Shown here piece after piece: positions 1 through 64,000 of a DNA stretch of 64,000 bases. Within the stretch, counting starts at the first letter, position 1. Every line of letters starts with the position of its first letter. The stretch is from Peribolospora baueri. Its lineage: Eukaryota. The notes beneath the pieces are model-generated. The model was given only the letters and a program-made list of their open reading frames with translations, made no database searches and was not told the DNA's origin. The translations under genes and the position numbers were made by a program. The DNA is taken from NCBI GenBank assembly GCA_029717555.1, contig JAMDHS010000016.1, positions 62,001 to 126,000 of the forward strand. Direction: 5' to 3'.

Positions 1-1619
1 TCTTCCAGCTGATCACGTCGTCAGTTTTGACGTAGCCCATCGCCTTCATCGCCTTTGCGATGCTCAGCGACGTCTGCAGCCACGAGCGCTCGCCCGTCTC
101 CGTGAAATAGTAGCCATCTGGGCCGTTGGGCGGTTTGGGGGGAGCTGCCGGGACCGCAGACATAAAATCATCGGTGGGTGGTGTAGACGAAATGGGGAAG
201 ATGTTCGGGTAGGAGGATTGGAGGGTGCACCGGAGGAGGTGGAGGTAGAAAGAGGAGAGGTCATCAATGTGCACGTGGTTCCATAAGGGTACACCCTTTC
301 CGACGACGTGCACGACGCCCGAGTTGATGGCATCGCGGATGAGCATGGGGATCTAGGAGCGAAAGAAACATCCGGTGACATTGTCAACGGCCCGTTTCCA
401 TGGAGGCCGTGCACCAGGCTGAACCGACAGGCTGGCCGACACCTCACTTGCAGAGAAGTGATGTTGAAGAAACCTCTCCCTCTTCCGTCTGTCAATGGGC
501 GGCCGGCGAAGCAAGTAAAAAAAAAAAGAGGAGAGCCGAAAATGAGAACAAATCCTGTCAGCTTTCGTAGCCGTCCACAACCTCCCCTCATTGCCGGACG
601 CAATGCGAGCGCGGGTCCGCTTCCACGCACTCACAGACCGTGGGAGGCATGACGATGTAACTATCCACATCTCCCCTCGTCCCTGCCTCCTCGATGAGGA
701 TGTCCACGGCCCGATGAGGCTGCTGGAGCCCGAGCTGGCGGATGTCGTCGACGATCGTGTCGTAATACACCTTCGGGTTTACGTAGTTCCCGCACGCGTC
801 GTCCGCCAGGATAGCAGTTCCGGATGTCTATGCCGTGGAGAGGGGAAAGAAAGACGGAAGATGAGAGTCGCGATGGAACAGTGGCTGCGAAGCTCCATCA
901 CCGCACCAGCGCCGTCCGCGCAGACACACTCGGTGATGAGGGACTAACATGAATCAGAATGCCCGGCCTGCCCGTTCCCTCCTTTCGGTGTTTGAGACCA
1001 TGGATGATGGCCTTGGCCGCGGGGACATGATCTGCGTGGGCAGTATGGATGACGACTGTGGAAGGAAGGAAAGTGAACGAGTCTGAGCTGCAAGCCTTTC
1101 GCACGGCCCAGGCTCTTCTGCAAAGTCAATTACCGACGATGCCGGAGCCAGAGCTCACCGTCCGACTCGCCAGACTCTCTCCGAATGACCCTGAAATCCT
1201 CCAGGGTGCCCACCTTGGGCACGACGTGCCCCCTGGTGAATCTCTTCAGCTCTTCCGCCTGCTCGTCGTTGCGCACCAGCGCGCTGATGGACAACAGTGG
1301 CGCGAGGTCGGATTGGAGGAGGTCGTGGAGGACCGTTCCCCCCTAGGAAGCGAGCGAGGGAAGGCGCCATGCCGAGACGCCAAGCCATGGGTGGTATTCG
1401 GGCGCCGGTCAGTTTTTTTGGCCGCATCAGTACCAGCTTAGAAGAGTGATAACGGGGCAAGAAACGCCGGCAGGAAGAGGTTCGCGGCGTGTACGGAGTC
1501 GGACGCTAGCTCACGATATATCCCGTCGCGCCGGTCAAGAAAAGGAGGATCTTCTGTGGAGCACTCCTCCCTCCGTGCGTCTGCGTAGGCGTCGTCGGGG
1601 TCGATCCACCGTCATCCAT
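1..1619 (-). CDS. NAD(P)-binding epimerase/dehydratase (extended SDR) family protein, multi-exon, 3' end runs off the window
   Basis: Spliced translation MDDGG...ILLFLTGATGYI|GGTVLHDLL...ISALVR...VVIHTAHADHVPAAKAIIHGL...ILIH|TSGTAIL...PHRAVD...YIVMPPTV...WNHVHIDDL. Has a Rossmann GATGYIG motif and gtgagc donors. Confidence 0.85.
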
Positions 1620-2235
1620 TCTGGTAGGACTGATCGCTTCGATCCTTGCACTGCACACAGATCTTTCGGTCTTCGGTCGTCGGAGCGAATGCTCGGGCCG
1701 TCCATTCAGATGCGGCGGGAACCGAGGGGGGAGAGGCAGAATCAGTGGTCAACAGTTCGAAACGTGGTAGGGCTCCAAGTCACCGAAGGTCTGCCGAGTA
1801 AAACGGCTGGGTGAACATGTATAGCGACGTAGGCGGCATATGGCGTTGGCTGAGAGAACAAAAGGAGGCTCAAAACGCAAGACGGGCTGACATGCTTAGA
1901 TTGGAAAGATTTGCACCTCGAGCCGTCTGACAAAGGGCAGGCAACCGAGCACCCGATCGTCTCCCGATCTCCCGATCAGGGGGTCACAAAGGGCAGAACG
2001 TCCATTGCGTACAGCATCGGAGAAAGGAAAGACGGACAGGATTGGGTCCACTACAGGGAGCCGCTCGAGAAGAATCCCATTGCGCGCAAAAAATCCACGT
2101 GATGCGCACGGCGAGGTAGTTGAAGGTCAGGTAAGGAAGAGTCAAGGGGAGCGTTTTGGTGACCGCGCCTTCACGCCGTCCTCATCGTCCCCAAGGCGGA
2201 CTGCGGACGAGAGACGGGTCGGCTCGGGTCCCAGC

Positions 2236-5232
2236 TCAAGTCTGCGCTGATTTGATGATGTCGGCGGCGCGCTCGGCTCTGCAGGAGAGGGGAGGACGGA
2301 GAAACGAATGAAGGGAAAATGGTCAGGGCGGAGCGAGCACAAGTCCATACGCGCCTCCTTTCCGGCCCACTCACACTCCGTACAGCGTCGAGGACAGGTG
2401 AGCGGAAATTTGGACACTGTCAAACGAAACCGAGTCAAGTCGACGCAAACATGGACATGGACGGTGGCGAAAGGAGAACGGGAGTCAGTGGACGTGGGAA
2501 GCTCGGCCGCGCCACCATCGCCCTCGAACCAGAGACTCACGGCAAGACAGAGGCGTCAACGACTCGAACGTTGTCCAACCCATACACCTTCAAGTCCGGA
2601 CCCACGGCGCCTCCAAGCTCTTCCGTCATCATGGCGACCGTGGCGATCGGATGGTCAACGGAGGTGAAGCTCTGCATGCAGGAAGGGAAGGGGCATTGGG
2701 GGAAAAGGGGAGAGAAAAAAAAAAAAAAAAAAGTGGCCGGTAAGAGGACGTTGGATAAATTTAAAAAAGCGTCTACCGTCGTTCGAGAGTCGCACGCCCC
2801 TCTCCAACTCCTCTCTCTTCCTAGAGAAAACCGCTGGGCTCACGTTCTTGATCCAATTCTCCCAATCGGCGTCGCTTCCCCCGTCCCCACCATCGGGAAC
2901 GGTGTTCGTCCCTGGCTGGTACTCGTTGGTGACGATGCTGGCCAGCGGTTGGGCTTTGAAGATATTCCGCGCGTTCCGGCACCCCGCCACTTGGAGCTGC
3001 ATGTCGAGCGGGTGGGCAAAGTCTGAGTATGGGAGTGAGGGCGTAGCGGTGGAAAAAAAAAGGGAGACTTGTTATTTTCACGCTCACGAGAATAGCGGGG
3101 AGGAGTAGAAGAGCGAAAGTTGACGAGAAGGAAAAGAAGCAAGTCGGAGACGACTTACATTGGGGATCGATCTTGGGGAGAGAGAAGGGGTCATTGGAGG
3201 TGATGTGAACGGTGCCTCGCGAGAAGACGAGGAGGTCCCAGAGGACGATGCCAACAGCGCTGTTGGAATTAGAAGGGTCAGGATTGCCTTATGGGGAGGG
3301 AAGGCGAAAAGAGAAAGAGTCAGGTTGGACGGCCATAACTCGGCCCGTGAGGCCGCGTGAAAAGGCTTGGAACGAGAACGACAGGTGCTCACCGCTGTCG
3401 AAGAACCACTCGACCACCGGTCCTGTCAAACGCCGGAAGACCAAGGTGTTGGGGGTGGAGGAGCACGAGCGAGAGCGAAGGGTGAAGGACGGAGGAGGCA
3501 AGAGGATATCATGTCATTCAATCTGTCCGCTCAGTGAGCCGGCACAGCCGATCTTAACTAGTCCTTCTTTCTAATCACACCGCCCCCAATGAGGTCCATT
3601 CGTGGCTCCACTCCACCTCACTCACCATTGTTATCCCAAATATCGCTGATTTGCTTCGTCCAGATTTGCATGAGCGCGCTCGCATTGCTCACCGCACCAG
3701 CCTGCTGGGCCTGCTGGGCGTACTTCTCGAGCTGGCTCTCCACGTCCGATCGGACGTTGGAGGCGTTGGACCCGAGCATCTGATAGACGTTCGGGAAGGC
3801 GATCACGTCCGCCGGGCCCGTGCCGTTCAAGTTGTAGCCGGAGGTTGTGGAGAAGGCGAGCATGCTAAGGGTCTGCTCCTGCAAGTTGCGCCCGATCCCC
3901 GGGTTCGACACGCGCATGGTGACGTTGGCCGCCTTGAGGACTCTGCATCGACGAACGGGGCAGGCAGAGAGATGGGAAGAGGTGAAGTGAGCGGCATGTC
4001 CGGCGGATGGGGAAGCGCTTCTTCCTCCTACGAGGATCGCCGTCGACCGACCGGGGCACCGGCGCGACTCACTCCGAGGCGCCGACACCGCTCCGCTCGA
4101 GCACCGCCGGGCTGTTGATGGCGCCAGCGGCAATGATGACCTCCCTGCTAGCGAAAGCCTGGTAGCTGTTGTGGTTGGCGTCCATCTGAAAGTTAACGCC
4201 GGTGGCCTTGGTGTGCGTCTGCTGGTCCCACACCAAGCTGGTGACTTGGTGACCGGTGAGGACAACGAGGTTGGGTCGCTGGTAGACGACGGGGTAGAGG
4301 TAGCCCGTGGCCGAATCGGAGCGCTGGTCGCCGCCCTGCCAGGAGATGGAGTTGGGCACGAAAGACACCACGTTCGGGGCCCCACCGTTGAGGTCGGGAG
4401 AGATGGTGAGGTTGTAGACCTCGTTCACCGTCTTTGCGAAATACGGCTGCTGGGTGCCGCCGTACCTGCCAAGAAGGGAAGGGAGAGAGAGTGTGAGCAG
4501 AATGAGAGGGCGACTAGCGTGTCCCGATGTGCGCTCACATGCCGTCCGAGAAGGTGGTCGAAATGGGACCAGAATAACCGTGGTCGTTGGGCGTGTAGTC
4601 GGCGCCCTTGGCCCGCTGGTCGGCGTTGGGAGGAGAGAATGTCTCGGCCTGGCCGAAGCGAGCGAATGTGCGGTTCGGCACGGTTTAGCGAAGGCTGCGG
4701 ATCGGGCGTCCGAGCCGCGTTAAGGGGAGGAAAGAGAGCTCACCTTCTTCATGTAGGTGAACATGTTGTCCCATCCCCACCCGTTGTCCCCGGACAACTG
4801 TGCGATCAAATCGTACTGTGCCTGACTGCCCCTGGTCCAGGTCATGCCGTTAATGGCGGAGCTCCCGCCCAACGTCTTGCCGCCTGCAATGTGCCGCTGG
4901 TAATGTCCGGCGGTGGGGAAGTTCCAATCGAGCTCGCTGCCAACGGCCTGGCCGTAAGCATGCGGGTCGGTGATGCGAGAGTCGTTCTGGTTGTCGTAAC
5001 CGGCCTCGATGACGAGAACCTTGATGTTGCTGTTCTCCGTCAGACGACCGGCGACGGTCAAGCCGGCGAGACCTCCGCCGACGACGATGTAATCATAGGT
5101 GGAGTTGGAGATGCCGTTCACAGAAGTGCCTATCGTACCGCGGCGGTGGAGCTGATGGTGATGCGCGGGGGGAAAGGCGAGAGACAGAGAGAGGAAGGGA
5201 ACGAAGGCGGCGAGGAGCTTAAGGGCGCCCAT
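2236..5232 (-). CDS. Secreted GMC oxidoreductase (AA3, glucose oxidase/aryl-alcohol oxidase-like), multi-exon
   Basis: Signal peptide MGALKLLAAFVPFLSLSLA; FAD motif YDYIVVGGGLAGLTVAGRL; GKTLGGSSAINGM; EVIIAAGAINSPAVLERSGVG; C-terminal YHPIAT...DLKVYGLDNVRVVDAS...AERAADIIKSAQT*. Confidence 0.95.
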
Positions 5233-6449
5233 CGCGATCCGATTTGTGCGCGAGACGCTGCCAAGTGTGCGGGGGGCACAAGGAACGGGCGGGGTCACTG
5301 GGGTCCTGTATTAAAGCAGGCTGAGAGAGACGGTGTGAGGTAGAGTCCTTGAAGAGCTGAGAAGAAGACGAAAAAAAAAAAGAGAGAATGAAATGAAGGT
5401 GGAACGAGGAGGGAAAGATGAGGGCCGGACTCTGTGCGCCTCGTGAGCCAAGCCTTATAACGAACGCCGGCGGTGGAAGGCAGCATGGACGAGAGGCCAT
5501 CTCGCTCGTTTCCCGGGCGAGCGCTCGGCGAACAGACGGGCAAAATGCCTCGCCTCGCAAGCGGGGCCGGCGGAAAGTGCCTGCGCGATAGCGTGATGTG
5601 ACGATCAGCTGGCTCGCCAGTGGGTTCGGGTGAAGGTGAGACAAAGCAAGGCAAGCAAAGGCGAGTGTTCCTGTCCCTGTCCCTGTCCCTGTCCTTGTCC
5701 TCGAGTTTGCTCTTTCGGATGAAGACGTGGAGTGTTCGACACATGTGGGGTGCAGGCGCGCGGTGTAGGCTGGACGCACAGGAGTGAGCAGGCGATTGAA
5801 GGCGGCGGTGAGAGCAAGCTAACCAGCGGAGGCGGTGCAAGGACGGACGGGACATGGTTCCGAGCGCCACAGCGAACAAGGGCGTAATGACCGTTTGCTT
5901 GCTCCGTCGTCCGACGGGTCGTGTCGTCGCTCATCGCCGAGCTCAGACGCTATCGCACCGGCCGCCGATCCCGTGGAGCCTCGGCTGCGGCAAGCCTGGT
6001 CGTTGGCGCCCGAGCCATTCGGATGAAGAGCGCGGGGAGATGCCAACTGACGTTAGCAAAGGACCGCTGGGCGTCTCCAGCTTCTTCCGCATTCTTGAGT
6101 AAACAGCGGACGGCAGTCGTCAAGCTAGACGAGGTCCGTCGCTGGAAGCAAGGTACACGCGCGTCCGTAGCGCTCGCGAAGGGGGGACCGGGACATACAA
6201 GGTCGTACAAAGTGTGGATAGCGAGAGAAGATGGAATTGGCAAAGGGTAGAAGAAGAGAATGTGCGGAGAGAGATGAGCCGGCGACACCGAAGAGAGCGT
6301 GCGGTATTGTTAAGAGGGCGGAAGAAGAGACAATAAAAAGCGGTACGAGGGGGCGGAGCTGACGGGACAACGGCTGAAGGGGACGAGCCTGGGGTACGAC
6401 ACACGTGAACGGAAGAAACACTCGCTCGGATTCTCTGCGCGCCATCGAT

Positions 6450-7847
6450 TCAGCTCCAAGCACCAGCACCAGCGGCCTTCTTCCCGCCGCCGCCGCCCCT
6501 TTTTTTGAGCGCTTGTGCGAGCTGACGAAGCAAAGTGGAAGGGAAGCGGTCAGTCAGAAGGAGTTTCCATCTGGGCGTCAGACGCAAAGCGACTCACCTT
6601 CTTCCCGAGCCCTATCCTCTTCTTGTCTTTGCCACCTAAAGGCGTCGGCGCGGGGGCCAAGCCGAGATCAGAACTGCTGGCGCTGCTCATGCTCCAGGCC
6701 TCGCGGAGAGCGCTCCCATTGGGATAGTAGGGCGTCAGCGTCACGGCTCGGCGACGCGAGGTGCCAGCGTAGGGCTCTTCTTCTCCGCCGGCACGAACGC
6801 CAGTGCTCTCGCCGTCCGTCTCGGCGTCCGTTATTAGAGTCCCCTCCGCGCGGTGGTCCGGATGGAAGGTCGACAGGAGCGGAGAGATGGGCTCGGCCAT
6901 CGCCATCGCCGTGCTGCCTTCGCGCATTTGCGGCGAACACGGAGGCGTCATCAGCCCGCCTCGGCCCATCTCTATCGCAGGCGAGCGTGTCCCACCCTCG
7001 TCGGCGTCGTGTGAGATGGGCCCGCCTTTGTCGTTTCCCTCGCCGAAAAGGCGATCCTCCGCGTTCTCGTCGTGCTGATCCACGAGCTGATCAGACGCAG
7101 TCGCCCCCTCGTCCTCCTTCTGCTGCCTCGGCTCGTCTCCAATAAAGTGCACATGACCATCGGCGACGCCCTTGGGCACCTCACCGTCCATCTCCCGGGC
7201 TGTCCATCTGTCGGCCAGACCGGTGAAGCCGAGGACAGCGGCAGCCTGAGCGGCGCGAAAGGCGACGGTGTCATAATACCCCACGCCGCCTTCTGCCACC
7301 GCCGGCCCAGTGGCTGCGCTCGGCTGTCGTCGTCTGACGCTGAGCGAAGGAGCCGCGGCGTACGCCGAGGAAGCGGCCGCGGTCAGACTGCTCTGCGCTC
7401 TAGCCGCGGCTCCCTGGCGAGGCGAGGAGGGAGTACAAGGCTCGCCTGCGATCAGTATACGCCGGCCTGCCTTGCGTTCCCTGGCTCTAGTCGATCTCGC
7501 TGCCGTTTTCGAGGACGGCCGAATGCACCCACCCTATAATCCAAGCCCCACACCCATGCTCCCATCCTATCTCCCGCGCCCTTGCCAAGATCACCGATGG
7601 CGGCCGCGAGTGCGGAAGCGCTCCTGGCAGCCTCGGATCGAGTGCCGACGCCCTTGGTCGAGTCGGAGCTCCAATGTCGGACGTGGGAGCTGGGGTTGTC
7701 ATGATGCGATGAGTCCGCGGGCAGATGTGCGAGGGAAGAAATAGAGGAGGGAGGGGACGGCCGGGGAGTGGCGGAGAGGTGAGACGGGTGGCGCAGGGAG
7801 GCCGGTTGAGGTGGGTGTGGGAGCAAGTCGTCAGAACCAGAGGCCAT
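6450..7847 (-). CDS. Hypothetical hydrophilic, low-complexity protein, 3 exons; paralogue of the gene at 37191-38841
   Basis: Exon 1 MASGSDDLL...ALAAAIGDLGKGAGDRMGAWVWGLDYR|gtgggt; exon 2 GAAARAQ...AAAVLGFTGLADRW...IGLGKK|gtgagt; exon 3 LAQALKKRGGGGG...W S*. Confidence 0.65.
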
Positions 7848-8938
7848 GATGGTGGGACTGCGAGGTGGGGGGCCGGAGAAAGAGAAGGAATGAGAAAAAA
7901 AAGAAAAGGGCTGGCTATGGAGAATATAAGGAGAGCGACGACGATAGGCAAGCGCGCCATCATCACGTCCGCCGCGCCGCCGCGGCAAGTACATAGATGT
8001 GCATGGCCATGGCCGCGTTCTCAGCCGATCTCCCGGCCCAGGGCTGCAGCGAGGTTGAGCTTGTATGTAAGGATTTAGGGTAAACGAAGACGACGTCATG
8101 ATCGCAACCCTCCTGAGCCTCGTCGCTCGCGATGCGCGATGACGATCGGACATCGTACACGACCGCCACGTGAAAGCAAGAGCAAGAGCAAGTCATCCTC
8201 CGTCCTGCTTTGCCCACAGACGGCTGTCGCTCACAACCACCAGAATCGCATCGCATCGCATCGCATCACATCACAATGTCCTGTCCGACTGGCGTGGAGC
8301 CCATCCTGACTGTGCGGCCAATCCGCCACATCTTCCGTCCCCCCCTCTGTGCACGTAGCGTACCGGTCGCTAAGCCCACATGGGTCTGATGATAGGGGGG
8401 AGGGTGCCATGTCCGGCGGGCGGATATGCGTCTGTTATTGGAAAGAAACAAGAGAAATGGCTGGTGTTCTGGATTCTGTTCATGCCTAACGCTCACCCGA
8501 TCGGGTAGGAGAAGAGCGCCTGTTGGTAGCTGTCGTCGTCATCTGGTCTGTTTTGCCCCGCCCAGGGAGGGCTGCCGGCCGCGATGGCTATCTCGCGAGG
8601 CTCGCTCGACCTGGTGCTCCCGGCTGCAAGACTCTGTCCTCTTCATCTCGTCCCACTTGCTCCTCGTCGTGGTGTTCGAGGAGTGAGTGATCCATCGTCG
8701 TCGAGGGCAGCAGCCAGGGAAAAGGATGAAAGGGGGCATGGCGGACGCTTTGGACGGCCAAGGCGAGCTCTTAATGAATTCTTAATGACATCTTAATCAC
8801 ATTACACCTCGTCCCCGCCCTTGAATATTCCCGCCGTCGGCTGCGGCAGCAGCGGTCGATCGCACACGACGCGAGCTCGGCCGTCGGTCGACGTTTGCCA
8901 TCGCTTCGACCACCATCGTGTTTCGGCTCTTTCCCAAC

Positions 8939-11561
8939 ATGTCTTTGGACAAGGTCAAGGTAGAGCCTACACAGCCTGAATTGCTTCGTGGTTCTCCGGC
9001 AGCGGAGCCTCACAGAGCTCAGGGCCCACCGAGACCGCCGGTCGAGGTCAAGAGGGAGCCATCCTCGTCCTCGTCCGCGTCCACCATCGCCGCCCCTCGG
9101 CCCGGCTGGGCTGACTACGCTCTCGTGTCGTCCAAGCGCAACGGCTGGAAACATAACATAATGAAACTGCACTCTCATATTCCCGTGGACCCCGCCCAGT
9201 TCTCGACGCCCGTCAAGCTCAACCGGAAAGAGCCCCCAAAGCCTCCGCCGCCGCCTCCAAAGCTAGGCGACACCGTGTTGGCGCCCCACGGCAAGCCCCT
9301 TCTCAGGCCGGATGGAAAGCCGTGGCTGGTCGGTCAGCCAGGGGCGGAGGACGCTAAGCGCGAGGCGGAGCAGAAAGCAAAGGAGAAGGAGGAAGGCAAG
9401 ATCAATCGGATGACCATCGACCCGACCAAGGTGGCGCCGCAGGGGGACGCAGTGAAGAACAAGGCGAACCTGTTCAAGAAGCGGACGAGGCAGGTCTTCT
9501 ACGCGCCAGAGGAGGAGCGCGAGACGAGAAGGGAGGAGTGGCATCCTTGGGTCTTGGAGGATTTCGACGGCAGGGAGGTGTGGACGGGAAGGCTGGATGG
9601 CGCTCACAACGACAATCTCTGCTACGTCCTCTTCATCTCCGACGACGATGAGGAGCATTTTAAAGTGGTGCCCGTGGACAAGCATTACAAGTTTACGCCG
9701 CGTCCCAAGTTTGCCACCTTGACGACCGAAGAAGCGGAAGCCGAGGTGAGGATGTCGTGGGCTTTGGCTCGCGCGTGCACGCACTTAGGCCGCTCGCCGT
9801 CCTGTTTGTTGTTTGTGCCTCCTTTGCCACTCAGTATGCGCGCATACTGAAGAACCGCGATCCAGCGCGATGGCTCATGTCCGAGAGGAAGAAGGCGGTC
9901 GAGGCCGCGGCCCAGGCTGGTGGTGGCTCGGGCGAGACGTCGCAAGGTCGGATCAAGACCGAGCCTCGATCGGACGGCTTGTCGCGGGCCAAGAGGGAGC
10001 CTGTGGTGTTTGATTTTGGGGCTCCGAACCCGTACGAAAACTTTACGCGGCGCCGTGGTGGGCCATCAGCGGGCGAGCGGAGCAGTGGCGGCCTGTTCTT
10101 CCCTAACAGAGGACGGCTGAGGACGGTGGACAGGGGACCCGCTCAAGAACGTGATTCTGATGACGACACGGCGGGCAGGCGGCGTCGACAAGTAAGTCGT
10201 GCTGACCGCGCGTTGTGGCGGATATCGCGCTCAACGTTTATTCGTATTTGCCTCTCTCCAGGAAGGCGCAGAAGGGGATTACGACGAGGTGGAATACGAG
10301 GAGGAGTTTGCGGACGACGACGAACGGCAGGAGTTGGAGGCACCGAAAGACGATGATGAAGAGAAGGAGCTAGAGGTGAGGAGCGGCCTGAGTTTGTACG
10401 CCTTGTTGTGGCGCCTCGCTGACCGCGTGCCGTCTCTGTCCTCGTTTCTTATGACGCGCGACGACACGATTGTTCAGGAGAGGATCAAGGCGGACATGCG
10501 GAAAGCTAAAGTGCTGGCCGACAACGAGGCGGGTGATGATGAGGAGGAGGAGGAGAGCGAGACGGGAAAGAAGCTGACGAGCGCAGGAAACAAGTTGCGC
10601 AAGTTGGTCAAGGATCTGGAGAAGAATGACGTGTACTCGAGCGATGAGGACAAGAACCCTTATGCAAGCTCGGTGAGTGTGGGTGGGGGCTTGACGGGAC
10701 TGTGCCGGCCGGCCGGGTACGGTTTCTCACGTCGTTTTTGTCATTACACCACGCGTTTTTCGGTAGGAGGAGTCGAGTACGGAAGATCTTTTCGGGTCTG
10801 ATCAAGAACAGACGGAGACCAAGGCCGAGGAGGCATCCACGGCGGCGACGACGGCGGTCGCGGGCGGGACGTCGTCGTCGGAGACGACGCCACACGGCGG
10901 CGGCACTCCTTCTGGCAGCAGTCAAACGAATACAGGCGGCGGCGCGATGCAGAATTCCAGGACGGCGGCACGTCTGGCGCACGGAGGTCAGCAGCGGCCA
11001 TCACACCACCACCGTCCTGGGAGTGTGGGACCAGGTCAGGCCGGTCAGCCACGGGGCTCAAGCCCGAGCGGAAGAGGGAGCTCGGCGGGGAGCGGTGCGG
11101 CGGTGGTGGTGAGGCGAGCGACGAGCCCTCAGCGGTCGGGCAGCAGAAGCGCGAGTCCGGCCGGGCCGGCGGCCGGGGGGTCGTCGTCGAGCCTGAAGCG
11201 CAAGGCGGACGGGGCGCCGGACCGGTCGACGAGTCCGGGGCAAGGACAGCAGGGGAAGAGGCGCAAGTCGTCGCCGTCGGCGGCGGGCTCACGAGCGGGC
11301 TCTCCAGCGTCGGCGTCGGCGGTCGGGTCGCGTGCGGCGTCTCCGGCGTCGAGCTCTGCTGCTCCGCCGTTCAAAGGGGCGATCACGGAAGCAGAAGTAG
11401 TATCGCTACTGAAGAGCAAGCCGATCGGGACAAAGGAGATGCTGCACCACTTTGCAAAGCAGCTCAAGTCGGACGAGAGGAACAAGGAGCGGATTCGGGT
11501 GGTGCTTAAGAAGGTGGCTAACTTGGTTGATGGTGTGCTCAAGGTGAAGGAGGGCTACTGA
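8939..11561 (+). CDS. TFG1: Transcription initiation factor TFIIF alpha subunit (RAP74/Tfg1), multi-exon
   Basis: KHNIMKL...PVKLNRKEP; FKKRTRQVF...RREEWHPWVLEDFDG...WTGRL...FKVVPVDKHYKFTPRPKFATLTTEEAE; acidic EYEEEFADDDE; C-terminal winged-helix-like ITEAEVVSLLKSKPIGTKEML...VLKKVA. Confidence 0.9.
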
Positions 11562-12165
11562 GCGGGGTGGGCGGGGTGGGATGGGATGCGATCGATCGGC
11601 TGGCCGGTCGGCCGTGGGGTCGCTTGTGTGCTTCGTGTTGTTAGCTCGGCGGTGTCGTTGTCGTTGTCGTCTTCGTCGTTCTTCGTTCGTCGTTCGTCAC
11701 TTGTCGTCGCCGTGGTGTGCGAATATGAGACATCTGCCCCAATACCCTGGCATCCCATGCCATGCCATGCCATTTCTTTGGACGAGGGCGTGATCCGATC
11801 CGTCGGACCGGGCGGCTAAACGCGACGCGGAGTGCGGAGTGCGGCGACGGCTAGCTCGGCCCGGCGTGTCGTTCTTGCCTTGCCTTGGATCTGGTGTCTG
11901 AGTGTCCGAATGTCCCTCCCTCCCTCCGTCCGTGCACACATCTTCTCCGACAGGGCGTGTGTTTTTTCGAGCGACTCGAGGACTGCGCTGCGCTGCGCTG
12001 CCTTGCCGCCTCCCGCGTCTTCGGCAGTGGTCATTCTTCCAACCAAGCTCCGCCGCCCTCCGACGGCGTTTTCTTCGGTTCATTTCTTTCTCTTTCTTTC
12101 GTTCTCTCCAGGGAGGCGCGACGATGCGATGAGGGTCCCCGCTCGGGCCATGTACGGACGGATGG

Positions 12166-12191
12166 TCGATCGATCGATCGATCGATCGATC
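12166..12191. repeat. (GATC)n tetranucleotide microsatellite
   Basis: tcgatcgatcgatcgatcgatcgatcg read directly; one of many short simple repeats at 11.6-16.5 kb. Confidence 0.9.
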
Positions 12192-13791
12192 GTGCTCTGC
12201 GTTCACACGGCCAGGGGAGCGAACGAGGAGGGCGACGGCATTGGAGGGTATGGAATTCCATGACAAGCAAGCAAGCAAGTAAGGCGCATCTCGTCTGGAC
12301 GCCGCCGGCGTCCCATCTCTCCGTACACGAAGGACATGTAAACGACGGACGCGAGCGCTCCTCGTTTCGTTTCCTTTCGTTTCGCCATCGCAGTCGCAGT
12401 CGCAGCGCCAGTGCATCACATCGCATCGCATAGGTGACGGTGCCCGTCGCGCTTTGCTTTGCCGGGACGGAGGAGGCGGCAGGACGAGGGATGGCAGGAT
12501 GGGGAATGGAGAGAAGAGGTGAGCGTGCGAAAGTCGGTCGGTCGGTCGGGCGGAGGGATAGGCGTGCGCGTGGGAAGGACGTCAGTTTGCTGACGCTCGT
12601 CGGCAGATAGTCCATGTCCGACACCGACTCGGCCTCGGACTCGGACTCGGGCTCGGCTCGGCAGATGACCCGTTAGCTCGGTCGAGGTGGGAAGAGGAGG
12701 TGGTGGGCTGTCGACGTAGGCGGAGCGAACGAACGATCGGTGTGGTGGACAAAGGTGGACGGACGTCGCCGTCGAGCATACGAGTCTGTCCTCCCCTCTG
12801 TCTGTCCCTGTCTTTGTCCCTGTCCCTCGCTGTGCTATGGCCAACACCTGGGGCCGTTGGGGATGAGAATGAGAATGAGATTACGTACGACGATGCGGCA
12901 TCCGCTCGTAGTGATCAGCATCCGCCGTCCCGGTGCCTGGCTTGCGAGCTCCAAGAGCTCCAAGGGAGCGAGGAGAGAAAGGGAGAGAGCGAGCGTGAGC
13001 GGGCGATGACGACGACGTACGAGGACGACGACGATGACGACGACGAGGACGAGAAGGACGACGAGACGCCGACGAGGATGCCTCGAGCAACCTTCGTTAA
13101 CCCTAACTTTACCTTGCCTTCCCCTACCCAGCCTTACCCAGCCTTACCCAGGCCAGCCGTAACCTTGGCCTGGCTAGCGCTGGCCTGCCCTGAGCGCTGG
13201 CCTGGCCTGGTCGGCTGCCACGAGGCCGGGCGGTTAAATAAACGGGCTTACTTTGTTTGATGGAGTCCCTTCTTCGACTCTCTCACTTCCGATGTCGTGT
13301 CGTCGCCGGCCATATCCATCATAATCGTGACGCGACACCATCCCAATCTCACCTTTGTGCGGCGTGCGGGCCAAGGAGGAGGATGGAAGGATGAATGATG
13401 GGTCGGTCGAGCGGTCGTACAAGGTTCGTCCAAAACGTCCTCGTCCCTCCTTCGTCGGCCGATTTGAGCGACCTCGACAACGACGACGACGACGACCTCG
13501 ACACTAATAACGACCTCTTCCTCTTCCTCCACCTCCGCCCCTTTCACCCTTCGGTGAGCGACTACTCTCGGCCGTGCGAGCATGCTTTTCTCTCCGGCCG
13601 GTGATAATGGACGGACGGAGGGACGGAGGGACGGGATGGATGATGCTGAGCAACGTCGTCTCGTTCCCCTTTGCCTCCTTCGTTCTCTCACCACCGACTC
13701 CTCCCCACCGAACTACATAAACAGACGACCAAGGTCGTCGGCCACTTGCCAACCGTCGTCTTTCTCCTTCTCATTCGCCCTCGCCCTCGGC

Positions 13792-15751
13792 ATGGAGTAT
13801 CCCGGCCAGTACCACGGCCAAGAACACGAACAACAGCGACAGCAACAGCAGCAGCAGCAGCAACACCAGCATCAGCAGGAGCAACAGCAATATCAGCAGC
13901 ACCAGTACCAGCAGCAACAGCAACAGCAACAACAGCAACAACAATATCGACACTGGCACCAATATCAGCCATTTCATCCTCAACACCAACACCAACACCA
14001 ACTCCAACCCGCACCCAATCCTCCCTCCCACCCCGTCTGGCCCTCCGAACTGCCCGCCGATACCTCCTCCCTGACCCACGTCCCTCTCCCCGACGACGCC
14101 CACGCCCTGTCCAACTTTGCCCTCTCCCTCGCCATGTCTCTTCCTCCAACCCCCGCCGACGCTCACGCCTTCTATCCGCCCCTCCTCCCTTCCAACGCCT
14201 TCTCCTCCCCCACCGCCATCGGCCTCGCCGTCTCCGCCCCTGATCCTCGCCTCACGACGGCCGCCGGCGGCGACCAACACCAATGGGCCCCCGCCGCCTT
14301 CCTCCACCCGGTCGCTGCCCCCGCTACCACCCCCCAGCCCTCGCCCTACGCCCACACCGCGCCCCTCCTCACCGCCTACCCTTCTTCCCACCTCCTCCTC
14401 ACCCCTCCTCCCACCGCCCTCCAAGCCCCCCCGATGTCCACCCCCGTCTCTTCTTCCCCCGCCCCCACCGCCACCGCGTCCTCCCCAGATCGCCCCAGGA
14501 AGATGGGCCGCCGCATCCTGGCAGAACACGCAAAGTTCTACGACTACCTTGTCGACGTTCAAAAGCCCGTCGTCCATCTCGACCTCCACCTTGACGACCA
14601 GCACAAAGCCACCCAATCCCCCGCGTCGACGACGACGATGACAACGACAACGACGACGACAAAGAGGTGCATGTTCTGTCGCGAGTGGGAGTTTAGCCAC
14701 CTTCCCAAGTTTCTCGATCACCTTGTCGATAGGAGCAGAAAGTATAGGGATAGGGGACATTCTGGTCCCCTGTTTGAGATGGCCAGGCAAGGGGCCTTGG
14801 AGATCCAGACGGCCAAGAGCAAGGAGCGCTCAAAGTCGGCCTCTTCGGCCTCTGCAAAGCTCCCCGGTCCGACGCCCCCGGATCCCGCGCCCGCGCCGTC
14901 GACCGAGGACGTCGACGACAAACTCGTCCCCGCCGACGGTAGCACCACCACTATCATCACCACCACCACCACAGAAGACCTCCTCCCGCCCGGCACGGCC
15001 GGAGCGCCGGTGTCATTGGTGCGTTGCCGCTCCCTCGTCACGCTCCGTGAGCGTGCGCACCTCGCTAACCGCGTCTCCCGCCTCGCGCGCCGCACAGACC
15101 ATGCCCGCTTTTTCCGCGTCGGCACCCTCCCATCCGCGCACCCCATCCTCCTCCCTCTCCACCCCCCGCCCCTTGCACGCGTCCCAAGTGGACGTCGTCC
15201 AGCAGCTCACAGAAGCCGTACGGTCCATCCAGTCCGGCATGTCCACCATCCAAGCCGACCTGGCCAACATGAAGAGCAACATGGTCTCCCGCGACGACCT
15301 CAACCGGCTGCTCTCCGTCGCTGGCGTCGCTCTCGCTGGTCACGGTCACGGTTCCGGCCCCGGCCCCGGCACCGGTGGCGGCGGCGGCGGGGGTTCAGCC
15401 GGCGGAACCGACTCGGATCGGTCCGCCTTTGCAACCTACACCGCGTCCCACACTGGCACCGGCACCGGCACCGGCACCGGTTCTGGCTCCGGCTCCGGCT
15501 CCTGGTCCGCTTCTACTCCTTCCTCTTCTTCTTCTGCCCCGTATGGCGGCCACAACTTGTCTGCGGCGGCTCACACCCACCGTCACTCGTCCGACTCGTC
15601 TCCGCCAGCGCCAGCGTCAGGGCAAGGCGTATTGGCAACGGCGTCGTCGTCATCATCGTCGTGTACGTTATGCGTTCCCCATCCCCCTCCCTTCCTCCCT
15701 CCCTTCCTCCCTCCCCTCCTCACAGCCGGAGGCGGAGGCAGCGACCGCTGA
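13792..15751 (+). CDS. Hypothetical polyQ/Pro-rich protein with a CxxC...H motif and a short coiled coil; 2 exons (intron about 15019-15097)
   Basis: ATG 13792 MEYPGQYHGQEHEQQRQQQ...; CMFCREWEFSHLPKFLDHL; a gtgcgt...gctaac...cacag intron joins ORF 13582-15843 to ORF 14723-15751. Confidence 0.6.
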
Positions 15752-16514
15752 CCTACCCAGCTAGCTCGCTCGCCTCCCTCTCCCGTACCCGTTCGTTCGT
15801 TCGTTCGTCTGTCTTCCCGACGCGGGAGGCTACGGCGGTGTGAATAATGTACGTCCCATCGCCTTTTCTGCTCATGTATTATGATATCTCCCATCACGTT
15901 ACGTTACGTTACGTCCCATCGCATCCAATCATATCACATCACATCAAATCATACCAGCCAGACGTGCATTCCTCGCCGAAGAGGCCGCCGAAGCCCTTTC
16001 GCCGGCCACCGCTCGCCAGTACCGGCGGCGGTGCATGGTCAAGGCGATAGTTGGGGGTGCGTGTCGTCGTCGTCGTCGTATCTCGTCGTGTCGTATCGCC
16101 TCGCGTCGCCTCGCACCACCTCGCACCATCCATCGCAACCTTCCTCGCCCTTTGTTCTCGGCCTCGCACAGCGTCCTCGCGGATGCGCTCGACCCGATTC
16201 GACGCGCTCGATTCGATTCCTTGTTCCCGCCTCCGTTCCCACCTTCGGCACACGTCTATATAGAGACCCCGTATTTCACTCGCGGAGGCGACAGCGGGTG
16301 CAGTGGATGAGAGAATGTGGGTGCCATCCTTTCCTTTCCTTTTCTTTCCCTTTCCCTTTCCCTTTCCGTTTCTTTTTTATTTATCTCGACGACGATGAGG
16401 TCAATCTCGTGGAGAATAAACGTCCGCTCGGCTTTTCTTTTTCAAACGCCGGACGACGGCCGTCTGACAGACAGCAACCGAGGCAAGCGCCCTTCCGTCC
16501 TCTTCGCCATCACA

Positions 16515-19500
16515 TCACCGTCCAACCTCCCGTCCCCGACGCCCTCCTAACCCCGTCCCACCGTTTCCCCTCACAAACCCGAATCGACCGCCTTCGACCC
16601 CGCCCGCGCCGCCGCTCGACACGCTCTGAGCTGACATCCCACTCTCCGAACTCGCCGACTTGGGCAGACGCGAGCCGCTTCCCCCCGTCTTCGTCGCGCT
16701 CGCGCTCGCGCTCGCCGCCGATCCGCTGGACTCGGACCGGTCCGTCGCGCCGCTCAACGTCTTGCTCGTTCGATGCGTCGACGGCCGGTACGCCAGCCGA
16801 GAGCCCGGGATCGTCGTCTCCCTCTGCATCGACGACTCCAGCCGAGAACTAAAGCCGATCCCCGGCACGCTCGGCTGGCTTGCGCGCGAGGTGGACGCCA
16901 TCGTATCGCCGCCGCCACCGATGAAAAAGGCGGACGAGGGCAAAGCAGATGACGTCAGCGACAGAGGACGGCCGATGGTCGACACTCGAGACCTCGTCGT
17001 CGCTGGACCCGACGAGACCGCCGGTGGGACCATAGACGCCGGCCGGGGCGCTTTGAGCCTGCTCGAAGGCGGCGCCGCCAATCGGCTGACGAACGCCGGC
17101 CTCTTGCTCTTCCCTTCGCCCACGTCGTTCGCTCCCTCCCAACTTTCGCCCGAGCCTGTCCTCTCGCGCAGCGAACGCGGAACCGCGGGCACCGCCAGCG
17201 GCGGTACGGGATCTGCTCCGACTCGAGCCGACGTCTTCGACCTCGTCGGGCTCCCCGGGTCGCTCTGCAGCCTCGTTCTCGCGCCCGATGGATCTTGTCC
17301 GTCTTTGAAAGGTGAGCGAGGACGTCCGCTCGTCGAATACGCCGCCGCCGAGCTCGACTCGCCGCGCGTGCGCAGCGCAGAGCTAGTGCTGTGCTCCGGA
17401 GGAGGAGCGAGCGAAAGACTGGTGGACGTCGACGGCTTTTGATCGCGAAGCTGCATGGCAGGCGCGGGCTGGGAGCGACTGGACACGAGCCCAGAAGTTG
17501 CGCCGCTCGCTTTCGGGGCAGCGAGCCGGCCGCCCCCAGTTGGAACAGGCATCCTGCTTCCGACGCTCTGTCCCAATCGACGAAAACTGGAAACGCTTCC
17601 TGAGTTTGCCCCATCGTCGTCGATGGTAACAGCGTCGGCCGATGTGACGGGCTCACGCCGTTCCCCAGATACCGCGGCCGAGCAGTCCGGTACTGACTTG
17701 CTAGGCGCCGCTTCTTTGTCCTTGGTGGACGGGAAAGCAAACGTCCTGGCTGTGGGGACTGAATAAAACAAAAGCTCAACGAAGCGCCTTCGTACGGTCG
17801 TTCTACCCGATCGCTTTGCTTACCGCGTCCGATTCCGCTCTTTCGTCGAGGCGACGCTGGCGGTGGGTTTCTTGAACTGTCGCCCTCGACGGCACCTCGT
17901 CCTCCCTCGTCTTTCGGTTTGAAAGGCGCTTCCCAGTTGGAGTCCGTCCGAGCAGCATCGGTTCCGCGACCACTCTCCTGGCGGGAGGGACTCTCTTCTC
18001 CTGGAAAAGCTGAAAGGGTCACGCCAAATCAGTCCATCTCGCCGTGAGTCGAACTAACGCGGCCGTCACCTGCTCACCTCGTTCGGCCCTCCTCAACAGC
18101 GCTTCCGTATCCCCATCCTGATGTGCAAGCCACCGTTCCAAGTTGTTGCCAGTCCAAGTCGCACCTGCGCCAAGCGAGGCCAAGGTGAACTGGCTGCCAG
18201 TGGTATCTCCGTCGGACGAGGGAGATGGATCCATGTTCTCGGTACGGCCGCGGGTAGGAGAAGGAGGCCGAGTGGAAAGAGGGGTGGGGGCGACGTCATT
18301 GTTTTCTTCGTCCCCTTCGATGGGCGTCTCGAGCGCCGCTGACCTTGGGGAAGCAAGAGCGCCCATGATTGAACTATTCGAGCCCGGTGCGATAGAGGCG
18401 GCTAGCGTGCTGGGCGGAAGACTGGCGTTCAGAACGCTTCCGTAGCGCACGATGGTACTGCTGCGCAAGCCCAGTTCAGTGCTGAGGTCTGCGCTGACAT
18501 TAGACGCAGTGGACAAGCTTCGATCGGCCAGGCCGACGTCCTGATCCGACGCAGTCCTTACATTGCCAACGGGCACTCGGAGGATGCTCTGATCAGTGAC
18601 TTGCTTTGATGAGGACGGATCTGCATTGTGGCCTCCGAACACTCTCTTCGGCGAGCGTTGGGGGCGCCAAGGTTGCTGTGATCGACCATTCTCAGTCCGC
18701 TGCAGAGCACTCAGGTCGACGCTGATATCGCTGATGGTGACGTCGTCGAGATTTCTTGCGAACGAGCGATCCTCGCGAAGATCGAACGAGGCGTCATCGA
18801 AGCCTCCAAGGACATCGGAGAGACGGGTAGGAGAGGGCGGGAGCGCAGGTAGCAGGGCTGTCGAAGACGGTTGGGAGAATGTGTCAGGGGAAGGCGCATG
18901 CGGTGTAAAGATCGAGGTGGGCTCACAAGAATCAATCGTGTCGTCTGCACTGGACTGCGCTTCCACGTTGCCTTTGGCGATGATATCCCGAAGCGAGCTC
19001 GCCAGAGCCGTATCTTTCTCGCCCAAGTGACCTGGTGCAGGACCCGCCTCGCGTTGTTCATACCCATCGTCCAAAGCGTTCTGTAACTCGCTGGCGTCGA
19101 ATGTGGGTGCCGACTGACCACGTAAGACATCTTTACCCTTTGTCGGTGAGGTGCTCCTTTCTCGCAGCCGGCTGTTCATCGAGTCCGCTCGTGATCTCGT
19201 CGGCGACCCGTCCGCTGCTGCATCTCGTTCCAGAAGACCCATAGCCCTTTTCAGAGCCGCACTCTGATGACGAGGCGTCTTTCCCGGCGATAGTGGAACA
19301 TTCTGCCGCCGATCTGCGAAGGCCTCTTGCCCGTTCGTCAAAGGAGGCGGCGTGCCGATGATCGCCTGTTCAGTCGCCGGTCCCTTCACGCGTGTTGGGC
19401 TCATGCCGCCGTCACGCTCGTAGAGACCCAGTGGCCTCCGAGTCTGCTCCCCCAGCGCCTGCCTCTGAGGCGAGGCGGGATGCCGCTGTTCGTCATCGAG

Positions 19501-20052
19501 CCACCACCCCATCGAGTCGATGCTGCCAAAACGAGAATGTGCCGTGCCGTAGCTGGAATTTGAAGCCGAGCTGGGCGATCGTGGACAGGCGTGGTCCGTA
19601 AAGGGCTTAACGGCCCCACGCGAATGCTGGTCACCCACACCGGCGTGGTCAATGACGATCGGATCCATATAAGCCGTTTGTGTATGTGCCGGTCGCGGGG
19701 TGTCGCAAAGCCAGTCTTTCGTGTAGTCGCCCCTCTCCCATCCCTGCTCTTCTTGCCCGCCGTTCGACCCTAGCTCGGCGAGCGCACCTACGTGCAACGC
19801 AGCCTTCTGACTGGGCGTTCCTCCAAACAGTCTACCCGCGGCTGGACGGGGCGTCTCTATGTCGACGAGCTTAGAAGCGGCGGGCCTCTTAGGAGACGCA
19901 CGGGGCGAAGAAACGGTGGCCGCGAGACCGGGCCTCGCATTCTCCTTGTCGAGGAAGATAGCGGATGTGCGAGGGGAAGAGGCGGGCGAGTCGGGGAGGG
20001 GAGCATTGAGCGGGTCGAAAGCCGCGAGGAGGTCCAGGTTGACGCTGACCAT
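16515..20052 (-). CDS. Large hypothetical Ser/Pro/Arg-rich disordered protein, about 3 exons
   Basis: Long ORFs 18019-20052 (677 aa) and 16515-17771 (418 aa) are linked through the 16955-18022 frame by plausible GT-AG introns. No recognisable domain. Confidence 0.6.
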
Positions 20053-20907
20053 GTCTACGCCTCTTGACGTGGGAGAGAGAGACCGAGAAAATGGTCCAAG
20101 TTGTGCACGTCTAAAGGCAAAGCTTAGAATTTAAGGTCGTGTAACACACGCGCCGGTCACGTGCACCCGGTGCAGCGGCCTATGCTTCATTTCACTACTA
20201 CACGCGGTCCCGGCTGGGACGAATCCATGGCTACAAACATAAACACCCTTCAAGGAAGCGGAGAACGGAGCAGCTAGCTTGGCGCTCCTCCCTCTCGATA
20301 GAGGGTATGAGTGATTTAATTGTGCGATCTTCTCCAACACCGGTGGAGGAGCGAATGTGACAGGAAAAGGGACACGTCCGCAGACGACACACTTACCTGA
20401 CCGACTCACCAGGGCGTGTGTTGTCTCGGAAGAGAGAAAAGAAAAGGGAATAAATAGGTGGCTTCCTGGATTCATTATGCATACTGTCCTCTGACTGCTT
20501 GTTTTGCTTGATGCATATCAGCAACTCCGCTTGCATGCGCGTGACTTTGCTAAATCTCCCTCCAGCCTCGATGTCGTCTTCTTTAGCATAACTGCCATCT
20601 TTAACCGGTTTGACGCTTGTACGTTTGCGGGCGCGGCGCGACGGATAAAACTTGGGTGTTTTCTTGCGGACTTGGGACTTGGGAGAGAGGAAAACTACTA
20701 GACGGTACAACAGCGTAGAAAAGTGGTTTGACGTTGGGAACCTTGAGGATCACATCGAAGTTTTGAGAGCCTAGGGCCCGTCATTGGGAGACGATCGAAC
20801 GGAAACTTTGCGCGTAGGACTTGATCGACGACGACGGGAGAAAGGGGTACGGGCCAAAGAGTGGGAGAGATAACCACCCCCAAAGGGCTCTGAACCGAAC
20901 AACCACT

Positions 20908-22329
20908 TCAATAGTCGGGGTACGACCTGCCAACAGGCGCCCTCTCGACGCTGTCCGGAGCATCGTACCTCATGGCGTGCCTGTCATCCTTGTCAGGACT
21001 ATCGAGGTGGCCACCCTTGCGAGGCGGGGGCACGTCATCGGGGTAGCGAGACCGCGGCGCCGGGCTGACACTTTTATCGGCACCGGGTCTGCCACCACGC
21101 TCGTAGCTAGGGCTGCGCCTGTACCCGTAGTTCGGGCTACGGCGACTGCGCGGCGGAGGCGAATAACCTCGACGGCGCGGAGGAGGCGACGGGGACGGCG
21201 AGTAACGACCACGACGGCGGGGTGGCGAACGAGAGCGGCGCCGGGGGATAGGAGACCGCTCCCGCCAGCTACGGTCCCGGTCATAACCCAAACCCCTTCC
21301 ACCGTAGGAGTCGTAGCCGCCGCGCGGAGGGGGACGACGATAGGTATCAACTGATGATGGCAAACCAACGCACATCAGCGAGGTTGACCTTCAACCGAAA
21401 TTGCGCGGAAGACTCGGGCGAAACTCACAGTCGCCGCCGCGCTTGTTGCCCATATACTCGCCGGGCGTGGGGTCGTGAGGCCGCTTAGTGACAGAGTAAT
21501 CCACGCGAAGGCGGCGTCCGTGCAGTTCCTGAAGAGGACAATACAGAGAATGAGCGATGATGCGAAACATATACCTTAAATGATACGAAAACAGAACCCA
21601 CGATGCCATTGAGTGCCTTGATCGCACGAGTGGCACCGTCCACGTCCTCCATGGTCACGAAGCCGAAGCCGCGAGAGCGCAAGGACTGTCAAGAGAAACG
21701 TAATGGCGAAGATCAGGTCAAGGGAAAAGCTCATTTCTCGCACATTCAGAAACGCAAACCTCATCCAGCAGTTCTCACCCTCTGATCGTACACTATGGTC
21801 GCCTTCTCTACCCTTCCGAACCTGGAGAATTCGTCCTCGAGATCGCGCTCGACGGTGCGGATGCTCAAGCCGAACACACCGACGACGTTCGTCGGCTGTG
21901 GATCGTTTGGAGCATGGCGAGGCTTAGGCGGGGGAAGACGAGAGGACAGCGGGGGGGGCACGGGCGACCGGGAACGCGAGTACCTGCAGATGTATGGGGA
22001 ACGCGCGAAGATGAGACCTGAGAAACCATCACGATAAGCGGAATACGCGTAGTAAGCTCACTTCCTACGCGGAGGAGGGCTCCTGCTACTGTCCAGAGGG
22101 GGCCTGTTCTGTCCCGGAGGACTGCGGCTCCTCGAGCGACCGCGAAAACCGTCCTCGTTGACGGAAAGGTCCGGGGGAGGGCTACGCCAATGGTCGCCGG
22201 CAGCTTCAGCGGGAGGAGAGTCGTACTTTGTACATGAGAAACAAGCAAGGGATGATGGTGAGCAACAAGAAAAGAAGCCGCAACATAGTTGCTGCCAAAA
22301 GCACCGGTATCTACCCGAGCGCTCACCAT
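20908..22329 (-). CDS. Transformer-2-like SR splicing factor (RS-RRM-RS), multi-exon
   Basis: RRM NVVGVFGLSIRTVERDLEDEFSRFGRVEKATIVYDQR|SLRSRGFGFVTME...ALNGI|ELHGRRLRVDYSVTKRPHDPTPGEYMG, which includes the Tra2 linker signature; RS-rich flanks. Confidence 0.9.
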
Positions 22330-22634
22330 GTTTGCGAGTCTGAAAAACTAGATAGACTCCTGTGCGATCGCGATGGAGATGTGGAAAACAAAGGCTCATG
22401 CGATGGAGCCGGAGGTGACACATTCCGCGCGCATTTGCCACGTGCGCGGTACAACCCTACTCCTATGGAGCAATAACCCTACTCGCGCAATCCAACTCCC
22501 AGCTATACAGCAGTCCTGCCATCCCGCCCGCCCTTCTCCCTTGCTGCGGCGCGTTTCGAACGAGAGCACTTGGCCGTCTGTCCCTCAGTCCCGCTCTCGT
22601 TCTTCTCCCAAGCGAAGAAGACCCGTCAAGCACC

Positions 22635-23956
22635 ATGGTGAGCAAGGCTGGAAGTCCGGGATAGATGCTGAGGTTGGCATATGATGCGGATGAGGAGCTG
22701 TTAGATGCAGGGCATGGCGCATCTGGTGGAAGGAAAGGGCTGGACAGGCGGTCGAGTACGGCACCGGCATCCGGGAAGGACAAGGAAGACGAGTAGTCGG
22801 TAAGACGATGGGTGGACGGTCGCTGACCACCTTGTTCGTCCCTTTCGCCTTGTCCTTTTGCGTTTGTCGCCATTCGCTTCATGGGACAATAGGGTATCGA
22901 CGTGAGTACGAAGCCTTGCCTCGTTCCGTACTGTCTACCGACTGGGGTCTCACAATTTCCCTATCCCGCTCGTTCGTCCACGTAGATCAAGAAGCACCAC
23001 GTTAAAAAGGGCCAGCGCACTGCGCCCAAGAGCGAGGACCCCTACCTCCTCTTGCTTGTGAAGGTGATTGTCGTGACCGCGATTGTAGAACGGACGGGTC
23101 GAGGTTAGGTCTGGAGGGCACGCAATCTCGGTGGGACGAGCGTTTTGGGACGCTTGTAGAGCAGCTGGTAATACGCCAGCGACATTCGTCTCGGAAAGCA
23201 GGAGAGAAGGGTTAACAGGGGCGAAACTGCGCTCCTGCAGTAGTTTGAGTGTATTGATTCCAGCGGACGCTGACGACCGTGCTTGGTTTTCTTCAATTAG
23301 CTCTACCGCTTCCTGGCTCGCCGGACCGACTCGCGCTTCAACAAGGTGATCCTCCGCCGCCTCTACCAGTCCAAGATCAACCGTCCCCCCGTGTCGATCT
23401 CGCGCGTTGTCTACCTGACCCGCAACCACAACAAGGGTGTCGACTCGTCCAAGGCCGCTCCCAAGACGGTCGTCGTCGTGGGTCCCATCACCGACGACAA
23501 CCGCATGCTCGAGGTGCCCAAGCTTAGCATCGCCGCCCTCAGGTTCACTAAGACGGCGCGCGCCCGCATCCTGGCCGCTGGTGGCGAGTGCCTGACCCTC
23601 GACCAGCTTGCCCTCCGTTCGCCCACCGGCTCGAACACCCTCCTCCTCCGCGGCCCCAAGAACGCCCGCGAGGCCGTCAGGCACTTCGGCATGGGTCGTG
23701 AGTATCGGTCTCGGTATATTTCGAAGCTTGGACTTGTCCGTACCCGTCGTTTTATCCTCATCACACGCCCCGTCATTTTGTTCTTTCCCAGCCCACAAGC
23801 ACAAGAAGCCTTACGTCATGTCCAAGGGCAGGAAATTCGAGAAGGCTCGTGGCCGCAGAAAGTCTCGCGGCTTCAAGGTGCGTACTGGACGGATAGACTG
23901 TCGAGTTTTTGCAGTTCGAAAGCTGACGTTCTTCTCGTCTGCTTGCCCAGGTGTAA
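22635..23956 (+). CDS. RPL18: 60S ribosomal protein eL18
   Basis: ATG|intron|GGTATCGAC (GID)|intron|[58 protein letters not shown]...[18 protein letters not shown]. Confidence 0.97.
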
Positions 23957-25665
23957 ACACCTTGTCGCCATCGCCATTTGTCACTCAACCCTGCTCCGCC
24001 ACCGGGGCGGGTGCCCGTGGACGGGCTATGTGCGCTTTCACGCTCGTCCTCGAAAAGCCCATGTGTCGGCGTGGCCTACCTATGCGAGCGCCTGTACCTA
24101 TTTCTCGGCTTGTCGAGCCGATCCATGTTTCCAAAGTGTATGGCTCGTGGTCCGAGCGAATTCTCAGCTTGCAAATTCACTGGTCGTCATGGGTATCGTG
24201 GAGACGCGCCTTCGACGCGCGTCTGCCTAGGCCTACGGAGATGGGGCTGGAGGTGCAAGCTGGCTAGCTCGGACGGAGTCGAGCACCAGCTGAGAAGTGG
24301 AAGTGCGATGACGGGAGCGGGCATGGCTGGTCATCCCTCTTCTCTTTCTGATGACACCTGCATCACTTATAGAATGCCGCCTGGTGTGGTTGTCGAAGTT
24401 GGGCGGAGGACGAGCGGCAGTATGAACACGTGGAAAGAAAGAATGCGCCACCGTGAAGCACAAGCACGATCCACGGTCGAGTCGTGCGGGCATTAACTAG
24501 ACCGAGACCTTTCTTCGTGGCCGGGCGGCCCGGGTGGATCGAGCGGCGCGCGTCGTCTTCATTTTTTTTCTACTGCATTTTGTGGTGCGCTGTGAATGCT
24601 TCGTCGTAAGTGACTCGCTCGGTCATCGCGATCAGGCAAAAAAAAAATAGACTCGATTCCTCATTTGCATTTCCACCGTCACGAAATCCGTCGGATAACC
24701 ACACATCCATGACAGGGCAAGCAAGCTGTTTATTACTCCAACTGCCGCCGTGCGGGCATAGCCACGCACGCAAGTGGGCAAGGACGAGATGCGAAGGAAG
24801 GAAAGAAGAGATCGCGAGTGGCCCGCCGGCAGACGGCGTTCTATGAGCTGGGAGGCCGTGTGAGCATGTCAGGATGGCGTGGGCTGGAGATGAGCGTCGC
24901 TGGCCGGCCGTCGGTGGTGGCTGAGGATGAGGATGCGGCTGCGGCGGGAGGAGGATCGACGGGGACGGGAGGAAGGGGCGATGGAGGACGGAGGTATCAG
25001 CCGGGCACGCCGGCGTCGACGACGACGACGACCCAGCTGACAGGTCGATCGCCTCTTGAGACGGCCGTAAATGGCGAGCGACGCCCTGACCTGACATTTC
25101 TCGAGAGAGAGATCTTGCGCTGTCTTGCGATGTCACGTGCCTGACCGACACTTGCGCTGCGCTCGGGCGTTTGATCGCTAGGGCCGTCATAGCGCGACCT
25201 GCCGCAGCACGGAAGTCCGGCGGTTCGTACTTCGGTGCAGTTCCACCACGCGCGGCAAGTGCGGTGCACAGATAGTCTGGTTGGCGCCGACGAGGGGGCG
25301 GTGGACGAAGGCGAAGAGCGGAGGGGAAGGAAAAGGACGAACGGGGCCGAAAGGAAGAACGAAGGGATGAAAGAACGAAGGGACAGGCCGCCTTGCTTGG
25401 CCTTAGGGCCGGCGGCTCGATACTGGGATGCAGCTCGGATGACGCTTCTCGGCGGTGCGTTGGTCCCTTGGCTCCTTAAGGCGGCCTCCGCCGTCGTCTC
25501 CTTCGGCCCACACCTCCTTCTCTTCTCCTCTTGCTTACATCTCTTTGCGCCTCGTCAGATACACTCCTCCTTCCTCGTCCACCTACTCTCACGTTCACCT
25601 ACGCTCTTTGCCTCTCGTCCAGCGCCTCTCTTCGCTCACTCGCTCGCTCCGTCTATGGTTCGGTC

Positions 25666-27772
25666 ATGATCTCGCCTTCCTTCTCCCAGCTTGCCCTCCT
25701 CGTCTCCGTCGCCCTCGCATCCCTCTCTGCTCTTCCCCCTTCCAACGCCTCCACCGCCAGGCGAAGCGCACACGATGACCCACACTCGTCGCAACCCCGT
25801 TCCTCGCTCCGCCGGCTCCAGACCCGCGGCTCGAGTGCGGACGACGTCGTTCAGCGCATCAAGATGGGCTTGATCGCGGACCAGAGAGCTGTCTGGGAGC
25901 AGGGTACCGCCGCCGAAGCCATTCTCGAGCTAGACGCCGCCGACCTCAGCGTCTTCTCCCGCAAGTTTTCCGACTCTTCCTCCCACCCCCCTTACCTCGT
26001 TCTTTCCATGGCCTACGATAGCATCTCCCGCCAGGCCGCCGACGGCCGTCTCGGCATGAACCTTGGCGATGTCGTTACCTCCGCCAACTCGGGCTCCGCA
26101 ATGGACGGTGCCAGCAATGGTCCTTCCGTCCTCCTCGGCGCTGAGCTCTGGGACCACGGCGCCGGCGGCAGCGACAAGTCCGAAAGCACCAACCCCCAGT
26201 TCTGGTGGACCGCCGCGGAGAAGCAGCTCAACTATCTTCTCCAAACCGCACCCAGGGGCCCCGACGGAATCATCAGCCATCGCGCTGACGGCATCCAGTT
26301 TTGGGCCGGTGAGTGCTCATGACGAGAAACGGGAAGCCGGGCTCGTTCAGCTGTTCATCTGATCCCACGTTCGTGTTCGTGTTCGTGTTCGTGTTCGTCC
26401 GCCTCGTCCCCGACAGACGGCATGTACATGGGCTTTCCTTTCCTCGCATGTGAGTTTAAATGCGCTCGATCGGCTATATATCAGCCTTTCTTTCATCCGT
26501 CCCGTCGCTCAATCTTCTCCGTCGTATACCTTCCCCAGACTACGGCCTCGTGACGAACAACCAGAGCCTCCTTCAGACCGCTTACGAGCAGTGCTCCCTC
26601 TACCGGTGAGCGCCGTCCCGCGACTTTATATTTCCAAGTTGAGATGCTGTGACAAGTTTTGACCTTGCTTGGCTCATCTTTCGGCCTCCACCATTTCACC
26701 CCGTAGCTCGACGCTGCAGGACCAGAACTTGACGTCGCCGACGCTCGGCCTCTGGCGTCACATTATCGCCTACAACGACACCAGCAAGGCGTATAGCCCC
26801 GTAGACCCTGGCTTTTGGGCCACCGGTGAGTTTGTGTGGTCGAGTCGAGAGTCGACGACGGCCGTGCGTGGTCATCCCTGTGCTCTGTGCTCATTCCACG
26901 GTGTTCATCACATCGACCGCGACCGCCCGCAGGCAACGGCTGGGCGACCGGCGGCATGCTACGCGTCCTGGCCTCCATCTCGGCCAGCAACTACGCTTCG
27001 CAGATGTCCCAGCAGGTTCGCGACCTGATTACCTGGGTCGAGGAGATTCTCTTTGCCGCCTACCGCTATCAGGTGAGTCCGCCGTGTAGGGCCAGCTCGA
27101 AACTCGAAACGTGCACGAACCTGACTGGCCCTCGCTTCTGGCGCCTGTCAACAGGACAAATCGACGGGCCTGTTCAACAACTACGTCGACCACCTCGGAC
27201 AGACGGGTGGACCGTACTTCCTCGACTCATCCGGCTCCGCCGCACTCGCCTACGCCTCCTTCCGCATCGCCTCGCTCTCCCCAACTGGCGCGCAGTACGC
27301 CCAAAAAGCAGAGAAGCTGCGGCAGACGGTCATTTCCAATGTCTCCCCGCTCGGAAAGCTGGAGAACCCTCCGTTGGACGAAGTGAACGCGTTGAACTGG
27401 AGCGGCGATAACTCGGGAAGCCCCGAGAGTCTTGCGTTTGCTGTTCTTATGGAGGCTGCGTACCGCGACTGGAAGGCCGGTAACAGCACCGACGCCCGCG
27501 GCGTCGGCGTCGCCTACCACGGATGGCCGACTGCCAACTCGACCGCGCCTGGCAACTCGACCGCCTCATCCGGCGCGACTAGCACCGCCAACTCATCCAC
27601 GTCCGCGTCCACGTCCGCATCCGCTTCCCACTCCACCTCCACTAACAGCCCGAAGCAGAGCAGCAACGCGAACGCGTTCTCTATCCTCGCCCCGTACTTC
27701 TCTCAAGCCCCCTTGGCGGTCGCCGGCAGCACCGCCGCCGCCGCTTTGCACACCGCCTTGGCTCGGGCATAA
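25666..27772 (+). CDS. Secreted six-hairpin glycosidase, GH105/GH88-like, with Ser/Thr-rich tail and possible GPI signal
   Basis: Signal peptide MISPSFSQLALLVSVALASLSA; WEQGTAAEAILE; APRGPDGIISHR...QFWA|DGMYMGFPFLA; GLWRHI; FWATGNGWATGGMLRVLA; DSSGSAALAYA; S/T-rich linker followed by a hydrophobic C-terminus. Confidence 0.8.
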
Positions 27773-28213
27773 TCTCGTCGTTCGCCGCGTTCTCGTTCGT
27801 TCGTTCCGTTTCGTTTCGTTCCCCTCATCGACGACGCGATCCCCTCCGCCTCGGTTCGTGCGTTCATCGCGCACTATCCCCCCCCCCTCCCTCTTCCCCG
27901 TAGCATGCGTAGAGATCTATTTCCGCCCACCTACGTCACTCTCTTACTTCCCGTTCGGACCTTGTACCTAATTCAGACAGACGCTCGCCGCCGAGATGGA
28001 TGGCTGGCTGGCTCGCTCGCTTGCAACGGATGACGGACGATCGTCGCATCCGCATCAGCATTCGCATTCGCATTCACGTCTGGCCGCGTCGCTATCATCA
28101 TGAGAGGCCATGCTACAGTTCTGTGTCACAGTCACAGCCACAGCATCCATCCTAGCTGGCGTCGCCGCTGTCACCGTCGCCGTCACCGACGGGGAGACAG
28201 ACGAGCGCGCGCT

Positions 28214-29275
28214 TCAGACGCGCTTCTTCTTCCCCTCCAACGCCGGCGACGATTGGGAGGCGAGTCGGAGGGCGCCGAAGATCTCGCGACCGAAGACGTA
28301 GGTGATGAGGGCCGGGAAGACGAGCCAGAGGCCGTTGGGACTGTGAAGAAAGGAGGTTAAAGGTAAAAACAAAAAGGCAAAGGTAAAACGTAAAGGGTCG
28401 ACGGGTCGGACGTGAGCATACGGACAATACGCCTATCGTGCTCGTCGACGGCCGGAGGGACGGGACGGGACGGGACGCACATGATCCAGAGCAGGACAAA
28501 GTCGTGCCCGTTGTTGTGCCCCGTCTTGCACCAGTCGCAGAAGTGCTCCTGGAGTCGGATTCGAGGAAGGGAAAGGGCAAGAGCAGATGGGACGGGAGAT
28601 CAGAGGATGGAAGACGCACCGGGCCGGCCTTACCACCAGGGCCAGGGCGAGCATGTTACGGAAGAACGCGGGTGGGCGAGAAGGAGTGGGCGTGAAGAAA
28701 ATACTCGCCTGAAGCCAGTACAACACGGTTTTGCTGAGCGTCATGACAACGCTCGTGAAGCCCACCAGCGGCGCCGCCTCGGACGCCGGGGAGAGGTGGG
28801 CGAGGTAGAGGTAGAGAAAGTTGAGCGCACTCTCGACGACGTTGAGGGCGGATTGGGCGTTGGTGAAACCGTCGTTGGATTCGAACGAGGGGAGGCCGTA
28901 GACGTGGTCCACGTTCGCGTATAGGGCGTACCTGGCGAGAGTGATGGTGAGAGGAGAAGAAGACTCAGAGGTGCGGTGCACTTAGGGGCGAGCGGGTAGC
29001 GCGGTGGTAAGCTAGCTCACGGGCTCCAGATCCAGTGCAAGTCACCGCCGACCATGGAGCGCGGCCTGAAAAAACAGTAGCCGGCGTCCCAGACGACGAG
29101 CAGAGTCGAAAGACTGTGATGTCGTAGCGAGAAATGAGGGGAGGAGGGGGGTAGCTGACCGGGTCAGATGGGCCGCCGGGTAACTAACTGTGCTGTCGCG
29201 CTCTCTGTTCGCTCGCTCGGCTCACAGGAACCAGAGCGAGATCCATGCTCGCGGATGGTGTTGAAAGGCGGCCAT
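28214..29275 (-). CDS. EXPERA/EBP-like four-TM membrane protein
   Basis: WISLWFL...VVWDAGYCFFRPRSMVGGDLHWIWSP|YALYANVDHVYG...DGFTNAQSALNVVE...MTLSKTVLYWLQ|EHFCDWC...PNGLWLVFPALI...KKKRV*. Confidence 0.8.
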
Positions 29276-29820
29276 GGGCGCGAGGTATGTGCGAGGGTGA
29301 GCAGGCGTGAGGGAAATGCAAGTTAGTGGGCGTGCTGAGGATGGTCGACGGTGGTGGTGTAGGTGCGAGAGGGAACAAGAGGCCAGCGTCGGCAAGCCGT
29401 TGGGTGTCGCCGCCCGGGCCGAGCTCCACGTTGGAGAAAATGGTCCCTTTCGCTCATTGACGATGCCGCTCGTCGTCCTCGTATTCGTCTCTAACTCGCC
29501 TCATCCACTCACACACTCCTTCTTTTCTCTTTGTCTTTATTTCGCATGCCGTCCAAAGTCGGCCGGGGCGATACGGTGCAGCCTGTCGCCAGCCCTCGGA
29601 CGGCCTGTGCACTGTAGATGTAGGTGGTCATCGATCGTATGACCTTGGTTGACCGGAAAGACTACAGGCGCACGATGCCCAAGCTTCGTGTAACGGACAA
29701 TGACAAGCGAGAAAACCAGTCCGTTCGAAAGGCAGCTTGCCAATCGGACGAGCTGCCCGGACTATACCGGTACGTGCCCACCTTCCAACGCCTAAGCGCC
29801 CCTCACCCAAAGCCGATCAG

Positions 29821-31932
29821 TCAACCTTGGAAGAGCAACGACGCGGCTACCTCGACGTTTCCCCCGGCCGCGTCCAGGATCCTCTCCGCGTCCTGCCTGC
29901 TCGCACCTAGGCTCATGAGCGCCTGGACGTTCGCTTCCGGATGCCCGCCGCCGCCGCCTGCTCCGCCTACGCCTAGCCCACTTCCAACCCCCGCGCGGGG
30001 GCCGTGCTGGCTTCGTGGCACCGCCGCGGACGATGGTACGGAGGACGCTGGGTGGCGCGCTCCCGTCGCCGCAACTGAACCGCTCGAATCGCCGCCGCCG
30101 AGAGTGTTCCCCACGCCAGGGAACCTCGGTTGCGGCTGCGGCTGCTGCTCAGTACTTGGCCCTGCCGCCCCCATGGAAGCACCCGAAGGCACAGGCGGAG
30201 CGACAGGGTCCCCATGCTCGTCCACTTGCTCCTCTATGCGTGCGCTCGCCGGGAGCTCATGCTCGTCGAGAAAGCGGATCTTGCGTCCCTGGATTACCAG
30301 CGCGTTCGTATCCAAGTCGATGCACGCCTGATACCGTTTGAGCATGTCAAGCCCGAACAGGAGATCTACGCCACGGCCCTATGGGGTGGGATCGAGGAGA
30401 GTGTGCTTGGGGATCAGATCCTGGGCAAGCCTAACGAGGAAAGAGTGCTGGGGGATGATAATGAAGCGCATTTCTCACCTCCATGATGGTGAACGAGCAC
30501 GGCAAGAAGAGGTCACCGCCGAGCTTGATCTGGTCACTCGACGGTGAGATCAGCGATCGTCGGCAAGGTTAACTTCAAAAAAGCACGGGCCCAGCAAAGA
30601 GATGCTTACCTGCGCGGAATGGACCCTGCCCAAGATCTTGGCCGTGCCAACGCCCCGAGCGATGCCGGCGAAGCGCTTGTCGAGCAGTCGCATGATGCTA
30701 TTTCGAGGCGAAGATCGTCATTCACGTCGATGAGTCTGGAAAACAAACTGAAAGCCACGAGCGGATATTACAACCCACCCGCACTCTTCCGCCAGTTGGG
30801 GGCTCACTGGGCACGACGACGAAAGCCATGCAGAACAGTTAGCGCCCGCTAGTTTGCCACCTTAAGAGCTGCGCTCGCTCACTGATTGTTGCCTGCGCGC
30901 CGCTATCGACGAACGCCTGGGCCTTATGCCCGTTGACCTCTACGTCGATGTAAAGCATGGTGACCCTGCCAAAGTTCTCCGGGTTGTATTCCATCGCATG
31001 CTCCAAGTTCTCCATCACCCTCTCCTGCCTGATCGCCTCCTCGATCCGCTTTTGCGCTTCCACGTCAAACTCGTCTGCCGCGCCCAAATTAGCCTCCGCT
31101 TGGGCGCGGGCCAGCTCCATGGCTCGCGTCTCCTCGCGCTGTTGCTGGACAAAGGAAGGGAGGAGAGAGCCAAAGCGAGCGGGGTCTGTGCGCGCTGCAT
31201 TAGCGAGCTCCGGGTTGGTCTGGGTTGCGATGCGGCGGCGAGGCGGGTGGAAGAGACGGTGGCATGAGCATTGAGAGGAAGCAATGTGAAGCAATATGAC
31301 ATAGTATGCATTAGCAAGCACATCTCGCACTTCGACCGACGGACTGATTGCTGACCTGCTGAAGCCAGTCCATGAGCTGTGGGTTCCCAAGGAACTGCAA
31401 TCGGAACATTTCCGAGTCTTGCTCGACCGTCCTGGACGCGGGAACAACCGAGGCGAGGCGAGAAATGAGAGGAGGATGTGCATCGGTGAGGTGACTAGAT
31501 GCCCACTCGCCGGCGCTTCCAGGCTCTCTCGCTCCGCTCGACTCACCTTCCCGCAGCGTATACCTTTCTCCTTAGCAGGAGCAAGTCGTCTTGCTTGACG
31601 CCGTACGCCTCGAGCGTCTTCTTGGGGTCTTTCATCTCCTCGTCGTGGAAGTGGATACTCTGGTCTGATGCTGGAATGTCAGACTTTCGGGTTGCGCGAG
31701 AGATGGAGAGACGTCACGAAAAAAGGAACAATCAGCATCTCCGCTCAGCGCAGCAGGCGCCTGCCCCCTTAGTCGATTTAGGGGCTGAAGAGCGGCGGCG
31801 ACGTAGACAAAAGGCCGGCTTCCGCACACTAACCTCCGCCTCAAGCAAGGCCATGATGTTCTCCAGCTCGATCTGCGGGTCCACGTCGAGCGTGTAGTGG
31901 TCTCCCGCGTCGGTCGCGAAGGAGACCCTCAT
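29821..31932 (-). CDS. DDI1: DNA damage-inducible protein 1 (UBL - retroviral-like aspartyl protease - UBA)
   Basis: UBL start [106 protein letters not shown] end [31 protein letters not shown]. Confidence 0.97.
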
Positions 31933-32369
31933 GTTTGCCGCGAGCAGGGGCCGTGTTCTTCTCTCTGGTTGCGCCTTGGGGCTCGATCGGCGGCTGCGCT
32001 TGTGCGTGTGTGTTGTTTGTGATAAGAAGGTGGCTGAAAGGTGAGATAGGATGGTGGAGGGCGCAGGCAGGGACGAGAAGGGGCCGCGTCAGCCGCGCTC
32101 GCAGTCCAGTCAAGCTTTGTACGACCAAGTCGATCCGGGGAGTGATCGGCGAGGGCCACGTGGTCGGCACGTGCAACGCTCATAATATTAGGCACTGACG
32201 TTCTAATAACACGCGAACGAGAAGCTACCGCGCTGAACATTACGTATATGTGCCTCCTCCCGTGGTATGCCTTCGGCGGCTGATGACGTCTAGAGCTCCA
32301 CCCAAGTGAACCGTACTCGTACACGAATTCTTCCCCACCACACCGCCGCCCGCGACAGCATCCCCTTGC

Positions 32370-33745
32370 CTACGCCGCCTTCAGCTTCGTCTTCTCTCCC
32401 TGTCGCAGCGCCTTCTTCGCAAGCCCCTCCGACCGCTTCACGTGCGCTTCCACACCGATGCCGGCAAAGACGAGCGCGACGCCGGCCCACTGACCCGCGC
32501 TGAGCGGGTGGTCAAAAAGGAAGACGGAGAGAAGCATGGTGAAAAGCTTTCTCGTCACCGTGACGGTGACGAGGGTGAGAGAGCCAAAGTGGGCGAGGAG
32601 GTCAAAAATAAAACATTGGCCAAGCGCGCCGCAGAGAGCGTAGGAGAGGATGGGGAGCCAAGCGGAGGGGTGGGTGTGGAGGAAGGCGAGGGCCGTGGAG
32701 AGCTCTGATGCGGAGGCGGAGGTGGGATTGAGGACAGGGATGGAAGGCAGAGCGACGGAGATGGTGATAAACTGGAGCAAAGTGGCCATGAGGTTCATCA
32801 TGAACATCATCTGCGTGCCTTGGATGTCGTAGCGAGAGAAGATCTCGTCTTGCGTGCTGTTGGTGGCGCCGTCGATAATCAAGTTCGTCAGGAGCAGCGC
32901 CAGCCCCAGGATGCTCGACCCTCCCGCTGCTCCCCGACCTCCGTGCTTGGCCGCTTTGGCGGGATCGACGGGCTGGAAGAGCATGAACGCGCTGATGCCG
33001 ACGGTGACCATGCTTACGACGAGATACTTGTGAGCCGCGAACCGCCGGCGATACAGCACCACGTTCATCAGCATCACCGGCACAAGCTTGCATGATTTGC
33101 CCAGGATCATAGTCGGGTAAGAAATGTATCGAAGAGAAGCGAAGCCGAACGGCGAGGCCAACGACTGGAAGAGAGCGACCTGAATGTATCGGAAGAGGAG
33201 TGGCGAGCGCAGGACCTGTAACACGCTCAACCCCTCACCTCCCGAATGCGTTGCACAGTTCGCCTTCCCATTCGGTAGCACTCCTGCCTCTCCGTTCGTG
33301 GTCGGCGCTCCGTTGGCCTTCTCCTTCACGCTGTCACCCTCGTCCTTCTTCGCCTTGCTCTTCTTCTGACCGAACCCCTTCGCGAACTCGGGAAGACCAA
33401 ACGCCTGGCCCACACTCTGTCCGTTTGGCCGCGTCAAAAGAATGTAGATGGCGGCCACCGCTACGCTAATGGCGCTCTGAATGGTGTTGAGGAAGACGAC
33501 AGAGCGGAACTTCGTCTTTTCGCCGGTCCGTGGGTCTGTGAAGGTGGTGGATGAGACTGGCGGAAACGGGGAGAGCGAAGTGGCAATGCGAGTTAACAAA
33601 AAATAGTGAGTGACAGTGTTCCTAAGCACAGTCAGCTGTGTCACAACATGCCGTCGTACTCACGTCCCTCCTGAAGCACTCCCCAATACAAAAAGGTGGC
33701 GTAGACGCCAGCAACACAAACCGCCAAACGAAGGACGGATGACAT
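32370..33745 (-). CDS. HUT1: UDP-galactose transporter homolog (SLC35B1/HUT1)
   Basis: MSSVLRLAVCVAGVYATFLYWGVLQE|...FLNTIQS...ASPFGFASLRYISYPTMILGKSCKLVPVM...DGATNSTQDEIF...TVTRKLFTMLLSV; dilysine-like end KTKLKAA. Confidence 0.93.
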
Positions 33746-34349
33746 GTTGGCGGGACGGTTGACCAGAGGTCGACTTGGAAAGACGACTAGACGTCAAGAG
33801 AAGCTCGGACCGGCCGAGAAGTGCGAGACCAAAGGCGTCTATAAGAGAGCCAGCTGACGGCGAGTGGTGGTGAATACAAGGAAGGGCAAGTAGGTCTCGC
33901 GAGACCTTCTCGCTGGCCACAATGCCGCAGCAGATCTTGGATCGCGCCCATCAACGCGAGCCGGCGTCGCGCACCGAGGTCAACGACCCACCATCCACGG
34001 CACTCGTCTTTGCTGTCATCCAGCCTTCCACGCTGAGCGGAAGCGGTCCAGTCGCATTTCTGGAGGAGCCGTACGTTCCATGGATTATTACAAGGCCTCG
34101 TATCCCACTCGCCTGGTCGGAAACCCTAACCGCGAGCCGATCGGATTCGCGCACTCCGTCCGCGATAACGACTAGGATAGGCAACAATGTGTAATATTCA
34201 AGTCGGGCTTAACAGCACATCTTCCCTATACACAGTAGGTTCGGTCTCGGGTCGTGGATCAGTGATGCTGTTGGGCGGGCGGCTGCTGGCCTAGCTGGTC
34301 CAGAGCCCTTTCATAGTCCCGCCTGCACACAGAAAGGCAGTGGTTTATA

Positions 34350-34730
34350 TCAATATGAGTGATACCCGCATCGAGGCGCATCGAGCGACACTGAGCCTGG
34401 CAATGGGAGTATACGAGTTGGGGGCCTGATAAGGAGGGCTGGATGATCCCCCGCGGGTAGAAAAGGTCCGCCTCCCGACGATAACATGTACGAGGCCAAG
34501 CTATTAGCCATCGCGAAGGGACGAGCGGGCGACCTCACAAGAGGAGCACTCACGGGGGCAGCACGAGCGACGGGGACGCCCCAGCATTCTTCCCCGAGAG
34601 CCCGTCCGAACAGGTCCGCACGCTCCTCTTCGAAAGCCCGAGCAAACAGGTCCGTGGTGTCCTCCGGGAAAGCAGAGGCCACGCTGGTGGCGGCCGCGGC
34701 GGCGAAAACGAGCGTGGTGACGAACCGCAC
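34350..34730 (-). pseudogene. Relic of a small secreted protein (signal peptide plus DLFxRA propeptide repeats) with GTG where ATG is expected
   Basis: acaag GTG CGG TTC gives (V)RFVTTLVFAAAAATSVASAFPEDTTDLFARAFEEERADLFGRALGEEC. Downstream sequence does not resolve into a clear protein. Confidence 0.4.
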
Positions 34731-35238
34731 CTTGTAGACCTGGATCTCGATAAGGGAGAGTGTGGAAGGCGACGGTAGAAAGAGAGGTGTGTCCGGCACA
34801 GAGACGAAAGGGGAGAGCGAAGCAAATGCGACCTGCGCAATTGGAAGAATGAGGCTTGACGAGGAGAAAAAGGTGAGAATGACGAGTGAGGAGAGGACAG
34901 ACTGGCGGCTCGCAGCGTCTTTTATCCTTACAGTCGACCATCCATCCTGGCGAGCATCCGAGATCGATGGGCGAGTGCGAGCTCCACCTAGAAGTGAGAC
35001 TGCCTGCAGCGTCGGCCATGGGCTTCCTGCGCCTGCGCCCAGGTCGCTGTCAAGAACACACGAAAAGAGCAATGATCGTCGGAAAGACCATTTGGACGGA
35101 ATCATTGTCTACTGGATATACGGATGGAGCGCGACCGCGGGCGGGTGGCGTGGTGGTACCGCAACCGACAGCCGGACAGCCGACAGCGAGATTTCCGTCA
35201 AGTAGAAGGTGAGAAACAGCGTCCGCAGCTTTAGAACA

Positions 35239-37085
35239 GCGTCAAAGTTATCGGCCTCGACTTTTTTAGCGTTGTGTTTTAACATTCTAGCGACCGCCAG
35301 CTACGAGGCGCGCCAAGGCGAGTTTATCTGAACGATGTAGACCTCACATTGTGCCGTCGCTGGAAGCTCACACACGTCGCATCTGTCCGGCTCGCATCAT
35401 ATAGACGTCTGGCGTCTCATCCGCTCCATAGTCTGGATGGGCCTAGTAGAGAAGTTGTGTATGGATGAGCTCTTCTGCGACGTGACCGAAATGGTGGATG
35501 CGCACCTGTCACGCCTGCACGACATGTGACACGACTTGTTTCCCAATAACGGCGGCTCGCCATCGGATGGCAGCATAGTACACGACAAAGTGTGGTGGAG
35601 CTTCTCGCCACCCAGAGACTGGAGCAGCGGAACGGGTTCCAAATGGTGCAAATATACCCGAGACAGGCTTCTGGTACGACCCGAGCACCCCAAGCAGATT
35701 TGTCCTTTCCGATCTCAAATCCGCATTGGAATTCTCCACAGCAGCGCCGTTGGCGAATATCGACGAACACCGGCTTCGTCTCTCGCTTGCTGCGCATCTC
35801 GCCCGTCATCTACGGTCCGAGATCGCTTCCAAAGTCGGGCTTACTTGTTCGGCGGGTATCGCTAGCTCAATCAGCTCTTCAAGCCGCGTCTCGGTTCTCG
35901 TCTCTGGGCGCTTCTACACGGACGGACGAAGAGGCTGTGACGCCCACCTCTGAATTTCCGAAACAGCTTAGCCTGGAGGACACCTATCGCGGTCTGAGCA
36001 CGCGGGAAGAGAGGACGGGCACGGGCTCGGATGTACGGAAAAGGAGCGCGGCGGCGGAGGAGTTGGAGCGGTTGGGCGCGAGCTTGCTGAGGCATTTGGA
36101 GTCAGAGCTGACAGCTGAGCAGGGTAGCCAAATTCCCATCAGCTTGGGCCACTGCTGGAGGAGACGGCAGACTGCTCTTCTCCTGCAGCCAAGGAAGAGG
36201 TTGCGGAATTACCGCTCCGACGACGACACTGGCTTCGATACCCTCGTTCGGTGCGCTTGACTGTCCGGCGAGGCTGGTCGAGTCGAGAGAGTAGGACGGC
36301 TCGTATGCCGGTCGGTGTGTTCGATCTATCCATCCCACTTCAAAACAGGGCGAAGGGCCTGACGAACGCTCTGGTGCCGTTGCTTAATAGTTTAGTCGTC
36401 AAGGCAAAGGGAATGACACAGCAGGACGATGGACTGAACTTGTAAGTTGTCGAAAAGCAATCCGGCGTTATGGAGCCTAGCGCTCATCGTGGGGCGCTTT
36501 CCTCCTCATCTTCAGGCTTAACATCGCCGCGGTCGACCTTTCTTGTGAGCAGCCATCAGGCGCGCTCGATACGTTCTTTGCGTCCATGTCCCTTTCTATT
36601 GCTCCTTCCTCAGATACACCTTCCGTGTCGCAGGCGCCCACGCTCATGTCCACGCGGGCACCGGTCGAAGCCGTCGCCCTCTCTGTGCTGGCAGAGTTGC
36701 CTGCAGGTGTGAGGGAGGAGATGATGAGGCAGTACGGCATCGATCCCCCTCTTCTGCGGGTTGCAGGATCCGCCGTGGATAAACCTCAGTCGCCCCTCTT
36801 GGAAGGTTCACCGATGCCGTCAAGAGCAGCGGTAAACCAGATGGCGCGATAGACGACTCACAAAGCGGACGACTAGTTATACGGGGTGAGGAGGAAGAGC
36901 GCACCCCTTCTGAAGAGGAGGAGGAGGAGGAAGGCACGCTCACACCAGACGGATTCGATCCGCCTTCCTCGGACCCGGCCCAGCCGGCCGCTGGCGTTCG
37001 CTGCCAAACATGCTCACTTGTCATCTCGCCCTTCGTAGTTGTGGCGCATGAGTGGTTTCATGAGTTGGAGTCCAGAGGCGAATGA
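35239..37085 (+). pseudogene. Y-family DNA polymerase iota-like pseudogene
   Basis: Collinear fragments: VIGLDFFSV, NILATASYEARQ, VEKLCMDELFCDVTEMVD then TGA at 35527, LAAHLARHLRSEIASKVGLTCSAGIA, FPKQLSLEDTY, RLTVR, LNIAAVDL, UBM-like VLAELPAGVREE, UBZ-like CQTC...HEWFH. Contains stops, frameshifts and large deletions. Confidence 0.8.
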
Positions 37086-37190
37086 ATGACCGGTTTAGAC
37101 GGCGGGCGGCACGCATTTAAGCTGTGTGTCCTTGTTACCAGAAACCTCGGCTACGATCATACATGTTTGGTAAGTTATAGAGAAAGTATG

Positions 37191-38841
37191 TCAGTGCTCG
37201 ACGAGTCCGAGCTTGAGCTCCTTGCCCTCCTCCACCTTCTCCGTGTCGTGCGTCATCTTTCCGGCGATGACCTTGGCTTGGCCCTTAATCTGCGTGAGTG
37301 GAGAGAGAGAGAGTGTGTGAGGAGAGAGGCTTCTTTGGATGACGATAGGCTCTAGAGAAGAGTAGGCGCGGTGTAGAACGCTCGTCGCGCTGCTCACCTT
37401 GTCGCCCAAGGTTGGTTTATGCTTACTCCCGCTTCCCCCACTGCCCTCACTACCCTCGCTCCCCGTTCCGATGCTCCTACTACCAGACGTCGCTGCCTCG
37501 ACAGGGCCAGCATGGCGGCCCTCAAAAACGATTGTCCTGCCCGCACCAGCAGTCTGTAATCCAGCCTCGTCGAGACCCGTCTGTCCCCCGTCTTGTGCGC
37601 CAGCGGGCACCATCCCCACATCACCCGCCCCGCGGACCTCGCCCTCTCCGGGTCCACGCATTGCAGATGTGACCTTGTCTGTGCCTCGGGCGCGTTTGCT
37701 CGAATCACCGCCATCATCCCTTTTCTCGATCGACTCGAGCCGCTGGGTCAGGGCAGGATTTCTGAACGACATGTCACCGGAACTCTTCCCTTCCTCCCGG
37801 GCTGCTTTGGTGGCCTTCTCAAGTTTCTGCTTCCGGCCCGCTGAGCTCCCCGTGGGAGCGCGGTTGAGGTCGACGCCGCCGCCGGCTGCGCTAGGGTCGT
37901 GGGCTGCGAGCGCATCTGCGTCGGCACTCAAAGAGGTGCCCTTGCCCGCCGGTGTGTCGAACTCTTGAGTCTTCCCTCCTGTGGCTTGGGACATGTTGCG
38001 GTTGCCAGAAGGGAGGACGTTCTTTGCTCCGCCGCTGTCTTCATTTCGGGTGCCACAGCGGGTACCGGAACCTGGAATTGCGGCAGCGGCGGCGGGAGAG
38101 GAAGTGGCAGTGGATGCAGAGGAGGCAGGGTTAAGTACGCCTGGCACGCCTTTGATCGAACGCGTCGAGGTATCATCGTCCTTTCCCGATCCCTCTCCTT
38201 GCCCGGGGCCTTGGTCCTCTTGTTTAGCGCCGCCGTCGGTCGTGCTGCTGAGGCGCTCCGCCAGGCCAGTGAGACCGACGGCCCCCAAGCCAGCGGCCGC
38301 TGCACCCGTAGCTTTCTCAGCAGCGCCGGACAGATAGGCGTCAGCTCCACCACCTTCATGGACGTGCGCGAGCATCGAGTTGGCCTTTTCAGTCGCGCCG
38401 AGGTTTGGAGCGGCATTGTAAACTTGCTGACCGGCGCTTTGAGCCGCTTGGGAAATGTTCGTGGTAGTGCCCTGTCGAATTCGTTCACGATGGAGGAAGA
38501 GGAGGGGCGGACGAGGAAGCAGGCTCGATCCCATTCTCTGCAAGCGGCTGTGAAAGGGGACGGAAGCGGCAACGATGATCCGGCACGCGACTCGCCTTGT
38601 AATCCATCTCCCCGGTCAGCACGCCCAGCCGCTCTCCAGCCTTCCTTCCGAGATCGCCCACGGCGGCGGCGAGAGCGGTGATTGTGTCCGCCGCACCATT
38701 GGAGACGGTGGTGGAGTCGGAGGAGTAGCGATTTGGGTTGCTAGTGGAGGCGAAGCTGGTGTTTGGGCCCGAGGCGTTGGAGAGGGCGCGAATGGGGTCG
38801 CCTGCCTCGCGGTCGGCGCTGGTGGGGCCGGCGATGGACAT
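37191..38841 (-). CDS. Hydrophilin/LEA-like Gly/Ala/Ser-rich protein, 3 exons (first intron GC-AG); paralogue of 6450-7847
   Basis: Exon 1 ...ALAAAVGDLGRKAGERLGVLTGEMDYK|gcgagt; exon 2 GTTTNISQ...KPTLGDK|gtgagc; exon 3 IKGQAKVIAGKMTHDTEKVEEGKELKLGLVEH*. Confidence 0.75.
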
Positions 38842-40300
38842 TGCAAGAGCGATGGAGGAGGCGGTGCTATAGACACTACTAAGGCTACGTGCTTCTACGA
38901 CGACTACGAGTAGAATGCGGCGAGTGCAAGGTCGTGGTCAGTGTAGTGTAGGGTCGTAAGGGGGGAAGATATCGTTGTCGGGACGCCTTATGTTTGTCCG
39001 CTTGCCCGATCACCCACGTCAACGATACGTCATCGTGTCCCGCCATCGTGGGCGAGTCCAGGGCCGGCCTCCCACGCTTGGCAACATCGTCTTCAACCTA
39101 TTTTGTCGCCCTCGCATTCTTCGTCCGAGTACATCACATGGGAGCCATCGGCGACGCCGAGCGACTGAAATGACGTCCCCACACCGAGCAGGGGTACAGT
39201 GATCCTGCACCGAGTGTGCCAAAAGACACGGCGACGAGGAGGAACTAGCCTCACAAAGTCAGAAGAAGAGCGAAGACAAGGCAAATAAATAAATAAAAAA
39301 AACCTGTGTCACGACTTGACGCGTCGCGTAGCTGGCTCTGGCTCTGGCGCTGCTGTTGCTTGTCTGGCGACTCGTCGGCTTGGCGAACTTGGCTGCTCTC
39401 TGACCTGACCTGCCTCTCCCCCCGCGCTCCCCTCCGAACGTCCGTTTGACCCCCACCACAGGCCACGGCAGCACCGGCTTCATACGAGGTCATCCTTGTC
39501 CAGGAGAGAGGCCTACGGTGGGAACGGAGCAGAACGGAGAAGAGCGAAGGGAAGGAGCAAGCGGACGGGGAATAGACCGATTCAGTCAAGAGTCTAACTC
39601 GCGTCCTCGCCTGATGAAAGACGAATCTCTCACGATACCGATTCGATTGTCTCGGAGAGATACGTCCGGAAAGGAAAATGCTCGATTGCGTCCTTGCTCG
39701 ACGTAAAAACGGGACTGACTACTCAGCATGGCTGCATCTCTTCCAACAAGCGGCTTCCATTTGCACAGAAGCATTCTGGCGTACGCAACAAGCAGCACAT
39801 ACATTCTATACAGGCGCCCCCCTCATTTGCAGCGCTGCAGCTCCTTCTGTTTGGGCCCGCGAAGGAAGGTTTATGACAGGACCACGGCGCTCGTACCGTC
39901 TCCGATCACGTGCTGTCCGACCAGCTTGGACGAGGCCAATCCGCTGGCTCTCAATAGAATCGCCCTTGCTCAGATGGAAAAAAGCAAAGGTTCCCACGCT
40001 GACGTGAGGACGGCGGACAGGGTGCAAGGGACCGAGCCTGACGATGACGAGCTGGCAAAGGGGCACGAGCGAGTGACGGTGCCGAATGTCACACCAGACT
40101 GGGACGACGTCATCGCCTGCGACACGTGCTGCGGCGAGGGCGCGTGACGGGACGCGGTCTCCTTTTTCTCGCGTACATGTGTTCGACCCGATCACGAACC
40201 ACGACCACCAACTCGGTTAGCCTTCGTCACCCTTCCTCATCACATCGCATCCTAGTCCTCTTCCTTGGCGAGGCGCGGCAGCTGAATCAACTAGCCCGCC

Positions 40301-43300
40301 ATGTTCATGCTCAAGTCCCGTGAGTGCGAGCCCTGCCTGCCCCTGCGAGATCATGGACGTATGGAGGGAGGGTGGACAGCGGACGTCACGCCACTCGGCC
40401 GGAACTGATTCCACGTTCTTACCCCGTCGCATTACCGTGTCCCCAGTCTTCGGCAAGATCTGGGGTAAGCACGCTCGTCTCTTCCACCTCTGGATCGCTG
40501 TCATTTATCGTGCTTAACTCGCTTTCGGCGCCTTATCGCTTCCCACGCACGGTCCGCAGGCGATCAGAACAATGTCGAGCTGATGCAGATCCCGGCTGGC
40601 GCGCTGTTCCTCGTCCGGCCGGATAGCATCAAGGGCTCGCGCGAATGTATGTGAGTGTACCAACGAGTTTCTTAGGGGCGAGGGCCATAACAACAGGTTT
40701 GAACTCGCGTCCCCTCGTCCCGTCCTCCGCTCCGGGCCTTCCCTCTACCCTTCCTTCCAGCTTCAAGGACGCCGTCGCGACCATCCGAAGGACGACGACG
40801 GACCGTAATTACGAGCTCGTGATCACGAGAGCATATGAGGAGGGGGAGGAGCAGTTGCTAGAAGAGGATGACGAGAGTGAGTTCCGGAATGTCGCATGGT
40901 TATCACGTCCGGTGGGACGAGTGACCCATCCTGATCCTTCCCTCCGCCACCCTTGCAGCCGACGACGAGCGCTCCTTCCTCATCGACGAAGAACTCGGCT
41001 TCCGCACTGGCGAGCGCGAAGGCGATCCGACGTTCATCTGGCGCGACCTTGCTGGGGACGAGAACGATCTGCTGGAGTTTGTTGTTGATTCGAGACAGGT
41101 CAACAGTGTCACCTGCAGCGTCTTCGAAGTCACTTTCTTCCAGTGTGCTTATGAGCGGAAAACGGGGAAGAGTCATGAGGAGGCGAGCGAGGAGGAGTTG
41201 GACAAGCTCAAGTTCAAGTGAGTCCCCGGCTGTCGTCACCTGCATGTCCTTTGTGCCTCATAAAGGACTCGCCCTTTCTTTGCCTCTCTTTTTAACAGCG
41301 CCTCAAGCGCCGTCGGTTTGGACGACGGCCCCACAGAGCCCGAGGAGCTACCGGTTGGAAACCTCTCGGTCTCCTCTCCCGGAGAGGATTCTAGAAGACC
41401 CGAAAAGACCGTCTCGAGCACCCGTCAAATGCAGACTTCTCAGAAACCCAGCGTCCCCGCCGCACCCACGGAGGATCTCCTGATCGTCCCTGGGCAGGAC
41501 GAGCCCACGGTCGTGGTCTCCGAGAAGGTTGATCTTTACCTTTATGATCAGAACTCGGGATTGTTCATGACCCAGGAGAAGGGCGTTACCGGCCAGGTGC
41601 TCGAGGCGGGCCAGTTCCTCTGTGAGTAGTTCAATGCTCCTCTAATGTTTCATGAGAGAGACGCCCTCGGCTCAACGGGTGCGTTGGTTCAATTTTTTCA
41701 GATTGGTTGTCCGTCGTTGGTGAAGAGAGGAGATGGCTCGGCCAGGCCGTCGACTCTAGTATGAACATGAACTTTGCAGCAGTGAGTGCGGGCGTGGCAT
41801 ACACCCCGAGCTTCCGACTAACGTTTCCTTCGGTCTTCCTTCCCTATCAGGACCAACTTTCCTGCGTATGGAACTACTTCGACGACCAAAAGCGCGTATA
41901 CTCCTGGTTGCTGCGGTTTTCAGATCGAGAGGTTTACGACCGCTTTCAGGAGGGCTTCTCTCGGTGCCTGTGGGAGACGCTGAATGAGATGTCGTGGTCG
42001 AAGGCCAAGGTGAGCTTGCGTATGATCGTGGGACGAGTGGTGGATTCGTTCTCTGCGCCATCCTTCGCTCTGCTTGATTTTGCCCGGCTTCTTGTGCCCT
42101 TACCCTTCACCGGACCCTATTCGCCTTTGTCTCGCGTTTTGTTGACGTTATCAGCCAGACGAGCAGCTATATGCAAAGCAAGCGTACGAGGAAGACGTGG
42201 AGATGTACCACGCTGACCAGGCGGACGATCAAGATGAGGAAGACGAGGTGGCTGCGGGTCTTGAACGTGAGTCGCTCTTGTTCCTTCTCGCTCATGACCC
42301 GAACTCATATCTCACTTTGGCGCTATTCCTACGTCTTTGATTTACTTGCGGCATCACAGCGGAGTACCCGGAGGAGGACGAGCTTGAAGAGGCGGAAGAA
42401 GCTGCGGGTATGCCTAGCGACGGCAAGGCCAAGAACTCACAGCTCGCGATCGGGTACAAGTTCGACCGATCGTTCGTCGTCCGGGGCAATCAGATCGGCG
42501 TGTTCAAACACACCGACGATGATAGGCTCGAGTTTGCCACTACCATCAACAAGATCTCCACTCCCAAGGGCAAGGATTTCAGCCCTCGCAAGGTGAACCT
42601 TTGTTCTGCACTCCGTGAGGAGGATGAACGCTGAACGTTTACACCTTTTTTATGCAGATCATGCTTCACGACCAAGACACGTCGATGGTCATGATGGACC
42701 CCAACAACCGGCACTCGCTCTTCAGAATGGACCTCGAGCACGGCAAGATCGTGGATGAGTGGAAGGTGCACGATGACGTGCAGGTTCAGAATGTTGTACC
42801 CGACTCCAAGTACGCGCAGATGACGCCGAACCAGACGCTTGTCGGGATGAGCCACAACGGCCTGTACCGGATCGATCCTCGTGTGGGGGGCAACAAATTG
42901 GTGGAGAGCCAGTTCAAGCAGTATGCTTCGAAGAACGACTTTAGCGCGGCCACCGTGAGTCTTTGCGTGTGTGAGCGCCGAGGGACGAGGTTGCACTGAA
43001 CGTCAGACCTTTGGCTTTTTCGCTTGCTCCACAGACCGACGACAAAGGCCACATTGCTGTGGCGTCGAACAAAGGCGACATCCGTCTCTTCGACTCGATC
43101 GGCAAGAATGCCAAGACAGCATTGCCGGCCCTCGGCGACCCTATCCTCGGCGTCGACGTGACGGCGGACGGACGCTATCTGGTGGCGACGTGCAAGACGT
43201 ACCTGCTTCTCATCGACACGCTCATCGGTGACGGCAAGAACCAGGGCAGCCTCGGCTTTGAGCGTAGCTTCCCTGCCAATTCCAAGCCGATTCCTAGGAG

Positions 43301-43864
43301 GCTCCAGCTCAAGCCGCAGCACGTGGCGTACATGGATTGCGAGGTCAACTTTACTCCCGCCCGGTTCAACACTGGGCCTGATCAGGAGAAGAGCATTGTC
43401 ACCAGCTCTGGGTGAGTTTGCCTTCCTTCGTTCCCTTGAGACCGTGTTCTTACTATTGTTATCCCGCGACAGACCATACGTCATCACCTGGAACTTTAAG
43501 CGCGTCAAGGCGGGCCGTTTGGACGACTACCAGATCAAGAAGTGAGGCGGATCGAATCCGACGGCTTGCAGCGTGCATGTCCAGTGGGACTGACTGTTGA
43601 CGTGTACCCATTTTCGATGCAGGTACGCGGACAACGTCGTGGCCGACAACTTTACGTACGGCGCGGACCGAGAAATTGTGAGTGTAAAGTGGGACGTGGC
43701 GACATGTTGCAGCTGCTCAACTGGTCTTTTATTTTTCGCAGGTCGTCGCCCTTCCCAGCGACGTCCTCCTCGCACAAAAGAAGCAGCTCCGAAAGCCGAC
43801 GCGCACTTCGCTCTCCGCTACGCCTCGCAGGTCGCGGAGCAGCTTTGTCAACGCGCCGTTCTAG
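40301..43864 (+). CDS. VID27: Vacuolar import and degradation protein 27, many exons
   Basis: MFMLKS|...IRRTTTDRNYELVITRAYEEGEEQLL; SWLLRF...FQEGFSRCLWE; NSQLAIGYKFDRSFVVRGNQIGVFKH; MDLEHGKIVDEWKV; AKTALPALGDPILGVDVTADGRYLVATCKTYLLLID. Confidence 0.95.
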
Positions 43865-44776
43865 GCCCGTGTTTCCTCTCTTGTCTAGTCTTGTTGTTTG
43901 TCTACCGCTGTCGAGGTCGGCTCTCATTCGTTCGGCTTCATTCATGTCAGTCACGGGAGGTTCTTTCTTTGTTTCCTGAGTGAGTTGCTCCGAGCGCTCC
44001 TCTTCCTTTCTGCTTGCTTTTTCGTCCGCCCCTCGTCCCAAGTTACCCCTGTCGAGTTTCCCCGTTAGTTTATCAGTACCGTCCGTCTGCTGCCCCATGT
44101 CGACCGCTAGCCATGTATGTAATGAGATTTTTTGAGAACAAGCGCGATTGGGCGTCGAGGGCGAGTGACGGTACTGATTTGAGATGGCAAGGCCAACGAT
44201 GACCACCCCAGGCTGACATGCGCCGCGGGGAGTGCTGCGGCTGCCGACAACCTGGCGGAATCCATCACTGGCTACTCTAGTGCTCGCCGAGCCGGCGTCG
44301 AGAGCGGCTCGCGCGATCTCCTCGGTTGCCCTCGCCAGTCGGGAATAGGCCTCGACGCCGCACTTCTCCCAGATGTGGCCCCCAGTTTCCCCAGACGCTC
44401 CCTAACCTCCTAACCGTCTCCTGAAGTCTGTCCTCGCCTCGCTCTTCCCTCCCCTTCTTTAAGCACCTGCAAGACGACGTTTTGGGGCGCCAACTGCCAA
44501 AAAGGTACACCGGCCGAAACGTCCGAACGCGCAGTGCATGCGCGGCGACTGCGGCAACAACTCGTGGCGCGGTCCACCCCCACACCTTCGTTCTTGTTGT
44601 TCTCTCCACTGACACTGTCGCTTTGCGCAAATACACGTTGTTCATCGTTTGTTGTCGTTGTTGTCGTTGTTGTCGTCGTCGTCATCCTCCTCGCCGTCGT
44701 TCGTCTTGTCGACCCCAGGCGCTCATCAGTTGGGCATCGGAACTCCACATCTTTTTGACCGCTAAGAGAGACGACC

Positions 44777-47154
44777 ATGTCTTTCTTCTCAGAAGCTCAA
44801 GTGGACGACACCACCCTCCTCCTCCTCCTCCTCTTCATCCTCACCCTCATCCTCTCCGTCTACCACTCCCGCCTCTATGCTCCCCTCACCCACCCCATCG
44901 TCCTTGGCAGGCAGGCCGACTTTGCTAGAGTGCGCAACAACGGAGAATCGACTGTTTTGCGCAACTCTAATGCTCCTCACGGTTTTCCGCTCGCTCATGC
45001 TCCCGAGACGAGTGTCAGGAGGCCCGAGGACTTGCTGGCGGCCAAAGACGGGCGTGTCGACCTTTTTGAGACAAAGGTGCGATTGCGGTTGCGATTGCCC
45101 GCTGATCGTCTCGGGCGCCCTGCTGACACGCTTCCTACGTCGTCGCCCCGCAGACTACAAAGGCGGAGCTGCTCAACCGCGTACGTGCCTTGCGAGCCGG
45201 CCTCATGAGCCTCACCGGCAAAGGCGCTTCCGATCTTTTTGTCGTCGCGTCCTTGGCTGACTGTGCTGGTGGGTTGACCAGGCTCGGCGGTCAGACGATG
45301 TATCCGAGCTGACCTTCCATCGTGCCGCGCTCTTTTCCTCAGAGCTCCTCGTCGCCGAGCTGGCCGTCTCCCGCCCTCTTCTACTCCTCCCTTCTCATAC
45401 CACCGTCCCCGCCCTTCCCACCACCCCGGGTCCACTGGCAACTTCCCTCGTCTCCCTCCCTCACCTCCCCGCAGCCCTCATCCTAGACCTACCCACCGCC
45501 GCCTCCCTCGTCACCGACTCTGCTCGTCTCCACCCGTCCTCCCTCGTCGTGCTTGTCAACTTTGAGGAAGGAAGGCAGGCCGGCGTGTTCGAAACGGTCA
45601 AGGAGAGCTTGAGGGAGAAGGGATGGAAGGCTGTAGGGTTTGAGGACGTGATCAGGACGGGAGAGAGGAAAGGCGAGGATGACCACCAAGAGGCGGCGAA
45701 TGAGAAGGAGAAGGAGGACGGAGGTTTTGTTGAACTCGCTACGGGAGATAGGGAGATGCGTTTGCGGATCAGCCAAGAGGTGAGTCGTATCTCTTCTTGG
45801 CCCGACCTCTCCGAACGTAGTGCTAATTTAAGCTATGCCACACCTCCTTTGCCACGATCACAGAACATCCTCTCCGGCGTGGCCTCCATCATGTCCCTCT
45901 TCCCAGCCCACGACGTCCCCTCGGACAAGGACGTGGTGCTCACGTCCTTTGGCCTCGACCAGCCCGTGGGTACGAGCCTCGGATGGATGTGCGCCTATAC
46001 TGGCGCTGCATTGAGGAGCGCTGCGTTTTTGGATGGTAAGCTAGGCCTGTCGGTTGGACGAATGACTTTTTGAGTCGCTGGCCGAGAAGGGGTGCTGACT
46101 CGTTTGCATGCTGCGCTCTCAGATGAGGAAGAGACCGACGCTTCACTCGCTCAGAAGCTGTCAAAGAATGCGCCGACGGTGCTTTTCGTGTAAGCGGCGA
46201 TCGGCTAAACTCCCCTGCTGATGACGGGCTCACAGGCGTTGTTATTCTTTCCCCACTTTTGGCAGCACCCTCTCCCACGCCCGTCTTCTTAATTCCCTCC
46301 TGACGCCCAAATCCCTATCGCCCCTCCACCGCCTCGGCGAGCGCTTCAAGCTCGTACGTTTGCGTCACGGTGCCTATGTCAAAGATACCCTCTGGGACCG
46401 GCTCGTGTTTCAAGGTCTGCGCAACAAGGTTGGCCTCGGTAGTGTGAGGGCAATCGTCATCGTCGGAGATGGTGAGTCGTCGTGTCCATCCTTGCATCGG
46501 CTTTGTCCTCGTGCGGATGTCTGGCCGTTCGTTCATCGCGCGTAAACCTTGCTCCCAGGCTTCTCCTCGACGCCCCAGCACCTACTCGACTCCCTCCGTC
46601 TTCGCCTCGGCACCCCAGTCCTCAACGCCTACCTCCCCATTTCCTCTCCGAGCGGTCACCAATTGGCCTCCGCACCCGTCACCTCCTCCCACCCATACGA
46701 CCTCCAAGCTTTCATTGAGGATGAAAACTACGAGGCAGGAGGAGGCTCTGGGACGGCAACGGCAACGCACGTCGGCTCCCCTTGCGTCGGTTGTGAGCTG
46801 AAGTTGCGATTGGACGATGCCGAGGCGAAGGGAGAGAGCGCGTTTGGGCCGGGAGAGGTGAGATTGGTCGTCCGATCGTCCAGTTTGTCGGCTTTTCTCC
46901 ATGCCCTGCCTTAGGTGTCAGAGGTCACTAACGAACGGACCACCGACGCCCCTTACACCGACAATATACAGATCCTAGTCAGAGGCCCCATCGTCCTCGC
47001 TCCATCCCCGTCAGCACCAGCCGCCGCTGGTGCTTCTTTATCTTCGGGCTCCGAACAGAAGGCATGGAGCGACGGAGGGTGGATGTCCACCGGCGACCGT
47101 GCTTACATTCGTTCGAATGGCACGTTGAGGGTCGTTGGGAGGGTGGGCCAGTGA
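44777..47154 (+). CDS. Acyl-CoA synthetase-like (ANL superfamily) protein with N-terminal membrane anchor, degenerate P-loop and no C-terminal subdomain
   Basis: N-terminal TM; HPIVLGRQADFARVRNNGESTVLRN; DTLWDRLVFQGLR; HVGSPCVGCELKL; GE|ILVRGP; WMSTGDRAYIRSNGTLRVVGRVGQ*. Confidence 0.75.
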
Positions 47155-47499
47155 TCGGCCCTTACCCCGACGACTTGATTCATTAATCAGTTCGCCTTCA
47201 TGTCTTTACGACAGCCTGCTGGCGTTGCTTGCGGTGGATGGATAAGAAGGAAAAAAGAGAAGAGAAAAAAATGCGTGGTGTACGCTAGCAGGTCTGGTCG
47301 ATTTTCTCCTTTTTTTTTTCCGCTTTTATGTGCCCACCCCCCCTCCGGGGCCTTTGGTGGGTTTTTTCTCTCGCCCCCCCTTCCGTCCGCATCTCGTACA
47401 TGCGCTGCGTCCGTCGCCTTCGTCTCGCTTGAACTCCGCTTCCCGAGTCTCAGCGGTCTCTGATCGCAAAAAAGAGAAAAAGGAGGCTTTCCTACGCAG

Positions 47500-50197
47500 T
47501 CAACATGTTGTTATTAATACTCATGACTCAACGACTGTACAGGAAATGGTCAACGAGGCAATGGAGAGGCGACTGCGTAGCAGTACCCTCCCTACCTCAG
47601 GACCTTCTTCTGAAACCGCTAGTAGTACCTCCAAGGCCACTTCCAGCAGATCATCGCTGCATGTACTCAAATCCTCGGAACCTTCCAGGCCATCCAAGGA
47701 TAAACCCAGGGACAAAACAAAGCAGCAGAAGAAGAGCTCCAAAGACCAATGCGCCAAGAAGAAAAGGCAGGACCCTAAAAAGTCCTCCACTTGGTATGTA
47801 GGCCCTCGCTTTAATGTGAGAAAAATGGCTACATATCCAGACATCTTCTTTCGCGCTACCCCCGCAGAACGCGCAAAGTTCGTATACCGGCATTCGTCCC
47901 CCTTGTTTATTGACACCCTAGTCAAAAACAATGAGGTACACAACGTTGCCGGTAAACCTCTGTCACTCCAGGTCAAACGGACCCTAGCTTTCAATATGAA
48001 GTTTATTCCGAAACCTAGAATGTCAGACACCGAATGGACTACCTCTATTGAGGACTTCGAACGACGTGCTCGCTGGAGATGGTTTTTCCCCGATAAACCA
48101 GATGTTGAACCTTTCGTCCCAAGGTTTCACATTCCCAGCCAGACCCCCGCTCCTAAACAAAGTCACCGTTTTGAGCGCAGCCTCGCTGTCGGCCGTTCTG
48201 CGTTAATGACAGCGATTCATACTGCTGCCAGGAATCGTCCTCCGACGGCCCCAAACCTCGGTAAAAGGACTTGGACTGCTCTTCGTGAATTCCTATCAGA
48301 TGGAGACACTCTGGTGCTCCCCACTGATAAGAACTTCGGAATGGCCATTGTCTCCGAGACATGGTATTTCAACGAAGCGCAAAGGCAACTGAGCGAATCG
48401 AGCTGTCTAAGCCATTACAAACCCTAACCCAAGGGCTTGGCTAGCTACCCTGTACCGATAAGTAGTCTGCCAGTTCTGAAGCGTTACGAATGTACCGCGT
48501 CAGTTCGGCCTTAATAAAGGCCGATTTGACAGCTACTGGATGGTAGGAGGACCAGGGGATGTATTGATAAGCGTTAAGGCTCTTCTGGAAGATTCGGGTT
48601 CCGAGACCATCATTGGAGAGGTGGGTGAAGGGGTTGGCCTTCACCAACACTTCCACATCCAGGAATTCAAGCTTTGTGAGGGAAGCTTTAACGCTTATCT
48701 TAGGCTGCGGGTGGATAATTGCCAGAAGCGGGCGAAGAACGTCGAGGACGTCATTTCCGTTCCGCTGGTTGCTTGTGAGGGCAACCACGGCGAAGATATC
48801 GTCAATGTACCTGGCATTTGTACATCACTTTTGCCTGGGGAAGCAGTTTCGAGATGAGCTGTTGCTCATGCCAAGCCATGAAGAGGTTAGCATACGCTGG
48901 TGCGCAGCTAGTCCCCATGGCTGTTCCTCGGATTTGCTTGTAGGTAACCCCGAAGAAAGTGAAGTAGTTGTTCTAGAGGACTTGGGTGAGCAAGGAAAGG
49001 ATGAGATCCTTTGTGCGTTGATCGTACCCAGACTTGGAGATGACGGAGCGTAGTGTTCGCAACCCTTCCCGAGTGGGAATGGAGGGATACATTGCCTCAC
49101 CGTCGCCAGATACAAGGCAAAGCCGCTGTGTCGGCGAAATTTGCCGGGATAGGTTGGTGATCCCTTTAACAAATTCCTTGGAATCACGGAGGATCCAGGG
49201 GTAGCCGGGCAGAAGCGGTTGCAGCTTATAGTCGATCCATGCAGATGCCTTTGACCAGAAGGTATCGAATCCAGGGACGATGGGGCGTCCGGCGATGGGA
49301 TTTTTATGGATCTTGGGAATCAGTTTGAACTGCGGGAGGCGTAGATCATTTCCGGTTAAGAGGTCCTCGGAGGAGAGTAAGCACTTCCTTTCTTGGGAGA
49401 AAAGGGAAGACCGGTAAAGCTCTGTGAGGCGATCTCTTCTTTCAGAGACTCCAAGCAGGAAGGTCTTCCTCAGTCTCAATTACTACACTCTCCGCGAGCG
49501 AGCCCTCTCAGACGCACACCCGGCTGAAAGAGAGACGAGCGACGCTACGAAACCGCCACCACGACTCGTGTTGAAATCCTTTTACAATCCCATCTGGGAT
49601 GGAGTCGATTTGCGTCCCGTCTGGGACCTTTACCTCTCTCAATGGGTTGATCTCGGGTTCGTCTCTCTCGGGGCACTCGGATCATCAACTGTAAAAGGAA
49701 GGCGCGTAGCCTCGGTGACTTCTTCAACGCGTCAAACAAGAGATCTATCCAGGGGAGTCGCGTTAAACGCATCCAAGTTTCAGACTTTGCTCGACCCACA
49801 TCAGGGAAGACATCGCCTCTGAAACCTCTGATATGGAGATAGCCGCCCACGCATGCCGAACTACCTTTCTCGATAAACTCATTTGGGTCAGGCGAAAGGA
49901 GCTCGAGCTCCTCACCTGTCTACAAAAAGAGGAGAAAGTCGTACAGCAGCTAGGCCAAAGCCTTCGCGAAAAAGCAGCCCCCTTAACCGCTATGGCTCAA
50001 GTGCCCCCAGACGTCTCTAGAGAGCTACGAAAGCGCTCGCACAGAGTCCTGATATGGGGGTCATAGACGTCTGGGGGCACTTGAGCCATAGCGGTTAAGG
50101 GGGCTGCTTTTTCGCGAAGGCTTTGGCCTAGCTGCTGTACGACTTTCTCCTCTTTTTGTAGACAGGTGAGAAGCTCGAGCTCCTTTCGCCTGACCCA
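47500..50197 (+). mobile_element. Decayed Penelope-like retroelement, no GIY-YIG endonuclease visible (Coprina/Athena-like), with internal inversion and terminal inverted duplication
   Basis: Intronless and less GC-rich than the flanks. Plus strand: LAFNMKFIP, DFERRARWRWFF, LVLPTDKNFGMAIV...YFNEAQRQLS. Minus strand RT: PQFKLIPKIHKNPIAGRPIV, LVSGDGEAMYPSIP, YKQIRGTAMGTSCAPAYANLFM, RYIDDIF, LEFLDV, YQYIPWSSYHP...FIKAELTRYIR. Plus strand C-terminus LVLKSFYNPIW. Left boundary approximate. Confidence 0.9.
49884..50197. repeat. Long inverted repeat: 133-bp arms (49884-50016 and 50065-50197), one mismatch, 48-nt spacer
   Basis: Block-by-block reverse-complement comparison; the only mismatch is C49910 opposite A50171. 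Confidence 0.98.
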
Positions 50198-50552
50198 CTA
50201 TCGTTTTCATTTCCTCAGTTGCGCGACGCGAATCGCGCCGTCGGCGCGCGTCTGCTTGTCCTTGTCCTTGTCCTTTCTTCGTCCGCGTTTTTCTTTTTTT
50301 TTTCCCCCTCGTTTGTCAACTACTTGTTGCCCAAGTATTCCCCTCCGCCTTCTCACACGCGCACGACGGTTATCCTGGCTGACGACGTAGGCGACTGCGT
50401 TTGCAAACCCTTGACCGGTGTTGGTGCAAGGTGGAAGGTGGCACATGCGCTCAATGCATGTGACATTGTAATGCCTCCACCCCTACTGATGACACGTCGC
50501 ACGTTGCCTTTCCGACTGAAAAGCAATCTCGCGATTGGAGACGTGGACAAAG

Positions 50553-51721
50553 TCAAGAAGCATGGATCTAGAGTAGAACAAAAGAGGAGTGGAAAGCGGA
50601 GAAGAAAAGGGTCAGCCGAGAACTGTTTACTGATCTTCCTCGCCCTCAAATCCACATTCCATTCGGCTCACCTCGGCCGCCAAGCTGATCCACTCCCTGA
50701 CGCTTCGAACGTACGCGTCCGCGCCCTCGTCGGCCGGTCCGTCGGGGTGCCAGAGCGTGAGCTTGTCGAACGCCGCGATTGGCCGGAACGTCCTACTCAT
50801 CTCCGCAGCTTCCGCCGTGGGGGGGCCGGAGATGCCAGGTCCTAGAGAATCGGCCGTCGGTTGTCCTCCGTCAGGCTCGCCACCGTCCTCTTCATCAGGA
50901 GTGTGCGAGGAGCCATTTACGCTTCCCTCCCCTCTTTCTTCCTTGTGCCGGACCGAGCGATGAAAGCGAGGGACGGCCACAGTGGGGACGTCTACATCCT
51001 CCCGAGCTCTCCTTTCCGTCGCACTTCCGTCACCCTCGGCCTTGGCCGTCCCATTATCCTCTTCATCGTCATCGTCTTCTTCATCCATCGAAAAACGCTG
51101 CACGGTAGCCCTAGTAGGCGCAGGGGCGACCGGAATCGCTTTCTTGCGCGGCGACCGACGTAGTGGAGCAGTGGATCTCTCCTCCTCCTCTTCCTCCACG
51201 GCGTCTCTTCGCGCCCGTTTTGCTGTGCGACCCGATCCCGTCTGTCCACCAGCGGTGCGGGCGGTCTTCTTGGAAGGGAATCCCGCAGGCTCATCATCGT
51301 CGCTTGCTGTCCAAGGCCGGTCGACTCGGACAACCGTACCCACGTAGCCAGGAGGTGGGAATAGCGACAGACCGTAAAGCGCTCGTCCGCGGAAGGAGGA
51401 GAGGAGAACTTGATCAGGCGAGGTGATCGTGGCAGTTGTCGTCCCCGCCGCCTTCGTCGATCCTTCCTCCGCTCTTTGATCTGAAGACGAAGACGACGCA
51501 TCCACACTCTCCCGTATCTCCGGCTTCGTTTGCAGGCCCCCCTCTTCCGCGACCAGGGGCCGGGGACGAAAGAAGGCGTCGACGTCGGCGCTGCCGTCAT
51601 GAGCTATGTGGACAGGAAGTAGGTGAACTTCTAGTGGAGGGGAGTTGGAAGTCCCTGTCCGCGCTGACATCGATCCTGGCGTGTCGAAACAGGCGAGACG
51701 AAGACGAGATGAGGGCGACAT
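50553..51721 (-). CDS. Ribonuclease H2 subunit C (Rnh203/RNASEH2C)-like
   Basis: VHLLPVHIAHDGSADVDAFF; SSFRGRALYG...PPPGYVG; FDKLTLWHPDGPADEGADAYVRSVREWISLAAE|IHAS*. Confidence 0.85.
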
Positions 51722-52808
51722 GGTGTGAGAGGTGGCCAACAAGGACCAAGACGATGAGGAAGACAGCGTTCTCTCGCAGCGCGGCGCGATCCGACGCGTA
51801 AATGAGATAAGCACGTGACCAATCCTCGGCACAAGCACCTCGTCGCAAGCGCACATCGCCAATTGCGACAGGGGCGTTCTCTGCAAGACGGTGACGCAGA
51901 AAGGTGCGCAACAGCTGCAGTTGACGCCTTGTCTCGTCAATTTGGGGCTCATTCGCTCATCGCTTGTTCGGTGGATCGACTTGCAAACCGAGCAAGCCGG
52001 CCCCGTCCCGCGCCGGCGCCGGCCGGAAGCTCGGGCTGCTGCGGCGTGTCCTTCAAGCCTCGCCGGCACTCGGGCCAATCCCATCGCCTTTTGAGACAAC
52101 ACCAGTTTCTATCCGCTGATATGACGTCCGATCTCGGGCTCAATCTCCCTTCACAGCAGTGTTATGGGGGGGGCAATGGACTAACTGGTCGATGAGCTCG
52201 TGGATTGGGCACTGGTTGACTGACTGATAGTGGCCTGGTTTTCTGCTTACCTTTCCGAATGCGTTCCGACTCCTCCTTAACCTTGCTTCGCTTCACCTCC
52301 AGCAAGGCGTAATCTTGCATAGCCTTGATCGACACGGCGAACGCCGACGTCCAACATCCGAGTCCGGCGCCCGGCGTCCGTGGCCCGACCTAGCTTGTCC
52401 ACGACATTGGGGCTCACCCCGAAGACTGTCAACGGGTGGCGACGGCACTACCGCCGCTAATCCGGCGACAGAGGCTCCGCGAATTCCAAGTCTTCTCCCA
52501 CATGGCTTCGGACGACTTTCCTCTCCTCCTCTCCTCCTCTCTCCCGTCGCCCATAGCCTACACTTCCATGCCTCTCCGACCCTGTCTCAAGCAGTCAGAT
52601 GAGACGGGTTTGCCCGTTCTCCCGGGTCGCAAAAGTATATATGAGCGACTGAAACGCTATCCCAGCTCATTCTTGTTCTCCCCACCGGTCGCCACAACAC
52701 CTACAACCTTCGTCTCTTCATACTCCCTTCATAGATTGTCTAGACCTAGACTCGTACACGATTCTTCACCCTCATAGACTTCGCCTGCACTCACTCATCA
52801 CCAGCACC

Positions 52809-53900
52809 ATGGCCCCCCCCACTGCTACCGCCACCGCCCCCGCTCTTTTCGCCCAGGCGGCGCAGACCACCTCTTATCCCTTCGCCGACCTCAAGGTCAA
52901 GGCAAGGAACATCGTGAACGACTCAACTGTTGGCGCCGGTCGCCGACCGACGCCGTCGGTCACCAACACGACCATCAAGCTCTCGTCCGGCCACGAGATC
53001 CCCCAGGTCGCTCTCGGCGTCTACAAGGCGCCCAATGACGGCACCACCGAGCAGGCGGTCAAGTGGGCCTTCGAGGCTGGCTACCGCCACATCGACTCCG
53101 CCGCTCGCTATAACAACGAGGAGGCCGTCGGCAACGCGATCAAGGACTTCCTCGCTGAGAACCCTCATGTCACCCGCGAGGACCTCTTCATCACCACCAA
53201 GCTCTGGGATGCCGATCACGGCTATGAGCAGACCAAGCAGGCCCTCGATCTCTCGCTCAAGAAGCTCCAGCTCGGTGAGTGTTCCTTGGATTTAAAGAAA
53301 TGTTTTTCAGCCGTCCGCGTGACTGCCACTGACGCATCACACATCCCCACCACGTCATCCTCGTCTGCAGACTACGTCGACCTCTACCTCCTCCATTCGC
53401 CTGCCGAGTCCAAGGAGGAGCGTCTCGCCTCGTGGCGCGCGATGGAGGAGGCAGTGGAGGCGGGCAAGATCAGGTCGATCGGCGTGAGCAACTTTGACGT
53501 GTCGCACATCGACGAGTTGCTCGAGGTGGCGCGCATCAGGCCGTCGGTGAACCAGATCGAGCGTCACCCGTTCTTCGCGCACAACGACCTCTCCGCCGCC
53601 TGTCTCGCCCGCGGCGTCCGTCTTCAAGCCTACAGTCCCTTGGCACAGGGCACGAGGATTGAGGACGAGCGGATCGCCTTGATCGCGCAGAAGCACGGCA
53701 AGACGCCCGCGCAGGTCATGATCCGATGGAGCATCCAGCGCGGCAACGTCGTCCTCCCGAAGTCGCTCACCAGGTCGCGCATCGAGTCCAACGCGGACGT
53801 GTTCGACTTTGCGCTCGACGCGGACGACATGGAGCTCCTCGACAACATGGACCAAGGCCACAAGGTCGGAAAGCTCGGCCCCAAGGGCACCAGCGCGTGA
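52809..53900 (+). CDS. Aldo-keto reductase, one intron about 53275-53370
   Basis: IPQVALGVY, AGYRHIDSAARYNNE, REDLFITTKLW, YVDLYLLHSP, IRSIGVSNF, PSVNQIE, LQAYSPL, VVLPKS. Confidence 0.95.
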   Translation: MAPPTATATAPALFAQAAQTTSYPFADLKVKARNIVNDSTVGAGRRPTPSVTNTTIKLSSGHEIPQVALGVYKAPNDGTTEQAVKWAFEAGYRHIDSAARYNNEEAVGNAIKDFLAENPHVTREDLFITTKLWDADHGYEQTKQALDLSLKKLQLGECSLDLKKCFSAVRVTATDASHIPTTSSSSADYVDLYLLHSPAESKEERLASWRAMEEAVEAGKIRSIGVSNFDVSHIDELLEVARIRPSVNQIERHPFFAHNDLSAACLARGVRLQAYSPLAQGTRIEDERIALIAQKHGKTPAQVMIRWSIQRGNVVLPKSLTRSRIESNADVFDFALDADDMELLDNMDQGHKVGKLGPKGTSA

Positions 53901-54249
53901 TTTCCCCATCCACCCGCGTCGTCTCTCCACCTTTCCCCTCCGCCTTTGTTTTTCATGTGGACCCGCGGGCTTCACACGCCGATGCGCCCTAGACCGATAC
54001 CTGTCCATATAGAGTACTGTATTTTTACCTCATAAGCACTTGACCATGCTTAAATGGTCTGTGCCTTCTGTAGCGAGCGACATTCAAGCAATAGACGGCT
54101 TTATTGACCGAAGCTAATGCGTACAAAGGTTGTGACGTACCGGTTCTTGTGCTCGTTTGCCCTCCGAAGTTGAAAATTCCAAAAAATAGCTTGTGAAAAG
54201 AGTAGCCCTACAAAAAGAAAGGCAAAAAATAGCGAAAGGTAAAAAAGCC

Positions 54250-54322
54250 AGCTCCCCACGGGACTCGAACCCGCAATCTCCCGCACCGGAAACGGGTGCA
54301 TTAACCATTATGCTAAGGAAGC
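54250..54322 (-). tRNA. tRNA-Arg (anticodon CCG), intronless
   Basis: GCTTCCT TA GCAT AATGGTTA ATGC A CCCGT TT CCG GT GCGGG AGATT GCGGG TTCGAGT CCCGT GGGGAGC T folds into a cloverleaf and is followed by a T6 Pol III terminator. Confidence 0.95.
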
Positions 54323-54507
54323 AAGCAAACCGCTTGACTACAGAGTCTGTAGTTCAATGAAGCGGCAACACAGCATCCGATGATAATCCTAACTTCTCAT
54401 TGTTAAGATCATTACGTGCTCTAGTCTTATGCTCATCGGTCGCGCGACCATTCGTACTAGTCTCGTCATCTGATCATCTTTGTCCCTTATCCCTCTACAG
54501 TCCACAC

Positions 54508-55925
54508 ATGCAGATCGCCTTTCTCATCTCTCGTCCCATCTCCACGTCACTACCAAGCGTGCTTAGCGTATTGCGCCGTCCGCTCCTCCGCCCAGCAAGT
54601 CCTCTTCGACCCTTCTCCATTGCCATGGCACCCCATACCTCCGCAGCCGCGTCCGACAGCCCCAAGATGCACGCGTTGGCCCGCGCAGGTTTCGACTTTT
54701 CCGGTGCCAATGGTCTGTACGACCGCGCCAGACCCTCCTACCCTCCCTCCTCCATCCACGCCATCTTCAGGGGCGCAGCGGAGGGGAATCAGGACGGAGG
54801 GGGAATTCGGATCGTTGAGCTGGGCAGCGGCACGGGCATTTGCTCGCGAATGCTCCTCTCCCCGCCTCCCCTCCCCGATGTGGATGCGAAGGACGCAGAA
54901 CTTCTGCCCCCGATCGTGAGCCTCACGGCCGTGGAACCGAGCGAAGGCATGCGCAGGCATTTCGCCGAAAACGTACTCGGACGTCAACCGTTCACCAACA
55001 GTCGCGCAGACAAGATCGACCTGAGGTGCGTCGAGGGCACGTTCGAAGACATCCAGGTGGAGGATGGGAGCGCAGACGCCGTCGTTGTTGCACAGGCTTG
55101 GCATTGGTGTATGGATCATGAAAAAGCCCTCGTGAGTGCGCTGCAGGTGCTATAACGCCATTTTTTTCCTCTGACGCTTTCGCTGTCGAGAGGACTCGCC
55201 GTGGGCTTTGACCGCCTGTGCACGATCCATTTGTCTGCTCGTTCATCGGACTCTGACACAGACTTCTATAGCTCGAGTTCTCCGTCCGGGCGGCCTGCTC
55301 GCCCTCATGTGGAACATGGAGGATCGGTGAGCGTCCCTCTATCTTCGATACCTCCCGTGTCTCGCCGTCGCCCGCTTCACTCACTCGTCTTCCCTCTCCT
55401 CCGCCCCTCGCTCCGTCCAGCGACGCTTCCGCATGGGTAGCCTCCGTCCGCGACGCTTACGAACCCTACGAGGGCGGCACGCCCCAGTACAGACTTGGCC
55501 TCTGGCGTGACATGTACTCCGCCAAAGCCATCGCCGCCTTCGACATCCTCCCTTCACAACACGTGTCGCGCAAGATCCCCACGACGGAACAGGGCGTGGT
55601 GGACAGGGTGATGAGCAAGAGCTACGTGTCGGTGTTGGACGAGCGCGAGAAGGGCGAGGTGGAGGCCAAGGTGAGGGAGATTGTGAGGAAGGGGGAGGGA
55701 AAGGTGTGGATCGACGAGGGGCAAGGCGTATTCGAGTATCCTTATCAGGTAAGAAGCCGCTCCGGTAGCGCGGCCGGCCGGTAAGCCTTGCTTGTCCAGC
55801 GATGCTAGTGTCGGTCGTAAGGTCATTGGTTTCTGACATGCTTCTCCCCTATCCGCTCGGGCGCCCCGCGCGACGCGACAACACAGACAGATCTCATCCT
55901 CCTGCGCAAGAAGGAAGTCAACTAA
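54508..55925 (+). CDS. Class I SAM-dependent methyltransferase (Methyltransf_11-like); alternative ATGs at 54508 and 54625
   Basis: LYDRARPSYP, IVELGSGTGICSR, AVEPSEGMR, GTFEDI...ADAVVVAQAWHW, RVLRPGGLLALMWNMEDR, VMSKSYVSVL, FEYPYQ|TDLILLRKKEVN*. Confidence 0.9.
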
Positions 55926-56414
55926 ACGCTCGCTTTCATTCGAATTCAACTCCCATCATCAGCTTCTCTTTAAAATTATACCATGTTTGCATTCCCCTCT
56001 GCAATTTCTCGCGGTGGAATAGAAAGACTGAGATGATGTGATGTGATGTGATGCGATTGTGACTCTGCCAAAGGTGGTCACGTCATGTCCAAGCGGCGAG
56101 GCACACAAGCTCATGCTCGCCGCCGAGAAGGAGGGTTGGAAAGTGAGCGGAAGATGTATTTTTTTTTCTTTTTTTACTAGACCTGTCTGGTCGGTTCTGG
56201 CAGCGCAGATACCGCCAGCCGTCGAACACCCAGCCATGACCACAGAAAACGTTTCACAGCGGGCGGTGTGACCTCGCCGCCTTTTGGGTAGAGTTCCGAG
56301 TTATACATTATGAAGGGCTAGACATTATAAAAGTCATCTCACGATATTAAAAGGAAGCTTAATAATATTAATGATGAGAGAAGATAGTCTTGCCCGCGCG
56401 CCCCACGTGAATAG

Positions 56415-58999
56415 TCAATACTGGAGGTATGCGATAGCAAGCAGCGGGAAGCCAGTCAAGAGGCCGCACCAGAAGATGGTGTTGCCCAACACCTCGTTGT
56501 TCCTGATGAACGGAAGTTGGCCGAGCATGATGAGCGGGAGTTGAAGCATCTGTTCATTTGTGAGAGGGGCAAGTGACGAGCGAGCGAGTTGAGCAGGATC
56601 CAAAGTCGGGCCAGTGAATCAGTGAGACCTTCGACCACTCAGGCTATCGGAAATACCAGACCCGTCACCCAGTAGGACACGTATCCGCGGAACTGAGTCG
56701 ATACGCTCATTATCACTCACCTGCATAGAGAACAAGTACATCCTGACCTTGCCGCTCACGATGGCCATCACGAGCTCGTGCACAAGCGCGGAGAGGAGGA
56801 AGGTAAGGAAGATGGCTGTCGACTTGGAAAGCTTGTAGGCCGAGATGGTGGAGGCGTACACGTGGCGAAGGAGGAAGGTGTGCACGGGCTTGTTCCACCG
56901 GCGCGAGAACTGGTCCATCGACGTGCTGTTCCACCAGTCCTGGTAGAACTCGCGGTCCGCGAAGCTGGCGAGCGGATCGGCGGATCGGCGAGGAAGGGCA
57001 GGAGCGAGGAGCGTCAGCGCGACCGTCTCTCACATCGCAACGTTGAACCTGACACAAAATACACACTAAGTAATCTCGGCAAAGGCGTTGCAGATACACT
57101 CAAAGATGATGTAAAAAATGAGCAAGTAGTTGGCCATCATAGGCAACGCGAGCTCAACGAACGTCTTGAGGAACGGCGAGTCCGGGCCCGGCTGGTGGGG
57201 GATGATCCATCGCTCGGTGATGATGTAGATCACGCTGAAGGTGCCAAACGTCGCTAGCGTCTTCTCCATCACGTAGAGCGGACGGATGCTGTGTGAAGAC
57301 GAGCGAATTGGCGAAGGAGATAGTCGTCAGCGAGCGCTGATGTCGGCGGATCACGGCAGCGCTACGATAGTGACTCTGAAAGCCCCACCTCTGCGTTCTC
57401 GGATACTCCAAATCATACACCAAAGTCGGGATGAGCAGGTAATCGGCAAAGTTGTAAAAGGTCAAGTTTTCCGGGTACGTGACCCTACTCTTGGCCCCGT
57501 CGAACCCTACGCTCGTGAGCTCCTCGTCGAGCTGCTCCACCTCCTTCGCTATCTTGCCCACATCGTGGTCCGGGTGGAAGCAGAGCGGGTGGGGGTTCCG
57601 AGCGGGTGCAGGCGAGACGTCTGAGGTCGAGACACTTCCGCCGACGGGGCCCTGTGTCGCCGCGAGGGTGTTGGCGGGCGCTGAGCCAGGACCGGAACGA
57701 CGACGGAGGCGTGTCGCGGAGTCGTCGACGTCGTTCGACGATGTCCTTCCTTCTTCTCCTCCTCCCGCAGCCGATGGCCCCTCCCCGTCATCCTCGTTCT
57801 CGGTCGGCTTTGGTCGAGCTTCCAGAGCCGCCGCCATTGCCTTTTCCATAGCTTGTTCACCCGCCCCGTACAACTTCGTCAGGCGTGCTTTGAGCTTTTT
57901 CTCGAGAGCGATGCGACGAAGATATAGATCGGAAAGGTAGCCATTGGTGGCGGTGTAGGAGTGGATCTTCATGAGCATGCATAGGCTGTGGAGCGTGAAG
58001 AAGCCAGATTGCACCCAGGGCCATTTCCTGTTGTAGATCGTAGAGGACGCGCGAAATGAGAGATATCAACGAAAGGGTGACTCCACCTCAGGTAAGAAGG
58101 GAGAAGACGACGAACCGATAGAAGGTGAAGCGGATGGCAGTGAGCAGAAAGGCGGTCTGGTAGACGTGCTGGATGACAATGCCCGTCGAGTAGTACCGGA
58201 TCCAGCCTTTCTTCAACAACTTGGCAAAGGGCACGCAGATGAACATGCTTCCGACCATGACGGCATCCGAAAGCGCCAGCGTCTTTCCGTCCTTGCTGAA
58301 GAGCGTTGCGAACCTGAGCGTGAGGATATGGCCCGTCTGCTGATACGTGGTGGAGAAGGTGGAAAGCATGGCGAGGAAGATGGCGATCCAGAAAAGGGTG
58401 TAGAACCCTCGGAAAGGGTCCTTACCCGACGCTGAGTTGTACCGGTCAAAGTGCGAGTGGCGCGGGGCGAAGGTGACCTTGACTTTTTTGTGCTTCTTGT
58501 TCGCCGACACCACCGGGCGGAGGTGTACGCTGCCGTTCGAGCCAACTTTGTGAGTGACGCCTGCAGATGGGGGTCGACAGGGGTGGTGGGGAGCGAAGGT
58601 GGAACTCAGCAAGTTGGAATAGAAGGATGGACGACGGCGCAGCGGCAGATGGCGCCTCTCTCTTCTTCTGTCGGTCCACTCACCTTTGGTACCCCAATGG
58701 GTAACCTCAGTAGTACTGCTCTCCTTGTCAGGGACGGTGGTAGTGACAGTAGTCGTTATTCTCTGGTCCGGTAGCGACCCCTCACTATCGCTCGCAGCCG
58801 ACATGCTCAGGCCAGACTCGGACAAAGGCGTCGACTCGCCGGATGCGCCGCCGCCGCCGCCGCCGCGCGGGTGGAGGGAAGGGTTGTTCAGGTGCCCGAA
58901 GGAGGCGTTAGAGTGTGGTATTTTTGGAAAGCTGCTGGATGTGGACCTGACTCTGACCACGTCTGGCGGGAGATCTGGTTCGGATATGGCGAGTGGCAT
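56415..58999 (-). CDS. Sterol O-acyltransferase (ACAT/ARE, MBOAT family)
   Basis: FRGFYTLFWI; LMKIHSY; YPENLTFYNFADYLLIPTLVYDLEYPRT; FECICNAFAEIT|FADREFYQDWWNSTSMDQFSRRWNKPVHTFLLRHVY; SALVHEL; GNTIFW. Confidence 0.95.
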
Positions 59000-59565
59000 G
59001 GCGATAGGATGCGATCTGAGCGATCGTCGAGGAGGTGGTGGGAAGAGAAGGACGAGGAAGGAGTGGGCGGTGGTGGCGAGAAGGTGTTGTACGTCAACTG
59101 CGATCGTCGCCTTCGTTTTTGTCTTGCTCGTCTTTGTCTTCGTCGTCGTCGTCTCTATCTTCTTCTTCTTCTTTCTAACCGTTCCTAACTCTCTGCCGTT
59201 ATTCGTACCTCACTCCATAACTCTATTCCCTCGTCGTCATCGTGCCTCTCCATCCTGAAAGATCGGCGATGATCACGCGTATGGTTGGTTGAACTTCCGC
59301 AGCACGATATGGCACGTGCACGGCGCGGGGACGCAACCAAGCCAAGACTGGACAAGATCACACATCATATTGCTACAGAGAAGGACTTGGGGCCGCGGGC
59401 CGAGAGGGATAAAACATCGAAGAAGGGGGGTAAGACAGAATGTATTGGAACAGGAAGCGATGACGGACATGGGTGCCCGGCGGCCGGTTGACGGGGCTAC
59501 GAATGCGTGACAGACATTGGGGCGAGAGCGGACATCGGACATCGGGCAGGTTATTTTCGTGGTCC

Positions 59566-61476
59566 TCAGGGCCACTGCGCAGACCTGTCGGTGAGGGGAA
59601 CGTACTGCAAGAGCAAGGCAATGGCATCAAATGGGATATCGAATGGGACGGACATCAGTTGCCATACCCCTTAGAATACACCGGCCAAGAGCAAAGACGA
59701 GAGCGCCTCATGCCAAAGGTGTCCCACGACCGTCTGCTGCTCACCATGACCCCAAACAGCTTCTTCTGGGTTACCTTCCCACTTTCGTCCTTGTCCACCT
59801 GTACCATCGTCTGCGAAATGTCGCCCACGGGGATGAACATCCGCCCCGGTGAGGCCAGTTGCTCTACCAGCTTCGGTGGCACCGAGGGCGCCGCTGCCCC
59901 GACATGGATTGCCGAGTAAGGTGCTGCGGGCGGGTAGCCTGGAGAAAGGAAGGGAAAGAGTGGTGTAAAAGACCGTATGGGTAAATCTGAGCTTTCGAGA
60001 GGATACAACGTCGTTCACCGGGCGCACAGGCGTGCAATGGGTGCTATGCATGACTGGGGGTGCTATGCATGACTGGGAACCCTGCGCTCACCTTGACGGC
60101 CGTCCCCCGTCACCATCTCGATAACGCCTTTCTTCAAAGCCTCTCCTAGACCTGTGTATCAGGGAAGACGCAATACCAGCGACGAGGGTCAACGCGCTGA
60201 GCACCCTTTCAATCCAAACGCGCAGAAGTGCAGAACGCCGATTGGCACGCCGCTCACCGTCCTTCTCCAGGTTGCGCTTGCTCTGTTCCACCAGACCCTC
60301 GATGTGGTCGATGCCTACAACCTTGCCTCCCGGCTGGACCAGATGATAAAAGATCGCAGCCGTGTAGCCGCTGCCAGAGCCGACATCCTAGCAAGATGTT
60401 CGCGTGATGGAGAGTGAGCACGAAGCGATACCGAGTCCTTCCTTTCAAATATCGCCCGCCCTCTCCCTCTCGGAAAACCGGCTTCTCACAAGAACTCTGG
60501 AGCCCGGCTGGAGGAAAGGCAGAAGGTTCTCCGCAGCATGCGCATGCTGTATTCGAGTCGGAGAGGTGGAGATGTCCGTACACGATGTGCGTGTTAGCAG
60601 TGGGACGCCGCCTCCCTTACCCCACCCGATGGCTCACCATGTGTGGCGCGGAGATGGTGGCTCCAAATCCGATAGGCCTGGTTGAGCAACCGCGCGCGGG
60701 GGCCAAAAGCAAAAACACGAAGGAAAGACGTCCGTTGCGTCTCGATGAGCTTCGAGTCTCCCGCGGAGAGCGCCATCAGGCGTGCAGAGAACGCGCGACT
60801 GTGGGGACGCACTGAGGGCTGTCCTCATACGCGGCCTCCTTTGTAGGGACGTAGGCGGCGCGATCCACCTTTTTCATCGCCTGGATGCAGAGCACATGCG
60901 AGAGGGACATCAACAGAACGAAGACATCAGCCACAAAGCTCCTCCTTTTCATCATCCACAGGCGCATTGACTCCACATCAGTAACTGGAACGAGGATGCT
61001 CGCCTCGGCAACGCGAGGCGACTTGATGAGCCCGGAGGCCACCATGTTGGAGATGAGCTGTGGTACAAAATAAACAGATTTAGAAACAACAAGGATCGAG
61101 TGAGGCCTGGAGCCCAGTGGGTTGCAAAAGCGTCAGACTCCCGAGATGCATAGGACGGCGCGAGAACCGTCTTTCCTCCTCCGTCCTGAGGAGCAAGCGG
61201 TGACAGCCAGTTTGAAGCCCATCCGTTCTTTGCACAAAAGCGCACCGCGCTACCGTCGCCGAGTTCAGAGCCTTCGTGTGCCGCTCTAAGTCGGCACTCC
61301 TGACCCCGCACCCCACCTCCCTATTCCAGATCCGCCAAGTCCACCTCCGGCCTCCTCCTCCATCTTCGTCCCCGCCCCTCTCAAACACGCACAGCCCGCA
61401 CAGCACAACACAACACCGCACGCCCTACCTGAATACTCACCTCCGCGTTACTAGATCCAGAACACCTCCACGCCAT
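59566..61476 (-). CDS. PCM1: Protein-L-isoaspartate O-methyltransferase, many exons
   Basis: [40 protein letters not shown]...[27 protein letters not shown]...DVGSGSGY...VVGIDHI...[23 protein letters not shown]...[14 protein letters not shown]...YVPLTD. Confidence 0.95.
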
Positions 61477-62255
61477 GGTTCCGAACAAAACGCTTACAAG
61501 GCAATTTCGGAAGCTGGAGGCGAAAGTGGGGAGCAAGTGAATGGTTGCGGGAGGGGAGAGCCGCCTGCTGATTTGTTCTCAAGACAAGACGGCCGAAGCA
61601 GGCCAGTTCCGTGACGCTGGGCAGTGGATGTGAGATATCTGCCACACGTACTCGGTCAGATGACTCTGAGATAGTGGGATACGAAAGGGCGACCTGTGGG
61701 GCCGACGAGATGACCGCGTGGTTGATCAGAACATTACGTAAGCATATGTCGAGCGCCGCAACGCTCGGCTCGCTATCAACGTCCAGTCTGTTAATTCGGC
61801 TACCTCTAGGCGGCATCAACGGGGGTCACTGATGGATGACATTGACAGAGAGCAACCCTGAAGCAACCTGGGCAGGGTTTGGTAAGTTATGCACGCAAAT
61901 ACGGTGAAAGGGAAAAAAAAAAGAAACAAAAGGAGAAGGGGAAGGAAATGGTAAGGATCGGGAAAGGGGATGAGGTAGGTCTAATCGTCGTAAGGCGGGG
62001 TACTACTGCTAACTGCGTGACGACCACACTTTTTATCAGGAGAGTGAAATCCACAGGAGAATTTTGAACATGGGAGAAACCATGAAGGGAAAGGGGTAGT
62101 GATGTAATGAATACATACGATGGCGTCGGATTGGACGAGGCGCGTCCGACGGAAGTAGACCTCCACGAAGGGTCATTCATTGAGCGAGCGCACCGACCGC
62201 GGCTCCAACCTCTCACAACTGCACTCGCACGACACTCATGCGAGGAAGACCTCTC

Positions 62256-64000
62256 TCAAGCGCCCAGCCTGAGAAGCTCCCTGACGGCCATCGCGGCCTC
62301 TCCCTCCTCCCCGACCGTGTAGCGCACCTCGCTCTTCTTGAGCCCATTGAACTGGGACGCGGCGCAGATGGTGTAGGCTCCCATGTCCTCAAATGCTAGC
62401 CAGTCGCCCACGTCCAAGTCCGCCGGCAGGTAGGCGATCTCGCGCACGCAGTCGATCGAGTCGCACGTCGGGCCCCAAACGGAGCAGGGGATGAGAGCGC
62501 CCGATGCGGTCTTTCCCGTCGTCTTATCCTCCCCTTGGACGTCTTCGTGTCTAGTCCAGCTGCTGTTGAAGCGACGGCGAGCGTCGAGGAGCTCCGGGGA
62601 GAGACCGGGGGCGGCGATGGAGGGGTCGTAGACAAAATTGCCATGGAGTGTGAGCACTTTCGGGTGCACGACCTGGTGATCAAACATGATGCAGTTGAAC
62701 GCGCCGTAGACTCCTTCGTTGGCGTAGTCTGATGAGGAAGGAAGATGACCAAGAAAGAGGAAGAAGCAGGGACGGGAATAGCGAGATGAGTTTGCGAGTT
62801 GATGACCCATACGGCAGCGGAGACAGGCGGACAACTTACACATCACCAGAGGCTCTTCCTTCGCCTCGTCAGCTTGACCTTTGGTCTCGATCTCGGTCTC
62901 GTCAACGAGAGCAGGAGGCTCAGGCCTCGCACTCTCCACGACCTCGATTTCCTCCGCTTCGGACACTCCTCCTCTTCCAACGTCCTCGTCGTCCTCGATG
63001 CCCAACACGCTCCTCCGAGCGATGATGTTGGCGGCAAGCGTGAAAGCCTTGCTAACGTAGTACCTCCCTGGTTCGGCGATGATCCTCACCCCGTCGGGCG
63101 AGTCGGCCTCCGTGCCCCCGGGGCCGAAGAGGCTGTCGGGGAAGAACTCCTGCAAAGCCGGACGGAGCACTTGGGCGATCTTCTCGAAGTTGTCGTGCCC
63201 GTATCCACCTCCCACGTCAAGGAGGCTGAATCGGTAGCCGGCGTCCTTACCCATGTCGAACGCAGCGCGAGCGCGTCGGAGAGCGTCGATGAAGCTCGTC
63301 GGGTCGTAGCAACCCGACCCAACGTGGAAGCTGACGCCCACGACGTCGAGATCAAGTTGCTTGGCGGCACGGAGGAGACGGGGCACGTTCTCGAGAGGCG
63401 AACCGAACTTGAGGCCGAGTTTGCAAAGCGACTTGGAGTCATCAGTGAGGATACGTACGACGAGCTGGGCACGAGGGTGGAAGCGTGCAATCTTGCGTAG
63501 CTCGTCGACGTTGTCGAACGTCGTCAGACGGACGCCCGCCCTGGCCGCGTGGCGGACGAAGGAACCCGCCTTGCAGGGGTTGGCGTAGATGATGCGAGAG
63601 GGGTCGACGCCGAGGTCGAGCACCGACTGGATCTCCCCGTTCGAGGCGCAGTCGAATCCGGCCCCGCACGCCGCGAGCAGGCGCAAAACATACGGGTCGG
63701 GGTTGCACTTGACAGCTAGTAGGAGAGAGGCCGACATTAGGCCAGTCATCCGATCAGCGGCGGCCCACCAGCACATCCGGCACATAATCAGCCTGCTCGA
63801 TCGAACGCGGGCTTACCATAGAAAGGCTCAACACGAGGGAGATGCTTCATCCACCTCTGATGCTGCATATACACCTCTCCGAGGTCAGCAATGAAAAATG
63901 CACTCTCGCCGTTCTCCTCACAGCTGTGGAGGTCGATGTCCCTCAGGTAGCTATGCAGTCGGTCGCGCACCGAGCCATCGTAGACTGGCTCCAGCGGTGG
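62256..64000 (-). CDS. SPE1: Ornithine decarboxylase (5' end beyond the window)
   Basis: AFFIADLGEV...PRVEPFY|AVKCNPD (PLP lysine), FDCAS, IIYANPCK, TFDN, SFHVGSG, LDVGGG, IIAEPGRY, WGPTCDSID, MGAYT. Confidence 0.97.

Follow-up and report, generated by a model that had tools for sequence, protein, structure and literature searches.

Telomerase has no closer relatives among retroelements than the endonuclease-less Penelope-like elements (PLEs), which to our knowledge have been reported almost solely at chromosome ends. Coprina, an endonuclease-deficient PLE clade, was reportedly described by Gladyshev and Arkhipova in 2007, and endonuclease-independent LINE-1 insertions at DNA breaks are said to have been documented by Morrish et al. 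in 2002. That endonuclease-less PLEs can be fixed away from chromosome ends, presumably at breaks, is assumed in the field and rarely documented; a copy lying between ordinary genes is such a case. Coprina is presented as the endonuclease-deficient PLEs of fungi, protists, and plants in passages of two papers (PMC8557442, PMC13159263), and Craig et al. mention it in Microbotryum in part of their text (PMC8557442). According to a passage of PMC3846280, fungi hold only endonuclease-deficient PLEs and none that bear an endonuclease (EN+).

We analyzed a 64-kb window, meaning the whole stretch of DNA considered here, and conclude that it contains one dead copy of an endonuclease-deficient PLE, most likely a fungal Coprina-type element that was captured at an internal DNA break and bears the scars of fold-back priming. 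The copy is an ordinary transposon fossil, and its scars hint at the route by which it arrived. It resembles Coprina in its fungal host, basic (NLS-like) region, DKN motif, reverse transcriptase (RT) motifs 1-7, thumb, and lack of a GIY-YIG domain; its full-length relatives (~1000-1250 aa, on contigs of 3.9-5.4 kb) compare well with the ~4.5-kb Coprina-1_Alen. Unlike Coprina, this copy has, within the window, no chromosome-end site, flanking telomere repeats, reverse-complement telomere repeats at its 3' end, hammerhead, or terminal direct repeats, and it is truncated, internally inverted, and capped by a hairpin. Athena of bdelloid rotifers shares the same EN-less architecture but belongs to an animal group, usually has two ORFs, and forms giant telomeric composites in the passages that describe it (PMC13159263, PMC8557442); none of this was seen here.

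Identity and phylogeny of the element

The RT blocks claimed in a preliminary description of this DNA are all present: TDKNFG (the DKN motif, 48323-48340) on the plus strand, and PKIHK..GRPIV, LVSGD, GTAMG..APAYANLF, YIDD (48798-48809), FLDV, and YIPWSSYHP on the minus strand (49464-48450). Sixteen database relatives matched the locus with E-values of 1e-35 to 1e-61 (tblastn), far beyond chance, and were colinear with the copy once its middle block was re-inverted. When the pieces of the copy were joined into a single read-through, 65 of the 72 columns that are invariant in the 16 relatives were kept. A phmmer search with a 225-aa finger/palm piece returned 8562 proteins at E ≤ 1e-3, and GIY-YIG-bearing PLE proteins matched the copy at E ~1e-24 to 1e-20. 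Homology to PLE RTs, an upstream DKN motif, RT motifs 1-7, and a thumb, the features by which a PLE is recognized, were thus all found. Pfam gave no match on the separate ORF pieces, or RVT_1 at E 0.03 only, because the pieces are too short; a PDB profile search gave weak generic RT matches (TERT at E 0.18), and a PDB sequence search nothing useful. The ORF runs from the PLE N-terminal region with DKN through RT motifs 1-7, thumb, and a conserved post-thumb module and then stops, exactly where full-length relatives stop as well.

No GIY-YIG lies near the RT, as had been noticed earlier: an HMM of the PLE endonuclease, built from 23 endonuclease-bearing relatives, reached a best E-value of only 0.68 over 1498 six-frame ORFs from the whole window. 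A nuclease domain was likewise absent at E ≤ 0.05 from all 10 full-length close relatives examined (GIY-YIG was recovered in 3/3 EN+ controls), and Pfam GIY-YIG was found in none of the 54 top matches. Full-length relatives (1011-1256 aa) end where the copy's ORF ends, also without an endonuclease. The shared lack of a nuclease in the copy and 10/10 full-length relatives, the coincident ORF ends, and an RT that stands apart from those of EN+ PLEs together bear out the proposed assignment to an endonuclease-deficient lineage. The C-terminal CCHH and GIY-YIG of canonical EN+ PLEs were not found in the copy, whose ORF stops after the linker module. An N-terminal GIY-YIG, as in Naiad/Chlamys, was not detected in the 354-562 N-terminal residues of the relatives (Pfam at E ≤ 0.05 and the endonuclease HMM), a test that covers the relatives only because the window copy has no N terminus. 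The idea that the post-thumb module (YNPxW...LGD..N..NK) is a decayed GIY-YIG was dropped because the hhalign probability was 0.05% and the module also sits upstream of real endonuclease domains.

Canonical EN+ PLEs (Penelope/Poseidon, Neptune, Nematis, Hydra) have a homologous RT, with 34-41% identity over the finger/palm piece, and share the post-thumb module; also like the copy, according to part of PMC3846280, they tend to form inverted repeats whose junctions are palindromic. They differ in having their own C-terminal CCHH/GIY-YIG, target-site duplications, animal hosts, and a separate clade in the tree.

In a FastTree phylogeny of 211 RT regions, the copy fell within nested clades of six (support 96), 18 (91), 69 (90), and 77 rows (89). 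The 18-row clade includes Phenoliferia and Puccinia sorghi, and the 77-row clade contains no EN+ row, all 43 of which lie outside it. An IQ-TREE analysis of 62 of the 211 rows recovered the same sister group (SH-aLRT 94) and set the 14 sampled EN+ rows apart in a clade of their own at 100, which also holds a 431-aa row without a detectable endonuclease.

Among named organisms, the closest relatives come from Pucciniomycotina fungi, and the host, judging from its best ornithine decarboxylase matches, is a Ustilaginomycotina fungus. Prokaryote genome contigs, scanned for relatives on contaminating fungal DNA, contained none. Host, architecture, and named fungal neighbors, rather than a direct comparison with named Coprina, Athena, or TERT sequences, make Coprina-type the most likely label. 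As a lead only, the language-model look-alikes of one relative (P0010) were Basidiomycota clusters first (0.92, 0.88) and then Rotifera clusters of ~1100 aa (0.88, 0.87). The suggestion of an undescribed family finds no support in any strong sense, since public proteins, including named Pucciniomycotina ones, are 40%-51% identical over the RT and endonuclease-deficient PLEs are the only ones reported from fungi in the relevant part of PMC3846280. The copy adds a member to an already known type of element.

Layout and rearrangements of the copy

The features of the copy and of its flanks are collected in Table 1. Because alignments of the relatives start at their residues 354-562, the copy is 5'-truncated, lacking the 354-562 extra N-terminal residues that the relatives have. 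The reading frame of its 5' part is open back to 47246; homology begins at 47765, with none upstream. At the other end, the alignments stop at 49749-49764. The premature TAG in the RT (48973-48975) and the frameshift before RYIDD (48813-48816, between 48817 and 48812) that had been reported were both confirmed. A third ORF defect, unlisted until now, is a frameshift near 49663 that splits the C-terminal part, so that the tally comes to one stop codon and two frameshifts; an HMM of the post-thumb module matched in two frames of this part (E 3.5e-10 and 4.9e-6). No further copies were found in the 64-kb window, in which one weak match (15209-15337, E 0.01) was taken as noise.

Table 1. Features of the PLE copy and its flanking genes, in window coordinates
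Feature	Position	Strand	Remarks
Upstream host gene, last ORF segment	46915-47154	+	Weak acyl-CoA synthetase resemblance, best E 2.2e-4
5' part of PLE ORF	47546-48424	+	Ser/Lys-rich basic linker, conserved N-terminal PLE region, DKN motif
Left inversion junction	48425-48449	.	19-25 nt fitting neither segment
Inverted block, RT motifs 1-7 and thumb	48450-49464	-	TAG and frameshift inside
Right inversion junction	49465-49474	.	10-16 nt filler
C-terminal ORF part, post-thumb module (YNPIW ... SLGDFFNASNK)	49475-49842	+	Stop of second frame at 49840-49842
3' untranslated region	49843-50016	+	Last 133 nt (49884-50016) are inverted-repeat arm 1
Terminal hairpin loop, 48 nt	50017-50064	+
Arm 2, inverted copy of 49884-50016	50065-50197	-	One mismatch in 133
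Downstream host gene, RNase H2 non-catalytic subunit C	50627-52108	-	PF08615, E 8e-21; converges on insert

Every full-length relative aligned by tblastn in its own residue order across the N-part (+), the RT (-), and the C-part (+). The inversion noticed earlier is confirmed, but its borders, set by eye against the relatives, lie at ~48450-49464 and not at 48405-49483. The filler lengths in Table 1 (19-25 nt left, 10-16 nt right) were also assigned by eye against the relatives' sequences. The left junction contains a palindrome, CCAAG-GG-CTTGG (48429-48440), and the right junction another, AGGAAG-GT-CTTCCT (49457-49470), in which the filler CTTCCT is the reverse complement of the adjoining AGGAAG.

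The copy ends in a 133-nt inverted repeat (49884-50016 and 50065-50197) whose arms are 99% complementary, with a hairpin folding energy of -311.6 kcal/mol (z -33.5). Arm 1 ends with AGACGTCT (50009-50016), and arm 2 opens with the palindrome AGACGTCT (50065-50072). The arms form a tail-to-tail repeat, with arm 2 marking the likely right end of the insert (50197). This structure bears on the C terminus proposed in the preliminary description, of which the YNPIW block is indeed coding, but the ORF at 49833-50066 holds no coiled coil and runs across the loop and a single arm of the inverted repeat. A coiled-coil protein at 49833-50066 was rejected on the grounds that the region is a hairpin arm and that the relatives' alignments never pass 49764.

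Insertion site and arrival of the element

The proposed location between convergent genes is correct insofar as an ORF series on the plus strand runs to 47154 and the RNase H2 subunit C gene on the minus strand to 50627, but interstitial applies within this window only. A Coprina-style chromosome-end setting with telomere repeats was not found for the copy in the window, where genes lie on both sides, an observation that says nothing of the family. Reverse-complement telomere repeats were not found at the 3' end, which is a hairpin. Direct repeats of at least 8 nt are absent from the presumed ends, in agreement with the earlier report of no target-site duplication; between 47380-47580 and 50150-50300, no direct repeat exceeds 7 nt, and those of that length lie away from these ends. 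A 29-nt T-rich pair (47303 and 50288, 76%) is low-complexity sequence.

Rfam called no hammerhead ribozyme at E ≤ 1 in 44-54 kb, and the element contains no canonical CUGAUGA...GAAA core. CTGAGGA...GAAA core-like sites on the minus strand (49473 and 50218) were judged by eye to be non-hammerhead, and a CTGATGA...GAAA at 50486 was rejected, being in the flank, without convincing helices, and uncalled by Rfam. Hammerhead-bearing terminal repeats may simply be missing from a truncated copy.

Capture at a DNA break is plausible, as suggested by the 5' truncation, the lack of a direct repeat of at least 8 nt and of telomere repeats, the junction filler and palindromes, and a hairpin whose base carries an 8-nt palindrome. 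Because the element has no endonuclease, it would require a free DNA 3' end, a role normally filled by a telomere and here, most likely, by an internal double-strand break in the space separating two convergent genes. The 3' region of its RNA would have carried two self-complementary octamers, AGACGUCU, 48 nt apart; the 3' end may have folded back on this AGACGUCU pair and primed on itself, giving rise to the tail-to-tail repeat. Incomplete copying would have left the 5' truncation, and end-joining would have sealed the insert without a target-site duplication. The internal inversion could date from the same template-switching event or from later two-break repair. Like endonuclease-independent LINE-1 insertions, this is a truncated insert that lacks a target-site duplication, shows filler and rearrangement at its junctions, and lies at a site chosen by no endonuclease; it differs in belonging to another class of retroelement and in that the route is exceptional for EN+ L1 but the only one for an EN-less PLE. 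In part of PMC3846280, the authors already allow for break capture of such elements, describe inverted repeats and palindromes at PLE junctions, and point out that 3' self-priming on a sense template would yield a tail-to-tail repeat.

We weighed these signs against other histories. Telomere-primed insertion at a chromosome end, with the copy later made internal by fusion, subtelomere duplication, or translocation and its telomeric flanks then lost, strikes us as rather improbable. Published Coprina copies do occupy chromosome ends and are flanked by telomere repeats on each side (in the passages of PMC13159263 that describe them), and the sole CCCTAACCC in the window (1.5 C-strand telomere units, expected 0.23 times per window) falls exactly at the left inversion junction (48422-48430), spanning the last N-part codons and the junction. 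However, a local AACCC-T-AACCC duplication within junction filler is another possible reading of that 9-mer, the copy lies in a spacer of ~750 nt between two convergent, apparently ordinary genes, and (TTAGGG)2 is absent from the 64 kb even with one mismatch allowed. There is only a slim chance that the inversion (48450-49464), the terminal 133-nt palindrome, or both are artefacts of assembly or sequencing and that the real copy is colinear and ends once. Palindromes and inverted repeats are known assembler trouble spots, and inverted and tandem PLE structures often failed to assemble according to part of PMC3846280, although the same source, in part, argues that such structures are real. Unique filler at both inversion junctions, where a clean flip would leave none, and a one-base difference between the arms also speak for a genuine structure; none of these three points is decisive.

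If another retrotransposon, for example a LINE, had supplied the endonuclease and RT that inserted the element's RNA in trans, the element's own lack of an endonuclease would be irrelevant. Mobilization of cellular or foreign RNAs in trans by PLE and LINE machinery is known, with rotifer host genes as the example given in part of PMC3846280. We nonetheless hold this route to be very unlikely here, given the lack of a target-site duplication and of a poly(A) or LINE-type tail at 50197, and given that passages of PMC3846280 offer no sign of cross-mobilization for endonuclease-deficient PLEs and no EN+ PLEs in fungi; a search of the window, though not systematic, met no other retroelement RT. Deletion of the endonuclease from an EN-bearing PLE in this copy alone is conceivable in that its 3' end is rearranged and could have lost sequence. 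Yet the ORF reaches the same C-terminal residues at which relatives of 1011-1113 aa end, an endonuclease domain occurs in 0/77 rows of the clade, and the window holds no endonuclease-like ORF, making such a loss exceedingly improbable.

One dead copy alone changes little; to make it informative, intact copies and the empty site, from this genome or related ones, would have to be set beside it. Raw material on how a PLE RT finds its primer lies in its junctions: a hairpin folded back on a palindrome of 8 nt, and an internal inversion bordered by palindromic filler. A more detailed version of break capture, unlikely as a whole, would make the locus the footprint of self-primed, endonuclease-independent retrotransposition by a telomere-specialized PLE at an internal break, in which the fold-back on the AGACGUCU pair of the 3' UTR produced the 133-nt repeat, further template switches produced the inverted RT block and its palindromic filler, and repair of the break cost the adjacent acyl-CoA-synthetase-like gene its last ~100 codons. 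If the self-primed reading is true, the self-priming habit proposed for PLE RTs would gain direct genomic evidence from this locus.

The upstream gene had no Pfam match, a homologue search with its 270-aa ORF was empty, and NCBIfam gave weak acyl-CoA-ligase matches only for the last segment. Neither flank of the insert yielded the missing C-terminal subdomain of the acyl-CoA-synthetase-like gene. The segment matches model positions 343-372 of 471 and stops ~100 residues before the end of the acyl-CoA synthetase models.

A dead, internally inverted Penelope-like element

The insert at ~47.5–50.2 kb is firmly identified as a dead copy of a fungal Penelope-like element (PLE) without an endonuclease. 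Stop-to-stop ORFs and direct reading resolved a single retroelement ORF in three blocks over 47.1–50.7 kb (see table below), with a G+C content of 51%–53% at 47–50 kb versus ~57%–62% on each side. A phmmer search of 1.84 billion representatives, using a 225-aa finger/palm piece with the TAG as X, matched 8562 proteins at E ≤ 1e-3 and 20 at E ≤ 1e-30 (best identity 51%). We aligned 16 relatives to the locus using tblastn (E 1e-35 to 1e-61). The matches of all full-length relatives, taken in the relative's own residue order, ran A(+), B(−), C(+), and the middle kilobase is therefore an inversion of one element and not a heap of fragments. The reverse transcriptase (RT) blocks, the inversion, and the dead state reported in the preliminary description were thus borne out by both motif reading and tblastn.

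Features of the insert and its flanks
Feature	Position	Strand	Description
Upstream ORF series	44759–47154	+	multi-exon; divergent acyl-CoA synthetase look
Block A	47546–48424	+	first ATG, Ser/Lys-rich basic stretch, end ...LVLPTDKNFGMAIVSETWYF...SHYKP
Left junction	48425–48449		palindrome CCAAG-GG-CTTGG, 48429–48440
Block B	49464 down to 48450	−	PKIHK..GRPIV, LVSGD (motif A), GTAMG..APAYANLF, RYIDD, FLDV, YIPWSSYHP
Right junction	49465–49474		AGGAAG-GT-CTTCCT, 49457–49470, spanning break
Block C	from 49475	+	LVLKSFYNPIW
RNase H2 subunit C	50627–52108	−	PF08615, E 8e-21; converges on retroelement

When the ORF was rejoined across the inversion (with an X at each break), this read-through retained 65 of the 72 columns invariant across the 16 relatives, and it still has the catalytic Asp residues of both motif A and motif C. 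Two defects were found where the preliminary description had placed them: an in-frame TAG in the RT block (48973–48975) and a frameshift between 48817 and 48812, immediately ahead of RYIDD. There is an additional frameshift near 49663, and the C-terminal module is split over frames 49418–49819 and 49651–49839. The copy is also 5'-truncated, with homology beginning at 47765–47867, equivalent to residues 354–562 of relatives 1011–1256 aa long (low-complexity filtering). Neither the relatives' N-terminal part nor a second copy of the PLE was found elsewhere in the 64-kb window.

Absence of an endonuclease and placement among relatives

PLEs comprise clades with a GIY-YIG endonuclease (EN+) and the clades Athena and Coprina without one (EN−). 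Pfam GIY-YIG was absent from all 54 best matches, and none of 10 full-length close relatives had a nuclease domain at E ≤ 0.05; GIY-YIG was detected in three out of three lower-ranked PLE controls. We built an HMM on the endonuclease domains of 23 relatives that have the PLE-type GIY-CxxC-YIG motif; it found no match among the 1498 six-frame ORFs of the window (best E 0.68). The last residues of relatives align at 49749–49764 and the copy's restored frame stops at 49840–49842, leaving no space for an extra domain. These results uphold the earlier reading that GIY-YIG is missing: the protein of this lineage stops where EN+ PLEs continue into a zinc-finger and GIY-YIG part.

The stretch LVLKSFYNPIW...SLGDFFNASNK is a conserved post-thumb module (YNPxW...LGD..N..NK), whose HMM matches 103 of the 260 PLE proteins fetched as relatives. 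Both EN− fungal-type PLEs and EN+ PLEs have it; proteins of the former end with it, and in EN+ PLEs it lies ahead of a true endonuclease domain (18 of the 103). We rejected the module as endonuclease-related owing to a lack of profile similarity (hhalign probability 0.05%). Many more of the fetched relatives stop directly after a similar module, which suggests that EN− PLE proteins are frequent in public data.

We inferred trees from the DKN-to-thumb region of the 210 fetched proteins covering it, together with the read-through. FastTree (211 rows, 405 columns) placed the copy in nested groups of six (support 96), 18 (91), 69 (90), 72 (82), and 77 (89) rows, the 18-row group containing Phenoliferia and Puccinia sorghi proteins. 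No row of the 77-row group has an endonuclease domain, and all 43 EN+ rows fall outside it, so the copy does not group with EN+ PLEs. A subset of 62 from the 211 rows was then analyzed with IQ-TREE (LG+C20, quick search): the complete 18-row near clade plus random samples of the rest of the 77-row clade (16 out of 59), EN+ rows (14 out of 43), and others (14 out of 91). It recovered the same five-row sister group to the copy (SH-aLRT 94) and a separate clade (support 100) of the 14 EN+ rows and one 431-aa row with no detectable endonuclease. Both trees are unrooted, and named Coprina, Athena, or TERT references are not among their rows.

The named proteins closest to the element belong to Pucciniomycotina (Phenoliferia sp., 46%; Puccinia sorghi, 40%; Rhodotorula toruloides, 41%). 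The ornithine decarboxylase in the window (62259–63812, −) is closest, at ~54%–57% identity over its full length, to those of Tilletiaria, Violaceomyces, Ceraceosorus, Tilletia, and other Ustilaginomycotina. As a lead only, a language-model search with P0010, one of the fetched relatives, ranked Basidiomycota clusters top, followed by Rotifera clusters of ~1100 aa; a scan of a prokaryote genome collection found nothing. A literature search of partial coverage yielded no published record of a PLE from Ustilaginomycotina. The suggestion of an undescribed family was overstated, as proteins up to 51% identical, including the named Pucciniomycotina ones, are already public; the copy adds to a known kind of element, EN− fungal PLEs.

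Coprina-1_Alen is described as ~4.5-kb copies flanked on either side by telomere repeats at 13 chromosome ends, encoding coil, NLS, DKN, RT, and thumb (PMC13159263). Compared by description, our copy resembles published Coprina in host, ORF layout, and absence of an endonuclease. It differs in location and terminal features, which a truncated, rearranged copy need not retain.

Inversion junctions and 3' hairpin

The chief interest of the copy lies in its junction scars. Assigning junctions by eye against sequences of relatives left 19–25 nt on the left and 10–16 nt on the right that belong to neither neighboring segment. On the right, the filler CTTCCT matches the neighboring AGGAAG in reverse complement, and the left filler includes GCTTGG, the reverse complement of 49451–49456, which adjoined block A before the inversion. 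We infer that this palindromic, templated filler is a mark of break repair or polymerase template switching.

At its 3' end the copy carries a 133-nt inverted repeat (49884–50016/50065–50197; 99% complementary, 48-nt loop) arranged tail-to-tail, from the element's 3' UTR through the loop to the reverse complement of the UTR and the flank. Its predicted RNA fold of −311.6 kcal/mol compares with a shuffled mean of −131.8 (z = −33.5). Two copies of the self-complementary octamer AGACGTCT lie at the hairpin base (50009–50016 and 50065–50072). The ORF at 49833–50066, previously described as coiled-coil-like, simply reads through the repeat; a mirror ORF on the opposite strand (49997–50197) also crosses it and encodes the same peptide. 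PLEs have been described as rich in inverted repeats with junction palindromes (PMC3846280).

Target site and route of insertion

Plus-strand ORFs end at 47154 and the minus-strand gene at 50627, so that the insert lies in ~750 nt between convergent ORFs. Within the window, these flanks confirm an interstitial position, unusual for an EN− PLE. The last segment of the upstream series matches acyl-CoA ligase models weakly (NCBIfam, best E 2.2e-4) and ends ~100 residues short of the model end; Pfam and a homolog search gave no match for this gene. By eye, the usual P-loop of acyl-CoA synthetases seems degenerate. Searching both flanks of the insert did not reveal the C-terminal subdomain that the gene lacks. 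Its shortness may reflect a target deletion when the element inserted, or the gene may simply be divergent. RNase H2 removes RNA from RNA:DNA hybrids, and the location of a gene for one of its subunits beside a retroelement is probably a coincidence.

As noted earlier, there is no obvious target-site duplication (no direct repeat of at least 8 nt at the presumed ends). No (TTAGGG)2 lies in the window, even when one mismatch is allowed. Hammerheads of fungal PLEs have been reported in terminal repeats (PMC4209133); we found none by Rfam (E ≤ 1) and no convincing core motif inside the element.

With neither an endonuclease nor a telomere at the copy, a chromosomal break would be the simplest primer source. 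The 5' truncation, lack of duplication, filler, and tail-to-tail hairpin on an 8-nt palindrome are consistent with endonuclease-independent capture and fold-back priming. That the copy is instead left over from an earlier chromosome end seems unlikely; the only hint is a single CCCTAACCC (1.5 C-strand telomere units) at 48422–48430, its sole occurrence in 64 kb and exactly at the left inversion junction. This motif is expected 0.23 times per window and appeared at least once in 22 of 100 shuffles. It could have been left by telomere-type priming or healing; another reading is a local duplication of AACCC, formed by the element's own AAACCC and the filler TAACCC.

We consider it slightly more doubtful still that the inversion and/or hairpin is an assembly error, and improbable that the copy was inserted in trans by another element's machinery. 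Both the relatives and the tree contradict a loss of the endonuclease domain in this copy alone, a very improbable reading. Elsewhere in the window, and unrelated to the PLE, a large ORF contains a long CAG/CAA (poly-Gln-type) trinucleotide run (13819–14009).
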